Below, piece after piece: positions 1 through 37,967 of a stretch of DNA of 37,967 nt (positions within the stretch are counted from its first letter, which is position 1; every line of letters begins with the position of its first letter). The notes beneath the pieces are model-generated. The model saw only the letters and a list, made by a program, of their open reading frames with translations, was not told the DNA's origin and did no database searches. Location: positions 1-37,967 of the forward strand of contig JAOUHH010000002.1 in assembly GCA_029865195.1 (NCBI GenBank), written 5' to 3'. Source of the DNA: Desulfobulbaceae bacterium (GTDB lineage Bacteria > Desulfobacterota > Desulfobulbia > Desulfobulbales > UBA5123). The translations under genes were made by a program, and so were the position numbers.

Positions 1-127
1 TTTCGTGGTGACCCCAAGGGGACTCGAACCCCTGTTACCGGCGTGAGAGGCCTATTGCATTACAATAATATCAGCCACTTATAGGCATCGTTACCACTCA
101 TTTACCATCTGACATGAACGGGAAACG
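1..127. repeat. Terminal direct repeat, copy 1 (identical to 37841-37967)
   Basis: Read base by base, tttcgtggtgaccccaagg...catgaacgggaaacg occurs at both window ends. It contains the tRNA fragment and the last 30 nt of int. Confidence 0.95.
6..52 (-). other. attP core: 3' ~47 nt of a tRNA-Glu(CUC) gene (fragment, not a functional tRNA)
   Basis: The reverse complement reads GGCCTCTCACGCCGGTAACAGGGGTTCGAGTCCCCTTGGGGTCACCA. This gives anticodon loop CUCUCAC (anticodon CUC), T-arm AGGGG/TTCGAGT/CCCCT, the acceptor 3' strand and CCA. It parallels the 3' half of E. coli tRNA-Glu. No D-arm or 5' acceptor strand follows. Confidence 0.75.
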
Positions 128-1234
128 ATCCTCAAACACCTCTCCGGATGCTTCGGTGTGGTCATAATGGTTGAGCATCCGCTCGTCCTCGTGGCCGGTT
201 CGATGGCGGGCCTGCCGCTTCTCAACCCCGAGATCCAGCAGCCTGGTGGTATAGGTGTGCCGGCTGTCATGTAGCCTCATTCCGACAATCCCGCACCGGC
301 GGAAGTGCCTGGCGATGGCCCTGGACACTGATGTCGGGGCGTATTGCGGCAGGATCGGCCCTTGTTCTCCCTTGCGAGGGGCCAATAGGTTGAAAAGCCT
401 CCCCCCAAGACCAACCCACCGCGCTACCCCGGTCTTTGTTTCGACCACCCTCAGCATCCGCTTGTCCCAGTCGATATTTTCTATTCTGGCATCCAGCGCC
501 TCTTTGCGGCGCAATCCACAACCAAGGAACATCAGCAGGTAAAGGGTCATGTGGCCCCCGAGGGCTGGTTGCGGAGTTGCGTCCGAGGCTGCGGCTACCT
601 CCAGCACCGTGGCAATCTGGTCATGTGTCAAGACCACATGGCGGATTTTCTCATCCTTCGGCACCCGCTCGCCCTTCAACATCGAGAATGGATCGCCAGC
701 CAACGCCCCGGTCGCCACCTGCAGCCTGAACATCCTCCGCAAGTCCTGCAGGTGTTTGTTGACCGTGGCGGCCTTTAGATGCTCTCCGCGCCTGACCGTT
801 GCAGCCCGAAGAGAGGCTTTCACGCGCTCGCCGTGCATGTGCCGGACTTCCCCTATTGGGGTGGAGGCGCCAAGTAGATCAACAACCCTGGCCACCCTCC
901 CCTCCCTGGCCTCCCTCTCCCCAGTGCTGATCCGCCCCCAGGTTTCGCGGTAATCATCGGCGGCCTGGGCCACCGTCTTTCTGCCATCACTCATCGCCAG
1001 CAATCGTTGAATGTCTACCAGGCTGACCAACCCCTCACGTTGCCACTCGGCCACCTCGTCGCTGGTGTATTGTTGGCGTCTGGTGCGCGACTCTACCACG
1101 TCGGCAAGTGCCCGCAGCGCCTTCGCTTCGCCAGCCCGATCGCACCGCCGCGACCGTTCGACAGCTGCGCCGGATGGAAGGTGGACGTAGTACCTGACCC
1201 GGTACTGCCCGTCTATCTTAGTTATTGAGGCCAT
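98..1234 (-). CDS. int: Tyrosine-recombinase phage integrase (378 aa)
   Basis: Catalytic pattern is present: GCGLRRKEAL (Arg), LHDSRHTYTTRLL (HxxR), GHEDERMLNHYDH (His and Tyr). The stop lies 45 bp from the tRNA-fragment core. Confidence 0.92.
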   Translation of the reverse strand: MASITKIDGQYRVRYYVHLPSGAAVERSRRCDRAGEAKALRALADVVESRTRRQQYTSDEVAEWQREGLVSLVDIQRLLAMSDGRKTVAQAADDYRETWGRISTGEREAREGRVARVVDLLGASTPIGEVRHMHGERVKASLRAATVRRGEHLKAATVNKHLQDLRRMFRLQVATGALAGDPFSMLKGERVPKDEKIRHVVLTHDQIATVLEVAAASDATPQPALGGHMTLYLLMFLGCGLRRKEALDARIENIDWDKRMLRVVETKTGVARWVGLGGRLFNLLAPRKGEQGPILPQYAPTSVSRAIARHFRRCGIVGMRLHDSRHTYTTRLLDLGVEKRQARHRTGHEDERMLNHYDHTEASGEVFEDRFPFMSDGK

Positions 1235-1673
1235 TTCACGTTTCCAGTCAAAACAACACGAAAAGAGCGAAAAACGAGCAATAATATACGTGTTTCCGGT
1301 AACAACCAGAAGTTACTGCGCATCACGCCACCCCCAAGAACGAAACAAAACAAGGAAACATCAATTATCCCAACCAATTAGGTGGATCTGCCCCAAGCCG
1401 TCCGTCAACGGGTTGACATGGGCGCAATTTCTGCCCATCTCCGCGCCATGCCGTCGCTACTCACCGAAATGGGGAGGGGGGTGCAAATCTCTACCCCTTT
1501 TCACAGCGAGACCGTTTGGGCAGTGAAATTCTCGCGGCCGCGAAATGAAATGTTTTGATATCAGGTGGTTGCTTGTCGTTTTGTTAGGCAAATACGGTAT
1601 CTTTGGCATGGTTTTTGACTCGGGAGGCATGGGCGTGTTACGCGGCCATGATCGGTGTGTCAAAAAGTTGGCG

Positions 1674-2021
1674 CTATACTTCCGGGCCGCTGCCGGCAAG
1701 GGTTGCGGTGTCTACAGGCTCGTCGGCAGGTGACGGCGACTTGGTTTGTTCCGGGTTGGGAGCCGGTGGCGCCGATGACTCTTGGTGGTGGCTCGGAGAT
1801 TGGTCAGGGATACTTGAGGCGATGAGTTCCACCGCGGCGATGCAAGATATAATTCGCGGGTAGAGCCTGTCCACCATCTGCTCAACGTGGCGCACGTCCT
1901 CCTGGATTTTCCACACGAAGTACGGCATGAAGATAGCAAGGATCACCATGAACAAAAATATGGCCCCCACCGCCAGGGCTGCAACAGCCCCAAACCACCC
2001 GCCGCCGAAGTAATGTTCCAT
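1674..2021 (-). CDS. Small single-pass membrane protein, last gene of the lysogeny-side cassette
   Basis: ATG at 2021 lies 8 nt after the upstream stop; the ORF track instead extends to a TTG at 2057. Has one strong hydrophobic helix (WFGAVAALAVGAIFLFMVILAIFMPYFVW) and then a Pro/Ser/Glu-rich tail. Confidence 0.6.
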   Translation of the reverse strand: MEHYFGGGWFGAVAALAVGAIFLFMVILAIFMPYFVWKIQEDVRHVEQMVDRLYPRIISCIAAVELIASSIPDQSPSHHQESSAPPAPNPEQTKSPSPADEPVDTATLAGSGPEV

Positions 2022-2029
2022 ATCGCCCG

Positions 2030-2668
2030 TCACATCCTGAAGGAAATATCCGCCCAAAGGTCTTCCGAGATGATCGCCGGTCTGCCAAACTTCTCCCGGT
2101 ATTCCACCGCCTTTTCTATCTTCCGCCCATAAGCGGTGTGCGCCCAGTCGGTACTTGAAAAGGTGCCGATCACCAGGTAGTCAACCGCCTTGGTTATATA
2201 CCCCTCAACCCGTCCACCCCGCTCCTCGATAACCGCCTCGCATTCTCTGCGCGGCCCATAGGCAAAACTTCCGGTGAGACAAAACCCCATGGTCGGTATC
2301 TCTACCACCGGAGGCGGCTGGCAGAGCGGAAACCATGCCGCCATATTCTCCCTGGCCAGCAGGGTGGATGCACCCGAAAAAGCGCTGAGAATACCAAGCA
2401 ACTCCTGGCGCTCGTCAGCATCTAACACGCCATCTATCAGCATTTCATGAATGCGCCGGTAAATACTGTTGACGGTCCAGTCTTCGCAGAATGAGACGTT
2501 TGCGACCATCCATGCCAAAAGAACCCGCGCCTCCTGATGGTTGACCGTAGCATCGGCAACGATGCCGCGAGCCATCCCGATCATCTCATCAATGGCCCGG
2601 TCGTTAAGCCGCTTGCGGTTGTATAGCCGGTTGATCGGCTGGCCATGGTCGTCAAGTATGCTGTCCAT
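2030..2668 (-). CDS. TerB-like N-terminal domain fused to a C-terminal BRCT domain (212 aa)
   Basis: The N-terminal half has a TerB-type pattern (LIDGVLDADERQELLGIL). The C-terminal ~80 aa parallels the NAD-ligase BRCT (GFCLTGSF..RECEAVIEERGGRV..TKAVDYLVIG..GRKIEKAVE..IISED). Confidence 0.7.
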   Translation of the reverse strand: MDSILDDHGQPINRLYNRKRLNDRAIDEMIGMARGIVADATVNHQEARVLLAWMVANVSFCEDWTVNSIYRRIHEMLIDGVLDADERQELLGILSAFSGASTLLARENMAAWFPLCQPPPVVEIPTMGFCLTGSFAYGPRRECEAVIEERGGRVEGYITKAVDYLVIGTFSSTDWAHTAYGRKIEKAVEYREKFGRPAIISEDLWADISFRM

Positions 2669-3154
2669 TCACCCCACCTCCACCGCTATTGGAGAGCGGG
2701 CGGCGATGCGGTCATAGACATGCCTAAACGCCACCGCCCGGTCAATATCTCCGTAGTCAACAAAAGTCGTGTCCTGCCCGGGCAACTCCAGCCGATATCC
2801 AGATCCGTCAGCCACCATGAAATATGGCATCCCGCTGTAATGGTTGGCGTCCCGCACGGTAAGCCGAGACCCGCCAATCTTGGCGGCCTCTGCTAACTCT
2901 TCTATTATCTTGCAAGTGATGATTTCGTGCCCACACTGGCAAGCCAGTTGCAAGTGGTGTCCACTTGCTGCCAAAAACAGACAGGCAGCGTCAAGAAAAT
3001 CGTCTTGGTATTCGCGGTCGGCGCGGCCGGTAAAGATACACACCTCCCTGTCGGCCTGCTCGATCATAGCCCGATAAGCCGCCAGGTGGTCTCCGTCGCC
3101 TCGGATGGCCATACGTTTCCGCCGCCTCGCCATATAGGAATAATAATCGACCAT
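2669..3154 (-). CDS. Hypothetical protein (161 aa), first gene of the three-gene cassette
   Basis: Long ORF with GC-rich third codon positions. Its stop directly abuts the start of the BRCT gene (2669/2668). No motif recognised. Confidence 0.7.
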   Translation of the reverse strand: MVDYYSYMARRRKRMAIRGDGDHLAAYRAMIEQADREVCIFTGRADREYQDDFLDAACLFLAASGHHLQLACQCGHEIITCKIIEELAEAAKIGGSRLTVRDANHYSGMPYFMVADGSGYRLELPGQDTTFVDYGDIDRAVAFRHVYDRIAARSPIAVEVG

Positions 3155-3226
3155 ACGCGCAACCTAACAAACAAACAACTGGCGGCGCAATGGGTGACAA
3201 CACGTATTTTAAGGGGTGTAAATCAC

Positions 3227-3541
3227 TTACTGGTTGACGGCCCGCGACTCAGGCTCGCCGTTTCCATCTCCACCGCCTGCTTCCATGTCCCTGGCATCGA
3301 GCTCCTGCAGAAACCGCTGCATAACGTTGTCGATTGTTTCCCGCCGACCATGGCCTGGCCCACTTTCACCTCTGTGAATGGTCAAAGATGCGGTGCTCGC
3401 CTTCCCGGACCTTCCTTCCATGAACCTGGCAAACCGAGGAAACCGCTTGGCAAAGGCAAGCATCACCCAGATCATCTCGTCCATTGAGCAGGTTTCGATA
3501 AACTCCAGCAGTGATCCCCGCAATTTCTCCTTTTCAATCAC
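3227..3541 (-). CDS. Hypothetical protein (104 aa), translationally coupled to the repressor gene
   Basis: GTG start overlaps the stop of the CI-like gene (GTGA). No recognisable motif. Confidence 0.6.
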   Translation of the reverse strand: MIEKEKLRGSLLEFIETCSMDEMIWVMLAFAKRFPRFARFMEGRSGKASTASLTIHRGESGPGHGRRETIDNVMQRFLQELDARDMEAGGGDGNGEPESRAVNQ

Positions 3542-4185
3542 TTTGTCGCCTCTTCTTTTGTTTCCCTCGCCTCCGGCCGCTGCTGTTTTCCTCCCTGGAA
3601 GTGCTTGGCGTACCAGGCCGCAAAGTCTGAACTGGATGCTATCTGCATGTAAACATTGGTAATATCATCGTCATTCAATTGCCGGATGTACTCAATCAGC
3701 CGATGGTGGTACTTGCTCATTGCTTTTGCCGGCAGCACACCACGCAAGTCAGACACCCCGCGCTGCAGGGTGTTATCGTCGTGCATTCCCTTATAAGCCA
3801 CATTGATGGTGTTCACCACTGCCGCTGAAAACTGCCCGCCATGCTCCACCACACTCTTCATCCGTTCGGCCAGATCCTTGGTATCTACCGCCTGTGTTTC
3901 CTTTCCATATGCCGGATCGTGCTGGCCGGTGACGGCGGCAGCCGGCGGCTGCTGGTCGTATGCGGTGCCGATCTTCTGCGGCCCCTGGCCGGTGAGAAGC
4001 CATGCTGGGTTGATGTTGTGGCTTACGCTAACCCGCAAAATCCATTCCGCTGGCACATTATCCCTGTTTTTTGCCTCAGAGACGGTTGCCGTCCGCAAAC
4101 CAAGCAACTTCGCGAGCTGTGTTTGGTTTTTCACACCAGTCACAGCTTTAATTCTTTCAAAAATTTCCTCAAAAGTTCCGCTCAC
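3538..4185 (-). CDS. CI-type phage repressor (phage-186-like HTH), no S24 peptidase domain
   Basis: GTG at 4185 is preceded by AGAGGA; the ORF track extends to 4278. The HTH FEEIFERIKAVTGVKNQTQLAKLLGLRTATVSEAKNRDNVPAEWILRVSVSHNINPAWLLTGQG resembles the Phage_CI_repr family. Divergent to a Cro/Ner-like gene. Confidence 0.8.
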   Translation of the reverse strand: MSGTFEEIFERIKAVTGVKNQTQLAKLLGLRTATVSEAKNRDNVPAEWILRVSVSHNINPAWLLTGQGPQKIGTAYDQQPPAAAVTGQHDPAYGKETQAVDTKDLAERMKSVVEHGGQFSAAVVNTINVAYKGMHDDNTLQRGVSDLRGVLPAKAMSKYHHRLIEYIRQLNDDDITNVYMQIASSSDFAAWYAKHFQGGKQQRPEARETKEEATK

Positions 4186-4265
4186 TTGTATCCTCTGGCG
4201 CGAAAAAATACGGCAACTTGAATTTTTCCCTTGCGTAGTTTTACGGCAAGGCGTAATGTAGAGCC
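4186..4265. promoter_or_regulatory. Divergent promoter/operator interval of the genetic switch
   Basis: Imperfect palindrome CCTTGCGTA-gttt-TACGGCAAGG (4229-4251), plus a third TACGGCAA at 4209-4216. A candidate rightward promoter, TTGCGT (4231-4236)-17 nt-TAATGT (4254-4259), overlaps the palindrome. Confidence 0.5.
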
Positions 4266-4472
4266 ATGGAGAGTTCAAACGAACGCAAAATTAGATCTTG
4301 GATCGTACTCGCTGGGGTAACCCAAACGGCAATTGCCGAATCGATTGGCGTCAAGCCGTCCAGCGTTAACGATGTGATCGCCGGTCGTCGCAAAACCAAG
4401 CGCATCCGCGAAGCCATCGCCAAGGCCATCAAGATGCCGGTTTCTGAAATCTGGCCGGCAAAGGCGGCTTAA
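4266..4472 (+). CDS. Ner/Cro-like small DNA-binding protein (68 aa)
   Basis: IRSWIVLAGVTQTAIAESIGVKPSSVNDVIAGRRKTKRIREAIAKAIKMPVSEIWP parallels Mu Ner-type HTH proteins, including the terminal EIWP. Sits in the position of cro. Confidence 0.8.
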   Translation: MESSNERKIRSWIVLAGVTQTAIAESIGVKPSSVNDVIAGRRKTKRIREAIAKAIKMPVSEIWPAKAA

Positions 4473-4795
4473 TTGTACCCGCCATTAACGTTTGTAATTT
4501 TGGGATGCTTATCTGGTCGCGGGTACACGCGCAACCTGTTGCCGCTTGAACAGTCAATAAAATAATAACCATCAGGAGTCATGGAGCCGACAGATATAAC
4601 CTCAAAGCAGTTCAAGCCGTATGTGTTTGTAGCATGCCAAGCTAAATCTGCTTTTGTGAGTCCGTAACTGGTGTTTGCAAGCCTCACATTGTTGTTATAC
4701 CCGGACTGGTCGGCCCTTGATGGTTCAGAATCAGATCTGCAAGAAGAAACAAAAATCAGCAACACAAAGAACAGTAGATTTTTTCTGTTTAACAT
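4469..4795 (-). CDS. Lipoprotein moron (108 aa), low-GC
   Basis: ATG at 4795 is preceded by GGGGGA. Signal peptide plus lipobox: MLNRKNLLFFVLLIFVSSC. The region is clearly AT-richer than its flanks. Its stop overlaps the stop of the Ner-like gene (TTAA). Confidence 0.75.
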   Translation of the reverse strand: MLNRKNLLFFVLLIFVSSCRSDSEPSRADQSGYNNNVRLANTSYGLTKADLAWHATNTYGLNCFEVISVGSMTPDGYYFIDCSSGNRLRVYPRPDKHPKITNVNGGYN

Positions 4796-4829
4796 AGTTC
4801 CCCCGCCGACAGCAGCAAGCGACATAGAC

Positions 4830-4888
4830 AAAAAACTGGCGGCTGGCAGGACCACCAAGGCAAGAGGTTGTTACCACTGCCAGCCGCC
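4830..4888 (-). terminator. Strong hairpin plus U-tract, leftward intrinsic terminator or attenuator just upstream of the lipoprotein gene
   Basis: Perfect 12-bp inverted repeat GGCGGCTGGCAG (4838-4849) / CTGCCAGCCGCC (4877-4888). On the minus strand it is followed by AGTTTTTT (4830-4837). Confidence 0.55.
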
Positions 4889-4898
4889 ACAAAAGAAA

Positions 4899-4964
4899 CC
4901 CCGCCCCCCGGACGCAATTGTCCCGTCGATGGGTGGCACCTCCGATGATACCAGGGGGGCGGGG
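4899..4964. promoter_or_regulatory. Long GC hairpin (11-bp stem CCCCGCCCCCC/GGGGGGCGGGG, 44-nt structured loop)
   Basis: Complementary arms at 4899-4909 and 4954-4964. An inner GGAC..GTCC mini-hairpin is also present. No credible coding sequence overlaps it. Confidence 0.45.
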
Positions 4965-4977
4965 AATTTGGCAAGCC

Positions 4978-4999
4978 CCCCGTTTCCGTCCGGGGTTTT
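4978..4999 (+). terminator. Rightward terminator-like hairpin (5-bp GC stem, then TTTT)
   Basis: CCCCG-tttccgtc-CGGGG followed by TTTTG. Lies between the switch region and the next rightward genes. Confidence 0.4.
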
Positions 5000-5082
5000 G
5001 CACCTCCTCCTACCCTCGGCTGCCGGCTTGCGAGGGGTAAAGAACCGCCGGCCACCTTCAAACTCAAAAAGGGAGCACCGTC

Positions 5083-5298
5083 ATGACCACATTCGACAGG
5101 CAGGCAACGGCCCTTCGCACCGCCATCAAAATGGCCAAGCTGGCCAGCACACCCACCACCATCACCGCTATAGAAACCCATTTCCGATCCATCTTGGCCT
5201 CCGAGGAAAAACACCGGGGCGGGTCCGGTAACTGCAAGTTGGGGTGCGCCGTAACCTCGCACCGCCACGGTGTTTCCTCTACCATGTCACAGGCCTGA
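5083..5298 (+). CDS. Hypothetical small early protein (71 aa)
   Basis: AAAGGGAG lies 7 nt upstream of the ATG. Third codon positions are strongly G/C-biased in this frame. Confidence 0.5.
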   Translation: MTTFDRQATALRTAIKMAKLASTPTTITAIETHFRSILASEEKHRGGSGNCKLGCAVTSHRHGVSSTMSQA

Positions 5299-5334
5299 CC
5301 TATCAACCAAGGGATTCGGACGAGGCAAAGTATC

Positions 5335-5835
5335 ATGAGCGGAAACAAGCACTACATCCAGACCATCGCGGCCCTCTCCAACCTGTTCTACGGGGCCAGC
5401 GTCGTCGCAGGGTTAACCCCCAAAATCGCCCTTGCCCGCCTTGACGACGAACTCGGCATCAAGATCCCCTACACCACCTTTATGAAATACCTGGCCGGAG
5501 AAACCTGTTGCCCCACTTCGGTGGTGGCCGGCCTCTTTGTCCTCACCGAAGACCCGGGCCTCAAGTTTGTCCTTGAGCCTCTCGGTTGGGAGCTGCAGCG
5601 CCGCGGCTCCGTCAAGCCCGGCCACCTTTCGCCGGTTGACGAACTCATGGACGACATCACCGCCGCCACCATCACCCACAGCGAGATCCAACAGCGGATA
5701 GCCGACTGCCAATGGTCAGAGACAGACCGCACCGCCGCCCTGGCCAAGGTTGAGGCGCAAAAACGTGAGCTCGAAGAAACCGAGGCAGCCATCCGCAACA
5801 TGCCAATCGGGAGGGTTGCAGCATGCCAGGCATGA
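5335..5835 (+). CDS. Hypothetical early protein (166 aa); possibly a 186 CII (CP76)-like regulator
   Basis: Good coding bias. Only weak by-eye resemblance to 186 CII (LFVLTEDPGLKF versus LLTDLTEDSTLV), and in the equivalent position. Confidence 0.6.
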   Translation: MSGNKHYIQTIAALSNLFYGASVVAGLTPKIALARLDDELGIKIPYTTFMKYLAGETCCPTSVVAGLFVLTEDPGLKFVLEPLGWELQRRGSVKPGHLSPVDELMDDITAATITHSEIQQRIADCQWSETDRTAALAKVEAQKRELEETEAAIRNMPIGRVAACQA

Positions 5836-6044
5836 CCACCGCCCGCTGGATACTCACCGCCATGGGCATCACCGGGGCCATACTCAACGCCATGCAGATA
5901 TGGTGGTGCTGGCCATTATGGATCGCGGCCAACATCGGGTGGATAGTTGTTAACGCCAGGTTGCGCCGCCCCCAGGAGTCCACCCTTTTCGCCGTTTACC
6001 TGGCCACCGCAGCCCTCGGCTGCTGGCAATGGAGCAGGCCATGA
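5823..6044 (+). CDS. Small 3-TM Trp-rich membrane protein (73 aa), resembling one repeat of a PnuC-type transporter
   Basis: Three hydrophobic segments: ARWILTAMGITGAILNAM, IWWCWPLWIAANIGWIVV, TLFAVYLATAALGCWQW. Overlaps both neighbouring genes. Confidence 0.6.
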   Translation: MPGMTTARWILTAMGITGAILNAMQIWWCWPLWIAANIGWIVVNARLRRPQESTLFAVYLATAALGCWQWSRP

Positions 6045-6421
6045 GCAACCAGATCATCACCACCGCGGAAGAACTCGCCGCCATCGTCACGCAGGCGGTA
6101 GAGCAGGCAAGGGCAACGGCACCGCTGCCCAGGCTCTACAAATTCCCGGAGGATATCTGCGCCATCATGGGCGGCCATGTGCAGCCGCAAACGGTGCGCT
6201 GGTGGAAGTCGCAAGGATGGATCCGCACCAAAAAGATTGGCCGCAACTCCTTTGTTGAGCCGGAGGAGTGGGAGCGGTTCAAGCGCGACAACGCCGTCAT
6301 GATGGCGGCCAGCCCCCGCAACCGCGGGGCCAGGCTTGGAGGAGGGAAAGATGAATGCGCAACAGCAACGCCTCGACGCCAACCTCGCAGCAGTCAAGCA
6401 GTGCCTGGGTCGCCTGCATAG
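6041..6421 (+). CDS. Excisionase/MerR-type HTH DNA-binding protein
   Basis: ATGA overlap with the upstream gene. Motif ICAIMGGHVQPQTVRWWKSQGWIRTKKIGRNSFVEPEEWERF. The C-terminal tail is low complexity. Confidence 0.65.
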   Translation: MSNQIITTAEELAAIVTQAVEQARATAPLPRLYKFPEDICAIMGGHVQPQTVRWWKSQGWIRTKKIGRNSFVEPEEWERFKRDNAVMMAASPRNRGARLGGGKDECATATPRRQPRSSQAVPGSPA

Positions 6422-6501
6422 CGCTGGCCCTGTGCGCCCTGCTGCTCACCTGCGGCATCTGCCGCATCATATCTCGATTACCGATCAGCGCGCCATACTG
6501 A
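6355..6501 (+). CDS. Possible 48-aa single-TM peptide (unlisted small ORF)
   Basis: GGAGGAGGGAAAG lies upstream. Translation MRNSNASTPTSQQSSSAWVACIALALCALLLTCGICRIISRLPISAPY contains a clear TM helix. It overlaps the tail of 6041-6421 in another frame. Confidence 0.3.
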   Translation: MRNSNASTPTSQQSSSAWVACIALALCALLLTCGICRIISRLPISAPY

Positions 6502-6527
6502 TCGCAACCAGATAGAGGAGGCACCCC

Positions 6528-6716
6528 ATGCCGGAAAGTAAGCCCGACAAGTGCATCAAGACACCGTACCAATCAACCCATCTTGGCGCCCTCTGCCACG
6601 TCTGCAACCGCAAGTGCAACCACGCAAACCACCCGCGCCACCAAGGCCTGCAACTGATGCTCGCCCGCGACCATCGCGCCCGGCTCGATAACGTCAGACC
6701 CATGGAGCGTTCATAA
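6528..6716 (+). CDS. Small Cys/His-rich protein (62 aa)
   Basis: Strong SD (GAGGAGG) 7 nt upstream. Cys/His cluster: C..CHVCNRKCNHANH. Confidence 0.6.
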   Translation: MPESKPDKCIKTPYQSTHLGALCHVCNRKCNHANHPRHQGLQLMLARDHRARLDNVRPMERS

Positions 6717-7108
6717 TGGGTACAATGCCCCCTGTTTCATGGCCAGAACCGCGGGAGATAAAAGCACTGCGCCAGGCCCTCGGCGACTCGGTGGAGGATT
6801 TTGCCGCCGTCATCTCTGCCGCCGTCCTCCGCACCCCATTCATCGCCTACACCCACAAGGAAATCCGTCGCATCCGGATAGCGCTGGGCAAAAGCAATGC
6901 CGAGTTTGCCGAGATCTTCCGGTTGAGTGAAGACGAAATCAAGGCCTGGCAAACCCCGATCACCAGCAAGAAACACCGCGACCCGAGCCCGCCCGCCTGC
7001 ATCATCCTGTTCTGGTGCGCCACCGTTGCCAACACCTCTGTTTCGTGCCGCAACAACCTGATCAGGGCCGCCGCCGAACTCGGCAAGGACTGGCTTGCAG
7101 ACAACTGA
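6716..7108 (+). CDS. XRE-type HTH regulator (130 aa) with a duplicated HTH-leader motif
   Basis: EIKALRQALGDSVEDFA and EIRRIRIALGKSNAEFAEIFRLSEDEIKAWQ are typical XRE/MqsA-like HTH. One-nt overlap with the upstream stop. Confidence 0.7.
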   Translation: MGTMPPVSWPEPREIKALRQALGDSVEDFAAVISAAVLRTPFIAYTHKEIRRIRIALGKSNAEFAEIFRLSEDEIKAWQTPITSKKHRDPSPPACIILFWCATVANTSVSCRNNLIRAAAELGKDWLADN

Positions 7109-7133
7109 TAATCACAACAGAGAGGCGCACCCC

Positions 7134-7388
7134 ATGCCCAGCAAAGACCACCTCCCACATATCCCGGCAAACAACATCCACGCCCGCCTGGTGCGGCGCC
7201 TCAACGCCTCCGGGCTTGACCAGACCACCATCAACGATCTGGCCACCGATATCACCCTGCTGAAAGAATCATCCCACAGCGAGGGGCTGGCCACCGGCCG
7301 CATCGAGGGCAAAGAAAAGGGCTACCAGGCGGCAACCGACAAGGTCATGCTCTACTGCCAGAACCTCATCCTCCAGGGCGCGAGCTGA
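7134..7388 (+). CDS. Hypothetical protein (84 aa)
   Basis: ATG at 7134 is preceded by GAGAGG; the ORF track extends to 7095. Coding bias is consistent. Confidence 0.6.
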   Translation: MPSKDHLPHIPANNIHARLVRRLNASGLDQTTINDLATDITLLKESSHSEGLATGRIEGKEKGYQAATDKVMLYCQNLILQGAS

Positions 7389-8218
7389 TGTCATTTGCCA
7401 AACTCTACCGAGCCGGCTGGCAGCTCGCCGACGAACTGGAGCGCAACCGCCGCGCCGCCCGCCCGGAAACCTACCGCGGTGCGTTTGCCGACCTGTGTAT
7501 GCGGCTCGATAACTCCCCCACCAAGTCGGTGCCGTTCAACCCGCGCTACTGGGCAAAGGAATGGTGCTGGCACGATCAGGAAATTACACGGTTTTTCAGG
7601 AGGTTGGACGCTGCCGGGGTAATCAAAATAAAAGCGGCCGGCAACGTGCGCACTATAGTTGCGTCAAAAAACAATGTTAGCAGAGTTGTGAGCAAAACCG
7701 GCAACAAATGTGAGCAGCAAAGCCGCCCCACACAAGGGGAAAACAACAAGGTTGTGAGCTTGCGCCCCGACGAATGTGAGCAGAATGTTAGCATAGTTCC
7801 AACTACAGGCTTAAATCTGTCAGCTAACGCTGACTCGTCATCGGCTGCGCCGAATGACACCTGCCCTCACCAGGAGATTGTGAGGCTCTACCACGAGGTG
7901 CTGCCGGAGCTGCCCAAGGTGGTCAAGTGGACCCCGGCCAGGCAAAAGCTTCTCCGTGCCCGCTGGCGCGAGGACCAGAAACGCCAATCCATCGATGCCT
8001 GGCGCAAGTTTTTCGAGTTCGTCAAAAAGTCAGATTTTCTCATGGGCCGCGCCGGCAGTTTTCAGGCCAATCTAGAATGGCTCCTGCGGCCGTCAAACTT
8101 CGTCAAAATCCTTGAGCGGCAATACCACCGGCAGCAGGACCAGCAGCCACCACCAACCGCCGGGGCATCTGCCGCCGAGGAGACCCGGAAAAAATATCTG
8201 TCGGGTGGAGGGGTATGA
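7388..8218 (+). CDS. Replication initiator / helicase-recruiting protein with an internal origin
   Basis: Sits directly upstream of dnaB. The C-terminal block IVRLYHEVLPELPKVVKWTPARQKLLRARW..FLMGR..ANLEWLLRPSNFVKILE resembles the conserved phage replication C-terminus (Phg_2220_C/DnaD-like). The central section carries iterons. Confidence 0.7.
   Translation: MSFAKLYRAGWQLADELERNRRAARPETYRGAFADLCMRLDNSPTKSVPFNPRYWAKEWCWHDQEITRFFRRLDAAGVIKIKAAGNVRTIVASKNNVSRVVSKTGNKCEQQSRPTQGENNKVVSLRPDECEQNVSIVPTTGLNLSANADSSSAAPNDTCPHQEIVRLYHEVLPELPKVVKWTPARQKLLRARWREDQKRQSIDAWRKFFEFVKKSDFLMGRAGSFQANLEWLLRPSNFVKILERQYHRQQDQQPPPTAGASAAEETRKKYLSGGGV
7673..7793 (+). repeat. Six 10-bp iterons (RWTGTKAGCW): candidate replication origin inside the initiator gene
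   Basis: AATGTTAGCA 7673-7682, GTTGTGAGCA 7685-7694, AATGTGAGCA 7707-7716, GTTGTGAGCT 7751-7760, AATGTGAGCA 7773-7782, AATGTTAGCA 7784-7793. An AT-richer stretch lies at 7621-7672. Confidence 0.7.
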
Positions 8219-9531
8219 GCCAGCACCGCATCCCTCCCCAGAACATCGATGCCGAACGCGCCGTGCTGGCCGCGATGCTGCTTTCTCCTGCGGCCATGGA
8301 TGAGGTTGCCGACCGGCTGCGGCCGGAGGATTTCTATTCACATGAGCATGCGGCAATTTATGCCGCCGCCCTGGACCTCTACCGCTCCGACAAGCAGGTT
8401 GACCTGGTCACTGTCACCGATCGGCTGTCGATATCAGACAAGCTCGATGTTGCCGGCGGCCCGGCTTACCTGGCGGAACTCACCGACCAGATCCCGTCCA
8501 TGGCGGCACTCCCCCACCACGCCGAGCTGGTGCGCGACAAGGCGCGGTTGCGGGCGGCAATCGTCTCCCTCACCGAGGCCCACGAGCGCTGCTATGCCGC
8601 CTCGGACCCTGCCGACATCATCGACGAAATCGAAACCACCCTGCTCGCCATCGGCAGTTCCGCCACCCCCGACACCATGGCCCCTGCCTCCGTGCTGGCA
8701 AAGCGCTCGGTCGATGCCCTGGAACAGCGCTCCCGCCATGCCGGGGCACTGCTGGGACTCTCCACCGGCTTCCGCGAGCTGGACCAGATGACGTCAGGCC
8801 TCCAGCCAGCCGACCTGATCATCATCGCCGCCCGCCCCAGCATGGGCAAAACCTCACTGGCCATGAACATCGCCCGCCACGCCGCCGTCACCGTCAACAC
8901 CCCTACGGCGGTCTTCTCCATGGAGATGAGCAAGGAGCAGCTGGTGGACCGGATGATCTGCGACCTGGGCGAACTCAACACCTTTGCCTACCGCAACGGC
9001 CAACTGCTGGATCAACACTGGCCCCGGGTGCTGCCTGCCGCCGGAAAACTGGCACAGGCCCCGCTCTTTATCGACGACCAGGCAGGCCTCACCGCCATGG
9101 CCATCCGCGCCAGGGCAAGGCGCATCAAGGCCAAACACGGCCTGGGGCTCATCGTGGTCGACTACCTGCAGTTGATGGACGGCCGGGGCGAGCGGCGCGA
9201 GGCGGAAATCAGCGCCATAACCCGGGCGCTCAAGGCGCTGGCAAAGGAACTGCGGCTGCCGGTGGTGGTGCTCGCCCAGCTCAACCGGGAGCTTGAGCGC
9301 CGGCCGGACAAGCGGCCCAAACTCTCCGACCTGCGCGAGTCCGGCGCCATCGAGCAAGACGCCGATGTCATCCTCTTCATCTACCGCGACGAGGTTTATA
9401 ACCGCGCCAAAGATAACCCGCGCATCGGTATCGCCGAGATCATCATCGGCAAACAGCGCACCGGCCCCACCGGCACCATCGAACTGGCGTGGATGGAGCA
9501 CTTGAGCAGTTTTCGGGACATGAGGGGGTAA
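8215..9531 (+). CDS. dnaB: Replicative DNA helicase DnaB (438 aa)
   Basis: The N-terminal PPQNIDAERAVLAAML is a typical DnaB start. Walker A is AARPSMGKTSLAMN. Also has DYLQLM and the SGAIEQDADVILFIYRDEVY motif. Confidence 0.95.
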   Translation: MSQHRIPPQNIDAERAVLAAMLLSPAAMDEVADRLRPEDFYSHEHAAIYAAALDLYRSDKQVDLVTVTDRLSISDKLDVAGGPAYLAELTDQIPSMAALPHHAELVRDKARLRAAIVSLTEAHERCYAASDPADIIDEIETTLLAIGSSATPDTMAPASVLAKRSVDALEQRSRHAGALLGLSTGFRELDQMTSGLQPADLIIIAARPSMGKTSLAMNIARHAAVTVNTPTAVFSMEMSKEQLVDRMICDLGELNTFAYRNGQLLDQHWPRVLPAAGKLAQAPLFIDDQAGLTAMAIRARARRIKAKHGLGLIVVDYLQLMDGRGERREAEISAITRALKALAKELRLPVVVLAQLNRELERRPDKRPKLSDLRESGAIEQDADVILFIYRDEVYNRAKDNPRIGIAEIIIGKQRTGPTGTIELAWMEHLSSFRDMRG

Positions 9532-10044
9532 GTGATGACCGCACGGATGGAAAATACGGCATGGCGCGAGCTGGTTGCCTCCGGAATCGGGATAAATGAA
9601 ATGGCCAGGCTTACGGCGGTGAATGATTTTTTCAACCGCTTCTATTACGTGCCTGACGACCGGCATCACGGTCGCGATTACTGGGCAACCCCGGCTGAGT
9701 TTATGGAGTCCGGCGGCGGCGACTGCGAGGACTTTGCCATCGCTAAATACTTTGCGCTTCTGGATATGGGCGCGGATGCCAGCCATCTCTTTCTTACCTA
9801 TTGCCGGCTGCCGGCAACAGGCCAGGCACACATGGTCCTGGTGTACTGGTCCAAAGGGGATCAACCCCTGGTGCTCGACAACTTTATGCCGCAGGTTTTG
9901 TCAGCCTCGTATCGGCCGGATATTCTGCCGGTGTATTGCTTCAACAAAACACAAGGCTTTCTGCTGACCCCGCAATGGGGAATAGCGCATCCGCTGGATG
10001 TGCAGCAGTTGAGCAAGTGGCAAATGGTTTTGGGGAAGGTGTAA
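9532..10044 (+). CDS. Transglutaminase-like cysteine protease (BTLCP / LapG family), no signal peptide
   Basis: GGGDCEDFAIAKYFAL (Cys), GQAHMVLVYW (His) and PLVLDNF (Asp) match the BTLCP triad context. GTG at 9532 is followed by ATG at 9535. Confidence 0.75.
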   Translation: MMTARMENTAWRELVASGIGINEMARLTAVNDFFNRFYYVPDDRHHGRDYWATPAEFMESGGGDCEDFAIAKYFALLDMGADASHLFLTYCRLPATGQAHMVLVYWSKGDQPLVLDNFMPQVLSASYRPDILPVYCFNKTQGFLLTPQWGIAHPLDVQQLSKWQMVLGKV

Positions 10045-10068
10045 CAAACATTATATGGAGATTGCGCC

Positions 10069-10389
10069 ATGAAAATTGATGTGTTTTGGATTTGGTTTGC
10101 TTGTTTCTGGCTGGCGGTTGGTATGCAGAACTTTTTAACAGTGAAGAAAAGTAGTTTTGATATTGCATACCATTTCAAAACCCAGGAGTCTGGACGTGTT
10201 GCCTTTGGGCAAATGAGCGTTACTGCTGAAAACACAGACTCTCTTTCTTTTGCAGAGGCCGGTGGTTTTATAAAAAAAGACTTGGAAAAGTCTCTTGATG
10301 AAGACGTTTCAGTTGTCGTTTTCAACGTCAACAAGAGAGAAAGCGCACGATATTGGCAACCATTTTGGAGAAAATTCGCTTCCATATAA
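10069..10389 (+). CDS. Low-GC membrane-anchored hypothetical protein (106 aa)
   Basis: TGGAGA SD upstream. N-terminal TM segment IDVFWIWFACFWLAVGMQNFL. Lies in an AT-rich island (about 10045-10400). Confidence 0.6.
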   Translation: MKIDVFWIWFACFWLAVGMQNFLTVKKSSFDIAYHFKTQESGRVAFGQMSVTAENTDSLSFAEAGGFIKKDLEKSLDEDVSVVVFNVNKRESARYWQPFWRKFASI

Positions 10390-10597
10390 CTTCTTTATTG
10401 ATCAGCAGGTAGACAATGCCTACTAAACAAATCTGCCCAAACGCCTCGATTGCTGGAGTTCATTGCCCACGGCGTTGCGTGTTGCGCAGCGGCATGCGGC
10501 AGTGCCCTGCCGGATATGCGGATATGGTGTATTTGCTCGGCATGATTTTGTGGGTATTTGCGGCGCCGGCACGGAGAAGGCGCGGGGAGCGGTTGCC

Positions 10598-11221
10598 ATG
10601 AGGGGTTGCCGGCCACTTACCAGGGATGAGGTTGCAGCGGCTGTCGAAGCCATTCGCGGCCCGGCCGCCTCCAGGACCAAGGCGTTGCTGCTGGTCGGGA
10701 TCAATACCGGGTTCCGGATCTCCGAGTTGTTGGCGTTGACCGTTGGCGACGTGGTCACCAGTGCCGGAGAGATCACCCGGCGGGTGACAGTGGCCCGCCG
10801 CTGTATGAAGGGGCGGCACTCGTCCCGCACCGTGCTGATCAATTCGGCGGCCCGGGCGGCGCTGCTGCAATGGCTCTCGGTGCTTGCTGTTCGTGGCTAC
10901 ATCCACGCCACCGATACCTTGTGGCCGTCGTTCCGCACCGGCCGCGTCATCGGCAGGGTCCAGGCGTGGCGGTTGCTGGTGCGGGCTTTTGTGGCGGCCG
11001 GGCTTGACGGCCAGCTCGGAACCCATTGCCTGCGCAAGACCTTTGCCGCCAACGTCTACGACGAGTTGCTCGAAAGGGTGGCGATGGGCGAGCCGGTGGA
11101 CGCCTTCCGGGCGGTGTCGAAGCTGCTTGGCCATGCCGAAATCACTTCAACCGACAAGTATCTCTCGTTCCGCCTCGCCGAGCACGACGGCGTGGTCGAG
11201 CGGGCCGGGGTGGCGATATGA
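10598..11221 (+). CDS. Small catalytic-domain-only tyrosine recombinase (207 aa, FimB/FimE-sized)
   Basis: ATG at 10598 is preceded by GGGGAG. Motifs: NTGFRISELLAL (Arg), GTHCLRKTFA (HxxR), LLGHAEITSTDKYL (His and Tyr). No N-terminal SAM-like or arm-binding domain. Confidence 0.8.
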   Translation: MRGCRPLTRDEVAAAVEAIRGPAASRTKALLLVGINTGFRISELLALTVGDVVTSAGEITRRVTVARRCMKGRHSSRTVLINSAARAALLQWLSVLAVRGYIHATDTLWPSFRTGRVIGRVQAWRLLVRAFVAAGLDGQLGTHCLRKTFAANVYDELLERVAMGEPVDAFRAVSKLLGHAEITSTDKYLSFRLAEHDGVVERAGVAI

Positions 11222-11427
11222 GCGAGCGGGGCGAGCGGGTGTACCTAAAGGCGGCAGAGTTGGCCGAACGGTTCGGAGTGAGCGTCAAGACCATCCACCG
11301 CTGGCGGAGGCACCAGCCCAGGCCGCTGCACTCCATCCGCCCCGGCAGGGATTACCTGTTCCACCGCGAGGTGGTGGCCAGGTGGGAGGAAGGGTTGCGG
11401 CTGGTGCCGCAGGATGTTGGTGTTTGA
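11218..11427 (+). CDS. Excisionase-family HTH protein (69 aa), coupled to the small recombinase
   Basis: ATGA overlap. Motif VYLKAAELAERFGVSVKTIHRWRR..RPGRDYLFHREVVARW is typical of HTH_17/Xis-AlpA type. Confidence 0.7.
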   Translation: MSERGERVYLKAAELAERFGVSVKTIHRWRRHQPRPLHSIRPGRDYLFHREVVARWEEGLRLVPQDVGV

Positions 11428-11526
11428 ACGGCTTTAATCACTGGAGCCGCCGCCCGAGACGACCGCAGGCCACCGGACGATCTCGGCTTCCAGTGAATTA
11501 TTTTGTTGGCCTTTTTGGTGAACTAA

Positions 11527-11736
11527 ATGCGAACGATTGCCCATATTTTGTGGTGGATAGAGAAAGCCCTGCAACGGATCGCCAATGCTATAGGGCGTGT
11601 TGCTACTAAACTGGCATGGTGTGACTCGCTTGGAGCACCGCTGAAGACCTACAAATGGGACCAATGCCCAGATGGCTATGATGGCCCTTGCGCTTGTGCA
11701 AGCTGCCGAGATTATGCCAGCGATGATTCTTATTGA
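11527..11736 (+). CDS. Hypothetical Cys-rich small protein (69 aa)
   Basis: GGTGA lies upstream of the ATG. C-terminal CPDGYDGPCACASCRDY. GC is lower than the surroundings. Confidence 0.4.
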   Translation: MRTIAHILWWIEKALQRIANAIGRVATKLAWCDSLGAPLKTYKWDQCPDGYDGPCACASCRDYASDDSY

Positions 11737-11836
11737 TGACCAACGCTAAAAATCACGGGCGGCTTTAGCCGTCCGCGTGGATTGCAGGGTTAGCCGTTTT
11801 TGGCAATTTCAACGGGCTGCGAAGGGGGGGAAACAC

Positions 11837-12577
11837 ATGGGAAATTTTGTTGCCTCTTACGGAGGAGGAACAAACAGCACCGCTATGATTATTGAGTGGG
11901 TTGGCCGTGGGCGGCGCCTTGATGCCGTTGTTTTTGCCGACACAGGGGCAGAGAAACCGGAGACGTATTCCTTTGTGGCCCTGTTTTCTGCATGGCTCGT
12001 TGATCACGGATACCCACCAGTGGTGATTGTTCGAAATGACGGGATGCACGGCAGTCTTGAGCGCGAGTGCTTAACGAATGGTCGATTGCCGTCTGTCACG
12101 TTTGGATTTTCTTCCTGCTCCGACAAGTACAAATTGAGGCCGTTTCGCAAGTGGTTAAAGGCCTCTGGGCTGCAAAACGTGACGGTGCTACTCGGGTTTG
12201 ACGCTGGAGAGCCTGGACGGAAATCGAGGGCGTTAAAATATGCCAGTGGGTACGACAAGATTTTCCCGCTGATAGAGTGGCAATGGGGCCGGGCGCGGTG
12301 CATTGAGGCCATAGACCGATCTGGCCTGCCACGGCCAGGGAAGAGCGCCTGCTTTTTTTGCCCGAACACGAAACCGCACGAAATTTTAGCATTGCAGGAC
12401 AACCATCCGGATCTGATTGAGCGGGCTATTGCTCTGGAGAGCAACGCCGAACTCAGGAGCATAAAGGGCCTGGGGCGGGCGTGGTCATGGAAGGATTTTG
12501 TTTGTGCCGATGACGCTCAACAAAGGATGTTTGGCAGCGTTTGCATGGGGCAACCATGTGGATGCTACGACGGCTAA
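11837..12577 (+). CDS. PP-loop ATP-pyrophosphatase / PAPS-reductase-family protein (246 aa)
   Basis: ATG at 11837 follows GAAGGGGGGG. PP-loop SYGGGTNSTAM (SGGxDS-like). C-terminal Cys cluster CFFCPN...CMGQPCGC. Confidence 0.75.
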   Translation: MGNFVASYGGGTNSTAMIIEWVGRGRRLDAVVFADTGAEKPETYSFVALFSAWLVDHGYPPVVIVRNDGMHGSLERECLTNGRLPSVTFGFSSCSDKYKLRPFRKWLKASGLQNVTVLLGFDAGEPGRKSRALKYASGYDKIFPLIEWQWGRARCIEAIDRSGLPRPGKSACFFCPNTKPHEILALQDNHPDLIERAIALESNAELRSIKGLGRAWSWKDFVCADDAQQRMFGSVCMGQPCGCYDG

Positions 12578-12645
12578 CAAACAATCTACCGCAAATCTGC
12601 AGTATAGCGCGGCAGCAGATAAGCCTTAACCTGGAGGAGAACGCC

Positions 12646-13677
12646 ATGGAAAACAACGCCTTGCACGACAAATCAGTTGTTCGCGTTGCCGGTAAAGGTC
12701 GCAGGGACGACCATCCGCGCATCAAGGCGTTGCGGGCTGCTTGTCGGCTGCAGCATTTTTCTCCTCGCACCGAGGTTTGCTACGCATCATGGGTGTGGCA
12801 GTACATGCTTTTTTACTGGTCGCGCCAGGATCTTTCCGGCCAGCCGGCGGCCGAGGTGATTACCGCGTTTCTCACCGAGCTGGCCGAGCGGCGCCAGGTG
12901 GCGGCCTCCACCCAGAACCAGGCGCTCAACGCGGTGGTGTTTCTTTACAAGCATGTGATCCAGGTGGATGTGGGCGATTTCTCCCGGTTCGTGCGGGCCA
13001 AGCGGCCGCGCAACCTGCCGGTGGTCTTTTCTCGGGATGAGGCGCTGCGGGTTATCTCGCTCCTGCCTGAGCCTTACGCGCTCATGGGGGCCCTACTCTA
13101 CGGCTCCGGCCTGCGGCTCATGGAGTGCTGCCGGTTGCGGGTCAAGGATCTGGACTTTGACCGCTCCGCCATCCTGGTCAAGTTCGGCAAGGGCGCCAAA
13201 GACCGAATGGTGCCGATGCCATCAGTCACCGTCGACCGGTTGCGCTCCCAGGTGGCCCGAGCCTCTGCCCTGCTTGCCGACGATCTGGCCCACGGCTTCG
13301 AGGGCGCAACCATGGAGCCGGCCCTGGCCCGCAAGTATCGCCGGGCCGGCAAGGAGGCTGGCTGGCAGTATGTGTTCCCGGCCTCGCGGTTGTGCGTGGA
13401 CCGGGAGACTGGTTGCTTTTACCGCCACCACCTGCACGATTCCGCCCTGCAGCGCGAGGTCAAGCGGGCGGTGCGGCGCGCCGGGGTCAACAAGGCGGCC
13501 TCTTGCCACTCGTTCCGCCATTCGTTTGCCACCCACCTGCTCGAAAGCGGGGTGGACATTCGCACCGTGCAGGATCTCCTGGGGCACAAGGACATTTCAA
13601 CAACCCAGGTCTACCTCCACGTCATGCGCCGCGGCGCCGGGGTGGTGAGCCCCATGGACATGGGAGGCGTCGCATGA
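12646..13677 (+). CDS. intI: Integron-type integrase (IntI-like tyrosine recombinase, 343 aa)
   Basis: ATG at 12646 follows GGAGGAG. By-eye collinearity with IntI1: GKGAKDR; the IntI-specific insert ALARKYRRAGKEAGWQYVFPAS...YRHHLHDS; CHSFRHSFATHLL; DIRTVQDLLGHKDISTTQVYLHV. All catalytic residues are present. Confidence 0.8.
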   Translation: MENNALHDKSVVRVAGKGRRDDHPRIKALRAACRLQHFSPRTEVCYASWVWQYMLFYWSRQDLSGQPAAEVITAFLTELAERRQVAASTQNQALNAVVFLYKHVIQVDVGDFSRFVRAKRPRNLPVVFSRDEALRVISLLPEPYALMGALLYGSGLRLMECCRLRVKDLDFDRSAILVKFGKGAKDRMVPMPSVTVDRLRSQVARASALLADDLAHGFEGATMEPALARKYRRAGKEAGWQYVFPASRLCVDRETGCFYRHHLHDSALQREVKRAVRRAGVNKAASCHSFRHSFATHLLESGVDIRTVQDLLGHKDISTTQVYLHVMRRGAGVVSPMDMGGVA

Positions 13678-14039
13678 GTCCGTCAGCTCCCAAGCGCCCA
13701 TGCCGATGGCCAGGCTGCCCAGAGGTGATCGAGGGTGGCGGCTGGTGCGACGAGCACAAAAAGCGCCACCGCCAGGCGGACGACCAGCGCCGCGGCTCTG
13801 CCGCATCCCGGGGCTACGGGGCGCGGTGGCGCAAGTATTCTGTCCACTTCCTGCGGCTCAACCCGACCTGCAACGAGTGCGAGCGGCAGGGGCTGGTGGT
13901 GGCCGCCGAGGTCACTGACCATATCACTCCACACAAGGGAGATCAGGATCTGTTCTGGGACCACCGCAACCATCAGGCACTGTGCAAGAGGTGTCACGAC
14001 ATCAAAACCGCAACCGAAGACGGAGGGTTTGGGAGATGA
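13674..14039 (+). CDS. HNH endonuclease (packaging-associated, 121 aa)
   Basis: ATGA overlap with intI. Motif HITPHKGDQDLFWDHRNHQALCKRCHDIKT plus CxxC pairs. Sits in the usual position upstream of a P27-family TerS. Confidence 0.9.
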   Translation: MSPSAPKRPCRWPGCPEVIEGGGWCDEHKKRHRQADDQRRGSAASRGYGARWRKYSVHFLRLNPTCNECERQGLVVAAEVTDHITPHKGDQDLFWDHRNHQALCKRCHDIKTATEDGGFGR

Positions 14040-14206
14040 ACGTAGCTACATTTCCGATCAGTAATTTGAGCAAAAAACACACATTGACGGTCTCCATTAC
14101 CGTCACCAGGCGCTTCAGGCTGCGCATGTGGTTGGCAACAAAATTGATGTGCCTGGCTGCTGTTGTCCTCGGATGCAACATCGACATCGTTAAAAAGGCT
14201 GCATGA
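14036..14206 (+). CDS. Small hydrophobic-tailed protein (56 aa)
   Basis: ATGA overlaps at both ends (HNH and TerS). Lower GC. C-terminal segment LMCLAAVVLGC. Confidence 0.45.
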   Translation: MNVATFPISNLSKKHTLTVSITVTRRFRLRMWLATKLMCLAAVVLGCNIDIVKKAA

Positions 14207-14670
14207 TGGCCGGCAGAAAACCGACACCAACCCAGCAAAAGAAGCTCCGGGGCAACCCTGGTAAGCGGCCGCTCAACACCAACGAGCCGGAGATGCAGGC
14301 CATTGTCAAGATCCCCAAACCCCCAACTTACCTGTCTCCGGCGGCCAAAAAAGAATGGAAGCAGCAGGCTAAACTCCTGATGGAAGCGCGGGTGCTTACC
14401 GCCGCCGACGTGTCGTCCTTTGAGCTGTATTGCGTCAGCTACGGGAAAGTTGTCGATACCGAAAAGATGATCCGCAAACACGGGATGTTCGTGCGTGATC
14501 CAAGGGGAGGCATCATGGCCAACCCTGCGATTGACCTCCAGCTAAAATTGTTATCCCACTGCCGTCAGTTCATGACCGAGTTTGGCCTTACCCCCTCCAG
14601 CCGCAGCCGGATCCATGTGGCACCGGCCGAGAAGAAAGATGAGTTCGGGGATTTCCTCAATGGCAAGTAA
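14203..14670 (+). CDS. terS: Terminase small subunit, P27 family
   Basis: MAGRKPTPTQQKKLRGNPGKRPLN... is the characteristic P27-family N-terminus. Lies between HNH and TerL. Confidence 0.88.
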   Translation: MMAGRKPTPTQQKKLRGNPGKRPLNTNEPEMQAIVKIPKPPTYLSPAAKKEWKQQAKLLMEARVLTAADVSSFELYCVSYGKVVDTEKMIRKHGMFVRDPRGGIMANPAIDLQLKLLSHCRQFMTEFGLTPSSRSRIHVAPAEKKDEFGDFLNGK

Positions 14671-14785
14671 ACACGTTTGCCCGCTTCACCCGAGCAAGAA
14701 GCCAGGTGCCCACTGCAAGGACTACGTGGCCGCCGGCCTTAAGCAGTGCCGTGGTTGTCAAGGCTCGATAAAGGCAGGCAAATGA
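14660..14785 (+). CDS. Possible 41-aa Cys/His mini-protein bridging terS and terL
   Basis: MASKHVCPLHPSKKPGAHCKDYVAAGLKQCRGCQGSIKAGK. The stop overlaps the terL ATG (ATGA). Confidence 0.35.
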   Translation: MASKHVCPLHPSKKPGAHCKDYVAAGLKQCRGCQGSIKAGK

Positions 14786-16515
14786 CAACCAAACGCCACG
14801 CCCGTCCGGTGGCAATGCAGTACGCATGGGACGTGCGGCGCGGCGAGATTCCGGCCTGCCGGTATGTGAAGCTTGCAGTGGAGCGGCATTTCCGCGACCT
14901 CGAAAACGGCCATGAGCGTGGACTTTGGTTTGACCAAAAGGCAGCAGAGCACGCCCTCCGCTTCTATAATTTTCTGCGGCACAGTAAAGGGGAATGGGCC
15001 GGGCAGATACTGGCCCTAGAACCGTGGCAGCAGTTCATCGTTTGGGTGTTGTTCGGCTGGAAGAACACTGACGGCACCAGGCGGTTCCGTGATGGGTATA
15101 TCGAGATCGCCAGGAAGAACGGCAAAACCACCATGGCCGCCGGGATTGCCCTCTATCTCTTGGTGGCCGACGGCGAGCCAGGTGCCGAGGTGTATGCATC
15201 CGCAACCAAGCGTGAGCAGGCGAAACAGTGCTGGGAAGAGGCAAAGCGGATGGTGCAGGCCTCAGATGCTCTTTCCGCCCGCATAAAGGATTTTAGCAGC
15301 AACCTGCATATCGTTGGCACAGCATCCAAGTTCGAGCCGCTGGGGCGGGACTCCAAGTCGACCGATGGCCTTAACATCCACGGCCTGATAAAGGATGAGT
15401 TCCATGAGTGGAAGGACCGCGACCTGTCGGCCAAACTCGACACAGCCCAGGGCGCCAGGCGGCAGCCGTTGACCGTCGCCATCTCCACCGCCGGGTCGGA
15501 GCGCACGTCGATGTGCTACGAGCTGCGGGAGCTGGTGATCAAGATCATGGAGGGGCTGGCCGACGAGGACACCGTCTTTGGGATCATTTACACCCTTGAT
15601 CCAAAGGACGAAAGCCAGTCTGACGCCGCCGCCATCTATGAGTGGGAGAACGAGGAGGAGTGGATTAAGGCAAACCCTAACCTCGGGGTGTCGGTAAAGC
15701 CTGAGTTCCTGCGGCGGCAGGTGTCAACCGCCAAGGCGATGCCGTCACAGGTAAATGCCCTGCTCCGCTACCACATGAACTTGTGGACCCAGGCGGAAAA
15801 GCGGTGGCTGAGTCCTGACGCTTGGGCGGCCTGCGGAAAATACCAGTTCAGCGAAGATGATTTGCTCGGCCGTGTCTGCTATGCGGGGCTCGACTTGTCC
15901 TCCACCACCGATCTGTCAGCGTTTGCGTTGGTGTTCCCGCCCTTTGGGGATTATCCGACAGAGGCCGATCCGGCAATCGTGCTGGTCAGGCTTTTTTGCC
16001 CTGAAGACGATATCCGCTTGCGCAGCAAGAGGGACCGGGTTCCTTACGAGACATGGGTGCGCCAGGGGCTGTTGTTCCCGACCCCAGGCGCGGCAATTGA
16101 CTACCGTTACATCCGTCTCAAGATTCTTGAGGATAAAAAGAAGTTTAAGATTCAAGAGATCGCCTACGACCGGCACAACGCCGACTGGATCCGGCAAAAA
16201 CTCAGCGACGACGAGGACCAGTTCGACATGATCGAGTTCGGCCAGGGCTGGAAGTCGATGAACTCGCCAACCAAGGAGCTGGAGCGGCTGGTATTAACAA
16301 GAAGCATTGCCCATGGAGGAAACAAGGCGCTCGGGTGGATGGCGGCAAATGTAGTGATCAGGACTGACCCGGCCGGAAACATCAAAACCGACAAGGAAAA
16401 AAGCATAGAAAAGATAGACGGCATCGTCGCCATGATTATGGGGATAGGCCGGGCGATAGTCAAAGAGCAGGCGTTCCAGAGCAAATATGAGAAAGAGGGG
16501 GTAGTGGCGCTATGA
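14782..16515 (+). CDS. terL: Terminase large subunit
   Basis: 577 aa counted from the ATG at 14782. ATPase region GYIEIARKNGKTTMAAG (Walker A-like). Nuclease-half pattern and position are typical of Terminase_1/HK97-like TerL. Confidence 0.9.
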   Translation: MTTKRHARPVAMQYAWDVRRGEIPACRYVKLAVERHFRDLENGHERGLWFDQKAAEHALRFYNFLRHSKGEWAGQILALEPWQQFIVWVLFGWKNTDGTRRFRDGYIEIARKNGKTTMAAGIALYLLVADGEPGAEVYASATKREQAKQCWEEAKRMVQASDALSARIKDFSSNLHIVGTASKFEPLGRDSKSTDGLNIHGLIKDEFHEWKDRDLSAKLDTAQGARRQPLTVAISTAGSERTSMCYELRELVIKIMEGLADEDTVFGIIYTLDPKDESQSDAAAIYEWENEEEWIKANPNLGVSVKPEFLRRQVSTAKAMPSQVNALLRYHMNLWTQAEKRWLSPDAWAACGKYQFSEDDLLGRVCYAGLDLSSTTDLSAFALVFPPFGDYPTEADPAIVLVRLFCPEDDIRLRSKRDRVPYETWVRQGLLFPTPGAAIDYRYIRLKILEDKKKFKIQEIAYDRHNADWIRQKLSDDEDQFDMIEFGQGWKSMNSPTKELERLVLTRSIAHGGNKALGWMAANVVIRTDPAGNIKTDKEKSIEKIDGIVAMIMGIGRAIVKEQAFQSKYEKEGVVAL

Positions 16516-16715
16516 CAGAACAACAGGAAACGTGGGTCGAGGTTTCGCGGGTGTGTCGTCGGCTTGGTCTCTCTGATTCTTCTGTGCGCCGGCTGATGGC
16601 CAACAACGACCTGCGCTGGCGAAAGATCGGCCCGCGCAAGGGCTATCAAGTGGCGCTCTCTTCGGTGATTTGTTACGAGGAGGCCAGGCAGGAAGCGGCC
16701 AGACTGGTGGTCTGA
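16512..16715 (+). CDS. Excisionase-family HTH protein (67 aa) inserted between terL and portal
   Basis: ATGA overlap with terL. Motif WVEVSRVCRRLGLSDSSVRRLMANNDLRWRKIGPRKGYQV is HTH_17-like. Confidence 0.65.
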   Translation: MTEQQETWVEVSRVCRRLGLSDSSVRRLMANNDLRWRKIGPRKGYQVALSSVICYEEARQEAARLVV

Positions 16716-16726
16716 CCTTTTTATTT
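16700..16726 (+). terminator. Weak terminator-like hairpin after the HTH gene
   Basis: CAGAC-tggtg-GTCTG followed by ACCTTTTTATTT. Confidence 0.3.
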
Positions 16727-16750
16727 CCCCAATTCCCCCAACCTCCCCAA
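16727..16750 (+). repeat. Three phased CCCC(C)AA repeats (9-bp period)
   Basis: CCCCAA 16727-16732, CCCCCAA 16735-16741, CCCCAA 16745-16750. Downstream is TTGCGT (16766-16771)-17 nt-CACTAT (16789-16794), a candidate promoter. Confidence 0.5.
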
Positions 16751-16826
16751 TTTTACCACCACATATTGCGTACCGCGCACCAATGAGCCACTATCCGTTG
16801 TATAAACACGGCTCAGGGGTGCGCCA

Positions 16827-17024
16827 GTGTCAAACCGTTCCACCGTTTCACGTCTTGTTTCATCTCTTTTGCCCGACCTGATGGCCGGCGCCGGGATTAC
16901 CATGCTCGGCGTCGGCCTCTGGTGGCTTGCCCCCTGGCTGTCGCTTACGGTTACAGGTGCCCTGCTGCTCGTTGGCTCGGCCCTCCTCTCCCGTACCAAG
17001 AGCGCTGCCGGGGGTGAGCAATGA
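16827..17024 (+). CDS. Small 2-TM membrane protein (65 aa) coupled to the portal gene
   Basis: GTG start follows AGGGG. Hydrophobic segments AGAGITMLGVGLWWLAPWL and TVTGALLLVGSALL. ATGA overlap with the portal gene. Confidence 0.5.
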   Translation: MSNRSTVSRLVSSLLPDLMAGAGITMLGVGLWWLAPWLSLTVTGALLLVGSALLSRTKSAAGGEQ

Positions 17025-18232
17025 GCATCGCCGCCAGACTCTTTGCGCCCCGCGCCCAGTCCATCACCTCCTCCCGCGAACTTGAACGCCTGCTGATCTC
17101 CCATTTCGGCGTGGCCGCCGCTTCCGGCGCCTCAGTAAACACCGATAGCGCCATGCGTGTGGCCGCCGTCTACACTTGCCTCCTCATCCTCGCTCAGTCC
17201 GTTGGCCAACTCCCCTGCCAACTGATGGTAGCCGACGGCAGCAACCGCAACAAGGCCACCGACCACCGGCTCTATGCCCTCCTGCACGACCAGCCAAACG
17301 AGTGGATGACCGCCTACGAGTTTTGGTCGATGAACATGCTGCACTTGGCCAGCCGTGGCAACGGCTACAACTACAAGGTGATGGTGCGCGACGAGGTGCG
17401 GGAGCTGATCCCGTTTCATCCCGACTCGGTGCTCAAGGTCGAGCAGGACGAGCAGTACCGCCTCTATTACACCGTCCGCAAGAAGGACGGCACAGAAGTT
17501 GTCATCCCCCAAAAATACATCATGCACCTGCGCGGCCTGGTGTCCAACGGCTACATGGGAATGAACCCCATCGAGGCCATGCGGGAGAGCATCGGCACCG
17601 CCATCACCATGGACCGGATGGCCGGCAAAACCTACGCCAACTCAGCCCGTCCCAGCGGCGTTCTGGAGCATCCGCAAAAGCTCTCCGATCCAGCGGCAAA
17701 GCGACTGCGCGATTCGTTCGATGAGAACTATGCCAGCGCCGAGAACGCCGGCAAGACTCTGGTCCTGGAGGAGGGGATGAAGTGGACAAGTGTTTCCATG
17801 TCCATGGCCGATGCCCAGTTCCTGGAAAACCGCAAGTTCAGCCGCAGCGAGATCGGCGGCATCTTCCGCATCCCCGCCCACCTGATGAACGACCTTGAGA
17901 AAGCGACCTTCTCCAACGTCGAGCACCTGGACATCGGCTTTGTCAAGCACACCCTCAACCCTTGGTTGGTCAACATCGAGCAGGCGGTAAAGCGCGACCT
18001 GCTGACGCCTGACGAAAAAAAAACGCACTACCTCAAGTTCAACGTCAACGGCCTGCTGCGCGGCGACTTCAAGAGCCGCATGGAAGGGTACGCCCGCGGC
18101 ATCAACTTCGGGATCTTCCTTCGCAACGAGTGCCGCGAGTGGGAAGACCTGAACCCGTACGATGGCGGCGACGAGCCCATCTACCAGAGCAACATGGAAC
18201 CGGAAGGGGGACGTAATGCTGATCGCCAATAA
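17021..18232 (+). CDS. Portal protein (HK97 family)
   Basis: 403 aa, positioned after TerL. Typical HK97-portal blocks: YNYKV...IPFHPD, SGVLEHP..L, FRIPAHLMND. Confidence 0.9.
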   Translation: MSIAARLFAPRAQSITSSRELERLLISHFGVAAASGASVNTDSAMRVAAVYTCLLILAQSVGQLPCQLMVADGSNRNKATDHRLYALLHDQPNEWMTAYEFWSMNMLHLASRGNGYNYKVMVRDEVRELIPFHPDSVLKVEQDEQYRLYYTVRKKDGTEVVIPQKYIMHLRGLVSNGYMGMNPIEAMRESIGTAITMDRMAGKTYANSARPSGVLEHPQKLSDPAAKRLRDSFDENYASAENAGKTLVLEEGMKWTSVSMSMADAQFLENRKFSRSEIGGIFRIPAHLMNDLEKATFSNVEHLDIGFVKHTLNPWLVNIEQAVKRDLLTPDEKKTHYLKFNVNGLLRGDFKSRMEGYARGINFGIFLRNECREWEDLNPYDGGDEPIYQSNMEPEGGRNADRQ

Positions 18233-19070
18233 CCGCCGCACCGACCGAACCGCCGCCCAGGTGGCGGAGTTTTGGGGCAAGAGCCTTAACGACCGCGAGT
18301 GGTTCGACATCAAGGCATCAGGAAAGGACTCGGCTGAGCTTCTGATCTACGACGTGATCGGCTGGCCGTTTGTCGAGGCGTCGGAGCTGGTGCGGGCGCT
18401 GCAGGGTTTGCAGGGCGCCGACCTCACGGTGCGGATCAACTCGCCCGGTGGCGATGTGTTCGACGGCCTGGCCATTGCCAACGCCTTTGGGCGGCACGAC
18501 GGCCATGTGGTGACGGTGGTGGACGGCCTGGCCGCATCCATCGCTTCCATCATCCACCAGGCAGGGGCGGAGCGGATCATCGCCGCCAACGGCCATATTA
18601 TGATCCACAACGCCTGGACCATCGCCTGGGGCGACCACCGCGAGATGGCCAAGGCCTCCGACATGCTGGCCCGGGTGTCTGGCCAGCTCGCCAAGACCTA
18701 CGCTGACCGCACCGGCCTGGCCCTGGCCAAGCTCGCCAAGATGATGGACGAGGAAACCTGGTTCATCGGCGGCGACGAGGCTGTGGCCGAAGGGTTTGCC
18801 GATTCGGTCGGCCCCGCCGCCTCGGCCCGGGCCAAGTTTGATACCTCGATTTTTGCCAACGCCCCGGCCTCGCTGGTTTCTCTGCTCGACACCGCCGGCG
18901 GCGATCCGACCAAACGCAAAGCAGAACACGCCCTGCGCCAGGCAGGGCTCAAGCAGCATGAGGCAAAGGCGGTCCTTGCGGGAGGCTGGGCCGCCATCGA
19001 TCAACGGGACGTTGACGCCGCCGAGGTGCTGGCATCCGTGCGCAAGCTTACCAATCAACTCAGATCGTAA
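18216..19070 (+). CDS. Prohead maturation protease (ClpP-like, S14)
   Basis: ATG at 18216 follows GGAAGGGGGA. ELLIYDVIG...INSPGGDVFDGLAIANA...GLAASIASII (catalytic Ser context) and IMIHNAW (His). Confidence 0.88.
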   Translation: MLIANNRRTDRTAAQVAEFWGKSLNDREWFDIKASGKDSAELLIYDVIGWPFVEASELVRALQGLQGADLTVRINSPGGDVFDGLAIANAFGRHDGHVVTVVDGLAASIASIIHQAGAERIIAANGHIMIHNAWTIAWGDHREMAKASDMLARVSGQLAKTYADRTGLALAKLAKMMDEETWFIGGDEAVAEGFADSVGPAASARAKFDTSIFANAPASLVSLLDTAGGDPTKRKAEHALRQAGLKQHEAKAVLAGGWAAIDQRDVDAAEVLASVRKLTNQLRS

Positions 19071-19081
19071 GGAGTAACCCC

Positions 19082-20305
19082 ATGTCCACCACCGCAGAAC
19101 TGAAGGAAACCATTCTGGACCTCGGCAAGGCGTTCGAGCAGTTCAAGGCCGAAAACGATCAGCGTCTTGCCGACATGGAGAAGAAAGGCCATGTCGACCC
19201 GCTGCTGGCCGAGAAGGTCGACCGCATCAACAAGGACATAACCGCCATTGCCAAACTGAAGGACCAGCTCGAAGTCCTCGAAACCAAGATCGCCCGTGGC
19301 GACTTCGGCGGCGGCGGCACCACTGAGCTGGACCGCGCCAAGGCAGAGCATAAGATGGCGTTTGACACCTGGTTCCGCAAGGGAACAGACAACGGCCTGC
19401 GCGATCTCGAAGTAAAGGCGGCGCTCACCACCCAGTCTGATCCTGACAGTGGCTATCTGGTGGTGGAGGAGTATGAGCAGGCCATTGACCGGGTGGCTGC
19501 CGCAGTTACCGCAATGCGGAGGCTTGCGAGGGTGCAGCAGATTTCAGGCTCTTCCTACAAGAAGCTCGTCAACCAGGGCGGGGCCTCTTCCGGATGGGTC
19601 GGGGAGACCGAGAGCCGATCCGAGACGAACACCCCGACCTTGAAGGAAATCGTCATCAACGCCATGGAGGCTTATGTCAACATGGCCGCCTCACAGTCCA
19701 CCCTTGATGATTCGCGCATCAACCTCGCTCAATGGATCGAGGATGAAGGCGCCATTGAAATCGATGAGGAAGAGGCCGCCGCCTTCATCTCCGGGAACGG
19801 CGTTAAGCGGCCCCGCGGTATCCTCGCTTATCCGCTTGTGGCAAACGCCTCCTATTCCTGGGGCAACATCGGTTATGTGGTGTCCGGCGCTGCCGCTGCC
19901 ATTACCGAGCCCAACGCCATCATCAGCCTGCAGCATGCGTTGAAGTCTCGCTACCGCAACGACTCTGCTTTCCTGATGGCTGACTCTACCCTGGAGACCG
20001 TCCGCAAGCTCAAGGACGGCAACGGCGCCTACATTTGGCGGCCCGGCTTGGAGCAAGGCGCCCCCGAGCTCCTTCTTGGCAAACCCGTTGAAACCGACGA
20101 CAACATGCCGGCCATCGCCGCCAACGCCCTTGCCATTGCTTACGGCAACTTCAAGCGCGGCTACATGATCGTTGACCGGATCGGCCTGCGTGTTCTGCGC
20201 GACCCCTATACCAACAAGCCCTATGTCATGTTCTACATGACCAAGCGGGTTGGCGGCGGCGTGGTCAACTTCGAGGCAATCAAGCTGCTGAAGGTTGCCG
20301 CGTAA
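19082..20305 (+). CDS. Major capsid protein (HK97 fold family)
   Basis: 407 aa with an N-terminal coiled delta-domain-like region. Lies directly after the protease. Has the C-terminal pattern typical of HK97-type MCP. Confidence 0.9.
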   Translation: MSTTAELKETILDLGKAFEQFKAENDQRLADMEKKGHVDPLLAEKVDRINKDITAIAKLKDQLEVLETKIARGDFGGGGTTELDRAKAEHKMAFDTWFRKGTDNGLRDLEVKAALTTQSDPDSGYLVVEEYEQAIDRVAAAVTAMRRLARVQQISGSSYKKLVNQGGASSGWVGETESRSETNTPTLKEIVINAMEAYVNMAASQSTLDDSRINLAQWIEDEGAIEIDEEEAAAFISGNGVKRPRGILAYPLVANASYSWGNIGYVVSGAAAAITEPNAIISLQHALKSRYRNDSAFLMADSTLETVRKLKDGNGAYIWRPGLEQGAPELLLGKPVETDDNMPAIAANALAIAYGNFKRGYMIVDRIGLRVLRDPYTNKPYVMFYMTKRVGGGVVNFEAIKLLKVAA

Positions 20306-20320
20306 CCGGCAGGTTTTACC

Positions 20321-20350
20321 GGGCCGGCTGTGGTGGCCGGCTCGTCTTTG
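20321..20350 (+). terminator. Hairpin plus short T-run after the capsid gene
   Basis: GGGCCGGC-tgtggtg-GCCGGCTC (8 bp including one G-U pair), then GTCTTTG. Confidence 0.4.
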
Positions 20351-20383
20351 ACGACTGAACCATCTATCTGAGGAGCACAAACC

Positions 20384-20827
20384 ATGCGCGATTTGCATAG
20401 CCGTATCGATGTAGTACCGGTAGTCCCCCCGGTCCTGGTGTTGGATGCCACTGTCCCTGCCGCTGCTGCTATCGACCTGCAGGGGTTCAACTCATGCGAG
20501 CTTGAGATTTCCGTTGGACTCAAGTCTGTCGACACCGGCACCATCACCATCCAGCTCGATCATGCCGACGACGACGGCACCGGTGTTGCCGGGGCCTACT
20601 CGAATGTCGCCGCCGCCGACATGCTCGGGGTAACTCCTGCCTCCGGAATCATCCACACCATCGACTGTGACGCCGACGCCAGCACCTCCAACGTTTTCCG
20701 GTACGGATACGTCGGCGGCAAGCGGTTCATCAAGGTTACCACTGCCGAGGTTGGGGCGAACGCCAACGGCGTCATCGTCGGCGTCAACGCGATCAAGGGC
20801 AACCCTGATAACGGCCCGACCTCGTAA
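20384..20827 (+). CDS. Hypothetical head-module protein (147 aa)
   Basis: GAGGAG SD upstream and good coding bias. No motif recognised. Confidence 0.7.
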   Translation: MRDLHSRIDVVPVVPPVLVLDATVPAAAAIDLQGFNSCELEISVGLKSVDTGTITIQLDHADDDGTGVAGAYSNVAAADMLGVTPASGIIHTIDCDADASTSNVFRYGYVGGKRFIKVTTAEVGANANGVIVGVNAIKGNPDNGPTS

Positions 20828-20885
20828 GCGGCTTAACACCCGGGACCGGGTAGCACCGGTCCCGCATCAGTAAAGGACGCGCACC

Positions 20886-21248
20886 ATGCCCAGAATCAAA
20901 CTTGCCGAGGAACTCAGGTATGCCCACTGCGGCCACACCGTGCGGGCCTATGGCTCCGGAGAGTATGAGGTCGCCCCCGGTCTTGACCGGCCCGGGTGCA
21001 TCCCTCCCGATGCCGCCGACTATGCCCTTGGACATGGGCTGGCCGAGACGGTGAAGGCCGCCCCGGACCCTGGCCCCACTGGCCAGACCCTCGCCGACCT
21101 GATCGCCATGGCCATCACCTGCCTTGTCCCTGGCACCACCGACTTTACCGGCAACGGCAAGCCGCAGGTCCAGGCCATCAGCGAGATCCTCGGCGAGGAC
21201 ATCACCGCCACCCAGCGCGATGCGGTGTGGCAAGAGATCAATGAATAA
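20886..21248 (+). CDS. Hypothetical head-module protein (120 aa)
   Basis: AAAGGA SD upstream and good coding bias. No motif recognised. Confidence 0.65.
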   Translation: MPRIKLAEELRYAHCGHTVRAYGSGEYEVAPGLDRPGCIPPDAADYALGHGLAETVKAAPDPGPTGQTLADLIAMAITCLVPGTTDFTGNGKPQVQAISEILGEDITATQRDAVWQEINE

Positions 21249-21285
21249 CCTGGCCTCCGGCCAGACAACCACGGGAGTAACGTTG

Positions 21286-22152
21286 ATGAACAAACATTCC
21301 TGGCGCCTGGCGCCGCTTATCATGCTGGCCACTGTCCTGCTCGTGCAGTGCTCTCCGGCCTTTGCAGCCGACGGCTATTCCACCTCCATCTATAAGGAGG
21401 GCGGCGGCAACAAGATGGTTGTCGGCTCGGGCGGCGAGATCGAGGTGCAGTCCGGCGCCACCCTGGACATGCAGTCCGGCGCCAGCCTCAATATCCACGG
21501 CCTTTCCATTTCCGCCGCCGAGGCCGGCTACCTTGACGGGGCAAGCACCGCCAACAGCACCGCATCGGTGGTAGCCGTCCTCGATGCAAACAAGAACCTC
21601 AAGGTGGCCAGCGGCAACGGCTCCGGGGTCGGGGGGACCGTTGCCGTTGCCGAGTATGGGGTGGGCGACGTCATCCACAAGACCGTTATCACCTGCACAG
21701 CCACCACCGTCACCATCTCGGACGATGCCGGGGTGGCGCAATACGGCGGGGTGAAATTGTACGACTTCCCGGAAGGCTCGGCGCTGATCCATGGCGCTGT
21801 CATCAACGGGGCGCTCACTGCCGGGGTAACCGGTACGATAATCGACGGATGGAGCGGCGGGGTGGCGCTCGGCTCGGCAACGGCCACCACCGGCGCGACC
21901 CTTACCGGCACCGAGGCTGATCTTGTGCCGGAGGTGAACATCCCGGCGGCAACGCTCAAAGTCGGGACGGCCAAGGCATACCCTACCCCGACCGCGCTCA
22001 CCGAGAGCGGAGCACGATGGGTTGACGGCACGTCTACCCCCATTGACCTCTACCTGAACTTCGTCATCGACGACGACGCAACCCATACCGCCGGCACGGC
22101 GACATTCACCGGCACCATCACGGTGCTGTGGTCGAACCTGGGGGACGTGTAG
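21286..22152 (+). CDS. Gly/Thr/Ala-rich protein with an N-terminal Sec-type signal-like peptide (289 aa)
   Basis: ATG at 21286 follows GGGAG; alternative starts are at 21241 and 21124. N-terminus MNKHSWRLAPLIMLATVLLVQCSPAFA/ADG, then repetitive beta-rich sequence (GSGGEIEVQSGATLDMQSGASLNIHG, YLDGAST..VVAVLDANKNLK). Confidence 0.65.
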   Translation: MNKHSWRLAPLIMLATVLLVQCSPAFAADGYSTSIYKEGGGNKMVVGSGGEIEVQSGATLDMQSGASLNIHGLSISAAEAGYLDGASTANSTASVVAVLDANKNLKVASGNGSGVGGTVAVAEYGVGDVIHKTVITCTATTVTISDDAGVAQYGGVKLYDFPEGSALIHGAVINGALTAGVTGTIIDGWSGGVALGSATATTGATLTGTEADLVPEVNIPAATLKVGTAKAYPTPTALTESGARWVDGTSTPIDLYLNFVIDDDATHTAGTATFTGTITVLWSNLGDV

Positions 22153-22156
22153 GCCA

Positions 22157-22981
22157 ATGAGCGCCCGCCAAATCATAACAGCGCCGGCAGTCGAGCCATT
22201 GACCATTGCCGAGGTCAAGGGCAACTGCCGGATCAACCTGGGCGACAACTCGGACGAGTCCGTCATCCTGGAGACTGCGGCGGTGGCCAGGGTGAGCGCC
22301 TCCACCTTCACGGTGGTTGGCGACCGGCGGAAAATCTACTCGCCCGGGCGGTATCTGGCGCTTGACCAGACCACCGACGCCACCGGCTATGTGGCGGCGG
22401 CGCCCACCTTTGACAGCGTTGCCAACAAGACCACGGTGCGCTTCAGCGGCACGGTGGACAGCGGCCTTGCCTCGGTGAGCTACGGCGACGGCCACCTGGC
22501 TAAACTCATCGCCATGGCCAGGGACATTGCCGAGCAGCACCAGCGGCGCAGCCTCATCACCCAGACCCTTGACCTTTTTTTTGACGGGTTCCCGGAGGGT
22601 GATGCCCTGCCGCTCCATGCCTCGCCCATCCAGTCGGTTGCCTCGCTCAAGTACACCGACTCGGACGGGGTGGAGCACACCGTGGACACTGCCGACTACT
22701 CGGTAGACCTGGTGAGCATCCGGCCGCAGTTGGTGCTCGGCTACGGCAAGAGCTGGCCCAGTGCCACCCTGCGGCCCATGCTGCCGGTGGTGGCCCGGGT
22801 GGTGGCAGGCTACGGCGACTCCGGCGATGCGGTGCCAGCCTCGACCTGGTCAGGCATGATGCTGCTCGTCAGCAGCATGTACGAATACCGGGAGGATATC
22901 GTTACCGGCACCATCGTCAGCAAGATGCCGCGCTCGGCCGAGTACCAGCTCGACCGCGAGGCGATCGTGGAGTTGCCATGA
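22157..22981 (+). CDS. Head-tail connector (gp6/gp8-like) with an internal ~75-aa insertion
   Basis: N-terminus EPLTIAEVKGNCRI..DES and later IAEQHQRRSLITQTLDLFFDGFP..LPLHASPIQSV.SLKYTD match this family. 274 aa is long for it. Confidence 0.7.
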   Translation: MSARQIITAPAVEPLTIAEVKGNCRINLGDNSDESVILETAAVARVSASTFTVVGDRRKIYSPGRYLALDQTTDATGYVAAAPTFDSVANKTTVRFSGTVDSGLASVSYGDGHLAKLIAMARDIAEQHQRRSLITQTLDLFFDGFPEGDALPLHASPIQSVASLKYTDSDGVEHTVDTADYSVDLVSIRPQLVLGYGKSWPSATLRPMLPVVARVVAGYGDSGDAVPASTWSGMMLLVSSMYEYREDIVTGTIVSKMPRSAEYQLDREAIVELP

Positions 22982-23298
22982 GGGCGGGGAGGCTGCGCCA
23001 TCGGGTGATCATCCAGGCCGCCGGCGGCACTGCCAACGGCTACAACGAGGTGGTGGCAACCTGGTCGAACGTGGCCACGGTGTGGGCGGATGTGCGGCCA
23101 GCCAGTGGCAAAGAACAGTGGCGTGGCCTGGAGCCGGAGGCGGTGGTATCCCACGAGGTCGCCATGCGCTACCGGGCCGGGGTGGGCCCGGCCAACCGGC
23201 TGCTGTTTGGCTCCAGGGTGCTGAACATCAAGGCGGTGCTCAACCTGGACGAACGCAACCGGGAACTGCTGCTGCTCTGCGAGGAGAAACCGTCATGA
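22978..23298 (+). CDS. Head closure / head-tail adaptor (SPP1 gp16-like)
   Basis: RHRVIIQ...TWSNVATVWADVRPASGKE...VAMRYR...RLLFGSRVLNIKAVLNLDERNRELLLLCEE fits the family pattern. Confidence 0.8.
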   Translation: MRAGRLRHRVIIQAAGGTANGYNEVVATWSNVATVWADVRPASGKEQWRGLEPEAVVSHEVAMRYRAGVGPANRLLFGSRVLNIKAVLNLDERNRELLLLCEEKPS

Positions 23299-23780
23299 AG
23301 ATGAGCATGAAGCCGTCAGCAGCCACAGCAGATCTTCTAAAAAAACTCGGAGACCTGCTTTCCGTCGGCGAGCTGAACTACGCAGCCGGAATTGGCGCTG
23401 ACATCGTAGCAGAAGAAGCACGCCGTCTAGCCCCTGGCGGCCCAACAGGTAACCTCAGGCGCGGCATTGTTTCACGAATTGACAACGTAAAGGTCTTGTT
23501 TGGTTCAGGAGGTAAGGCCGGCCACGCTTATGTCGGAATTAACTATAATATTGCGCCACACGCCCACCTGGTGGAGTTCGGCACTGCCGGGGCCCGGACG
23601 CCGACAAAAAAGAAATACCTGAAGATGGTCATTGACGGCCAGGTCATCTTCCGCCGGGTGGCAGGGCCGATGCCGGCAAAACCGTTTTTGCGGCCTGCAA
23701 TAGACGCCAAATCGCCAGAGGCCGCTGCCGCCGTTGCCGCCGATCTCGCTGCAAGGATCGCATTAAAGGTCGGGTCATGA
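23295..23780 (+). CDS. HK97 gp10-family tail-joining protein
   Basis: ATGA overlap. EEARRLAPGGPTGNLRRGI...APHAHLVEFGT. Confidence 0.8.
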   Translation: MKMSMKPSAATADLLKKLGDLLSVGELNYAAGIGADIVAEEARRLAPGGPTGNLRRGIVSRIDNVKVLFGSGGKAGHAYVGINYNIAPHAHLVEFGTAGARTPTKKKYLKMVIDGQVIFRRVAGPMPAKPFLRPAIDAKSPEAAAAVAADLAARIALKVGS

Positions 23781-24196
23781 GCATCGAGACCACCATTGAC
23801 AGCCTGGCCAAGGGGTTGGTGGCGCGGCTCAAGGGCTTTGCCGGCCTCACCGCCCTGGTGGGCGCCAGGATCTACCTTGGCACGGTGCCCCAGGGCCAGC
23901 CCAGGCCGGCGGTGACCTTGCAGTTGGTGTCGGTGGTCCCCACCGGTGACATGCGCAGCCATGAGTGCGAGCGCAGCCGCTGGCAGGTGTCTGCCTGGGG
24001 CGACACCTACACCCAGGCCAGGACCACGGCAACCCAAGTGGTGGCGGCGCTCTCCGGATTCTCCGGCAGCCTTGGCGGAGTGGCCACTGTGCAGCAGATA
24101 TTTTTTGACGACCAGCTTGAGATAGCCGAACGGCCGGACGACTCGGACGGAGCCGGCTTTCATCATATCCCGACCGACTTCATGGTCTGGTCGTAA
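23777..24196 (+). CDS. Tail completion protein (DUF3168/gp11-like)
   Basis: Position and the pattern L..LTALVGARIY.G.VPQG.PRPAVTLQLVS. Confidence 0.65.
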   Translation: MSIETTIDSLAKGLVARLKGFAGLTALVGARIYLGTVPQGQPRPAVTLQLVSVVPTGDMRSHECERSRWQVSAWGDTYTQARTTATQVVAALSGFSGSLGGVATVQQIFFDDQLEIAERPDDSDGAGFHHIPTDFMVWS

Positions 24197-24217
24197 CCAT
24201 CACAGAGGGGAACAGCC

Positions 24218-24919
24218 ATGGGAGTTTCATACAAGCTCGGAGTGGACGCCGCAATCGTCCTCAAGTACGGCGGTGCAGATCAGGCGGTAATCAAGGGGCT
24301 CAACCGGATGGGGCTGCCGGGCCTGCTGCGCGAGGTGATCAAGCTCAACGAGTTCCGCGTTGACTTTGCCGTTGAGGTCACCGGCGAGGGTTCGCACGGG
24401 AGGTTCACCTTTGGCGGCAACCTGGTCACCGGCGACACCAAGGGTCAGGACCAGTTGAAGCAGTACCTCAAGGACAACACCAAGTTCACCGACTGCCGCT
24501 GGTATCTGGACCTGAACGACTTCATCGCCCCGGACCTGGCCAACGACCCGGACAACGCCGGATTCCAGGTGAGCAAGGTGGAGCCTGGAGAGGCGCAGAA
24601 AAACGGCACCTTCCCCCTCTCCGGCGAGATGGTTACCAACGGCCTCTACTGCTACTTTGTGGCCCACCAAACCGACGACGCCACGCCCACCATGGCCTTT
24701 GTCACCGGCACTCCGGCCACCATCACCGACTCCGGCAGCGGCTTTGTGACCTCTGGCTTCAAGGCCGGCCAGACGCTGATCGTCGAGGGCTCCACCTCCA
24801 ACGACGGCCAGTACCTTATCGCCAACGTGGCGGCCGGCACCATCACCCTGGCCACCGGCGAAACCCTTGCCAGCGAGCCGGCCGTCGATGGCACCGCCCT
24901 GCACGGAGGGAAGCTGTAA
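24218..24919 (+). CDS. Major tail (tube) protein
   Basis: 233 aa, immediately upstream of the G/G-T chaperone pair and the tape measure gene. Confidence 0.75.
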   Translation: MGVSYKLGVDAAIVLKYGGADQAVIKGLNRMGLPGLLREVIKLNEFRVDFAVEVTGEGSHGRFTFGGNLVTGDTKGQDQLKQYLKDNTKFTDCRWYLDLNDFIAPDLANDPDNAGFQVSKVEPGEAQKNGTFPLSGEMVTNGLYCYFVAHQTDDATPTMAFVTGTPATITDSGSGFVTSGFKAGQTLIVEGSTSNDGQYLIANVAAGTITLATGETLASEPAVDGTALHGGKL

Positions 24920-25338
24920 TGCCCAAGATCATCAAGCCCCGTGAAATGTGGTTTGAATGGCCCGAGGATCCGTTCGGCGGGCGGATCCTCGTCCGCCACC
25001 TCAAGGCTGGGGACACCGCCGGCATCCACTCCCAGTGCATGTCGGCGGTGAACAGCTACGACGCCGAACTGAACACCGTGGAGGTTACCCAGCGGCACGA
25101 CCTGGCAAAGGAGCGGCAACTGACCTGCCAGGCAGCGGTGGTGGACTGGGAAAACTTCATGGGTGAGGACGGCAAGCCCATGAAGTGCGACAAGGCCGGC
25201 AAGCAGGCCTTTGCCATGGAGGATGGGTTCTTTTCTCAGCTCCAGGCGTTTCGCGGCCAGCTCTCCGACCTGGTGGATAAGGAGGAGGAGGAGGCAATAA
25301 AAAACTTGTCGGCTTTGCCGTCTGGCTCTCCGGCGTAG
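24919..25338 (+). CDS. Tail assembly chaperone G
   Basis: 139 aa and acidic. Precedes the tape measure gene and contains the slippery site near its 3' end. Confidence 0.8.
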   Translation: MPKIIKPREMWFEWPEDPFGGRILVRHLKAGDTAGIHSQCMSAVNSYDAELNTVEVTQRHDLAKERQLTCQAAVVDWENFMGEDGKPMKCDKAGKQAFAMEDGFFSQLQAFRGQLSDLVDKEEEEAIKNLSALPSGSPA

Positions 25339-25718
25339 GGCGGCAAAGCTGCGATGAGTGCCGGGAGACGTATGAATCCCACTCCCGGCAACGGCCGTAT
25401 GAAAAAGGGGCGGAGCCGGCGCCGGAGCCTCCCCCCTGCTCCACCTGCAAGCCTGCGGTGGTACACCGCCAGGATCACCACCTGGCCCTGGCGGTGTACC
25501 ACCGCTGCAGCGACGACATGCAGTACGCCGAGGGGATGCCGGTGGGGATTGCCGGGACGGCGATATCAAACGCCATGACCGAGTGCGGAGTGGTGAAGGC
25601 GGACCGGCTCTCAATTTATGACCTGGTCAAACTGATCGGCCGCACCATCGCCGGAGAAGTGGCGGACGACCACAAGCGCAAAATGGAAGAGGCCAGAGAT
25701 GCCGCAAGTCAACCATGA
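24919..25718 (+). CDS. Tail assembly chaperone G-T fusion (via -1 frameshift at 25299-25305)
   Basis: The -1 frame after the heptamer reads LVGFAVWLSGVGRQSCDECRETY...CSTCKP...KMEEARDAASQP and stops at 25718, overlapping the tape measure start. Confidence 0.7.
25299..25305 (+). promoter_or_regulatory. -1 programmed ribosomal frameshift slippery heptamer A_AAA_AAC
   Basis: In the G frame the codons are AAA (25300) and AAC (25303). The -1 frame is open from here to 25718. Confidence 0.75.
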
Positions 25719-28161
25719 GATGAGATTCAACCTGCGGGTCGATGATAATGGGTCAGTTACGGTAAAACGGTTTGCTGATGACTCTGATACTGCCTTCAGG
25801 AGGGTTGAAAAATCTGTCAACCGCGTTTCATTGCAGGCGCTGCCCGAGCAAGATAGGGCATTGGAGGCAACCAAGAGGAAATGGTACGCACTACACTCCG
25901 AAGTGGTGAAGCTAGAGAAGGCCGGCCGGATCAGTAAGGATATCGCCGACCAGTGGCATGACGCGCTGGGGCGGCGCATGGCGGATGATCTGGACCGGCT
26001 CAAGTCACGCGGTTCTGAAACCTTCTCGGCCATCGCCAGCCACGCAAAAGCCGCCATTGCTGCGGCGACGTTCGCCGCCGTTACCATGGCCGGTAAGGAG
26101 ATCTACCAGGCCACCATCAACATGGAGCGGATGCGCAACGCGCTCAAATCCGCCACCGGTTCGAGCCAGCAGGCTGCCGAAGAAATCTCATTCCTTCGGC
26201 AAGAGGCAAACCGCCTCGGCCTCGACCTGCAGGCGGCCGGCAAGGGGTTTGTGACCATCGCAGCCGCTGCCAAGGGCACAACGCTTGCCGGGGCCGGTGT
26301 CCGCGCCATCTTCTCTTCGGTGTCCGAGGCGTCGGCGGTGCTGGGGCTATCTGCCGACGACACCAACGCCTCCCTACTCGCCGTCTCCCAGATGATCAGC
26401 AAGGGCAAAGTGAGCGCCGAGGAGCTGCGCGGACAGTTGGGCGAGCGGCTGCCGGGCGCCTTCCAGGCGGCGGCCAGGTCCATGGGGATGACCACCTCGG
26501 AGCTCGACAAGATGCTCCAGAAAGGCCAGATCATGGCCGACGACTTCCTGCCCAAGTTCGCCGCCGAGCTGCACAAGACCTTCGGGCCTGACCTGGAGAC
26601 AGCGGCCGGCCGCTCAGAGGCAGCCTTTAACCGCCTTACAAACTCAATCACCGACCTCAAGGTAACCATCGGAGACAGCGGCGTCGTAAGCGGCCTGGCC
26701 GCCATTGCCAATCTCATGGCAAAGTCGATTGGCGGGTTTAACTACCTCCTCGATAAAACAGGTGACCTGCACAAGGGCCGGGAGATGTTTGCTGGCGAGC
26801 AGCTCGACAGGTTCATGGATGCTGATCTGGCCGAGCGCCGCCGGATGATCGAGCAGGAGACCAAGCGGCTGGAAAAAGCAAAACTGAAGGCCGCCTGGGC
26901 AGCAAAAAATATTCCGTTAAACAACAGGATAATGAGCGAGTTTACCCCTGTTGCAAGTTCTCCATTCATGCCGGATGGGGCAATAGAATCTTTCGGTGTC
27001 TCGGAACTCACCGACGAGGCAAAGAAGGCAGCCGAGGCAAGCCAGAAGCTGGCCGAGCGGTGGGCTGAGATCGAGCGGAAGATGCGGCTTGAGACCGCCA
27101 AGTCCAGCCTGGACGAGTACGAGCAAAAGCTCCTGGCCATCACCGCCGAGGCGGAAAAGCTCCGGGCAGATGCCAAGAAGGAAGGCTACCATGGCAGCCT
27201 GTGGTGGGTGGACCAGTGGGAATCAAGCCAAAAGTCCACCGCCGCCGCCGACAGGCAGCGCAAGGCCATGGAGGAAGTGGCCAAGCTCGCCAAGAAGTAC
27301 CGCGACGACGACGCCAAGGCCAGGGCCGACGAGCTGCGCGACATCGAGACTTCCCGGGCATCATGGGACGAGATCACCCTGGCCACCCTGCCCGAGCATG
27401 CTCAGGCCATCGAGGGGGTGCGGCGGCAATATAACGGGCTGCTTTCGAAGCTCGACGACCTGCAGGCCGCCGGCAAGATCACCATCGAGGGGGAAATGGC
27501 CCTCTGGGATGCCTTGTCTATCCGCGAGGCGGCAGCGCTGTCCGAGTTGACCAAGGCGAACGACGCCTATTACCAGGGGATGAATGAAAAGACCTCGGCG
27601 ATGAGCCAGTTTCAGATCGAGGCCTACCGCAACATGGAAAATGCTGCCGAAAAGTTCGTCAAAGACGTCCGCACCGGCCACGGGGACATCCTTTCGTCGT
27701 TCACCGACATGCTCAAGGAGATGGCGGACAAGTGGATCGCCAACCAGTTGATGATGGGGATGTTCGGAAAGGAGTTCGGTTCCGGCGGCGATCTGGGCGG
27801 GCTCATCGGCCTGGGGCTGGGGCTTGTCAAGGGCGTTGCCGGCTCGGCGTTCTCGGCGGCCACCGGCGCCACCTACAGCGGTTATGGCTTAAACGCCAGC
27901 AACGATCTCTCCGACGTGGCAGGAGGGGCGAGCCTGACCGGTAAATTATTGCCGTCGTTCGACGTCGGCACCCCGTATGTTCCAAGGGACATGGTTGCCA
28001 TGATCCACAAAGGGGAACGAATCATCCCGGCCGCCGAGAACAACCATGGGGCTGGCGCCACATTCAATTTCAGTATCAACGGCACTGACGCCAAACTCGC
28101 CGCCCGCCTTGAATCTCGGATCCGCGACGTTGTCCTCCAGGAACTGCGGGAGGCTTCGTGA
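25699..28161 (+). CDS. Tape measure protein (820 aa)
   Basis: Long, Ala/coiled-coil-rich sequence. Conserved TMP block QAAGKGFVTIAAAAKGT...LLAVSQMISKGKVSAEELRGQLGERLPGAF. Gly-rich hydrophobic segment near the C-terminus. Confidence 0.9.
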   Translation: MPQVNHEMRFNLRVDDNGSVTVKRFADDSDTAFRRVEKSVNRVSLQALPEQDRALEATKRKWYALHSEVVKLEKAGRISKDIADQWHDALGRRMADDLDRLKSRGSETFSAIASHAKAAIAAATFAAVTMAGKEIYQATINMERMRNALKSATGSSQQAAEEISFLRQEANRLGLDLQAAGKGFVTIAAAAKGTTLAGAGVRAIFSSVSEASAVLGLSADDTNASLLAVSQMISKGKVSAEELRGQLGERLPGAFQAAARSMGMTTSELDKMLQKGQIMADDFLPKFAAELHKTFGPDLETAAGRSEAAFNRLTNSITDLKVTIGDSGVVSGLAAIANLMAKSIGGFNYLLDKTGDLHKGREMFAGEQLDRFMDADLAERRRMIEQETKRLEKAKLKAAWAAKNIPLNNRIMSEFTPVASSPFMPDGAIESFGVSELTDEAKKAAEASQKLAERWAEIERKMRLETAKSSLDEYEQKLLAITAEAEKLRADAKKEGYHGSLWWVDQWESSQKSTAAADRQRKAMEEVAKLAKKYRDDDAKARADELRDIETSRASWDEITLATLPEHAQAIEGVRRQYNGLLSKLDDLQAAGKITIEGEMALWDALSIREAAALSELTKANDAYYQGMNEKTSAMSQFQIEAYRNMENAAEKFVKDVRTGHGDILSSFTDMLKEMADKWIANQLMMGMFGKEFGSGGDLGGLIGLGLGLVKGVAGSAFSAATGATYSGYGLNASNDLSDVAGGASLTGKLLPSFDVGTPYVPRDMVAMIHKGERIIPAAENNHGAGATFNFSINGTDAKLAARLESRIRDVVLQELREAS

Positions 28162-28538
28162 TGGCGGTAACCAGAATGAGCCTGGACGGTTACACCTTCG
28201 CCCGCAACCCGCCGGCCGCCGGGGTTGGTGACATCGCCACCAAGGGAAAAGCGGCGGCTGTGGTGCAGACCTACTCATCGGCCGACGTTTTTGAATGGCC
28301 GGCAACCATTGTCGGCAAGACGGTGACCCTGTCATGGCCATTCATCCCGGCCGGCCAGCACACCACACTGGCCGGCAAGTTCGAGGCCCCAGGCAGCAAG
28401 GTGTGGAACCCCCAGGACGGTACCGGGAAATCCTACAACGTCGCCATCATCGACTACCCGGGGACAAGCTGCAAGCAGTACAACGCCGAGTTTATGAAGG
28501 ATGTCACCCTCACCCTCTTCATTCTCTCCCAGGTGTAG
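28158..28538 (+). CDS. Small distal-tail protein (126 aa)
   Basis: GTGATG start overlaps the TMP stop. Call rests on position only. Confidence 0.6.
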   Translation: MMAVTRMSLDGYTFARNPPAAGVGDIATKGKAAAVVQTYSSADVFEWPATIVGKTVTLSWPFIPAGQHTTLAGKFEAPGSKVWNPQDGTGKSYNVAIIDYPGTSCKQYNAEFMKDVTLTLFILSQV

Positions 28539-28541
28539 GCA

Positions 28542-31500
28542 ATGGCGCTCACCCTCTCCGCAGAGCTGCAGGCAGCACAGGACGGCCAGGCACACCGCCC
28601 CATCTGCGAGCTGATGAGCCTCTCCATGACCGAGGCGCTGCCCCTGATCGGGCAGGCGCTCACCAGCACCACCACCGCTGCGGATCCCGATGTCTTTACG
28701 CACTCAAGTGGGCGGCTGCTTGCGGTCTACCAGAACCATGTGGCCCTGAAGGACACTCTCCACTACGTCTACACCGACGTGGCCCGCACCGAGTTCACCA
28801 CGGTGACGGCGGTGACCATGGGCGCTGACGGCGACACCATCGAGGATATCGCCATCGTCGAGCTGGTGGGCGGCAACGTCGGCATCCTCTACACCTATAT
28901 CTCCGGCACCACCAAGTACCTGGTTTACGAGATCATCACCGTAACAGGCACGGCGGTGTCCACGGCGGTCATCACCTCGTGGTCTACCGCAACCTACTGG
29001 TCGGACGGCCTGGACGTGATCCGCCTGGCCAACGACACCTACCTGGCCGTCTATTGCAAGTGGGACGGCTCCGCCTATCAGATTTACAAACTCACCAGCA
29101 GCAACTTCACCGCCTGGACTGGCCCCACCGCGCTTTCCATCGCCGGCCTGGACGCCGCCAAGAAACGGCGGGAGCCGTCGTTGACCCAGATCGATACCGG
29201 CGAGGTATGGCTGTGGTTCGGCTATGCCGAGGCAACCGGCGCCACCGGCGAGATCTTGAGCAACGTTTACCACTCAATTTCGGCCGACAACGGCGCCACC
29301 TGGGCCGCGGCCGTGAAGTTGACCGCCTATGACGGATATGGCGCCATCGCCCGCTATCCGGTGGCGGTCCAGAAGGCGGCCAATCAGCAGCACCTGATCT
29401 ATACCGAGGTAAGCGGCTCTCTGAAACTGGAGAACGACCTCCTCTATGGCGGCTCCATCGACTACACCCACCCGGCCACGCAACTGCATTATGACCCGGT
29501 AAGCGGCTACCTGTATTGCATGGTCACCCGCTATGTCAACGATGCCCTGGCCGAGATCAACACCACGACCTGGGCTGTGGACAGAATCTGGAAGGCCGGC
29601 AGTGTGCCGGCCTGGAACAGCTTTTATAGTGTTTGGGAGCCGCTGGCCTGCACCAACGCCCTGGTCGGTTCCGGCCGCTACCGGCCCTTCTCTTCCCGGG
29701 GAGCGCTGGGGATGCTCAACGCCACCACCAACGTGTTCACCGACTACGCGTTTGACGACTATACCTGGTACGACGGCGACTATTACGGCCTGTCCAAAAA
29801 CGTCACCGGTTACTCTGTCCCGGCCAGCTACAGCACCACGGTCAAGGCGGCCCTGGTGGACGAGACGAGCCGGCGGCTCTACGTGTTCCTGCGCCAGGGG
29901 TATTCGATCCTCTCCGAGACCTTCTACGAGTTCGGCTGGATAGATCTTGATTCGGCCGGCCCTAGCCACACCTGGAACAAGTCCTTCGAGGTTGGTTCGT
30001 TTTCGTTGTCCGGCGGGAGCGACTGGGGGTCGCCGATGTACGACGTCTGCATCGATCCGGATGCAGACCTGATGATGTGGAGCAGCGGCAGCGCCAACTG
30101 TGAGTTGGTTGTGTTCTCTATTGCCGCCGGCGCCAGGCTCCGGCGCTACACCAATTCCGGCTACCCGGATTTCCCCTACGGCGGGATCACCTCCATGGTC
30201 CACGTCGACGGTTATGTCTATTTTACTTTCGTCTACAACGCCAGCTACAACCCGGAGTCGCGGGGGCTGGGCAGGATCAGCCTGACCGACGACACCGTCA
30301 CCTACTACCGGCCGACCTGGGCGACCCTGGACAGCTACGGCCTGGGGAAAATCACGGTGATCGATTCCGGCGCCAAGCTGATGATCGCCGGCTACTACGG
30401 GATCACCATCTTTGACGTGGTCACCGAGCAGTGGACGCTCTACGACAACGCCGCCATCCCGGGATTGACCGGAGACGGGGCAGACCAGTTTATCTGCGCG
30501 GTGATGGATGAGACCTCGCGGATGATCTACGCTGCCACCGCTGGCGAACAAACAACATGGACCGGGTTGGTGGGTTTTCTGGAGGCGGGGTTCATCCAGT
30601 GGCCAAAGTACCTGCTGGGCGAGTACACCACCTCCTGGGCCTGGGCCGCGGCGCTGCCGTTTGTTTCCGGCCACACCGACGGCGATGTGTCGGTGTGCCT
30701 GGACCCTGACGACAACTCTATTTTTGCCTTCTGGACTCACTACGGCAGCGACACCAGCGATATCTGGTGGGACAAGGAGTCCGCCGCCATGGACCTGGCG
30801 CCGCTGCTGATCACCGGCACCGACCTGGTGGCCGAGTGGAGTGTGGACGATTCACCCAACCGGCTGAGTTTTGAGCTGTCCCACGGGCACCTGTTTGACC
30901 AGCACAACAGCAACTCGCTGTGGCGGCCCTACCTGGCCAAGGGGCGGCGGCTGACCCTGCGCCAGGGCGAGACGGTGAGCGCGGTTGACTACTGGGCCAG
31001 CCAGGGTAAGTGGGTGGTGACCGAAACCGCCCTCAGCTACAAGCGGGGCGATTACCCGTCGGTGCGGGTGACGGCGCTGTGCGACCGGGAGTTTCTGGCC
31101 CGCCACCAGGTGGTGGCGTCGGAGTATCTCACCTATCAGCCCGACGCCGCCATCGAGCAAATCGTAACGGGCGAGATGGGCTGGGACGCCGGCATGCTGG
31201 ACATTCCGGCGCTGGCCGGCGGCTTTGTGCTTAACACCCAGTTCGTCCACACCTCGGTTGGCGACATGGTGGACACCATCGCCAATCGGTTCGGGTACTT
31301 CGCCATCATGGGCATGGACGGCAAGCTGACCCTGCGGCCCATCACCGTTGATGGCGCCACGGCGCATGCCTACGGCGACACCACCAAGCTGATTGATTTT
31401 ACCCCGGACGACACTTTCAGCGACTTCACCAACCAGGTCACCGTTACCGGCGAGGAGCAGGACTACACCCAGGGCATCCTGGCCGAGGAGCAGGTGGCGG

Positions 31501-32249
31501 AGCGTAACGGCACCATGGGGTGGTGGGGGTGCAAGAATACCATCCGCATCTACTACAGCGAAGACCAGCAGCGGCGGTGCATAGAGCCGCGCCTGGAGCA
31601 GGTCGAGATCCCGGCGCCCCTGTTCGGGCTGGCCGGCAGCGTGAGCGTTTCGCTTTCCGCCTCGGACCCTGGCTACCAGTGGGTAGAGATCACCATCTCG
31701 GCGCCCGACCTGCGGCCGGCCCTGGCGGCGGCCCTGGCCCTGTACCTGGTTGGCAACAAGATCCCGGACATCGCCCCATCCACCGGCGGGCCGACCTGGC
31801 CGGTGGGGCGCTGGGCCGAGAGTGCCGGGCTGATGGCCTGCATGATGATCCTGGGGTCGGTCGCCAACTGGCAGTTCAGGATCCATGCCGCGCCGTTGAG
31901 TTACTTCCGCAGGTCGGTGCAGGCCACTGCCGACGACCTGCTTTTCCAGGCCCAGATCGGGCAGGTGATCGGGCAGCAGATCGACGGCTGGTGCTGCTAC
32001 TCGCAGTCCCACTGCCAGGAGGTGGCGGATTTTGAGCTGCTCCTCCTGCAGTTGCAGCGCCGCCGGGTGAGGTTCAGCAAGGTCGGCCACCTGCAGGACG
32101 AGGTCGGCGACACCATCACCATCAAGCACCCGTACACCGGCGCCACCATCAAGCTCTTTGTGGCGGCGCTGAAGCGCATCTACCGGCAGCCGGAGGCCGG
32201 CAGCACCGACGGCGGCCTGGTCGACTCGATAGAGGGGTGGGTGCTGTGA
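28542..32249 (+). CDS. Large tail-tip protein (1235 aa) with an N-terminal Asp-box (BNR/sialidase-like) beta-propeller-type region
   Basis: Asp-box SADNGATW is encoded at 29280-29303. Repeated blade-like strands occur in the first ~700 aa. The C-terminal half is in the usual position of a tail-tip/host-specificity protein. Confidence 0.75.
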   Translation: MALTLSAELQAAQDGQAHRPICELMSLSMTEALPLIGQALTSTTTAADPDVFTHSSGRLLAVYQNHVALKDTLHYVYTDVARTEFTTVTAVTMGADGDTIEDIAIVELVGGNVGILYTYISGTTKYLVYEIITVTGTAVSTAVITSWSTATYWSDGLDVIRLANDTYLAVYCKWDGSAYQIYKLTSSNFTAWTGPTALSIAGLDAAKKRREPSLTQIDTGEVWLWFGYAEATGATGEILSNVYHSISADNGATWAAAVKLTAYDGYGAIARYPVAVQKAANQQHLIYTEVSGSLKLENDLLYGGSIDYTHPATQLHYDPVSGYLYCMVTRYVNDALAEINTTTWAVDRIWKAGSVPAWNSFYSVWEPLACTNALVGSGRYRPFSSRGALGMLNATTNVFTDYAFDDYTWYDGDYYGLSKNVTGYSVPASYSTTVKAALVDETSRRLYVFLRQGYSILSETFYEFGWIDLDSAGPSHTWNKSFEVGSFSLSGGSDWGSPMYDVCIDPDADLMMWSSGSANCELVVFSIAAGARLRRYTNSGYPDFPYGGITSMVHVDGYVYFTFVYNASYNPESRGLGRISLTDDTVTYYRPTWATLDSYGLGKITVIDSGAKLMIAGYYGITIFDVVTEQWTLYDNAAIPGLTGDGADQFICAVMDETSRMIYAATAGEQTTWTGLVGFLEAGFIQWPKYLLGEYTTSWAWAAALPFVSGHTDGDVSVCLDPDDNSIFAFWTHYGSDTSDIWWDKESAAMDLAPLLITGTDLVAEWSVDDSPNRLSFELSHGHLFDQHNSNSLWRPYLAKGRRLTLRQGETVSAVDYWASQGKWVVTETALSYKRGDYPSVRVTALCDREFLARHQVVASEYLTYQPDAAIEQIVTGEMGWDAGMLDIPALAGGFVLNTQFVHTSVGDMVDTIANRFGYFAIMGMDGKLTLRPITVDGATAHAYGDTTKLIDFTPDDTFSDFTNQVTVTGEEQDYTQGILAEEQVAERNGTMGWWGCKNTIRIYYSEDQQRRCIEPRLEQVEIPAPLFGLAGSVSVSLSASDPGYQWVEITISAPDLRPALAAALALYLVGNKIPDIAPSTGGPTWPVGRWAESAGLMACMMILGSVANWQFRIHAAPLSYFRRSVQATADDLLFQAQIGQVIGQQIDGWCCYSQSHCQEVADFELLLLQLQRRRVRFSKVGHLQDEVGDTITIKHPYTGATIKLFVAALKRIYRQPEAGSTDGGLVDSIEGWVL

Positions 32250-33331
32250 AGAGCATAGGTCTCAGCCGCAAGCGGTTTATCCGCCAGGGCGCCCAGCAGG
32301 CGGTGGCCGCCCGGCGGGAGACCTTTTGCGCCGTGGTCTGGGATGTGTACCCGGCACAGCGGTACTGCCGCTGCAAGATCCAGGGCTCAGACACCTATGT
32401 GGTGGCCCATTACCCGGAGAACTGGACCGCCACCCCGGAATACCTCAAACCCGCCAACGGCGTGATCCTGGAGCGGGTTGGCGGGATGCAGGGGCGGTTG
32501 ATCGTGAAGAGCCACGGCGTTATCCGCCCGATCTCGCCCACCGGGGCCTCGGCTCCGGCCCTGGCCACCCCGCCCGACTGCGTGTTGACCGGCCTCTTGG
32601 TGACGGAGATCCCGGCGCAACTGCAAATGGCGGTGTTTGTCCGCACCGGCACCATCCGCATCGGCGGCACCACCTACACGGTGGACGCCATCGCCATGAG
32701 CGACACGACGCTCCTCACCATGGCCATGGAGGCGCCCATCGAGGAAACCGCCGCGGTGCTGGCCATCGGTGCGGCGCCGGCGGTGGGCCAGTGGCGGTAC
32801 GACCTCGTCTCGGTGGGGGCTGATCTGGCTATCCATGTCACCGCCGGCACGGCGAGCAGCAGCCCGGTGATGCCGGACCTGCCGGCCGGCCACGTCAAGT
32901 GCGGCCACGTCCTGGTGACCGGCGGCATGACCGAGGTGACCAGCAGCGCCATCGATGTCTGGTGGGTGGCGCCTGCCCCCAGCCTGTTGACCGTGGCCAT
33001 CGCCGACGACGACCTGGCCTGGGGCGAGTTGAGCACCACCGTGACCGTGGCGGTGGAGGATCAGTATGGCCACTCGATTCTGCAGAGCGGCAACGGCTGG
33101 TATGTGACCCTGGCCATTGCCACCGGCAACGGCACCATCTCGTGGGGAAGCAGCTCGGGCACCAGTGTTGAGGGGTATAGCGGCGCGGCCAGCAACCAGG
33201 TGGTGTTCACCTACACCAGGGACGGGCTCGACCCGGGCGACGTGAGCCCGACCTTCAGCATCACCATGGATTACCTGACCGCCTACGGCAACATCATCCT
33301 CCGCGACGTCGGCGGCGACATCATGACCTAA
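32246..33331 (+). CDS. Tail-tip/baseplate-associated hypothetical protein (361 aa)
   Basis: GTG at 32246 overlaps the upstream TGA (GTGA), with GAGGGG 8 nt upstream; the ORF track starts at 32237. Confidence 0.7.
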   Translation: MKSIGLSRKRFIRQGAQQAVAARRETFCAVVWDVYPAQRYCRCKIQGSDTYVVAHYPENWTATPEYLKPANGVILERVGGMQGRLIVKSHGVIRPISPTGASAPALATPPDCVLTGLLVTEIPAQLQMAVFVRTGTIRIGGTTYTVDAIAMSDTTLLTMAMEAPIEETAAVLAIGAAPAVGQWRYDLVSVGADLAIHVTAGTASSSPVMPDLPAGHVKCGHVLVTGGMTEVTSSAIDVWWVAPAPSLLTVAIADDDLAWGELSTTVTVAVEDQYGHSILQSGNGWYVTLAIATGNGTISWGSSSGTSVEGYSGAASNQVVFTYTRDGLDPGDVSPTFSITMDYLTAYGNIILRDVGGDIMT

Positions 33332-33341
33332 GGAGGCCCGC

Positions 33342-35573
33342 ATGGGTACCAATTTTCATACCGCTCCAACCACCGCAACCAAGTGGAAGCCGGCCGATGT
33401 TGAGGCGTTTCTCTCCACCCTGGACCAGGCCATCACCTACGGCAAGAACGTGATTGTTCATTGTGACGGGCTGGTGACCTACAACAAGACCGGGAAATTG
33501 GCCTGGGCCTCGACGCTGCGGATCACCTTTAACCGGGCGGATGGCAAGGCGGTGCAGAACACGGTGGCGGCCGGCTCCATCACCCTGGCCGACGGGGAGT
33601 TCGCCTATCTTGACCTGAACGAGACCGACGCCACGGCGCTGACCATGGCCAAGGCAGCGGTTACCACCGGGGCGGCCAGCAATTTTATCGCCTACAACCG
33701 GCTGGTCCTGGGGTACCGCAACGCGGCATCGGATGAGTTTTTTCCGGTTAACCTGCATCTGGCCATCGAGCCGGGGTTTAACGACGATTTCGACGAAGAT
33801 CCGGTCACCACCACCGGGTTGACCTGGGGGTATAAGGCGGGACTGTTCCGTAACGACAACGCGGTTTACAGCAAGGCCGCCGGGACGGTGGCGCTCACCG
33901 ACGCCGCCACCAACTACGTGGAGATCGATGTCTCCACCCAGACCCTGGTGAAGAACACCACCGGGTTTACCGCCGGTGATATCCCGATCCGGGAGGTTGT
34001 GTGCGCAGGCGGGGCGCAGACCGGCAGCGCGGATAAGCGGACGGCGCTGAATGTGGGCGGTGCTGGCGGGGCATCGACCTTTCTAGGCCTGACCGACACC
34101 CCGGGGAGTTACGCCGGCCAGGCCGGCAAGGTTCCGGTGGTAAACACTGGGGAAACGGCGCTTGAGTTTGTGGGTGTTCCCAGTGCCGTCGCCAAGGCTT
34201 ACCCGGATTTCCTGACCTCGGCAAAGGCTGCGGCCGACTCCGGCGACGACGAGTTTGCTGCAGCATCGCTCACCGGCTGGACGGCGGTGGCTGGTTCTTC
34301 CGGCACTGTCAACTTTTTGGGCGCCGCCGATGTCGGCATCTATGACCTGGCCACCCGGGCCGGCACGTTGTTGATCCAGGCCCGGAACAACAACGTGCAG
34401 CTCCGCAAGGACTTCGAGATCCCGGACGGGGCTTGCGAGATCATGCCGGTGAGTTTGACGGCGCTGTTAGAGTCCACCGGCAGCGGGGTCGGGATCGCCG
34501 ACAATGAGCTGAACATCGGCCTCTACCTCAACGACAACGACATCTCGCCCACCAGCGGTAATTATGCAGCCCTGTTGATGGACTGCGCCGCTTCGGCAAT
34601 CCAGCTGCTGGCCATCGACAACACCAGCCAGCGCGGCACCACCGGCGTTACCACCGACGTGCTCAATGTGCCGCTGGGGCAAACGGTGTTTTTGCGGATA
34701 ACCCGCAGCGGCACCACCTACTACTACCATTACAGCCTGGACGGCCGGGGCTGGGTGGCCATGGGCAAGAGCGCCATCGGCTCGGCGCTGACCAACATCT
34801 GGATCGGCGTGACCGCCTCGGCCGGTTTTACCGACCCGGTGCCCATCATCTCGATCCCCTGGGTGCGCCAGGGGTTGAGCAGCCTCGACCCTTGGCCGTG
34901 GACTGCGGCCAGCGAGGCGCTGCTGGCGCCGCTCAATTTCAACGCCCGCACCGGCGGCGCCTTTGGCGCCCTGGACAGCTACAACACCACCGGCATGGCC
35001 AATGGTCAGCCGGCGCAGGTGAGAGATTCGCTGGGGGTGCATGACTACCGCTTCAACTCCACCTCGACGGACACAGAGGACGGATTGTTGCGGGTGGCTC
35101 CTGATACCGGCAGCGGCCGGTGGCATCTGGTGGGGACGACTACTCATATCGGTGCTCTTGTTTCCAAGGTAAGTGCTAATCAATCAATTACCATTGGAAC
35201 ATTCACCCCTGTAACATTCAACACCGAGAATGAAGATGTTGGGGGATTTTGGGTCGTCGGTTCTCCATCAAGACTTACAATACCAAAAGGTGTAACCCGT
35301 GTGAAGATGGAGGCAAACGTTGCATGGGCAACCGGGGGAACAGCCTATGTGATAATGACTATATACAAGAATGGGACGGCCTTATCTCCAACACCGTGGC
35401 AACGAGATTATGCAGTTGGAGAGGACGAGCACAACATCTCGACATATGAAATACCTGTAGTGGCCGGAGACTATCTTGAGTTAGTAGTGTATGTGACAGT
35501 AACAAAAAATGTTGTTGGGTCTGCCGCCCCAACCAGAACATGGATGTCAATAAACGCAATTGAATTTGCCTAG
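33342..35573 (+). CDS. Tail fibre / receptor-binding protein (743 aa) with a low-GC C-terminal knob
   Basis: Conserved fibre motif FLGLTDTPGSYAGQAGKVPVVNTGETALEF. The last ~135 aa are encoded by visibly AT-richer DNA (about 35150-35573). Confidence 0.8.
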   Translation: MGTNFHTAPTTATKWKPADVEAFLSTLDQAITYGKNVIVHCDGLVTYNKTGKLAWASTLRITFNRADGKAVQNTVAAGSITLADGEFAYLDLNETDATALTMAKAAVTTGAASNFIAYNRLVLGYRNAASDEFFPVNLHLAIEPGFNDDFDEDPVTTTGLTWGYKAGLFRNDNAVYSKAAGTVALTDAATNYVEIDVSTQTLVKNTTGFTAGDIPIREVVCAGGAQTGSADKRTALNVGGAGGASTFLGLTDTPGSYAGQAGKVPVVNTGETALEFVGVPSAVAKAYPDFLTSAKAAADSGDDEFAAASLTGWTAVAGSSGTVNFLGAADVGIYDLATRAGTLLIQARNNNVQLRKDFEIPDGACEIMPVSLTALLESTGSGVGIADNELNIGLYLNDNDISPTSGNYAALLMDCAASAIQLLAIDNTSQRGTTGVTTDVLNVPLGQTVFLRITRSGTTYYYHYSLDGRGWVAMGKSAIGSALTNIWIGVTASAGFTDPVPIISIPWVRQGLSSLDPWPWTAASEALLAPLNFNARTGGAFGALDSYNTTGMANGQPAQVRDSLGVHDYRFNSTSTDTEDGLLRVAPDTGSGRWHLVGTTTHIGALVSKVSANQSITIGTFTPVTFNTENEDVGGFWVVGSPSRLTIPKGVTRVKMEANVAWATGGTAYVIMTIYKNGTALSPTPWQRDYAVGEDEHNISTYEIPVVAGDYLELVVYVTVTKNVVGSAAPTRTWMSINAIEFA

Positions 35574-35605
35574 ACGATAAGCCTTACAACAAAGGAGCCG
35601 CCCTC

Positions 35606-36037
35606 ATGGACAAGATACAGATGGTCATCGCTGCAATAGGCCTGTTGTTGGCCATCATCACCGCCGGTGGCGGCTACCTGGGCGGCCGGTTCCACGCCGC
35701 CAGAAAGGCCGGGGCGGCCCAGGCTTTGAGCGAGGCGGCGGTGGCGAGGCTTGGCGAGCTGGTCGCCCGGGTTGACACCACGGTTTTTGACGCCGACCGG
35801 CTGCCACGGTTCGTCACCCGCACCGATTGCGACCAGTCGAAAAGAGACTATCGGACCAGGGTGTGTGCAAAGCTCGACGACATCAAGGGCGACCTGGCCA
35901 CCAAGCATCTTGAGATCACCGGAGCGCTCTCGTCGCACCACCAGGAGAACGGCGAGGCGTTTAAGCGGTTGTTTGACTGGCAGCTCGGGATAGAGAAGCG
36001 AGTGGGCGGACTGGAGGCTAAAAACGAGGGAGGGTGA
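35606..36037 (+). CDS. N-terminally anchored coiled-coil protein (i-spanin-like or holin-associated)
   Basis: AAAGGAG SD upstream. TM segment MVIAAIGLLLAIITAGGGYL, then a charged helical region. Confidence 0.6.
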   Translation: MDKIQMVIAAIGLLLAIITAGGGYLGGRFHAARKAGAAQALSEAAVARLGELVARVDTTVFDADRLPRFVTRTDCDQSKRDYRTRVCAKLDDIKGDLATKHLEITGALSSHHQENGEAFKRLFDWQLGIEKRVGGLEAKNEGG

Positions 36038-36041
36038 CGCC

Positions 36042-36266
36042 ATGTTTAAGCTGGTGCGGGACACGGACCGATGTGTGCAATGCGGCAACTGCGACATCCT
36101 GAGCCGCCCGACGGCTCTGCCCGGCTACCTGACGCCACGGCTGATGCGGGAGAGCAGCTCGGTGCTAATCTCCCCGGCCAGCCTGGAGACGCACCGCGGC
36201 CGGATCGAGACGGCAATCGAGCGCTGCCACATGGAGGCGCTGAGTTTGGAGGGGGTGGAGGGATGA
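36042..36266 (+). CDS. Hypothetical protein (74 aa) with a CxxCxxC motif
   Basis: CVQCGNCD motif. ATGA overlap with the downstream peptidase gene. Confidence 0.5.
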   Translation: MFKLVRDTDRCVQCGNCDILSRPTALPGYLTPRLMRESSSVLISPASLETHRGRIETAIERCHMEALSLEGVEG

Positions 36267-36661
36267 TATCGCCAACCGGCAAGACCAGTGTGCGGAGCGA
36301 CTCGAAGGGCGACGGGCACTACGGGTCTCCCCGTGGTGCCAGGATGCACGACGGCACCGATTATCCGTGCATACCAGGGCAGCAGGTGGTGGCGCCAATT
36401 GCCGGCACGGTGTCGCGCGAGGCTGTGCCGTATGCCGATGACCCAAAATACCGCGGCCTGGTCATCCAGGGCAAACACGCCCGGGTGAAGCTGTTTTACC
36501 TGCTGCCGGCTAAGGGGATTGTCGGCAAAAGCGTTGCCGAAGGGCAGGTAATAGGCACGGCCCAGGACATCTCGGCCAAGTACGGCAAGGAGATGACGCC
36601 ACACATCCACCTGCAGGTGGAGAGCTACGACCCGGAGTTGCTGATCGGATATCCAGGGTGA
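36263..36661 (+). CDS. M23-family metallopeptidase (likely endolysin, 132 aa)
   Basis: ATG at 36263 follows GGAGGG. HDGTDY (HxxxD) and PHIHLQV (HxH) are LytM/M23 signatures. Confidence 0.85.
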   Translation: MISPTGKTSVRSDSKGDGHYGSPRGARMHDGTDYPCIPGQQVVAPIAGTVSREAVPYADDPKYRGLVIQGKHARVKLFYLLPAKGIVGKSVAEGQVIGTAQDISAKYGKEMTPHIHLQVESYDPELLIGYPG

Positions 36662-37413
36662 CCCTGCGTTGTCATGGCGGCTGCTGCGAGCTGTGCGCCG
36701 ATGATGTCTGGGAAGAGTGCCACCCGGGAGGGTGGGAGACAAGAGGGGGTGGGGGTGTGAACGAGATATCACGCTGTGCGACGTTGTCGTTGCTTGCTTA
36801 CAGCCATGCCAATTACTCGGTGGCATCCACCTCCACCCAGGCTATTGCCGTTGACGGGGCGCTCGCTTTTCGCGGCACCCATGAGTTGGCCGACTGGCTC
36901 ACCGATGCCGATTGCCGCTTGGTGGCGGCTCCGTTCGGCATGGTGCATGCCGGGTTCTGGCGGGCGTATCAGTCAATTGCGCCACTGCTGCCGGCGGCCG
37001 AGGTGATAACCGGCCATTCCCTCGGCGGGGCGCTGGCCCTGCTGTGCGGACTCGACCGGCTGCACCGGGGTGAGGACGTGCGGGTGGTCACCTTTGGCCA
37101 GCCTCGGGCTTTGGGCCTCTGCACCGCTCAGGCCATGCGCCACCGGTTTGGCGACTGGGTGACGCGGTGCGTGCACAACAATGACGTGGTGCCAAGGGTG
37201 CCCACCAGGCTGATGGGTTACGGCCACATGGGCCGGCTGGTGTATTTTGACCGTCACGGCCTGCACCGCCCCGGCATTACCTGGTCGGAGCTTTTGCGCG
37301 ACCGGGTGGCCGGCAGGATAGAGGCAGTTTTGGAGCGTGGCACCGACGGCATCCGCGACCACGACCTGGCGCGTTACGCCTGGTGCGCGGCCAGGATGGA
37401 GGCAAGGTCATGA
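36658..37413 (+). CDS. Class-3 lipase / alpha-beta hydrolase
   Basis: Nucleophile elbow ITGHSLGGALALL, then VVTFGQPR and NNDVVPRVP (Asp), with a later His. The start may instead be the GTG at 36757, preceded by AGAGGGGG. Confidence 0.8.
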   Translation: MTLRCHGGCCELCADDVWEECHPGGWETRGGGGVNEISRCATLSLLAYSHANYSVASTSTQAIAVDGALAFRGTHELADWLTDADCRLVAAPFGMVHAGFWRAYQSIAPLLPAAEVITGHSLGGALALLCGLDRLHRGEDVRVVTFGQPRALGLCTAQAMRHRFGDWVTRCVHNNDVVPRVPTRLMGYGHMGRLVYFDRHGLHRPGITWSELLRDRVAGRIEAVLERGTDGIRDHDLARYAWCAARMEARS

Positions 37414-37481
37414 GTTGCCCGCAATGCGGCAGCCAGTGGGACGGGAGGCACTGCCCTGCCTGCGGCTACGAGGAGTGCTGA
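37410..37481 (+). CDS. 23-aa zinc-ribbon mini-ORF
   Basis: ATGA overlap with the lipase stop. MSCPQCGSQWDGRHCPACGYEEC has two CxxC pairs. Confidence 0.4.
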   Translation: MSCPQCGSQWDGRHCPACGYEEC

Positions 37482-37532
37482 AACTGATAAGCCTCCGCGG
37501 GCCGGAGGCGCAGATGATAAAGAGGTGTATCC

Positions 37533-37700
37533 ATGATTGATTGGTTGCTCAACCACTGGCAGGACATCTTGACCGCCATCTCCGGCGTGGTGACCGCAGC
37601 AAGCATTATCGTGAAGCTCACCCCAACCCCTGCCGACGACGCGGCCCTGGCCAGGGTGTTGCGGCTGCTCGACCTGCTGGCGCTGAACCCTAAACGGTGA
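37533..37700 (+). CDS. Small single-TM protein (55 aa), holin-like candidate
   Basis: AAGAGG lies 8 nt upstream. TM segment ILTAISGVVTAASIIV, then TPTPADDAALARVLRLLDLLALN, a motif I recall from small phage membrane proteins. Confidence 0.6.
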   Translation: MIDWLLNHWQDILTAISGVVTAASIIVKLTPTPADDAALARVLRLLDLLALNPKR

Positions 37701-37707
37701 CGGTCCG

Positions 37708-37766
37708 ATTTACCAAAAATTTACCGTCGCAGACCACAAACCACCCATAATTTACCAAGATTTACC
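37708..37766 (+). repeat. Four direct ATTTACC repeats: candidate integrase arm-type sites
   Basis: Copies at 37708-37714, 37719-37725, 37750-37756 and 37760-37766, in pairs 10-11 bp apart. A fifth copy lies on the other side of the core at 100-106. Confidence 0.6.
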
Positions 37767-37799
37767 GCCCAAAAACAGCCAATCAACCCACAAAAAAGA

Positions 37800-37835
37800 A
37801 GAGGGAAACCAACCGCAACAGGCTGATTTCCCTCT
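37800..37835 (-). terminator. Hairpin terminator immediately downstream of the tRNA fragment (possibly bidirectional)
   Basis: AGAGGGAAA (37800-37808) pairs with TTTCCCTCT (37827-37835), with an 18-nt loop. The minus strand continues TCTTTTTT and the plus strand continues ATTATTTT. Confidence 0.5.
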
Positions 37836-37840
37836 ATTAT

Positions 37841-37967
37841 TTTCGTGGTGACCCCAAGGGGACTCGAACCCCTGTTACCGGCGTGAGAGGCCTATTGCAT
37901 TACAATAATATCAGCCACTTATAGGCATCGTTACCACTCATTTACCATCTGACATGAACGGGAAACG
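37841..37967. repeat. Terminal direct repeat, copy 2 (identical to 1-127)
   Basis: Same 127-nt string as the window start. A length of 127 equals a common maximal assembler k-mer. Confidence 0.95.
37846..37892 (-). other. Second (overlap) copy of the tRNA-Glu 3' fragment / attP core
   Basis: Identical to 6-52 because it lies inside the terminal overlap. Confidence 0.75.

Follow-up and report, generated by a model that had tools for sequence, protein, structure and literature searches.

The genes between the integrase (int) and the repressor (cI) of a Desulfobulbaceae prophage probably make up the distal portion of a lysogenic operon in the style of K139 and 186 that carries three unrelated accessory genes, the middle one of which, gene 2, would encode a stand-alone BRCT-domain binding protein with a possible role in exclusion or defense. 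The family to which gene 2 belongs is widespread and uncharacterized, and its members usually adjoin phage repressors. The original prediction had treated the three genes (positions 1674 to 3154 of the 37,967-nt stretch of DNA analyzed, hereafter the window) as one undescribed defense or exclusion system. The trio is not conserved as a unit, however, and this largely refutes that reading. The features of the interval and its flanks are as follows.

98 to 1234, minus strand: tyrosine integrase, int (Pfam Phage_integrase, E = 2.1e-15), with which the leftward lysogeny module ends
1235 to 1673: 440 nt of non-coding DNA separating gene 3 from int, with a lower GC content (~0.49)
1674 to 2021, minus strand: gene 3, 115 aa from ATG
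1674 to 2057, minus strand: gene 3 from an alternative TTG start, 127 aa
2030 to 2668, minus strand: gene 2, 212 aa, phrog_3989 / K139 Orf2 family
2033 to 2299, minus strand: BRCT domain of gene 2, residues ~124 to 212, LigA/RFC1 type
2354 to 2668, minus strand: N-terminal domain of gene 2, residues 1 to 105, helical bundle
2669 to 3154, minus strand: gene 1, 161 aa from the first ATG
3227 to 3541, minus strand: p104, a small protein kept after cI in a sister prophage
3538 to 4278, minus strand: cI repressor of the 186/K139 type (Pfam Phage_CI_repr, E = 3.7e-14)
4266 to 4472, plus strand: Cro/Cox-like HTH protein (Pfam HTH_35, HTH_3, and Cro), divergent from cI

The three open reading frames are packed as tightly as had been described, on the strand that also carries cI and int. 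The TGA stop of gene 1 (2671 to 2669) directly abuts the ATG of gene 2 at 2668, leaving a gap of 0 nt, and genes 2 and 3 are separated by 8 nt, or overlap by 28 nt if the TTG start is used. With a codon-usage score trained on the long genes of the window, the annotated frames of genes 1 to 3 are positive (+0.08 to +0.19 per codon), while the five alternative frames of each are negative. As the GC1>GC2<GC3 pattern of the three genes also agrees with that of the window's other genes, genes 1 to 3 look real. Alignment with its homologue favors ATG 3133 as the probable start of gene 1, which would shorten the protein to 154 aa. For cI, homology begins only at residue 37 and an AGGA-N5-GTG sequence lies at 4185, so that GTG 4185 is probably the true start, giving a repressor of 215 aa; the protein has no S24 peptidase domain. 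The stop codon of cI overlaps the GTG start of p104 (GTGA). The Cro/Cox-like gene marks the switch region, and proteins of this kind also adjoin gene 2 homologues at two other loci (L001 and L083). The gap between gene 3 and int contains no open reading frame with coding signal, no tRNA, and no Rfam match, and Rfam and tRNA searches of the region as a whole found nothing. Promoter and terminator signals in the gap are not in excess of those in shuffled sequences, so the boundaries of the operon cannot be set from such a scan. At the DNA level, positions 1300 to 4500 match none of 50,697 phage records.

Gene 2 had been read as a TerB-type N-terminal domain joined to a BRCT domain, and the BRCT domain is real. 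It scores 26.9 bits against Pfam PF00533 (cut-off, 21.3), matches the RFC1 BRCT in the PDB by sequence, and in the AF2 model (overall pLDDT of 85.7) adopts a beta-alpha-beta-beta-alpha-beta-alpha fold over residues 128 to 210, with a pLDDT around 90. Foldseek likewise returns the BRCT domains of LigA and RFC1 (E of 3e-5 to 1e-4), making LigA and the RFC1 large subunit the best matches in both sequence and structure. Among 20 diverse relatives, G133, R140, and K183 are invariant and T132 is conserved in at least 90%; these positions, as T132-G133, R140, and G181-x-K183, align to their equivalents in RFC1 and LigA. The phosphate-binding subclass typified by LigA and RFC1 is defined by T-G after beta-1, an Arg at the start of alpha-1, and the Lys of a G-x-K motif before alpha-2, and the sequence of gene 2 is that of a predicted member. 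In RFC1, these residues bind the DNA 5'-phosphate. Alignment with the LigA BRCT also reveals a family-specific insertion of nine residues after beta-3.

The N-terminal domain consists of a conserved D-x-H-G-Q-P lead-in followed by a four-helix bundle (residues 14 to 38, 44 to 57, 64 to 76, and 84 to 98) with two D-G-x5-E repeats, and its likeness to TerB is weak. Sub-threshold TerB hits are found for the N-terminal domains of four of the 20 relatives (best E = 0.0029) and DUF533 hits for two, whereas the window protein itself has no hit to Pfam TerB (PF05099; gathering threshold, 24.4 bits). A profile of the domain retrieved only noise from PDB sequences, and Foldseek found only generic four-helix bundles in the PDB (best E = 0.56), with no TerB in the top 50; the TerB assignment therefore cannot be confirmed. 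A distant similarity to the TerB of the Shango system may exist, but Shango itself (TerB with the SngB ATPase and the SngC helicase) was rejected, there being no ATPase or helicase in positions 1 to 6500 and no PADLOC hit.

The word "undescribed" was too strong for gene 2, as it is a member of phrog_3989 (E = 2.6e-60; residues 19 to 208 against positions 104 to 291 of the 296 in the profile). At E<=1e-3 there are 183 homologues, mostly of about 210 aa. tblastn with gene 2 matched phages K139, Kappa, and VPUSM8 as well as the Pseudomonas phages phi1, Marin, and PG1; in phi1 and Marin the gene immediately upstream of the homologue is a repressor gene, and in PG1 a single gene intervenes. Two close relatives have the gene orders cI-gene2-lipoprotein-int (L168) and HTH-ImmA-x-gene2-FRG-int (L176). 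More broadly, a cI/LexA-like repressor is located at most 4 kb away in about 51 of 80 viral loci and is immediately adjacent to the gene 2 homologue in 27 of 160 loci, to which inspection adds two (L007 and L120). The apparent fusions of an HTH domain to gene 2 in these last two are artefacts of longest-ORF calling, the repressor being a separate upstream gene.

Other surroundings of the family point in more than one direction. A full ligA is found directly upstream of the homologue in six loci, and chromosomal ligA precedes family members in some phyla; a DEDDh exonuclease is directly upstream in eight loci and is fused to the module in the PDC-S48 profile, and one further domain fusion is to HIRAN. 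Defense-type neighbors comprise type I RM, GmrSD, DrmC-like PLD, FRG/PDC-S15, and OLD-like proteins. Members found outside prophages follow ligA, belong to an RM/PLD island, or adjoin IS elements. Housekeeping DNA metabolism is suggested as strongly as defense by the ligA-operon and DnaQ-BRCT contexts, and a defense or exclusion role of gene 2 by itself is possible. The database label "NAD-dependent DNA ligase" carried by relatives was rejected. TIGR00575 and PRK07956 match only the BRCT segment, at 17 to 20 bits for gene 2 against cut-offs of 369 to 1051, and the labels are misannotations because the adenylation (KxDG), OB, Zn, and HhH domains of LigA are all missing. Elsewhere in the window, no ligase catalytic subunit or exonuclease was found. 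The searchable literature yielded no experiment on any member of the gene 2 family and no functional study linking BRCT to prophages, defense, superinfection, or PDC-S48.

Two described proteins share the module of gene 2. Orf2 of Vibrio phage K139 (NP_536630, annotated as a "BRCT domain-containing protein") has the same combination of helical bundle and BRCT domain and is 32% identical to gene 2 over residues 22 to 205. The K139 operon, cI-orf2-glo-int, is also leftward, and orf2, like gene 2, has a non-S24 cI upstream and int downstream, with a gene for a small envelope protein coming directly after it. In the K139 record, PL is annotated with "transcription of lysogenic operon" and is followed by cI-orf2-glo-int; by this synteny, we infer that genes 1 to 3 are expressed in the lysogen. 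The two operons differ in that Orf2, at 301 aa, has roughly 100 additional N-terminal residues compared with the 212 aa of gene 2, that Glo is a secreted periplasmic protein with no relation to gene 3, and that the window has p104 and gene 1 in addition between cI and the BRCT gene. Lambda rexAB, P2 old and tin, and K139 glo are lysogen-expressed exclusion genes located beside the repressor or integrase. The window follows the same genomic logic, in that its variable cargo has the orientation of cI and int, but its genes have no sequence relationship to any of these.

The second protein is PDC-S48, a PADLOC single-gene phage-defense candidate, of which the module constitutes the C-terminal part (positions 226 to 411). 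While the PDC-S48 profile is matched by 15 of 20 relatives (best E = 2.4e-10), gene 2 of the window matches profile positions 278 to 376 only (E = 8e-4). Gene 2 was rejected as a PDC-S48 protein, as it lacks the DEDDh 3'-5' exonuclease domain (positions 7 to 168) that is N-terminal to the bundle and BRCT module, a domain that is also absent from the whole window. In Hymenobacter, the exonuclease part (7 to 168) is matched by a separate gene. PDC-S48 is a candidate only, the searchable literature containing no published validation.

Whereas gene 2 has many relatives, gene 1 has a single close homologue (P0122; 43% identity), which is encoded in a sister prophage (L165) with the order cI-p109-gene1'-lipoprotein-int. 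The cI proteins of the two prophages are 27% identical and p104 is 34% identical to p109. Genes 2 and 3 are absent from that locus, a 173-aa lipoprotein being found in their place. Although gene 1 scores only 11.8 bits against DUF7931 (PF25559; E = 0.19; gathering threshold, 27 bits), an exhaustive profile search gathered 27 representatives, of which 14 match PF25559 (best E = 2.6e-10). The gene 1 subgroup is missing the conserved His of the DUF7931 H-F-x-V-x-D motif, and the family profile found nothing in the PDB. By its sequence and gene order, gene 1 appears to be a divergent DUF7931-like member, tied to the cI-p104 backbone and not to gene 2.

Gene 3 fits the earlier description of a small membrane protein, having one strong hydrophobic segment (residues 13 to 31; Kyte-Doolittle 19-residue mean of 2.97) and a Pro/Ser-rich tail, and is predicted to span the membrane once. 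Among 5.8 billion proteins its only match is itself, making it an ORFan. A resemblance to ZorAB (MotA/MotB-like) was rejected, as the match (E of 0.013 to 0.08) is limited to the transmembrane segment. The place beside int is occupied by Glo in K139 and by lipoproteins in L168 and L165, and the view of the int-cI interval as a cargo slot holds, since its gene content varies between related prophages. By analogy of position with the K139 exclusion protein Glo, gene 3 is probably an independent envelope "moron."

In the reading that we favor, the operon would run cI, p104, gene 1, gene 2, gene 3, and int, with the DUF7931-like gene 1 as part of the phage's cI-linked backbone and genes 2 and 3 in the exchangeable slot beside int. 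The BRCT domain of gene 2 would most likely bind the 5'-phosphate at DNA nicks and ends, or else the BRCT domain of host LigA, and the N-terminal bundle would provide a second interaction. As gene 2 has no catalytic domain, it would act by binding, either at nicks and ends, which it would occupy or mark, or to LigA or an exonuclease, which it would sequester or recruit. Its most probable use in the lysogen would be interference with incoming DNA, that is, exclusion or defense; the main alternative would be the tuning of prophage DNA transactions. More specifically, and tentatively, the phrog_3989 module could be a non-enzymatic prophage device in which the ligase-type BRCT occupies 5'-phosphate nicks and ends or captures LigA, thereby blocking the sealing or circularization of superinfecting DNA or coupling nick status to the lysogenic switch. 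XRCC1, which binds ligase III via a BRCT-BRCT contact, offers a model for LigA capture.

It is rather doubtful that gene 2 is instead a lysis-lysogeny regulator, its BRCT domain sensing DNA damage (nicks or 5'-P ends) and the protein modulating a repressor that lacks an S24 self-cleavage domain. Such a role would suit the striking adjacency of the family to repressors, on either strand, and the absence of an S24 domain from the cI proteins of both the window and K139. A 2026 preprint describes Roseobacter prophages in which cI- and BRCT-encoding modules replace those for quorum sensing and suggests, as speculation, that the cI and BRCT modules respond to DNA damage (PMC13345283). However, family members are also found beside S24-type self-cleaving repressors (PG1, cluster 3) and, as noted, outside prophages altogether, and no true HTH fusion exists among the cases found.

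We consider it improbable that genes 2 and 3 make up a two-gene module equivalent to orf2 and glo of K139, in which a BRCT protein would be paired with a downstream small envelope protein recruited by function and not by homology. The K139 genes overlap and are co-transcribed, Glo is annotated as an exclusion protein, only 8 nt separate gene 2 from gene 3, and a lipoprotein gene is directly downstream in the closest relative. Across the family, a hydrophobic segment is present in 39 to 40% of same-strand downstream neighbors versus 18 to 23% of those upstream, but the difference falls short of significance once the loci are dereplicated (P = 0.096). Moreover, the envelope proteins are unrelated to one another, the slot in L165 holds a lipoprotein even though there is no BRCT gene there, and many family members have non-membrane neighbors or a convergent repressor downstream.

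The homology of gene 2 to PDC-S48 positions 226 to 411 without the DEDDh domain, in a window that encodes neither exonuclease nor ligase, could also suggest an anti-defense decoy that, as a copy of a PDC-S48-like host protein without the exonuclease, would compete with that protein for its ligand. This is a highly improbable reading, as the position in a lysogeny operon beside the repressor suits lysogen-expressed genes more than early anti-defense genes, chromosomal copies come after ligA, and the candidate status of PDC-S48 bears on it as well. Finally, a three-component system of sensor (gene 1), BRCT adaptor, and membrane effector is barely credible despite the tight spacing on one strand, the cargo-slot location, and the failure of PADLOC to match the trio to any named defense system: tblastn of genes 1 and 3 against 160 loci encoding gene 2 homologues gave no hits, the genes immediately adjoining family members are singletons in most cases (100 of 157 upstream neighbors and 106 of 158 downstream neighbors), gene 1 accompanies cI and p104 where genes 2 and 3 are missing, gene 3 is an ORFan, and the gene 2 family occurs alone in very different contexts.

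The proposed three-gene defense system is thus absent and not worth pursuing as such. The analysis instead delimits a large family whose members databases call "DNA ligase" from the BRCT domain alone. They adjoin the repressors of temperate phages from Vibrio, Pseudomonas, Sulfurimonas, and many uncultured lineages and show ties to LigA, DEDDh exonuclease, and HIRAN through gene order or fusion. Because K139 and the phages of Pseudomonas are amenable to genetics, the role of the module in the lysogen is open to direct testing. If the proposal is true, the BRCT device would represent a new single-gene mechanism of exclusion or sensing, located beside the repressor in many phyla.

Four ORFs, all on the minus strand, lie between int (98-1234) and cI (3538-4278):

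3227-3541, minus strand: p104, with a GTG start overlapping the cI stop
2669-3154, minus strand: gene 1, with its stop abutting the gene 2 ATG (0 nt)
2030-2668, minus strand: gene 2, 8 nt before gene 3
1674-2021 from an ATG, or 1674-2057 from a TTG, minus strand: gene 3, with the TTG start giving a 28-nt overlap with gene 2

The spacings of genes 1 to 3 are as originally predicted. With a codon-usage score trained on the long genes of the window, the annotated frame of each ORF is positive and the other five frames are all negative, and GC1>GC2<GC3 as usual, which makes it very likely that the ORFs are real genes. Elsewhere, the window holds a temperate siphovirus-like genome, with a divergent cro at 4266 followed by plus-strand replication, terminase, capsid, and tail genes. 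As listed (TTG at 4278, minus strand), cI would run into the cro start; its homology begins at residue 37, and an AGGA-N5-GTG at 4185 gives a 215-aa cI, equal in length to that of phage K139, and leaves an 80-nt switch region (4186-4265). The 440-nt noncoding gap from gene 3 to int (1235-1673; GC about 0.49) has neither a tRNA nor an Rfam match. A weak inverted repeat of 10 nt (1536-1545/1638-1647) was all that turned up, and the gap might hold an int promoter or other regulatory element. Between cro and the early genes, the opposite strand carries an ORF of 129 aa (4469-4858, minus) that includes a lipobox (FVSSC). Its GC is distinctly lower (0.43/0.45/0.48 at the three codon positions) and its codon score is negative, so that it resembles a lipoprotein moron of recent acquisition.

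Gene 2 encodes a noncatalytic protein of two domains in which the pocket of a ligase-type BRCT is conserved. It had been read as a TerB-like/BRCT fusion, and the BRCT half of that reading stands: the domain scores 26.9 bits against a Pfam threshold of 21.3 and aligns by sequence with the RFC1 BRCT, while AlphaFold, run with 20 relatives, gives a model (pLDDT 85.7) that matches LigA and RFC1 BRCTs in the PDB and phage NAD-ligase BRCTs in BFVD. In the RFC1 and LigA BRCT alignments, T132-G133, R140, and G181-x-K183 fall at the TG, R, and G-S-K positions, which in RFC1 make up the pocket for the 5'-phosphate. Across 20 diverse relatives, G133, R140, and K183 never vary, and T132 is retained in at least 90%. 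Alignment with the LigA BRCT also reveals a family-wide 9-residue insertion after beta-3. The N-terminal 105 residues form a four-helix bundle in which the motif D-G-x5-E occurs twice. The likeness of this bundle to TerB is unconfirmed, as Pfam matches are subthreshold and occur in some relatives only (best E, 0.0029), and a structure search with the N-domain model alone found no TerB structure.

Gene 2 matches phrog_3989, annotated as "unknown function" (E, 2.6e-60), and by sequence is a new member of this known but uncharacterized phage family. The family comprises 183 matches at E<=1e-3, mostly about 210 aa and from many phyla, the closest being from Desulfobulbaceae MAGs; the host therefore probably belongs there as well. 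Homologues occur (as orf2) in the cultured temperate Vibrio phages K139, Kappa, VPUSM8, and 919TP, as well as in Pseudomonas phages phi1, Marin, Lodos, D14L, and PG1 and in Sulfurimonas SNW-1. Several are labeled "NAD-dependent DNA ligase," with the match limited to the BRCT domain; such labels, or "DNA polymerase (III epsilon)," are found on database proteins P0002, P0014, and P0028 and phage records H1, H3, H5, H8, and H14. These ligase and polymerase labels are misannotations prompted by the BRCT domain alone. One Thermodesulfobacteriota chromosome (OZ253668.1; loci L008 and L010) carries two family copies about 12 kb apart, and at six loci a second member is the immediate upstream neighbor.

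The family is recurrently placed in or beside the lysogeny/immunity module. In the K139 record, promoter PL ("transcription of lysogenic operon") precedes cI, orf2, glo, and int, and glo is described as periplasmic and "involved in phage exclusion." The window has the same order but adds p104 and gene 1. In phi1 and Marin, the homologue immediately follows the repressor, and in PG1 one gene lies between. The closest relative (69% identity; locus L168) lies in the order cI, gene 2, 156-aa lipoprotein, int, and host xseA, and another prophage (L176) has HTH, ImmA, x, gene 2, FRG, and int. We fetched 160 loci (80 genome, 80 viral), and a seed-based search placed a cI/LexA-like repressor within 4 kb at 59 of them, ~51 of these viral; by rough estimate, a gene placed at random in a phage of 40 kb would have the repressor this close with a chance of ~1/5. 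Two geometries recur, same strand upstream and convergent downstream, the latter often with a 9-nt overlap; inspection added two more same-strand upstream repressors (L007 and L120).

The original prediction took genes 1 to 3 for a candidate undescribed defense or exclusion system. This is not supported, and the three genes are not a unit. By tblastn, gene 1, gene 3, p104, cI, and int were each found in 0/160 gene 2 loci, and clustering of all flanking ORFs yielded no conserved partner, with singletons making up 100/157 upstream and 106/158 downstream neighbors. Gene 1 alone has no significant family match, and a search of 5.8 billion proteins gave it a single close homologue, in a sister prophage (L165) with the order cro/cI-p109-gene 1'-173-aa lipoprotein-int. 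As cI, p104, and gene 1 are kept there (27, 34, and 43% identity, respectively) and genes 2 and 3 are replaced, gene 1 is part of a cI-linked backbone beside an exchangeable int-adjacent slot. An exhaustive profile search joined gene 1 to a small family of 27 representatives, half of which match Pfam DUF7931; the family profile retrieved no related solved structure from the PDB. Gene 3 combines a Pro/Ser-rich tail with a single strong transmembrane segment and is an ORFan in the protein database search. The proposal that the int-cI interval is a cargo site is upheld, since related prophages carry different genes in this slot: K139 has Glo there, L168 and L165 have lipoproteins, and L170 has a Zn-ribbon membrane protein. 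In L176, the gene between the gene 2 homologue and int (7873-8394) encodes an FRG-domain protein matching the PADLOC defense candidate PDC-S15 (E, 5e-53); the slot therefore collects defense candidates. For gene 3, the preferred reading is an independent envelope moron. A functional pairing of the BRCT protein with a downstream envelope protein is a less likely alternative; after dereplication, the enrichment of hydrophobic neighbors downstream (19/49) over upstream (14/60) is not significant (P = 0.096).

A Pfam scan of immediate neighbors links the family to enzymes of DNA nicks and 3'/5' ends. A complete NAD-dependent ligase gene lies immediately upstream on the same strand at six loci, all in PVC-group and Chloroflexota MAGs: at L048, L073, L079, and L080, a standard 213- to 224-aa homologue follows chromosomal ligA (gaps of -8 to 42 nt, each either at most 8 nt or 42 nt), and at L045 and L057, a 371-aa variant does. 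This arrangement suggests that, outside phages, the module works in association with ligase. Opitutae have the 371-aa protein instead, with a GYF-like N terminus and a LigA-type BRCT. At eight loci, a DEDDh/RNase_T exonuclease is immediately upstream, which is explained by the PADLOC defense candidate PDC-S48, whose profile (411 positions) joins a DEDDh exonuclease (7-168) to the gene 2 module (226-411). The module is matched by 15/20 gene 2 relatives (best E, 2.4e-10), and the exonuclease part is matched by the Hymenobacter upstream gene (E, 2e-28). Hymenobacter loci L052 to L078 (e.g., L075:5062-5871) have the exonuclease as a separate gene immediately upstream, a split PDC-S48, some with Lhr-like helicase and ATPase genes nearby. 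In contrast to PDC-S48, gene 2 lacks the DEDDh exonuclease; matching only the second part, it is an exonuclease-less form, and no exonuclease or ligase was found encoded in the window. HIRAN, HNH, and OLD-like neighbors are occasional, one relative is a HIRAN fusion, and in Desulforhopalus vacuolatus the homologue is flanked by a type I RM/GmrSD cluster on one side and a DrmC-like PLD nuclease on the other. DEDDh-BRCT fusions can be housekeeping, as is mycobacterial DnaQ (bioRxiv 10.1101/2023.10.24.563508), and a defense function is therefore not established for the family.

Foldseek with the gene 2 model also retrieves XRCC1-ligase III BRCT heterodimers, which suggests, by analogy, an adaptor. 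K139/186-type operons end their cI transcript with int, and by synteny gene 2 would be produced in the lysogen, where its ligand may be the BRCT of LigA or a 5'-phosphate at a nick or end. The most probable use would be interference with incoming DNA. The main alternative is that gene 2 tunes the prophage switch or prophage DNA transactions, a role suggested in passing for cI/BRCT modules of Roseobacter prophages in a 2026 preprint (PMC13345283); a minor one is that it acts as an antidefense decoy. The genomic associations of the gene 2 family make its function testable, and the significance would be greater if the family turned out to act on nicks or ligase as an exclusion or sensing device.

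Follow-up and report, generated by a model that had tools for sequence, protein, structure and literature searches.

A putative minimal integron with reversed cassette polarity beside the packaging genes of a temperate phage

Bacteria use integrons to stockpile adaptive genes, and the small number of integrons described from phages have the appearance of elements captured from bacteria. The presence of an intact integron-type integrase gene, intI, directly before the packaging genes of a phage raises the question of whether it is a stray recombinase or the centre of a cassette system with recombination sites of its own. The gene (positions 12646–13677, + strand; ATG at 12646, stop codon TGA at 13675–13677) encodes a protein of 343 aa and lies in a stretch of 37,967 nucleotides, referred to here as the window. 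With a probability of roughly 80%, judging from sequence comparisons, we believe that the window contains, as part of a temperate phage, a minimal and yet complete integron, which would consist of IntI, an attI site and one attC cassette, with the cassette ORF reversed and read together with the packaging genes. Computation established that the protein is an IntI, located attC, attI and the cassette boundaries, and revealed array turnover between relatives.

The product of intI was assigned to the integron integrases by the NCBIfam model TIGR02249, with a score of 387.3 bits (curated cutoff 265) and a match in a single stretch over residues 27–338. The scores of the XerC (147 bits, cutoff 335) and XerD (135 bits, cutoff 330) models were too low, and both matches were broken in two by the insert; the score of the XerA model was likewise far under its cutoff. 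The nearest solved structure was VchIntIA/IntI4 (2a3v), with an E-value of 7e-76 and an unbroken match over residues 29–337. In an alignment of the window protein with IntI1, Vibrio IntIA and Shewanella IntI, residues R157, K182, H288, R291, H314 and Y323 are invariant, and so is the IntI-specific segment A226-L227-x-R229-K230-Y231...W240...F244...R260-H261-H262. The additional domain that integron integrases have between conserved patches II and III is present. Thus, the initial annotation, which had recognised an IntI-like protein collinear with IntI1, with the extra segment and a full set of catalytic residues, was right on all these points. It had also set the protein apart from Xer and lysogeny integrases. 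A Xer-type or phage lysogeny tyrosine integrase was rejected here on account of the sub-cutoff, two-piece Xer scores and of the phage's own lysogeny integrase Int (377 aa, positions 98–1234, − strand), encoded in the same lysogeny module as the CI repressor (3538–4278, − strand). Unlike the integrases of bacterial integrons, the window IntI has an N-terminal extension of about 25 aa and a short insert near residue 65.

The locus separates the replication genes from the packaging genes, and intI is chained to the latter through overlapping stop and start codons, as had already been read directly from the sequence in the initial annotation. The tetranucleotide ATGA at 13674–13677 joins the stop of intI to the start of an HNH endonuclease gene (13674–14039, + strand; Pfam HNH), and the next one, at 14036–14039, joins this gene to a 56-aa ORF (14036–14206, + strand) with no family match. 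The stop of this ORF overlaps in turn (ATGA at 14203–14206) with the start of terS, encoding a small terminase subunit of the P27 family (14203–14670, + strand; TIGR01558, PF05119). A Cys-rich mini-ORF of 41 aa (14661–14785, + strand), recognised from the sequence, overlaps the end of terS and bridges it to terL, the gene of the large terminase subunit (14782–16515, + strand; PF03354, PF20441), through ATGA at 14782–14785. No promoter-like or + strand terminator-like sites were detected at positions 10164–16697 by a crude promoter/terminator scan, and intI is probably made together with the packaging genes, co-transcription being judged from this crude scan. Note that, within the GenBank phage collection, the large terminase nearest to that of the window reaches an identity of only 43%.

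A search for recombination sites revealed an attC site upstream of intI, at positions 11738–11795, with the + strand corresponding to the attC bottom strand. Two covariance models, R1 and R2, and covariation within the attC family identify it. The site comprises an R' box GACCAAC (11738–11744, + strand; cut at A11743|C11744), a spacer (11745–11750), an L' box (11751–11756), a variable stem-loop (11757–11774), an L'' box (11777–11783) with an extrahelical G at 11780, a second spacer (11784–11788) and an R'' box GTTAGCC (11789–11795). The R box, the spacers, the L box with the extrahelical G and the variable stem-loop are features of the whole attC family, in which 90% of the cells pair compared with 72% after shuffling, and compensatory changes were found in five of the six L-box pairs.

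Model R1 was built from loop-trimmed copies of the phage elements, as the central loops are variable and the full-length MAFFT alignment misaligned the left arms; it gave the window site a score of 69.9 bits. Model R2 was trained on 88 attC sites from bacterial chromosomal arrays, namely regular arrays beside intI in bacterial genomes, with no phage sites among them; these sites were chosen with R1, which itself was built from phage elements, so that R2 is not fully independent. Its match at 11734–11799 (+ strand; 37.0 bits, E-value 3.7e-6) was the sole one in the 38-kb window on both strands, and it recovered every element defined in the relatives, always on the intI-sense strand. The Rfam search yielded no attC family and only a sub-threshold miRNA match. 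Pattern searches combined with folding were also tried: a strict expression (RYYYAAC...GTTRRRY) missed all real sites in a Shewanella control, and a relaxed one recovered two control sites and gave only multi-loop chance matches inside genes of the window. Owing to this poor performance, the covariance models were used instead. The initial annotation had suggested that the integrase might act on generic hairpin-forming phage DNA, an assumption made superfluous by the finding that the upstream hairpin is a standard attC.

The attI site was assigned to the 68 bp at 12578–12645 (+ strand), from the predicted crossover to the ATG of intI, and includes a ribosome-binding site GGAGGAG (12633–12639). 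The junction of attI with the cassette is the box GGCTAAC (12572–12578, + strand), with a predicted cut at A12577|C12578. The junction GGCTAA|C on the + strand corresponds to G|TTAGCC, with the G|TT core, on the top strand, the exact phosphodiester bond being a prediction. This box is a 7/7 reverse complement of the R'' box GTTAGCC at 11789–11795, and its TAA (12575–12577) serves as the stop codon of the cassette ORF. An imperfect palindrome, TACCGCA-AATC-TGCAGTA (12587–12604), has the same offset in all attI regions of the clade; its sequence partly differs among them and covariation is weak. A LexA box of the form CTGT-N8-ACAG was not found in attI, this consensus being gammaproteobacterial and possibly not that of the host. 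The two segments put forward in the initial annotation as substrates for recombination assays, 11737–11836 and 12570–12645, are the attC and the attI.

These sites delimit exactly one gene cassette of 834 bp (11744–12577, + strand), in which the attC is followed by an ORF ending at the TAA of the junction box. The boundaries were deduced from the box complementarity and from homology breakpoints in relatives. The ORF (11837–12577, + strand, the same as intI) encodes a PAPS-reductase-like protein of 246 aa (phrog_424, E-value 1e-34), the match to Pfam PAPS_reduct being weak. A homologue with 89% protein identity is encoded at the same first-cassette position of the related contig L009. The window attC is closer to sites E1 and E3 of L009 than to E5, the site on the homologous L009 cassette, which requires attC divergence or gene conversion. 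The protein encoded upstream of intI in contig L005 was considered as another homologue and ruled out; it belongs to a different cassette and is TGT-like. The identified cassette cargo of the clade (PAPS-reductase-like, C5 methylase, TGT/DpdA-like and Mom proteins) consists of DNA-modification enzymes.

The box complementarity is not limited to the window. In 9 of 12 cassettes of relatives, the box at the ORF start, when reverse-complemented, was identical in all seven positions to the 7 nt at the ORF end, which are the box of the next site or the attI junction; two of the other three cassettes showed 6/7 and one 4/7 complementarity. The other box of the same site equalled the complement of the ORF-start box in none of the 12 cases, and none of 100000 permutations reached the count of nine.

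Comparison with related phages, which the initial annotation had advised as a survey for variable cargo beside intI, revealed that the first cassettes and arrays differ and the attI–intI region is conserved. Array dynamics were deduced from relatives with 61–76% IntI identity, the window itself having one cassette. In eight related contigs the arrays differ, and the attI–intI homology extends up to the AAC junction. In three pairs of contigs, identity begins exactly past AAC (99–100% for L009/L008 and L006/L007 and 89% for L004/L005), and unrelated cassettes are located upstream of it; L009/L008 and L004/L005 have attI–intI in common and different first cassettes. The close relative L009 contains five cassettes at the position of the single cassette of the window. 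Contigs L006 and L007 encode identical IntI proteins and share an identical attI and a common distal cassette (99.5%), and the arrays located between these two differ, with three cassettes against one, and diverge at GGCCAAC|G. In L007, the attC of one cassette is degenerate. Around a short recombinase module at 10463–11427, the position of which differs in L009, no convincing inverted repeats were found. Insertion and excision of cassettes appear to have left their traces in the complementarity of boxes across cassettes and in the breakpoints located exactly at AAC; the different arrays of contigs with identical IntI provide indirect evidence of attI × attC and attC × attC recombination and indicate recent activity in the clade. 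The suggestion that a phage copy of IntI could capture or exchange cargo thus receives comparative support from cassette turnover in relatives.

The clade cassettes, 13 out of 13, have their ORFs on the bottom strand of attC, in the same direction as intI and the packaging genes, whereas the top strand carries 70 of the 78 ORFs in bacterial control arrays. This polarity call was validated on controls, namely the published Shewanella M16-3 integron and arrays of Lysobacterales, Pseudoxanthomonas and Luteimonas, in which the same models match the intI-sense strand and the ORFs are antisense. The opposite reading, with the + strand as the attC top strand and an array of canonical polarity pointing at intI, was rejected for three reasons: the 68 bp nearest to intI remain linked to it when cassettes are replaced, the + strand has the break at AAC, and validated bacterial arrays are matched by the models on the intI-sense strand. 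A top-strand ORF that diverges from intI and is driven by Pc is a usual property of integrons and not a strict requirement, and the window departs from it; the scan found no minus-strand promoter-like site in or near attI/intI. The initial annotation had stated that there was no divergent attI/cassette array. Indeed, nothing divergent is present, but an attI and an attC-bounded cassette lie directly upstream and are co-directional with intI, and the description of an orphan integrase without sites has to be abandoned, as the attC (11738–11795) and the attI (12578–12645) bound one cassette. The truly non-canonical feature, which was missed in that annotation, is the polarity of the cassette ORF, located on the bottom strand and reading towards intI.

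Integrons and attC clusters have been reported in phage genomes by Qi et al. 2023 (PMC9892861), where the four IntI cases are bacterial-type integrons carried by prophages or adjoining them (part of a Vibrio superintegron, a class 1 integron on P1, Shewanella). These examples make it conceivable that the window locus is a passenger as well, i.e., part of a chromosomal or mobile integron that a phage took up from a bacterium, with no phage-specific organisation or role. The Vibrio "phage" match adjoins rplT-infC-thrS, the IMG/VR locus L013, of canonical polarity, clusters with Luteimonas, and the window attC itself has a Xanthomonadales-type architecture. The distribution of the integrase makes a passenger unlikely, however: no IntI more than 54% identical was found in a GTDB scan of 185,579 species (one genome each), the relatives with 61–76% identity that were recovered are all on viral-type contigs or fragments, and three viral-contig-only clades group together in the NJ tree. 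A metagenome scan gave, among the matches listed, only ordinary IntIs with identity of 56% or less. The window IntI is in a lineage found so far only on viral contigs. In addition, several phage backbones of different kinds have intI overlapping or directly adjoining a phage gene (HNH here, GpA-type TerL in L004, L010 and L220), and the polarity of the 13 cassettes, opposite to the bacterial one, fits the direction of phage transcription. In the published Vibrio and Shewanella layouts, which were checked, the ORFs are divergent from intI. The window locus shares with the cases of PMC9892861 an integron integrase, attC and cassettes within a phage genome, and DNA methyltransferases among the phage cassette cargo; it differs from them in the phage-restricted IntI lineage and the reversed cassette polarity.

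The proximity to the packaging genes could be explained in another way, namely by co-option of IntI for phage housekeeping (concatemer or dimer resolution, lysogenic integration or assistance to the terminase at the genome end), with the hairpin being a terminator or regulatory element. At least five relatives have the gene immediately ahead of HNH/TerS/TerL or GpA TerL, no recognisable small terminase was found between intI and terL in L004 and L010, and the hairpin is intergenic. In L006, L007 and L054, by contrast, intI is located beside primase and not beside packaging genes. Among more distant IMG/VR loci, the large ORFs after intI have no Pfam match in L048, L043, L037 and L038 and a ParB-like product in L028, so that an IntI next to TerL cannot be claimed there. 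The hairpin is matched by the bacterial attC model and has no T-run, a terminator would explain neither the cross-cassette box complementarity nor the exact AAC breakpoints, and lysogeny integrase and repressor are encoded elsewhere; this explanation is very improbable. It is also highly improbable that the locus is an inactive relic, with the gene and the sites recognisable and recombination lost. Such a state would agree with the single cassette, with the many positions at which the window attI differs from those of L009, L008 and L010, and with R253, which in the comparison with 2a3v stands at the position of VchIntIA P232, a residue in contact with a flipped base. Against it are the intact catalytic residues, the purifying selection on intI (dN/dS of 0.09–0.28 versus clade relatives) and the different arrays of contigs with identical IntI.

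According to the preferred reading, that of a minimal integron built into the phage, IntI would act as a site-specific tyrosine recombinase, inserting circular cassettes at attI with the crossover at A12577|C12578. Excision would proceed by recombination of folded single-stranded attC hairpins, with the crossover at A11743|C11744 and with the + strand as the recombinogenic bottom strand. The enzyme of the window is presumably active, its substrate may be the single-stranded DNA formed in lytic replication, and co-infecting phages or prophages may be the source of cassettes. Cassette expression would probably occur via read-through of the phage transcript and not from a divergent Pc. Cargo of the types found protects phage DNA against restriction and may aid the phage in evading that of its host. 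If active, the locus would explain, by a defined mechanism and with defined boundaries, how one class of "moron" regions in phages varies. It also predicts that phages have a cassette pool separate from others and, having a single integrase, attI and attC, could serve as a simple test system.

Adaptation to a phage seems to extend to the lineage of the integrase, the orientation of the cassettes and the location in the genome, and we are inclined, if only by a little, to the broader view that tailed phages own an integron lineage, with a phage-restricted IntI clade, a private pool of reversed-ORF cassettes and a fixed site by the packaging genes, where the early/middle region ends, a system through which DNA-modification and anti-restriction genes would be traded in co-infection. 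On this assumption of a phage-owned lineage, reversed cassettes would be expressed in the phage and would be antisense to Pc in a bacterial integron, and a dedicated site-specific mechanism would underlie part of the mosaicism of phage accessory genes. The locus resembles the moron or accessory hot spots near the genome end of phages, where variable DNA-modification and anti-restriction genes are located between replication or late-regulation and packaging genes. Unlike these hot spots, attributed to illegitimate or homologous recombination, it has dedicated site-specific machinery and defined cassette boundaries.

Compared with the integrons of bacteria (class 1 IntI1/attI1, the Vibrio cholerae IntIA superintegron and the chromosomal ones of Xanthomonadales), the window has an integrase of the same family including the extra domain, an attI on the 5' side of intI and a bottom strand that is the intI-sense strand. 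The attC with R'', L'', L' and R' boxes, extrahelical G and variable stem-loop is also shared and is closest to the Xanthomonadales type, and so is the hybrid R' box arising from the G|TT crossover. The window differs in that its ORF is on the bottom strand and reads towards intI, and in that intI is translationally chained to packaging genes; neither a divergent Pc nor a divergent Pint was found. Each cassette of the clade has its attC ahead of the ORF, the stop of which is usually supplied by the TAA within the crossover box. "Orphan" integron integrases on viral contigs merit re-checking for attC sites flanking co-directional ORFs. A single direction of intI and cassette ORFs is also a feature of the "inverted integrase" integrons, reportedly described by Boucher et al. 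in 2007, e.g., in Spirochaetes, Planctomycetes and Cyanobacteria. In that type, the array follows the 3' end of intI and its ORFs keep to the top strand of attC, whereas here it precedes the 5' end of intI and has bottom-strand ORFs. In three loci with the inverted-integrase geometry (L108, L093 and L078), 10 of 11 ORFs were found on the top strand.

The product of ORF 12646–13677 (+) of the window was found to be a 343-aa tyrosine recombinase containing the Pfam domains Phage_int_SAM_4 and Phage_integrase. The NCBIfam model TIGR02249 'integron integrase' matched it in a single stretch (residues 27–338) with 387.3 bits at a cutoff of 265, whereas the XerC, XerD and XerA models remained far under their cutoffs and gave a two-piece match broken by the IntI-specific insert. 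The closest solved structure was VchIntIA/IntI4 (2a3v; E 7e-76), with an unbroken alignment over residues 29–337. When aligned with IntI1, Vibrio IntIA and Shewanella IntI, the protein showed invariant catalytic residues (R157, K182, H288, R291, H314 and Y323) and equally invariant insert motifs (ALxRKY, W240, F244 and RHH260–262). W240, H261 and H262 correspond to W219, H240 and H241 of 2a3v, which reportedly (MacDonald et al. 2006) touch the flipped-out attC bases, and R253 stands in place of P232 of 2a3v. Within the clade of close IntI relatives, intI is under purifying selection (dN/dS 0.09–0.28). The initial annotation had described an IntI-type integrase joined by ATGA overlaps to the HNH gene, a 56-aa ORF, terS, a Cys-rich mini-ORF and terL. 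Every overlap is present, and together with the profile match, the intact insert and the intact catalytic residues this allows the observation to stand. The mini-ORF (14661–14785), whose two ends overlap terS and terL respectively, encodes 41 aa with a zinc-ribbon-like pattern (CPLH...C...CRGC).

The window is a temperate tailed phage. It contains genes for a lysogeny integrase (98–1234, −), a CI-type repressor (3538–4278, −), DnaB (8215–9531), a short tyrosine recombinase with an HTH_17 protein (10463–11427) and a PAPS-reductase-like protein (11837–12577), followed by intI, HNH, P27-family TerS, TerL, portal (17021–18232) and further ORFs running on. Since the phage has its own lysogeny module apart from intI, a role of intI as the lysogeny integrase was ruled out. 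No tRNA genes and no Rfam family at or above threshold were found in the window. Of two genes uncommon in phages, one lies in the leftward early region (2030–2668) and encodes a protein with a BRCT domain; the other, right behind DnaB (9532–10044), encodes a BTLCP-type transglutaminase-like cysteine protease. Over 500 bp (10001–10500) the GC content falls to 43%, compared with about 60% for the genome; this dip covers orf106 (10069–10389) and the spacer before the short recombinase.

BLASTN comparison of the window with L009, a near relative from IMG/VR, showed that the 60 nt located 5' of the PAPS-like gene (11742–11801) match two intergenic spots in L009. The latter genome has five intergenic elements from DnaB to intI, with conserved ends xxxTAACG ... 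TTGTTAxxx and variable central stem-loops. Read along the + strand, an element opens with a 7-nt box whose last bases are AAC, continues through a 6-nt spacer, the L' arm of 6 nt, a stem-loop and the L'' arm, which has one additional G, and closes with a spacer of 5 nt and a 7-nt box that begins with GTT. Judged by sequence, this is the bottom-strand architecture of attC, the cassette hairpin site.

A covariance model, R1, was constructed from six elements (one from the window and five from L009). In genomes of Lysobacterales, Pseudoxanthomonas, Luteimonas and Pseudomonas it finds regular arrays of considerable length next to intI, and it recovers the attCs already known from the Shewanella M16-3 integron, classed as complete by Qi et al. 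2023 (PMC9892861). In the window and 58 phage-record, metagenome-contig and IMG/VR loci, 63 of 67 R1 matches are on the intI-sense strand, mostly 5' of intI, and each clade contig with enough flank has R1 sites upstream of intI. A second model, R2, was based on 88 sites from 11 control loci (nine from bacterial genomes, one from the Shewanella M16-3 record and one a bacterial-type array carried by IMG/VR contig L013) with zero phage-clade elements; its training sites were picked by means of R1, so it is a more independent test, but not wholly so. The sole R2 match in the window was 11734–11799 (+; 37.0 bits, E 3.7e-6), and all five L009 elements and sites in the clade loci L004–L007 were also recovered, all on the intI-sense strand. 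In 13 clade sites, whose alignment was fitted to the model, 90.4% of cells are paired compared with 72% after shuffling (reached in 0/500 shuffles) and 25–43% with slid partners, and five of six L-box pairs have changes on both sides. Placed next to Xanthomonadales-type attCs, the window site shows a colinear layout.

IntI crossover at G|TT leaves a hybrid R' box in every integrated attC, and the R'' box of a cassette thus complements 7 nt made by both ends of the same cassette, not the far box of its own hairpin. Among 12 independent cassettes, the reverse complement of the GTT-box at the ORF start equals the AAC-box at the end of the same ORF at 7/7 positions in nine, at 6/7 in two and at 4/7 in one, whereas this reverse complement agrees with the AAC-box of its own site at only 3–5 of 7 positions in all 12. 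Nine perfect matches were reached by 0 of 100000 permutations. In the window, GTTAGCC (11789–11795) pairs with GGCTAAC (12572–12578), and the PAPS-like ORF terminates at the TAA of this second box.

The 68 bp from AAC to the intI start codon keep company with intI, while the DNA upstream varies. On the downstream side of TAAC, L009 and L008 have 99% identity, and on the upstream side they are unrelated; L004 and L005 differ in the same manner at their junction. L006 and L007 encode identical IntI and share the distal cassette at 99.5%; the cassettes between the shared parts number three in one case and one in the other, and the sequences part at GGCCAAC|G. L220 and L221 have the same junction, AAC|ATATATTC. 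Among related contigs, the arrays differ while attI and intI stay. The box complementarity and the homology breaks at AAC identify 11738–11795 as attC, 11744–12577 as a single cassette in the window and 12578–12645 as attI. A short palindrome lies 8–10 nt past the AAC junction in every clade attI (12587–12604 in the window; the same offset in L004, L006, L009, L220 and L221), and its sequence partly varies (CCGC/GCGG, ACTGC/GCAGT, CTGCA/TGCAG, CCGCC/GGCGG). Canonical attI1 is described as having direct repeats instead; the palindrome may serve for IntI binding, act as an operator or form a structure in the mRNA.

In L009, elements E1 and E3 (4280–4332 and 6001–6053) have an identical 53-nt stretch that includes the AAC box, although their cassettes differ, and this accounts for the only clear exception to the complementarity rule. 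The identity suggests gene conversion between attCs inside one phage array. The window attC is closer to E1/E3 than to E5, although E5 is the site on the homologous cassette, a mismatch that would need attC divergence or gene conversion; the stretch common to E1 and E3 indicates that homogenisation of this sort does take place.

The polarity of attC relative to intI is normal, with the bottom strand as the intI-sense strand and the array 5' of intI. The cassette ORFs are reversed: in 13 of 13 clade cassettes, the ORF that is long or supported by homology runs in the direction of intI and thus on the bottom strand, whereas in five canonical bacterial-type arrays 60 of 67 segments have their ORF antisense to intI. 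Three bacterial 'inverted-integrase' arrays, which lie 3' of intI, were also compared, and 10 of their 11 ORFs occupy the top strand. An attC of the phage type therefore precedes its own ORF, which commonly ends within the TAA of the crossover box, and the entire array reads into intI and onward into the packaging genes. A crude scan found no minus-strand promoter-like site near attI and no + strand terminator-like site in 10164–16697. The same junction signature was found in further IMG/VR loci with 40–55% identical IntI (L011, L015, L030, L035, L043 and L054), which have mostly sense-strand ORFs; polarity is ambiguous in the L029, L031–L050 group, to which L035 and L043 belong. With this reversed polarity, a cassette of bacterial origin would lie antisense once in a phage array, and one of phage origin would lie antisense to Pc once in a bacterial array, which suggests separate phage and bacterial cassette pools.

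The cassette products with a family assignment comprise PAPS-reductase-like proteins (phrog_424; window and L009), a C5 cytosine DNA methylase, DUF5131, a queuine-tRNA-ribosyltransferase/DpdA-like protein (phrog_887) and Mom-like proteins, one right at attI in L221 and one within the L005 array. Other cassette proteins are small and without family assignment. The identified products are DNA-modification enzymes, and such cargo would fit an anti-restriction role. We propose that IntI is produced along with late or packaging genes and would bind attI and folded + strand attC hairpins, in single-stranded DNA that is abundant in lytic replication. Insertion would occur at A12577|C12578 and excision at the attC AAC boxes, and cassettes may be supplied by co-infecting phages or resident prophages.

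Shewanella and Vibrio phage records, seen directly, have the canonical bacterial integron layout, in contrast to the reversed cassette ORFs of the window. In the record of Vibrio phage Va_90-11-286_p16 (L003, MK672802), the integron integrase adjoins rplT-rpmI-infC-thrS, the genes that normally border the Vibrio superintegron on the chromosome; the record therefore includes host chromosome. The same verdict on MK672802 was given by Qi et al. 2023 (PMC9892861), who described integrons and attC clusters in phages; where an IntI is present in their cases, the integron is of bacterial type and is carried on a prophage or a phage-plasmid. In a limited literature collection, no further paper on integrons in phages was found. 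Since the window element has all testable defining sequence features of integrons and departs from the usual only in ORF orientation and Pc arrangement, it is classed as an integron that differs by its phage restriction and reversed cassettes, and not as a new kind of system.

A search among 5.8 billion proteins revealed a small IntI group (P0002–P0009) at 61–76% identity, with ordinary integron integrases only from 56% down; the contigs bearing this group are viral or fragments. No IntI match above 54% identity was found in genomes of 185,579 species (one each). An NJ tree, computed without support values, groups the window clade with two further clades that consist solely of IMG/VR contigs, apart from genomic IntIs. 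In L009 the order is DnaB ... PAPS-like (89% aa) – intI (76%) – short recombinase – HTH_17 ... HNH – TerS. Mom-like proteins are encoded 5' of intI in L005 and L221. In L004 (a VirSorter contig) intI adjoins a GpA-type TerL gene, then lambda-type portal and capsid; in L010 (IMG/VR) it overlaps GpA TerL, with portal next, and in L220 a GpA ATPase follows. A primase gene follows intI in L006/L007 and in L054, which is outside the narrow group (55% identity).

The short recombinase (window 10463–11427; L009 9111–9967) has a catalytic domain only, about 207 aa if an internal ATG is the start, with sub-threshold matches to FimB/FimE-type invertase and Xer models, and is followed by an HTH_17/excisionase-like ORF. 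As this pair is upstream of the integron in the window and downstream of intI in L009, it resembles a module that moves on its own or has been rearranged; no inverted repeats flanking it were found. Another small HTH_17-like ORF (16512–16715) lies directly after the large terminase gene of the window, and in L004 a comparable ORF (3365–3619), whose N-terminus appears HTH-like on visual inspection, comes directly behind the gene for the GpA-type terminase. No small terminase was recognisable between intI and terL in L004 and L010, where the small ORF after the terminase might be the DNA-recognition subunit.

Deep-branching IntI homologues with 38–41% identity (L029 and L031–L050, IMG/VR) were seen only on viral contigs, some with a DnaB gene upstream. 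In L033, L035, L043 and L048, an attI-like junction ends in GAAC followed by conserved A(C/G)TGATTATC, and in L035 and L043 the junction AGAGAAC matches an upstream GTTCTCT box at 7/7 positions.

Follow-up and report, generated by a model that had tools for sequence, protein, structure and literature searches.

A candidate accessory lysis esterase: a class-3 lipase gene overlapping an M23 peptidase gene at the end of a siphophage late operon

A temperate siphophage from a sediment metagenome carries, at the 3' end of its late operon, a block of six ORFs (35606-37700), in which the start of a class-3 lipase gene overlaps the stop of an M23 zinc peptidase gene. The block may be a lysis module that ends the operon, with the lipase serving as an accessory lysis esterase that depends on the holin and follows the logic of LysB without belonging to its family; to this reading, drawn from sequence, we give about equal chances of being right and wrong. 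[quoted passage not shown] The coupling of lipase and endolysin provides a testable lead for a lipid-cutting lysis helper in double-membraned hosts.

The late-operon block and its products

The window (the whole stretch of DNA analyzed, 37,967 nt) holds a circular phage genome of 37.8 kb, and its exact terminal repeat is the assembly overlap of the circle (Table 1). This repeat region carries attP and, on the minus strand, the 3' part of a tRNA-Glu-like gene. The tRNA piece alone is common to many other contigs of the source run (depth 202 versus 35).

All six ORFs that the sequence-only reading had placed after the fibre gene are present, and they form the 3' end of the late operon. Between the fibre gene and the 143-aa gene lie 32 nt that include an AAAGGAG ribosome-binding site. 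Of four junctions said to be ATGA- or GTGA-coupled, three are 4-nt overlaps (ATGA at 36263, GTGA at 36658, ATGA at 37410) and a fourth was not found; the 143-aa/74-aa junction is a 4-nt gap, not an overlap, and 51 nt lie between the 23-aa and 55-aa ORFs. Promoter-like sites were not found inside the block, nor terminator-like sites on the plus strand from 34688 to the hairpin at 37792. The block sits within the late transcript, and the hairpin, its first terminator, closes the late operon. Among the scanned genes of the genome, no lysis genes were found outside the block, which leaves it as the sole lysis-module candidate.

A divergent contig from a wetland metagenome keeps the order of the 74-aa gene, the M23-like gene and the lipase, yet its M23 allele is less than 80% identical. 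Because gene order is kept and the base changes leave both reading frames intact, this sequence comparison indicates that the arrangement exceeds chance.

Table 1. Positions of the block, its products and flanking features in the window
Feature	Position	Strand	Remarks
Integrase gene	98-1234	-	PF00589; adjoins attP region
Tail fibre / tail protein gene, 743 aa	33342..35573	+	phrog_11660 tail protein, 1.6e-11; directly 5' of block
143-aa bitopic membrane protein, ORFan	35606..36037	+	Single N-terminal hydrophobic segment, residues 4-22
74-aa ORFan, C11xxC14xxC17...C62	36042..36266	+	Resembles single-cluster ferredoxin
M23 zinc peptidase, 132 aa, LECT2-like	36263..36661	+	ATG overlaps 74-aa stop (ATGA); no signal peptide
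Class-3 lipase, 251 aa	36658..37413	+	GTG start overlaps M23 stop (GTGA); between M23 and 55-aa genes
Lipase N-terminal extension	36658-36756	+	Cys/His-rich: C5, H6, C9, C10, C13, C21, H22
Alternative lipase start, GTG	36757	+	GAGGGGG ribosome-binding site 5' of it
Lipase catalytic core	36757-37413	+	Follows the N-terminal extension
Lipase catalytic codons (triad)	Ser121 37018-37020; Asp176 37183-37185; His235 37360-37362	+	
23-aa zinc-ribbon micro-ORF (CPQC...CPAC)	37410..37481	+	ATG overlaps lipase stop (ATGA)
55-aa single-TM protein, KLTPTPADD motif	37533..37700	+	TM residues 12-30; last late-operon gene
Terminator-like hairpin, bidirectional	37792..37843	.	23-nt inverted repeat between A and T runs
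Exact terminal repeat	37841..37967	.	127 nt, copy of window positions 1-127

The first two products of the block are ORFans. A search of 1.84 billion representative proteins gave the 143-aa protein no relative at E<=0.001; it has none in IMG/VR either and no match in Pfam, and its only PHROG signal is a weak N-terminal match to the Rz-like phrog_1026 (E 0.026). Its C-terminal part is mostly charged or helical and contains two cysteines. An i-spanin-like topology had been proposed for it; however, one K/R on the N side of the membrane segment and three on the C side predict the opposite orientation under the positive-inside rule, N-out/C-in with a cytoplasmic C-domain. This protein might work as a partner of the holin, as an antiholin or in the regulation of lysis. 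The 74-aa protein bears the reported CxxCxxC motif, but its Fer4_2/Fer4 matches are sub-threshold (E 0.007-0.05), those at E 0.007-0.01 spanning residues 4-17 only, and its AlphaFold model is uninformative (pLDDT 48). A search of 5.8 billion proteins returned no homologue. In the wetland variant, compensating indels keep the frame of this gene and the change at Cys11 is synonymous.

The M23 assignment holds, with a Pfam match above the cut-off (PF01551 Peptidase_M23, E 5.7e-9, 36.5 bits versus 28.7) and with both zinc motifs and the fold present. The motifs HxxxD (H29, D33) and HxH (H114, H116) are kept, and all four residues are invariant in 33 sequences of a family of 38 proteins of ~130 aa. 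The top PDB match of the structural model (pLDDT 96) is human LECT2 (5b0h, TM 0.80), with LytM and lysostaphin at ~0.6 and further matches to the LytM domains of EnvC and DipM. Absent is the second catalytic histidine of lysostaphin and LytM, which lies in a YxHL motif and is H328 in lysostaphin; profile alignments to LytU and lysostaphin place this position at L81 (FYLLPAK). LECT2 also lacks this histidine, and its sequence matches the profile of the phage family with an E value of 8.7e-24. Most relatives of the M23 protein come from MAGs that carry diderm lineage labels (Pseudomonadota, Desulfobulbia, Ignavibacteria and others). The next gene downstream of one relative encodes a GTA_holin_3TM protein (locus L012), and that of another a hydrophobic protein without annotation (L107). 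The M23 product is the probable endolysin of the block.

The 55-aa protein matches phrog_9685 (8.9e-10), a PHROG with no assigned function, and has at least 268 relatives in IMG/VR. In two loci (L110, L112), its homologue begins 7 nt past a 173-aa Amidase_3 gene (Pfam 1.5e-12) that itself follows tail genes, and in L109 and in the L114-L188 group, it adjoins a lipoprotein gene. The block protein is small, has one TM segment and lies in a late operon beside the endolysin, as holins do. Since its phage family sits directly after an Amidase_3 endolysin, it is probably the holin. The status of the 23-aa micro-ORF as a real gene is uncertain, and its several Zn-ribbon Pfam matches are all sub-threshold. 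Two further phage lipase lineages (L028/L037 and L039/L042) also have a CxxC...CxxC mini-ORF across the lipase stop, and such stop-overlapping mini-ORFs occur at 5 of 79 lipase loci versus 1.1% at random positions.

The class-3 lipase and its relatives

Among Pfam families, only Lipase_3 passes its cut-off (E 2.5e-24, 86.2 bits versus 22), with zero cutinase matches, and the protein also matches the esterase/lipase phrog_21992 (3.2e-23). The GHSLG/Asp/His set noted earlier is indeed complete: the motifs GHSLG (Ser121), NNDVVPRVP (Asp176) and DH (His235) are invariant across an 18-sequence alignment. In a PDB profile search, the nearest solved relatives are fungal class-3/triacylglycerol lipases (4e-35), along with plant PLA1; the substrate is not predictable from sequence. 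The lipase carries no export signal. Its N-terminal extension is likely coding because, of five listed changes in the wetland variant, three are synonymous and two conservative (D>E, R>K), a pattern that suggests purifying selection. The composition of the gene is fully ameliorated, with a GC3 of 0.79 compared with 0.73-0.90 in the phage genes and 0.58 in a foreign PAPS-reductase-like gene. None of the hallmarks of a moron (own promoter or terminator, deviant composition) was detected at the lipase.

Related lipases occur on at least 537 viral-contig stretches, of which 80 loci were examined. In at least 14 of these 80, an Rz-like and Rz1-like pair lies within 6 kb of the lipase, and the lipase stays with the Rz-like (phrog_739, 2.8e-16) and Rz1-like (phrog_812, 7.4e-9) spanins and with holin-like genes in four gene orders. 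Of the genes one or two positions from the lipase, 26.5% encode small TM proteins, versus 13.5% at five or more (52 dereplicated viral loci; odds ratio 2.3, Fisher p 1.7e-4), figures derived from phylogenetically non-independent loci with crude ORF calls. Six loci (L024, L031, L041, L064, L081, L090) instead contain a lone lipase among opposite-strand genes, without membrane-protein neighbours. Since many uncultured marine phages have related lipases near spanin and holin-like genes, a lysis lipase is a general question rather than a single case.

Zero lipases were found in the M23-family loci examined, which makes the lipase an optional add-on. The 55-aa-family loci examined contain no lipase either.

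Proposed role in lysis and competing explanations

Gene order, overlaps, domain identities and an intact set of catalytic residues are directly observed, and the sequence of events built on them is a proposal. In it, the 55-aa protein, possibly with the 143-aa ORFan, would act as holin and permeabilize the inner membrane as the late phase ends. Two cytoplasmic enzymes without signal peptides, translated from coupled reading frames, would thereby be released. The LECT2-like M23 peptidase would cut peptidoglycan cross-links, and the lipase, working from the periplasm, would use Ser121/Asp176/His235 to cleave ester-linked acyl chains off envelope lipids. Its likely targets would be phospholipids of the inner leaflet of the outer membrane and/or the diacylglyceryl anchors of lipoproteins. 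An outer membrane weakened in this way may make lysis faster or more complete.

This reading is favored by the M23/lipase overlap, the position of the lipase between endolysin and probable holin, the invariant triad, the phage-like GC3 of the lipase, the purifying selection suggested for its N-terminal extension, the lack of promoter- and terminator-like sites inside the block, the failure to find other lysis genes among those scanned or a lipobox ORF, the M23 relatives next to a GTA_holin_3TM gene, the 55-aa family after Amidase_3, and the small TM proteins, spanins and holin-like genes near related lipases. Against it stand the mainly cellular distribution of the lipase family, the lone-lipase loci, lipases in cargo position elsewhere, M23- and 55-aa-family loci without a lipase, and the one catalytic histidine that the M23 protein, like LECT2, lacks.

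The claim that no lipoprotein o-spanin is embedded in or adjacent to the block withstood a scan of 33-38 kb in all frames and with all start codons, which found no signal-plus-lipobox ORF. The only good lipoprotein ORF of the scan lies on the minus strand in the lysogeny region (4469-4795), and no unimolecular spanin of the T1 gp11 type (N-terminal lipobox plus C-terminal TM) was found. The further idea that the lipase replaces spanin function is weakened, since related lipases coexist with Rz/Rz1-like pairs in other phages, and such replacement is therefore unproven.

A rather unlikely alternative treats the lipase as cargo, that is, a moron, lysogenic-conversion or auxiliary lipid-metabolism gene that landed at the end of the late operon nearest to att, leaving lysis to the M23 peptidase and the membrane proteins. 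The lipase lies near attP, a common cargo site, and in three viral loci (L008-L010) the late strand ends with a related lipase ahead of the integrase/lysogeny module, the classic position of cargo. Its relatives are mostly chromosomal, from marine and sediment bacteria, and the class-3 lipases of cultured phages come from cyanophages and jumbo phages in which they are annotated just as "lipase"; M23- and 55-aa-family loci do without one. A cargo origin is harder to reconcile with a start codon inside the M23 gene, the missing promoter and terminator, a location between endolysin and probable holin and not past the operon, and the ameliorated composition. The wetland relative also keeps the arrangement despite its divergent M23 allele, and phage lipases elsewhere have small membrane proteins and spanins enriched alongside. 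It is unlikely that the outer membrane is disrupted instead by an unrecognized protein (the 143-aa ORFan with a host or unrecognized partner, or the 55-aa protein), or that the step is unneeded, which would reduce the lipase to a minor helper at best. About 13% of phages of Gram-negative hosts have no recognizable spanins and other topologies are conceivable (PMC6139136), and phage phiKT uses a peptide "disruptin" for the outer-membrane step (bioRxiv 10.1101/515445). Fast-evolving lysis genes are often ORFans, as the 143-aa and 74-aa genes are; the 55-aa protein has homologues that often adjoin lipoprotein genes, and other M23-family loci have neither a convincing lipobox ORF near the M23 gene nor a lipase. 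However, the block encodes no lipoprotein, u-spanin architecture or small cationic peptide, the charges of the 143-aa protein predict a cytoplasmic C-domain, and no other product has been positively assigned an outer-membrane activity.

Two further explanations concern the M23 protein. It is very unlikely to be a degenerate, non-hydrolytic domain of the LECT2 type that acts as a binder or, like EnvC/NlpD, activates host amidases, in which case the module would be no classical endolysin cassette and the lipase its main catalytic weapon. The YxHL histidine is missing exactly as in LECT2, which has been described as a degenerate M23 fold without a catalytic histidine (PMC9662197) and is the nearest structure, and the LytM domains of EnvC and DipM also match; but the family occupies the endolysin position beside holin-type genes, and the scanned genes include no second muralytic gene. 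It is extremely improbable that M23 and lipase are virion-associated entry enzymes ending the tail module, or that they work as a pair in defence or as an antibacterial toxin. Both genes come directly after the tail-fibre genes, some phages use M23 domains as virion-associated lysins (PMC9662197), and one cellular lipase homologue adjoins a giant RHS-repeat protein. Yet both proteins are small and single-domain, without a structural or tail-attachment domain, and are flanked by small membrane proteins; PADLOC HMMs gave zero defence-system matches for all six products, and ORF and family scans of the window found no VgrG/PAAR/T6SS or immunity genes.

The accessory lysis esterase also has a stronger form, which we regard as distinctly doubtful. 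Here, class-3 lipases would be an unrecognized phage lysis class in double-membraned hosts, holin-gated and dismantling outer-membrane lipids or lipoprotein anchors. In this and other phages without spanins, the lipase alone would disrupt the outer membrane. Translational coupling would hold it at a fixed ratio to the LECT2-like M23 endolysin, and the adjacent Cys-motif mini-proteins and its Cys/His-rich N-terminal extension might control it. If true, class-3 lipases would be enzymatic counterparts of LysB outside mycolata.

Comparison with known systems

Spanins such as lambda Rz/Rz1 and T1 gp11 carry out the final lysis step in diderm hosts, and their genes adjoin related lipases in many marine viral contigs. 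They work non-enzymatically, by membrane fusion, whereas the block product is a lipase. No lipobox ORF of the embedded, overlapped, separated or unimolecular kind was found in the window, and the one N-anchored protein of the block is predicted to have the reverse topology. In contrast to spanins, an enzyme directed at the outer membrane might in principle be supplied externally, which is relevant to endolysin-based antibacterials. Disruptin (phiKT gp28), the only spanin alternative found in the literature search, is likewise an alternative outer-membrane device in a spanin-less phage, although it is a small cationic antimicrobial peptide and the block candidate a 27-kDa serine hydrolase.

The phage M23 protein and LECT2 have in common the M23 fold of LytM/lysostaphin, the HxxxD and HxH motifs and a size of ~130 aa. 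Vertebrates secrete LECT2 as a signalling protein, and it is regarded as non-enzymatic, whereas the phage protein sits at the endolysin position. Of the microbial and viral proteins found in this analysis, the phage family is the nearest to vertebrate LECT2. Its kinship bears on the origin of LECT2, and the family bears on whether M23 folds without the second catalytic histidine can hydrolyze.

Class-3 lipases of cultured phages (P-SSM2/5, XacN1, Xoo-sp13, BgManors32, Cr-LKS4) and of phrog_21992 belong to the same Pfam family as the block lipase, with 28-36% identity over partial coverage. They are encoded in large virulent genomes, and a lysis role for them was not found in the literature. 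V. cholerae TseL bears a class-3 lipase domain. The T6SS effectors of the Tle2/TseL type are comparable GxSxG Ser-Asp-His lipases and damage bacterial membranes only from the periplasm; a Tle2 lipase is toxic only when sent there (PMC9927574). Tle2 proteins differ in being far larger and in having T6SS/VgrG delivery and periplasmic immunity proteins, neither of which was found among the examined genes of the genome.

The lysis reading draws on this periplasm-only toxicity and on the logic of LysB, with a different enzyme family and what is apparently an ordinary diderm host. That a lipid esterase in lysis is known for LysB and not for typical Gram-negative phages agrees with a literature search that found no paper tying a class-3 lipase to lysis of Gram-negative hosts. 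LysB (D29 gp12, Ms6 LysB) resembles the block lipase as a Ser-Asp-His alpha/beta-hydrolase encoded beside the endolysin without an export signal. It is cutinase-like, whereas the block enzyme belongs to Lipase_3, and it enzymatically attacks the mycobacterial outer membrane once peptidoglycan is breached, improving lysis without being strictly essential (PMC6116114). Its substrate is the mycolyl-arabinogalactan ester of mycolata, a layer missing from the diderm lineages in which most of the M23 relatives are found. If the esterase is hard-wired to the endolysin, it would represent a second, enzymatic route through the outer membrane, and the LysB principle would reach beyond mycobacteria.

Genome layout and the late-gene block

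The first 127 nt of the window recur exactly at its end, indicating that this sequence, drawn from a sediment metagenome, is a linearised circular genome of ~37.84 kb. Where the circle closes, the 3' part of a tRNA-Glu-like gene adjoins the tyrosine integrase; this is the attP region of a genome with the layout of a temperate siphophage. A lysogeny module with a CI-type repressor is followed by replication genes (an O-like initiator and a DnaB-type-helicase-like ORF), two further recombinases that bring the total to three, a PAPS-reductase-like gene, an HNH gene, TerS and TerL. Connector genes, the tape measure, large tail proteins and the fibre gene come last, and the block lies between the fibre gene and attP. 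At the DNA level, 33-38 kb has no match among cultured phages, the TerL protein has no identical protein on record, and a genome scan with the 1235-aa tail protein returned pattern matches only and no relatives.

Coordinates of the features of the window
Feature	Position	Strand	Basis or remark
Tyrosine integrase	98-1234	-	PF00589
Lipoprotein gene	4469-4795	-	108 aa; begins MLNRKNLLFFVLLIFVSSC; near the repressor
Large replication-gene ORF	8215-9531	+	Helicase-like by reading of the translation
Transglutaminase-like cysteine proteinase, bacterial type	9532-10044	+	170 aa; Peptidase_C93/BTLCP, Pfam 2.7e-12
Third tyrosine recombinase	10463-11221		phrog_216 2.3e-29
PAPS-reductase-like gene	11777-12577	+	phrog_424 7e-35
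Integron integrase	12541-13677	+	Full length; NCBIfam TIGR02249, E 7.5e-116, 386.9 bits vs cut-off 265
Tiny lipobox candidate	14126-14206		Would leave just nine mature residues
Candidate portal, protease and capsid genes	17.0-20.3 kb		Expected from size and position alone
Fibre gene	33342-35573		
Six-ORF block	35606-37700	+	
Embedded proline-rich ORF	35751-35993		
74-aa protein	36042-36266	+	
M23 protein	36263-36661	+	Pfam Peptidase_M23, 36.5 bits vs curated threshold 28.7; PHROGs endolysin/metallo-endopeptidase families
Lipase	36658-37413	+	Pfam Lipase_3, 86.2 bits vs curated threshold 22; phrog_21992 esterase/lipase
Lipase N-extension	36658-36756	+	99 nt
23-aa ORF	37410-37481	+	
Terminator-like hairpin	37792-37843	both	Downstream of the 55-aa gene

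Three genes outside the block stand out. The transglutaminase-like proteinase gene directly follows the helicase-like ORF, an unusual find in a phage replication module. The PAPS-reductase-like gene, which lies between two recombinase genes, has a GC3 of 0.58, against 0.73-0.90 in the other genes measured, and is probably a recent acquisition. The integron integrase lies within the phage genome, just ahead of the HNH and TerS genes, and a crude pattern search (RYYYAAC...GTTRRRY) found no attC-like site near it.

All six ORFs of the block are present where the sequence-only reading had placed them. Of the four coupled junctions it reported, three are true 4-nt overlaps (ATGA 36263, GTGA 36658 and ATGA 37410), whereas the 143-aa and 74-aa genes are separated by a 4-nt gap. 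The block lies inside the late transcript, with no terminator-like site on the + strand between 34688 and the hairpin at its end; a hairpin found between the 23-aa and the 55-aa gene does not exceed shuffled sequence in stability (z 0.49). GC3 is 0.77-0.85 across the six ORFs and 0.73-0.90 in the structural genes. No other lysis gene is recognisable upstream of the terminase or in PHROG scans of 20 other ORFs, and an Rfam search gave no match.

The M23 protein and the lipase

The M23 protein belongs to a small family, with 38 clusters among 5.8 billion proteins searched, whose members are all ~130 aa long and lack a signal peptide. Apart from two generic automated peptidase labels, all but one of the members are called 'hypothetical' or carry no source name. 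Their neighbourhoods are an endolysin context. One relative, on a viral contig of 42.7 kb (L012), comes after giant virion proteins and before a GTA_holin_3TM gene. On another locus (L107), an 83% identical relative is preceded by a 77-aa gene and a tail-assembly-chaperone-like gene, the latter read without family search; the next gene, whose start overlaps the relative, encodes a hydrophobic, unannotated protein. This membrane protein was rejected as a GTA_holin_3TM, having no Pfam match and no significant BLAST match to the L012 holin. On a third (L013), the relative is preceded by a 78-aa TM protein, a 137-aa protein and a 75-aa hydrophobic protein. Scanning a 12-sequence M23 alignment (A3) against genomes added 12 MAG loci with mostly diderm labels (Pseudomonadota, Desulfobulbia, Ignavibacteria, Thermodesulfovibrionales, Saprospiraceae and others), the only hint to the host envelope. 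No lipase occurs in these 12 loci or in the fetched M23-family loci.

Unexpectedly, the closest solved protein to the family is by far vertebrate LECT2, at E 8.7e-24 with the family profile and E 6.8e-11 with the window protein alone, whereas bacterial M23s match the profile at E 7e-6 or worse. A model with pLDDT 96 gives a TM score of 0.80 to LECT2 and ~0.6 to LytM, lysostaphin and EnpA. The family keeps H29, D33, H114 and H116, but the histidine of the YxHL motif is absent (it aligns to Leu81), as it is in LECT2, which a review of M23 proteins describes as a degenerate fold without a catalytic histidine (PMC9662197). The earlier assignment as an M23 metallopeptidase is therefore right as to family, while the canonical catalytic site is incomplete, and catalytic competence is inferred from gene context.

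The intact GHSLG/Asp/His set ascribed to the lipase is borne out, as Ser121, Asp176 and His235 do not vary across 18 aligned sequences. Most of the 1097 relatives at E<=0.001 are encoded on chromosomes of marine and sediment bacteria, under the name "lipase family proteins", and these have an additional N-terminal segment of ~40 aa that phage lipases lack. Solved relatives include fungal class-3 lipases, a feruloyl esterase and a plant PLA1, and the substrate cannot be read from homology. A tblastn search against cultured phages gave nothing at 1e-5 and only weak matches at E<=1. The cultured phages with weak matches are BgManors32, P-SSM2/5, XacN1, Xoo-sp13, SCTP-2 and Cylindrospermopsis phages.

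In place of the ~40-aa segment, the window lipase has a 33-aa Cys/His-rich N-extension (C5, H6, C9, C10, C13, C21, H22) with a GC3 of 0.67 by itself. A divergent metagenome relative from a wetland, which covers the 74-aa gene, an M23-like stretch and the lipase start, bears on this extension. Its M23-like stretch (427 nt) is <80% identical; alignment resumes at 36667 and runs through 36824 at 95.6% identity. Three of the five changes listed are synonymous in the lipase frame and two conservative, whereas in the two remaining frames only one or two avoid a non-conservative change of residue. These changes fit the lipase frame, so the N-extension is probably translated, and the GTGA coupling to the M23 gene is real. 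Since the wetland contig keeps the order of 74-aa gene, M23 and lipase, this order survives exchange of the M23 allele. A second lipase start, GTG 36757 behind a strong GAGGGGG site, would give a short form like that of the other phage lipases (P0002, P0008), and two isoforms are possible. An unrelated 'fungus metagenome' run (X3) contains a contig of low depth that aligns to 37216-37469 and shows 12 G>A changes clustered within 37382-37428. This run of changes over the lipase 3' end (depth 2) looks like damage or artefact and was not accepted as a true variant.

Small proteins and the search for spanins

Sequence comparison marks both the 143-aa and the 74-aa protein as ORFans. Searching 1.84 billion representative proteins exhaustively by HMMER with the 143-aa protein returned the query itself only, IMG/VR holds no relatives of it, and the 74-aa search likewise found only its query. 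The wetland contig matches the 74-aa gene at ~90% identity and keeps its frame via compensating indels, which in our reading argues that both genes are real. The 143-aa protein has a single hydrophobic segment (residues 4-22) with one K/R before and three after it; under the positive-inside rule its C-domain is predicted to be cytoplasmic, which argues against the i-spanin-like topology proposed earlier. A weak Rz-like PHROG match (E 0.026) covers the N-terminus only. BLASTP against a 120-aa protein from another phage locus (L008) matched the TM segment alone (E 0.035), and hhalign of these two proteins against marine neighbour families gave nothing convincing.

The cysteines of the 74-aa protein (C11xxC14xxC17 plus C62, the latter in an "AIERCHMEAL" context) form a pattern that resembles that of single-cluster ferredoxins. 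Pfam Fer4 matches are sub-threshold, and a single-sequence AlphaFold model is uninformative (pLDDT 48). The 23-aa ORF carries a CxxC...CxxC motif. Zn-ribbon mini-ORFs overlapping the lipase stop occur in two other lineages (5/79 loci vs 1.1% at random positions), and this recurrence gives some support to the reality of the ORF. These two products and the lipase N-extension are three Cys-motif elements clustered around both enzymes; metal or redox control of lysis by them is only a guess.

The 55-aa protein belongs to phrog_9685, a family with no assigned function and at least 268 relatives in IMG/VR. In two loci (L110, L112) its homologue starts 7 nt past a 173-aa Amidase_3 gene (Pfam 1.5e-12), itself after tail genes, and closes the operon, the position it occupies in the window. 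The simplest reading, inferred from this context, is that it is a holin. In two separate phage groups a lipoprotein gene directly flanks the homologue, just upstream in one locus (L109, 4724-4987) and just downstream in the large L114-L188 group, many of them contigs of ~37 kb (e.g. L116, 5164-5484), which suggests a two-gene unit without counterpart in the window. No marine neighbour family was convincingly matched by the 55-aa protein in hhalign (best the 'plus1' family, 21% probability).

The absence of a lipoprotein o-spanin was confirmed by a six-frame lipobox scan of the entire window that considered all start codons and found no lipobox ORF in 33-38 kb. The sole convincing lipoprotein of the window lies in the lysogeny region, within its lowest-GC 1-kb stretch (0.50). 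It matches nothing in PHROG, PADLOC or NCBIfam and could be a superinfection-exclusion lipoprotein; as an o-spanin it was rejected, being on the opposite strand, 31 kb away and in a 1-kb window of lower GC. The embedded proline-rich ORF was rejected as an Rz1-like gene, having no hydrophobic signal segment and no proper lipobox. No convincing lipobox ORF lies near the M23 gene in other M23-family loci, though those loci lack the lipase.

Phage lipases, lysis and comparison with known systems

At least 537 stretches in IMG/VR encode lipase relatives, of which the best 80 were analysed. Across a wide range of AT-rich viral contigs, small membrane proteins cluster around the lipase, in four or more different gene orders. 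Of the 80 loci, 33 have a conserved 83-114-aa TM-plus-helix protein, usually immediately 3' of the lipase, and 23 have a 50-67-aa single-TM protein. At offsets ±1-2, 26.5% of genes encode small TM proteins, vs 13.5% at >=5 (odds ratio 2.3, Fisher p 1.7e-4; internal control in 52 loci dereplicated at 80% lipase identity), although the loci are not phylogenetically independent, the ORF calls are crude, and in a distinct subgroup (L024, L031, L041, L064, L081, L090) the lipase stands alone among opposite-strand genes with no small-membrane-protein neighbours. Among all fetched loci, the lipase, M23 and 55-aa families come together only in the window genome, and the cassette is a mosaic of modules that are each lysis-associated elsewhere.

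Two neighbourhoods deserve mention in their own right. The 83-114-aa family (TM plus ...WRKKYP...KKIDELE helix; L016, L017, L025, L040, L047, L050, L062, L072, L076, L080 and other loci) is the most constant viral-lipase neighbour, has no PHROG or Pfam match, and may be a lipase partner or lysis protein. In L005-L007, a cellular lipase homologue (P0010) lies divergent beside a giant 4567-aa protein that has RHS, cadherin and He_PIG repeats; small unannotated genes come next, and the neighbourhood resembles a polymorphic-toxin locus.

We propose that the 55-aa protein, perhaps with the 143-aa protein, would make the inner membrane permeable. The M23 protein and the lipase, produced at a fixed ratio and carrying no export signals, would then get to the periplasm, where the former would cleave peptidoglycan and the latter would strip ester-linked acyl chains off envelope lipids, destabilising the outer membrane. 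We judge the chances of this mechanism as a whole to be evenly balanced. No recognisable spanin is found in ~13% of phages of Gram-negative hosts (PMC6139136), and phiKT uses a cationic peptide in place of a spanin (bioRxiv 10.1101/515445), which together make an alternative outer-membrane device plausible. The stronger idea raised in the sequence-only reading, that the lipase replaces spanins, is improbable: no finding links the lipase in particular to the outer membrane, and in other phages its relatives occur alongside spanins, with both an Rz-like i-spanin (phrog_739 2.8e-16) and an Rz1-like lipoprotein (phrog_812 7.4e-9) within 6 kb in at least 14 of the 80 loci.

Other explanations weigh the same observations differently. 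The lipase might be att-proximal cargo, which is unlikely but deserves consideration: in L008-L010, a temperate siphophage, the tail-gene strand closes with a 222-aa lipase directly before the lysogeny module, and the gene ahead of the lipase, which overlaps it, encodes a 120-aa protein that has an N-terminal TM and helical tail. Against it, the window lipase is coupled to the M23 gene. Somewhat less likely, an unrecognised outer-membrane disruptor is present or the host needs none, a reading for which the ORFan products speak and against which the lack of a lipoprotein in the block stands. It is very unlikely that the M23 protein is a degenerate LECT2-type domain and itself not a hydrolase; the missing histidine speaks for this and the endolysin neighbourhoods against it. 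That both enzymes are virion-associated or toxin/defence proteins is scarcely credible, as the six products have no PADLOC match (and nothing significant in NCBIfam).

The proposed cassette is a well-defined hypothesis, testable heterologously and backed by a broader metagenomic pattern. The LECT2-like phage M23 family (the window gene, L012-L014, L095-L107) may bear on the origin of vertebrate LECT2 and on whether such M23 folds are active. No paper tying a class-3 lipase to Gram-negative host lysis was found in the literature searched, which was not exhaustive. The proposed mechanism has precedents: enzymatic action on the mycobacterial outer membrane is known from LysB, which improves lysis (PMC6116114), and the toxicity of a Tle2-type T6SS lipase to E. 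coli depends on its being targeted to the periplasm (PMC9927574). The block is not a T6SS effector locus, nor is it a spanin system, given the negative lipobox test. It is not a LysB family member either, since its enzyme is a Lipase_3 rather than cutinase-like, but by analogy it would work like a LysB-containing lysis cassette.
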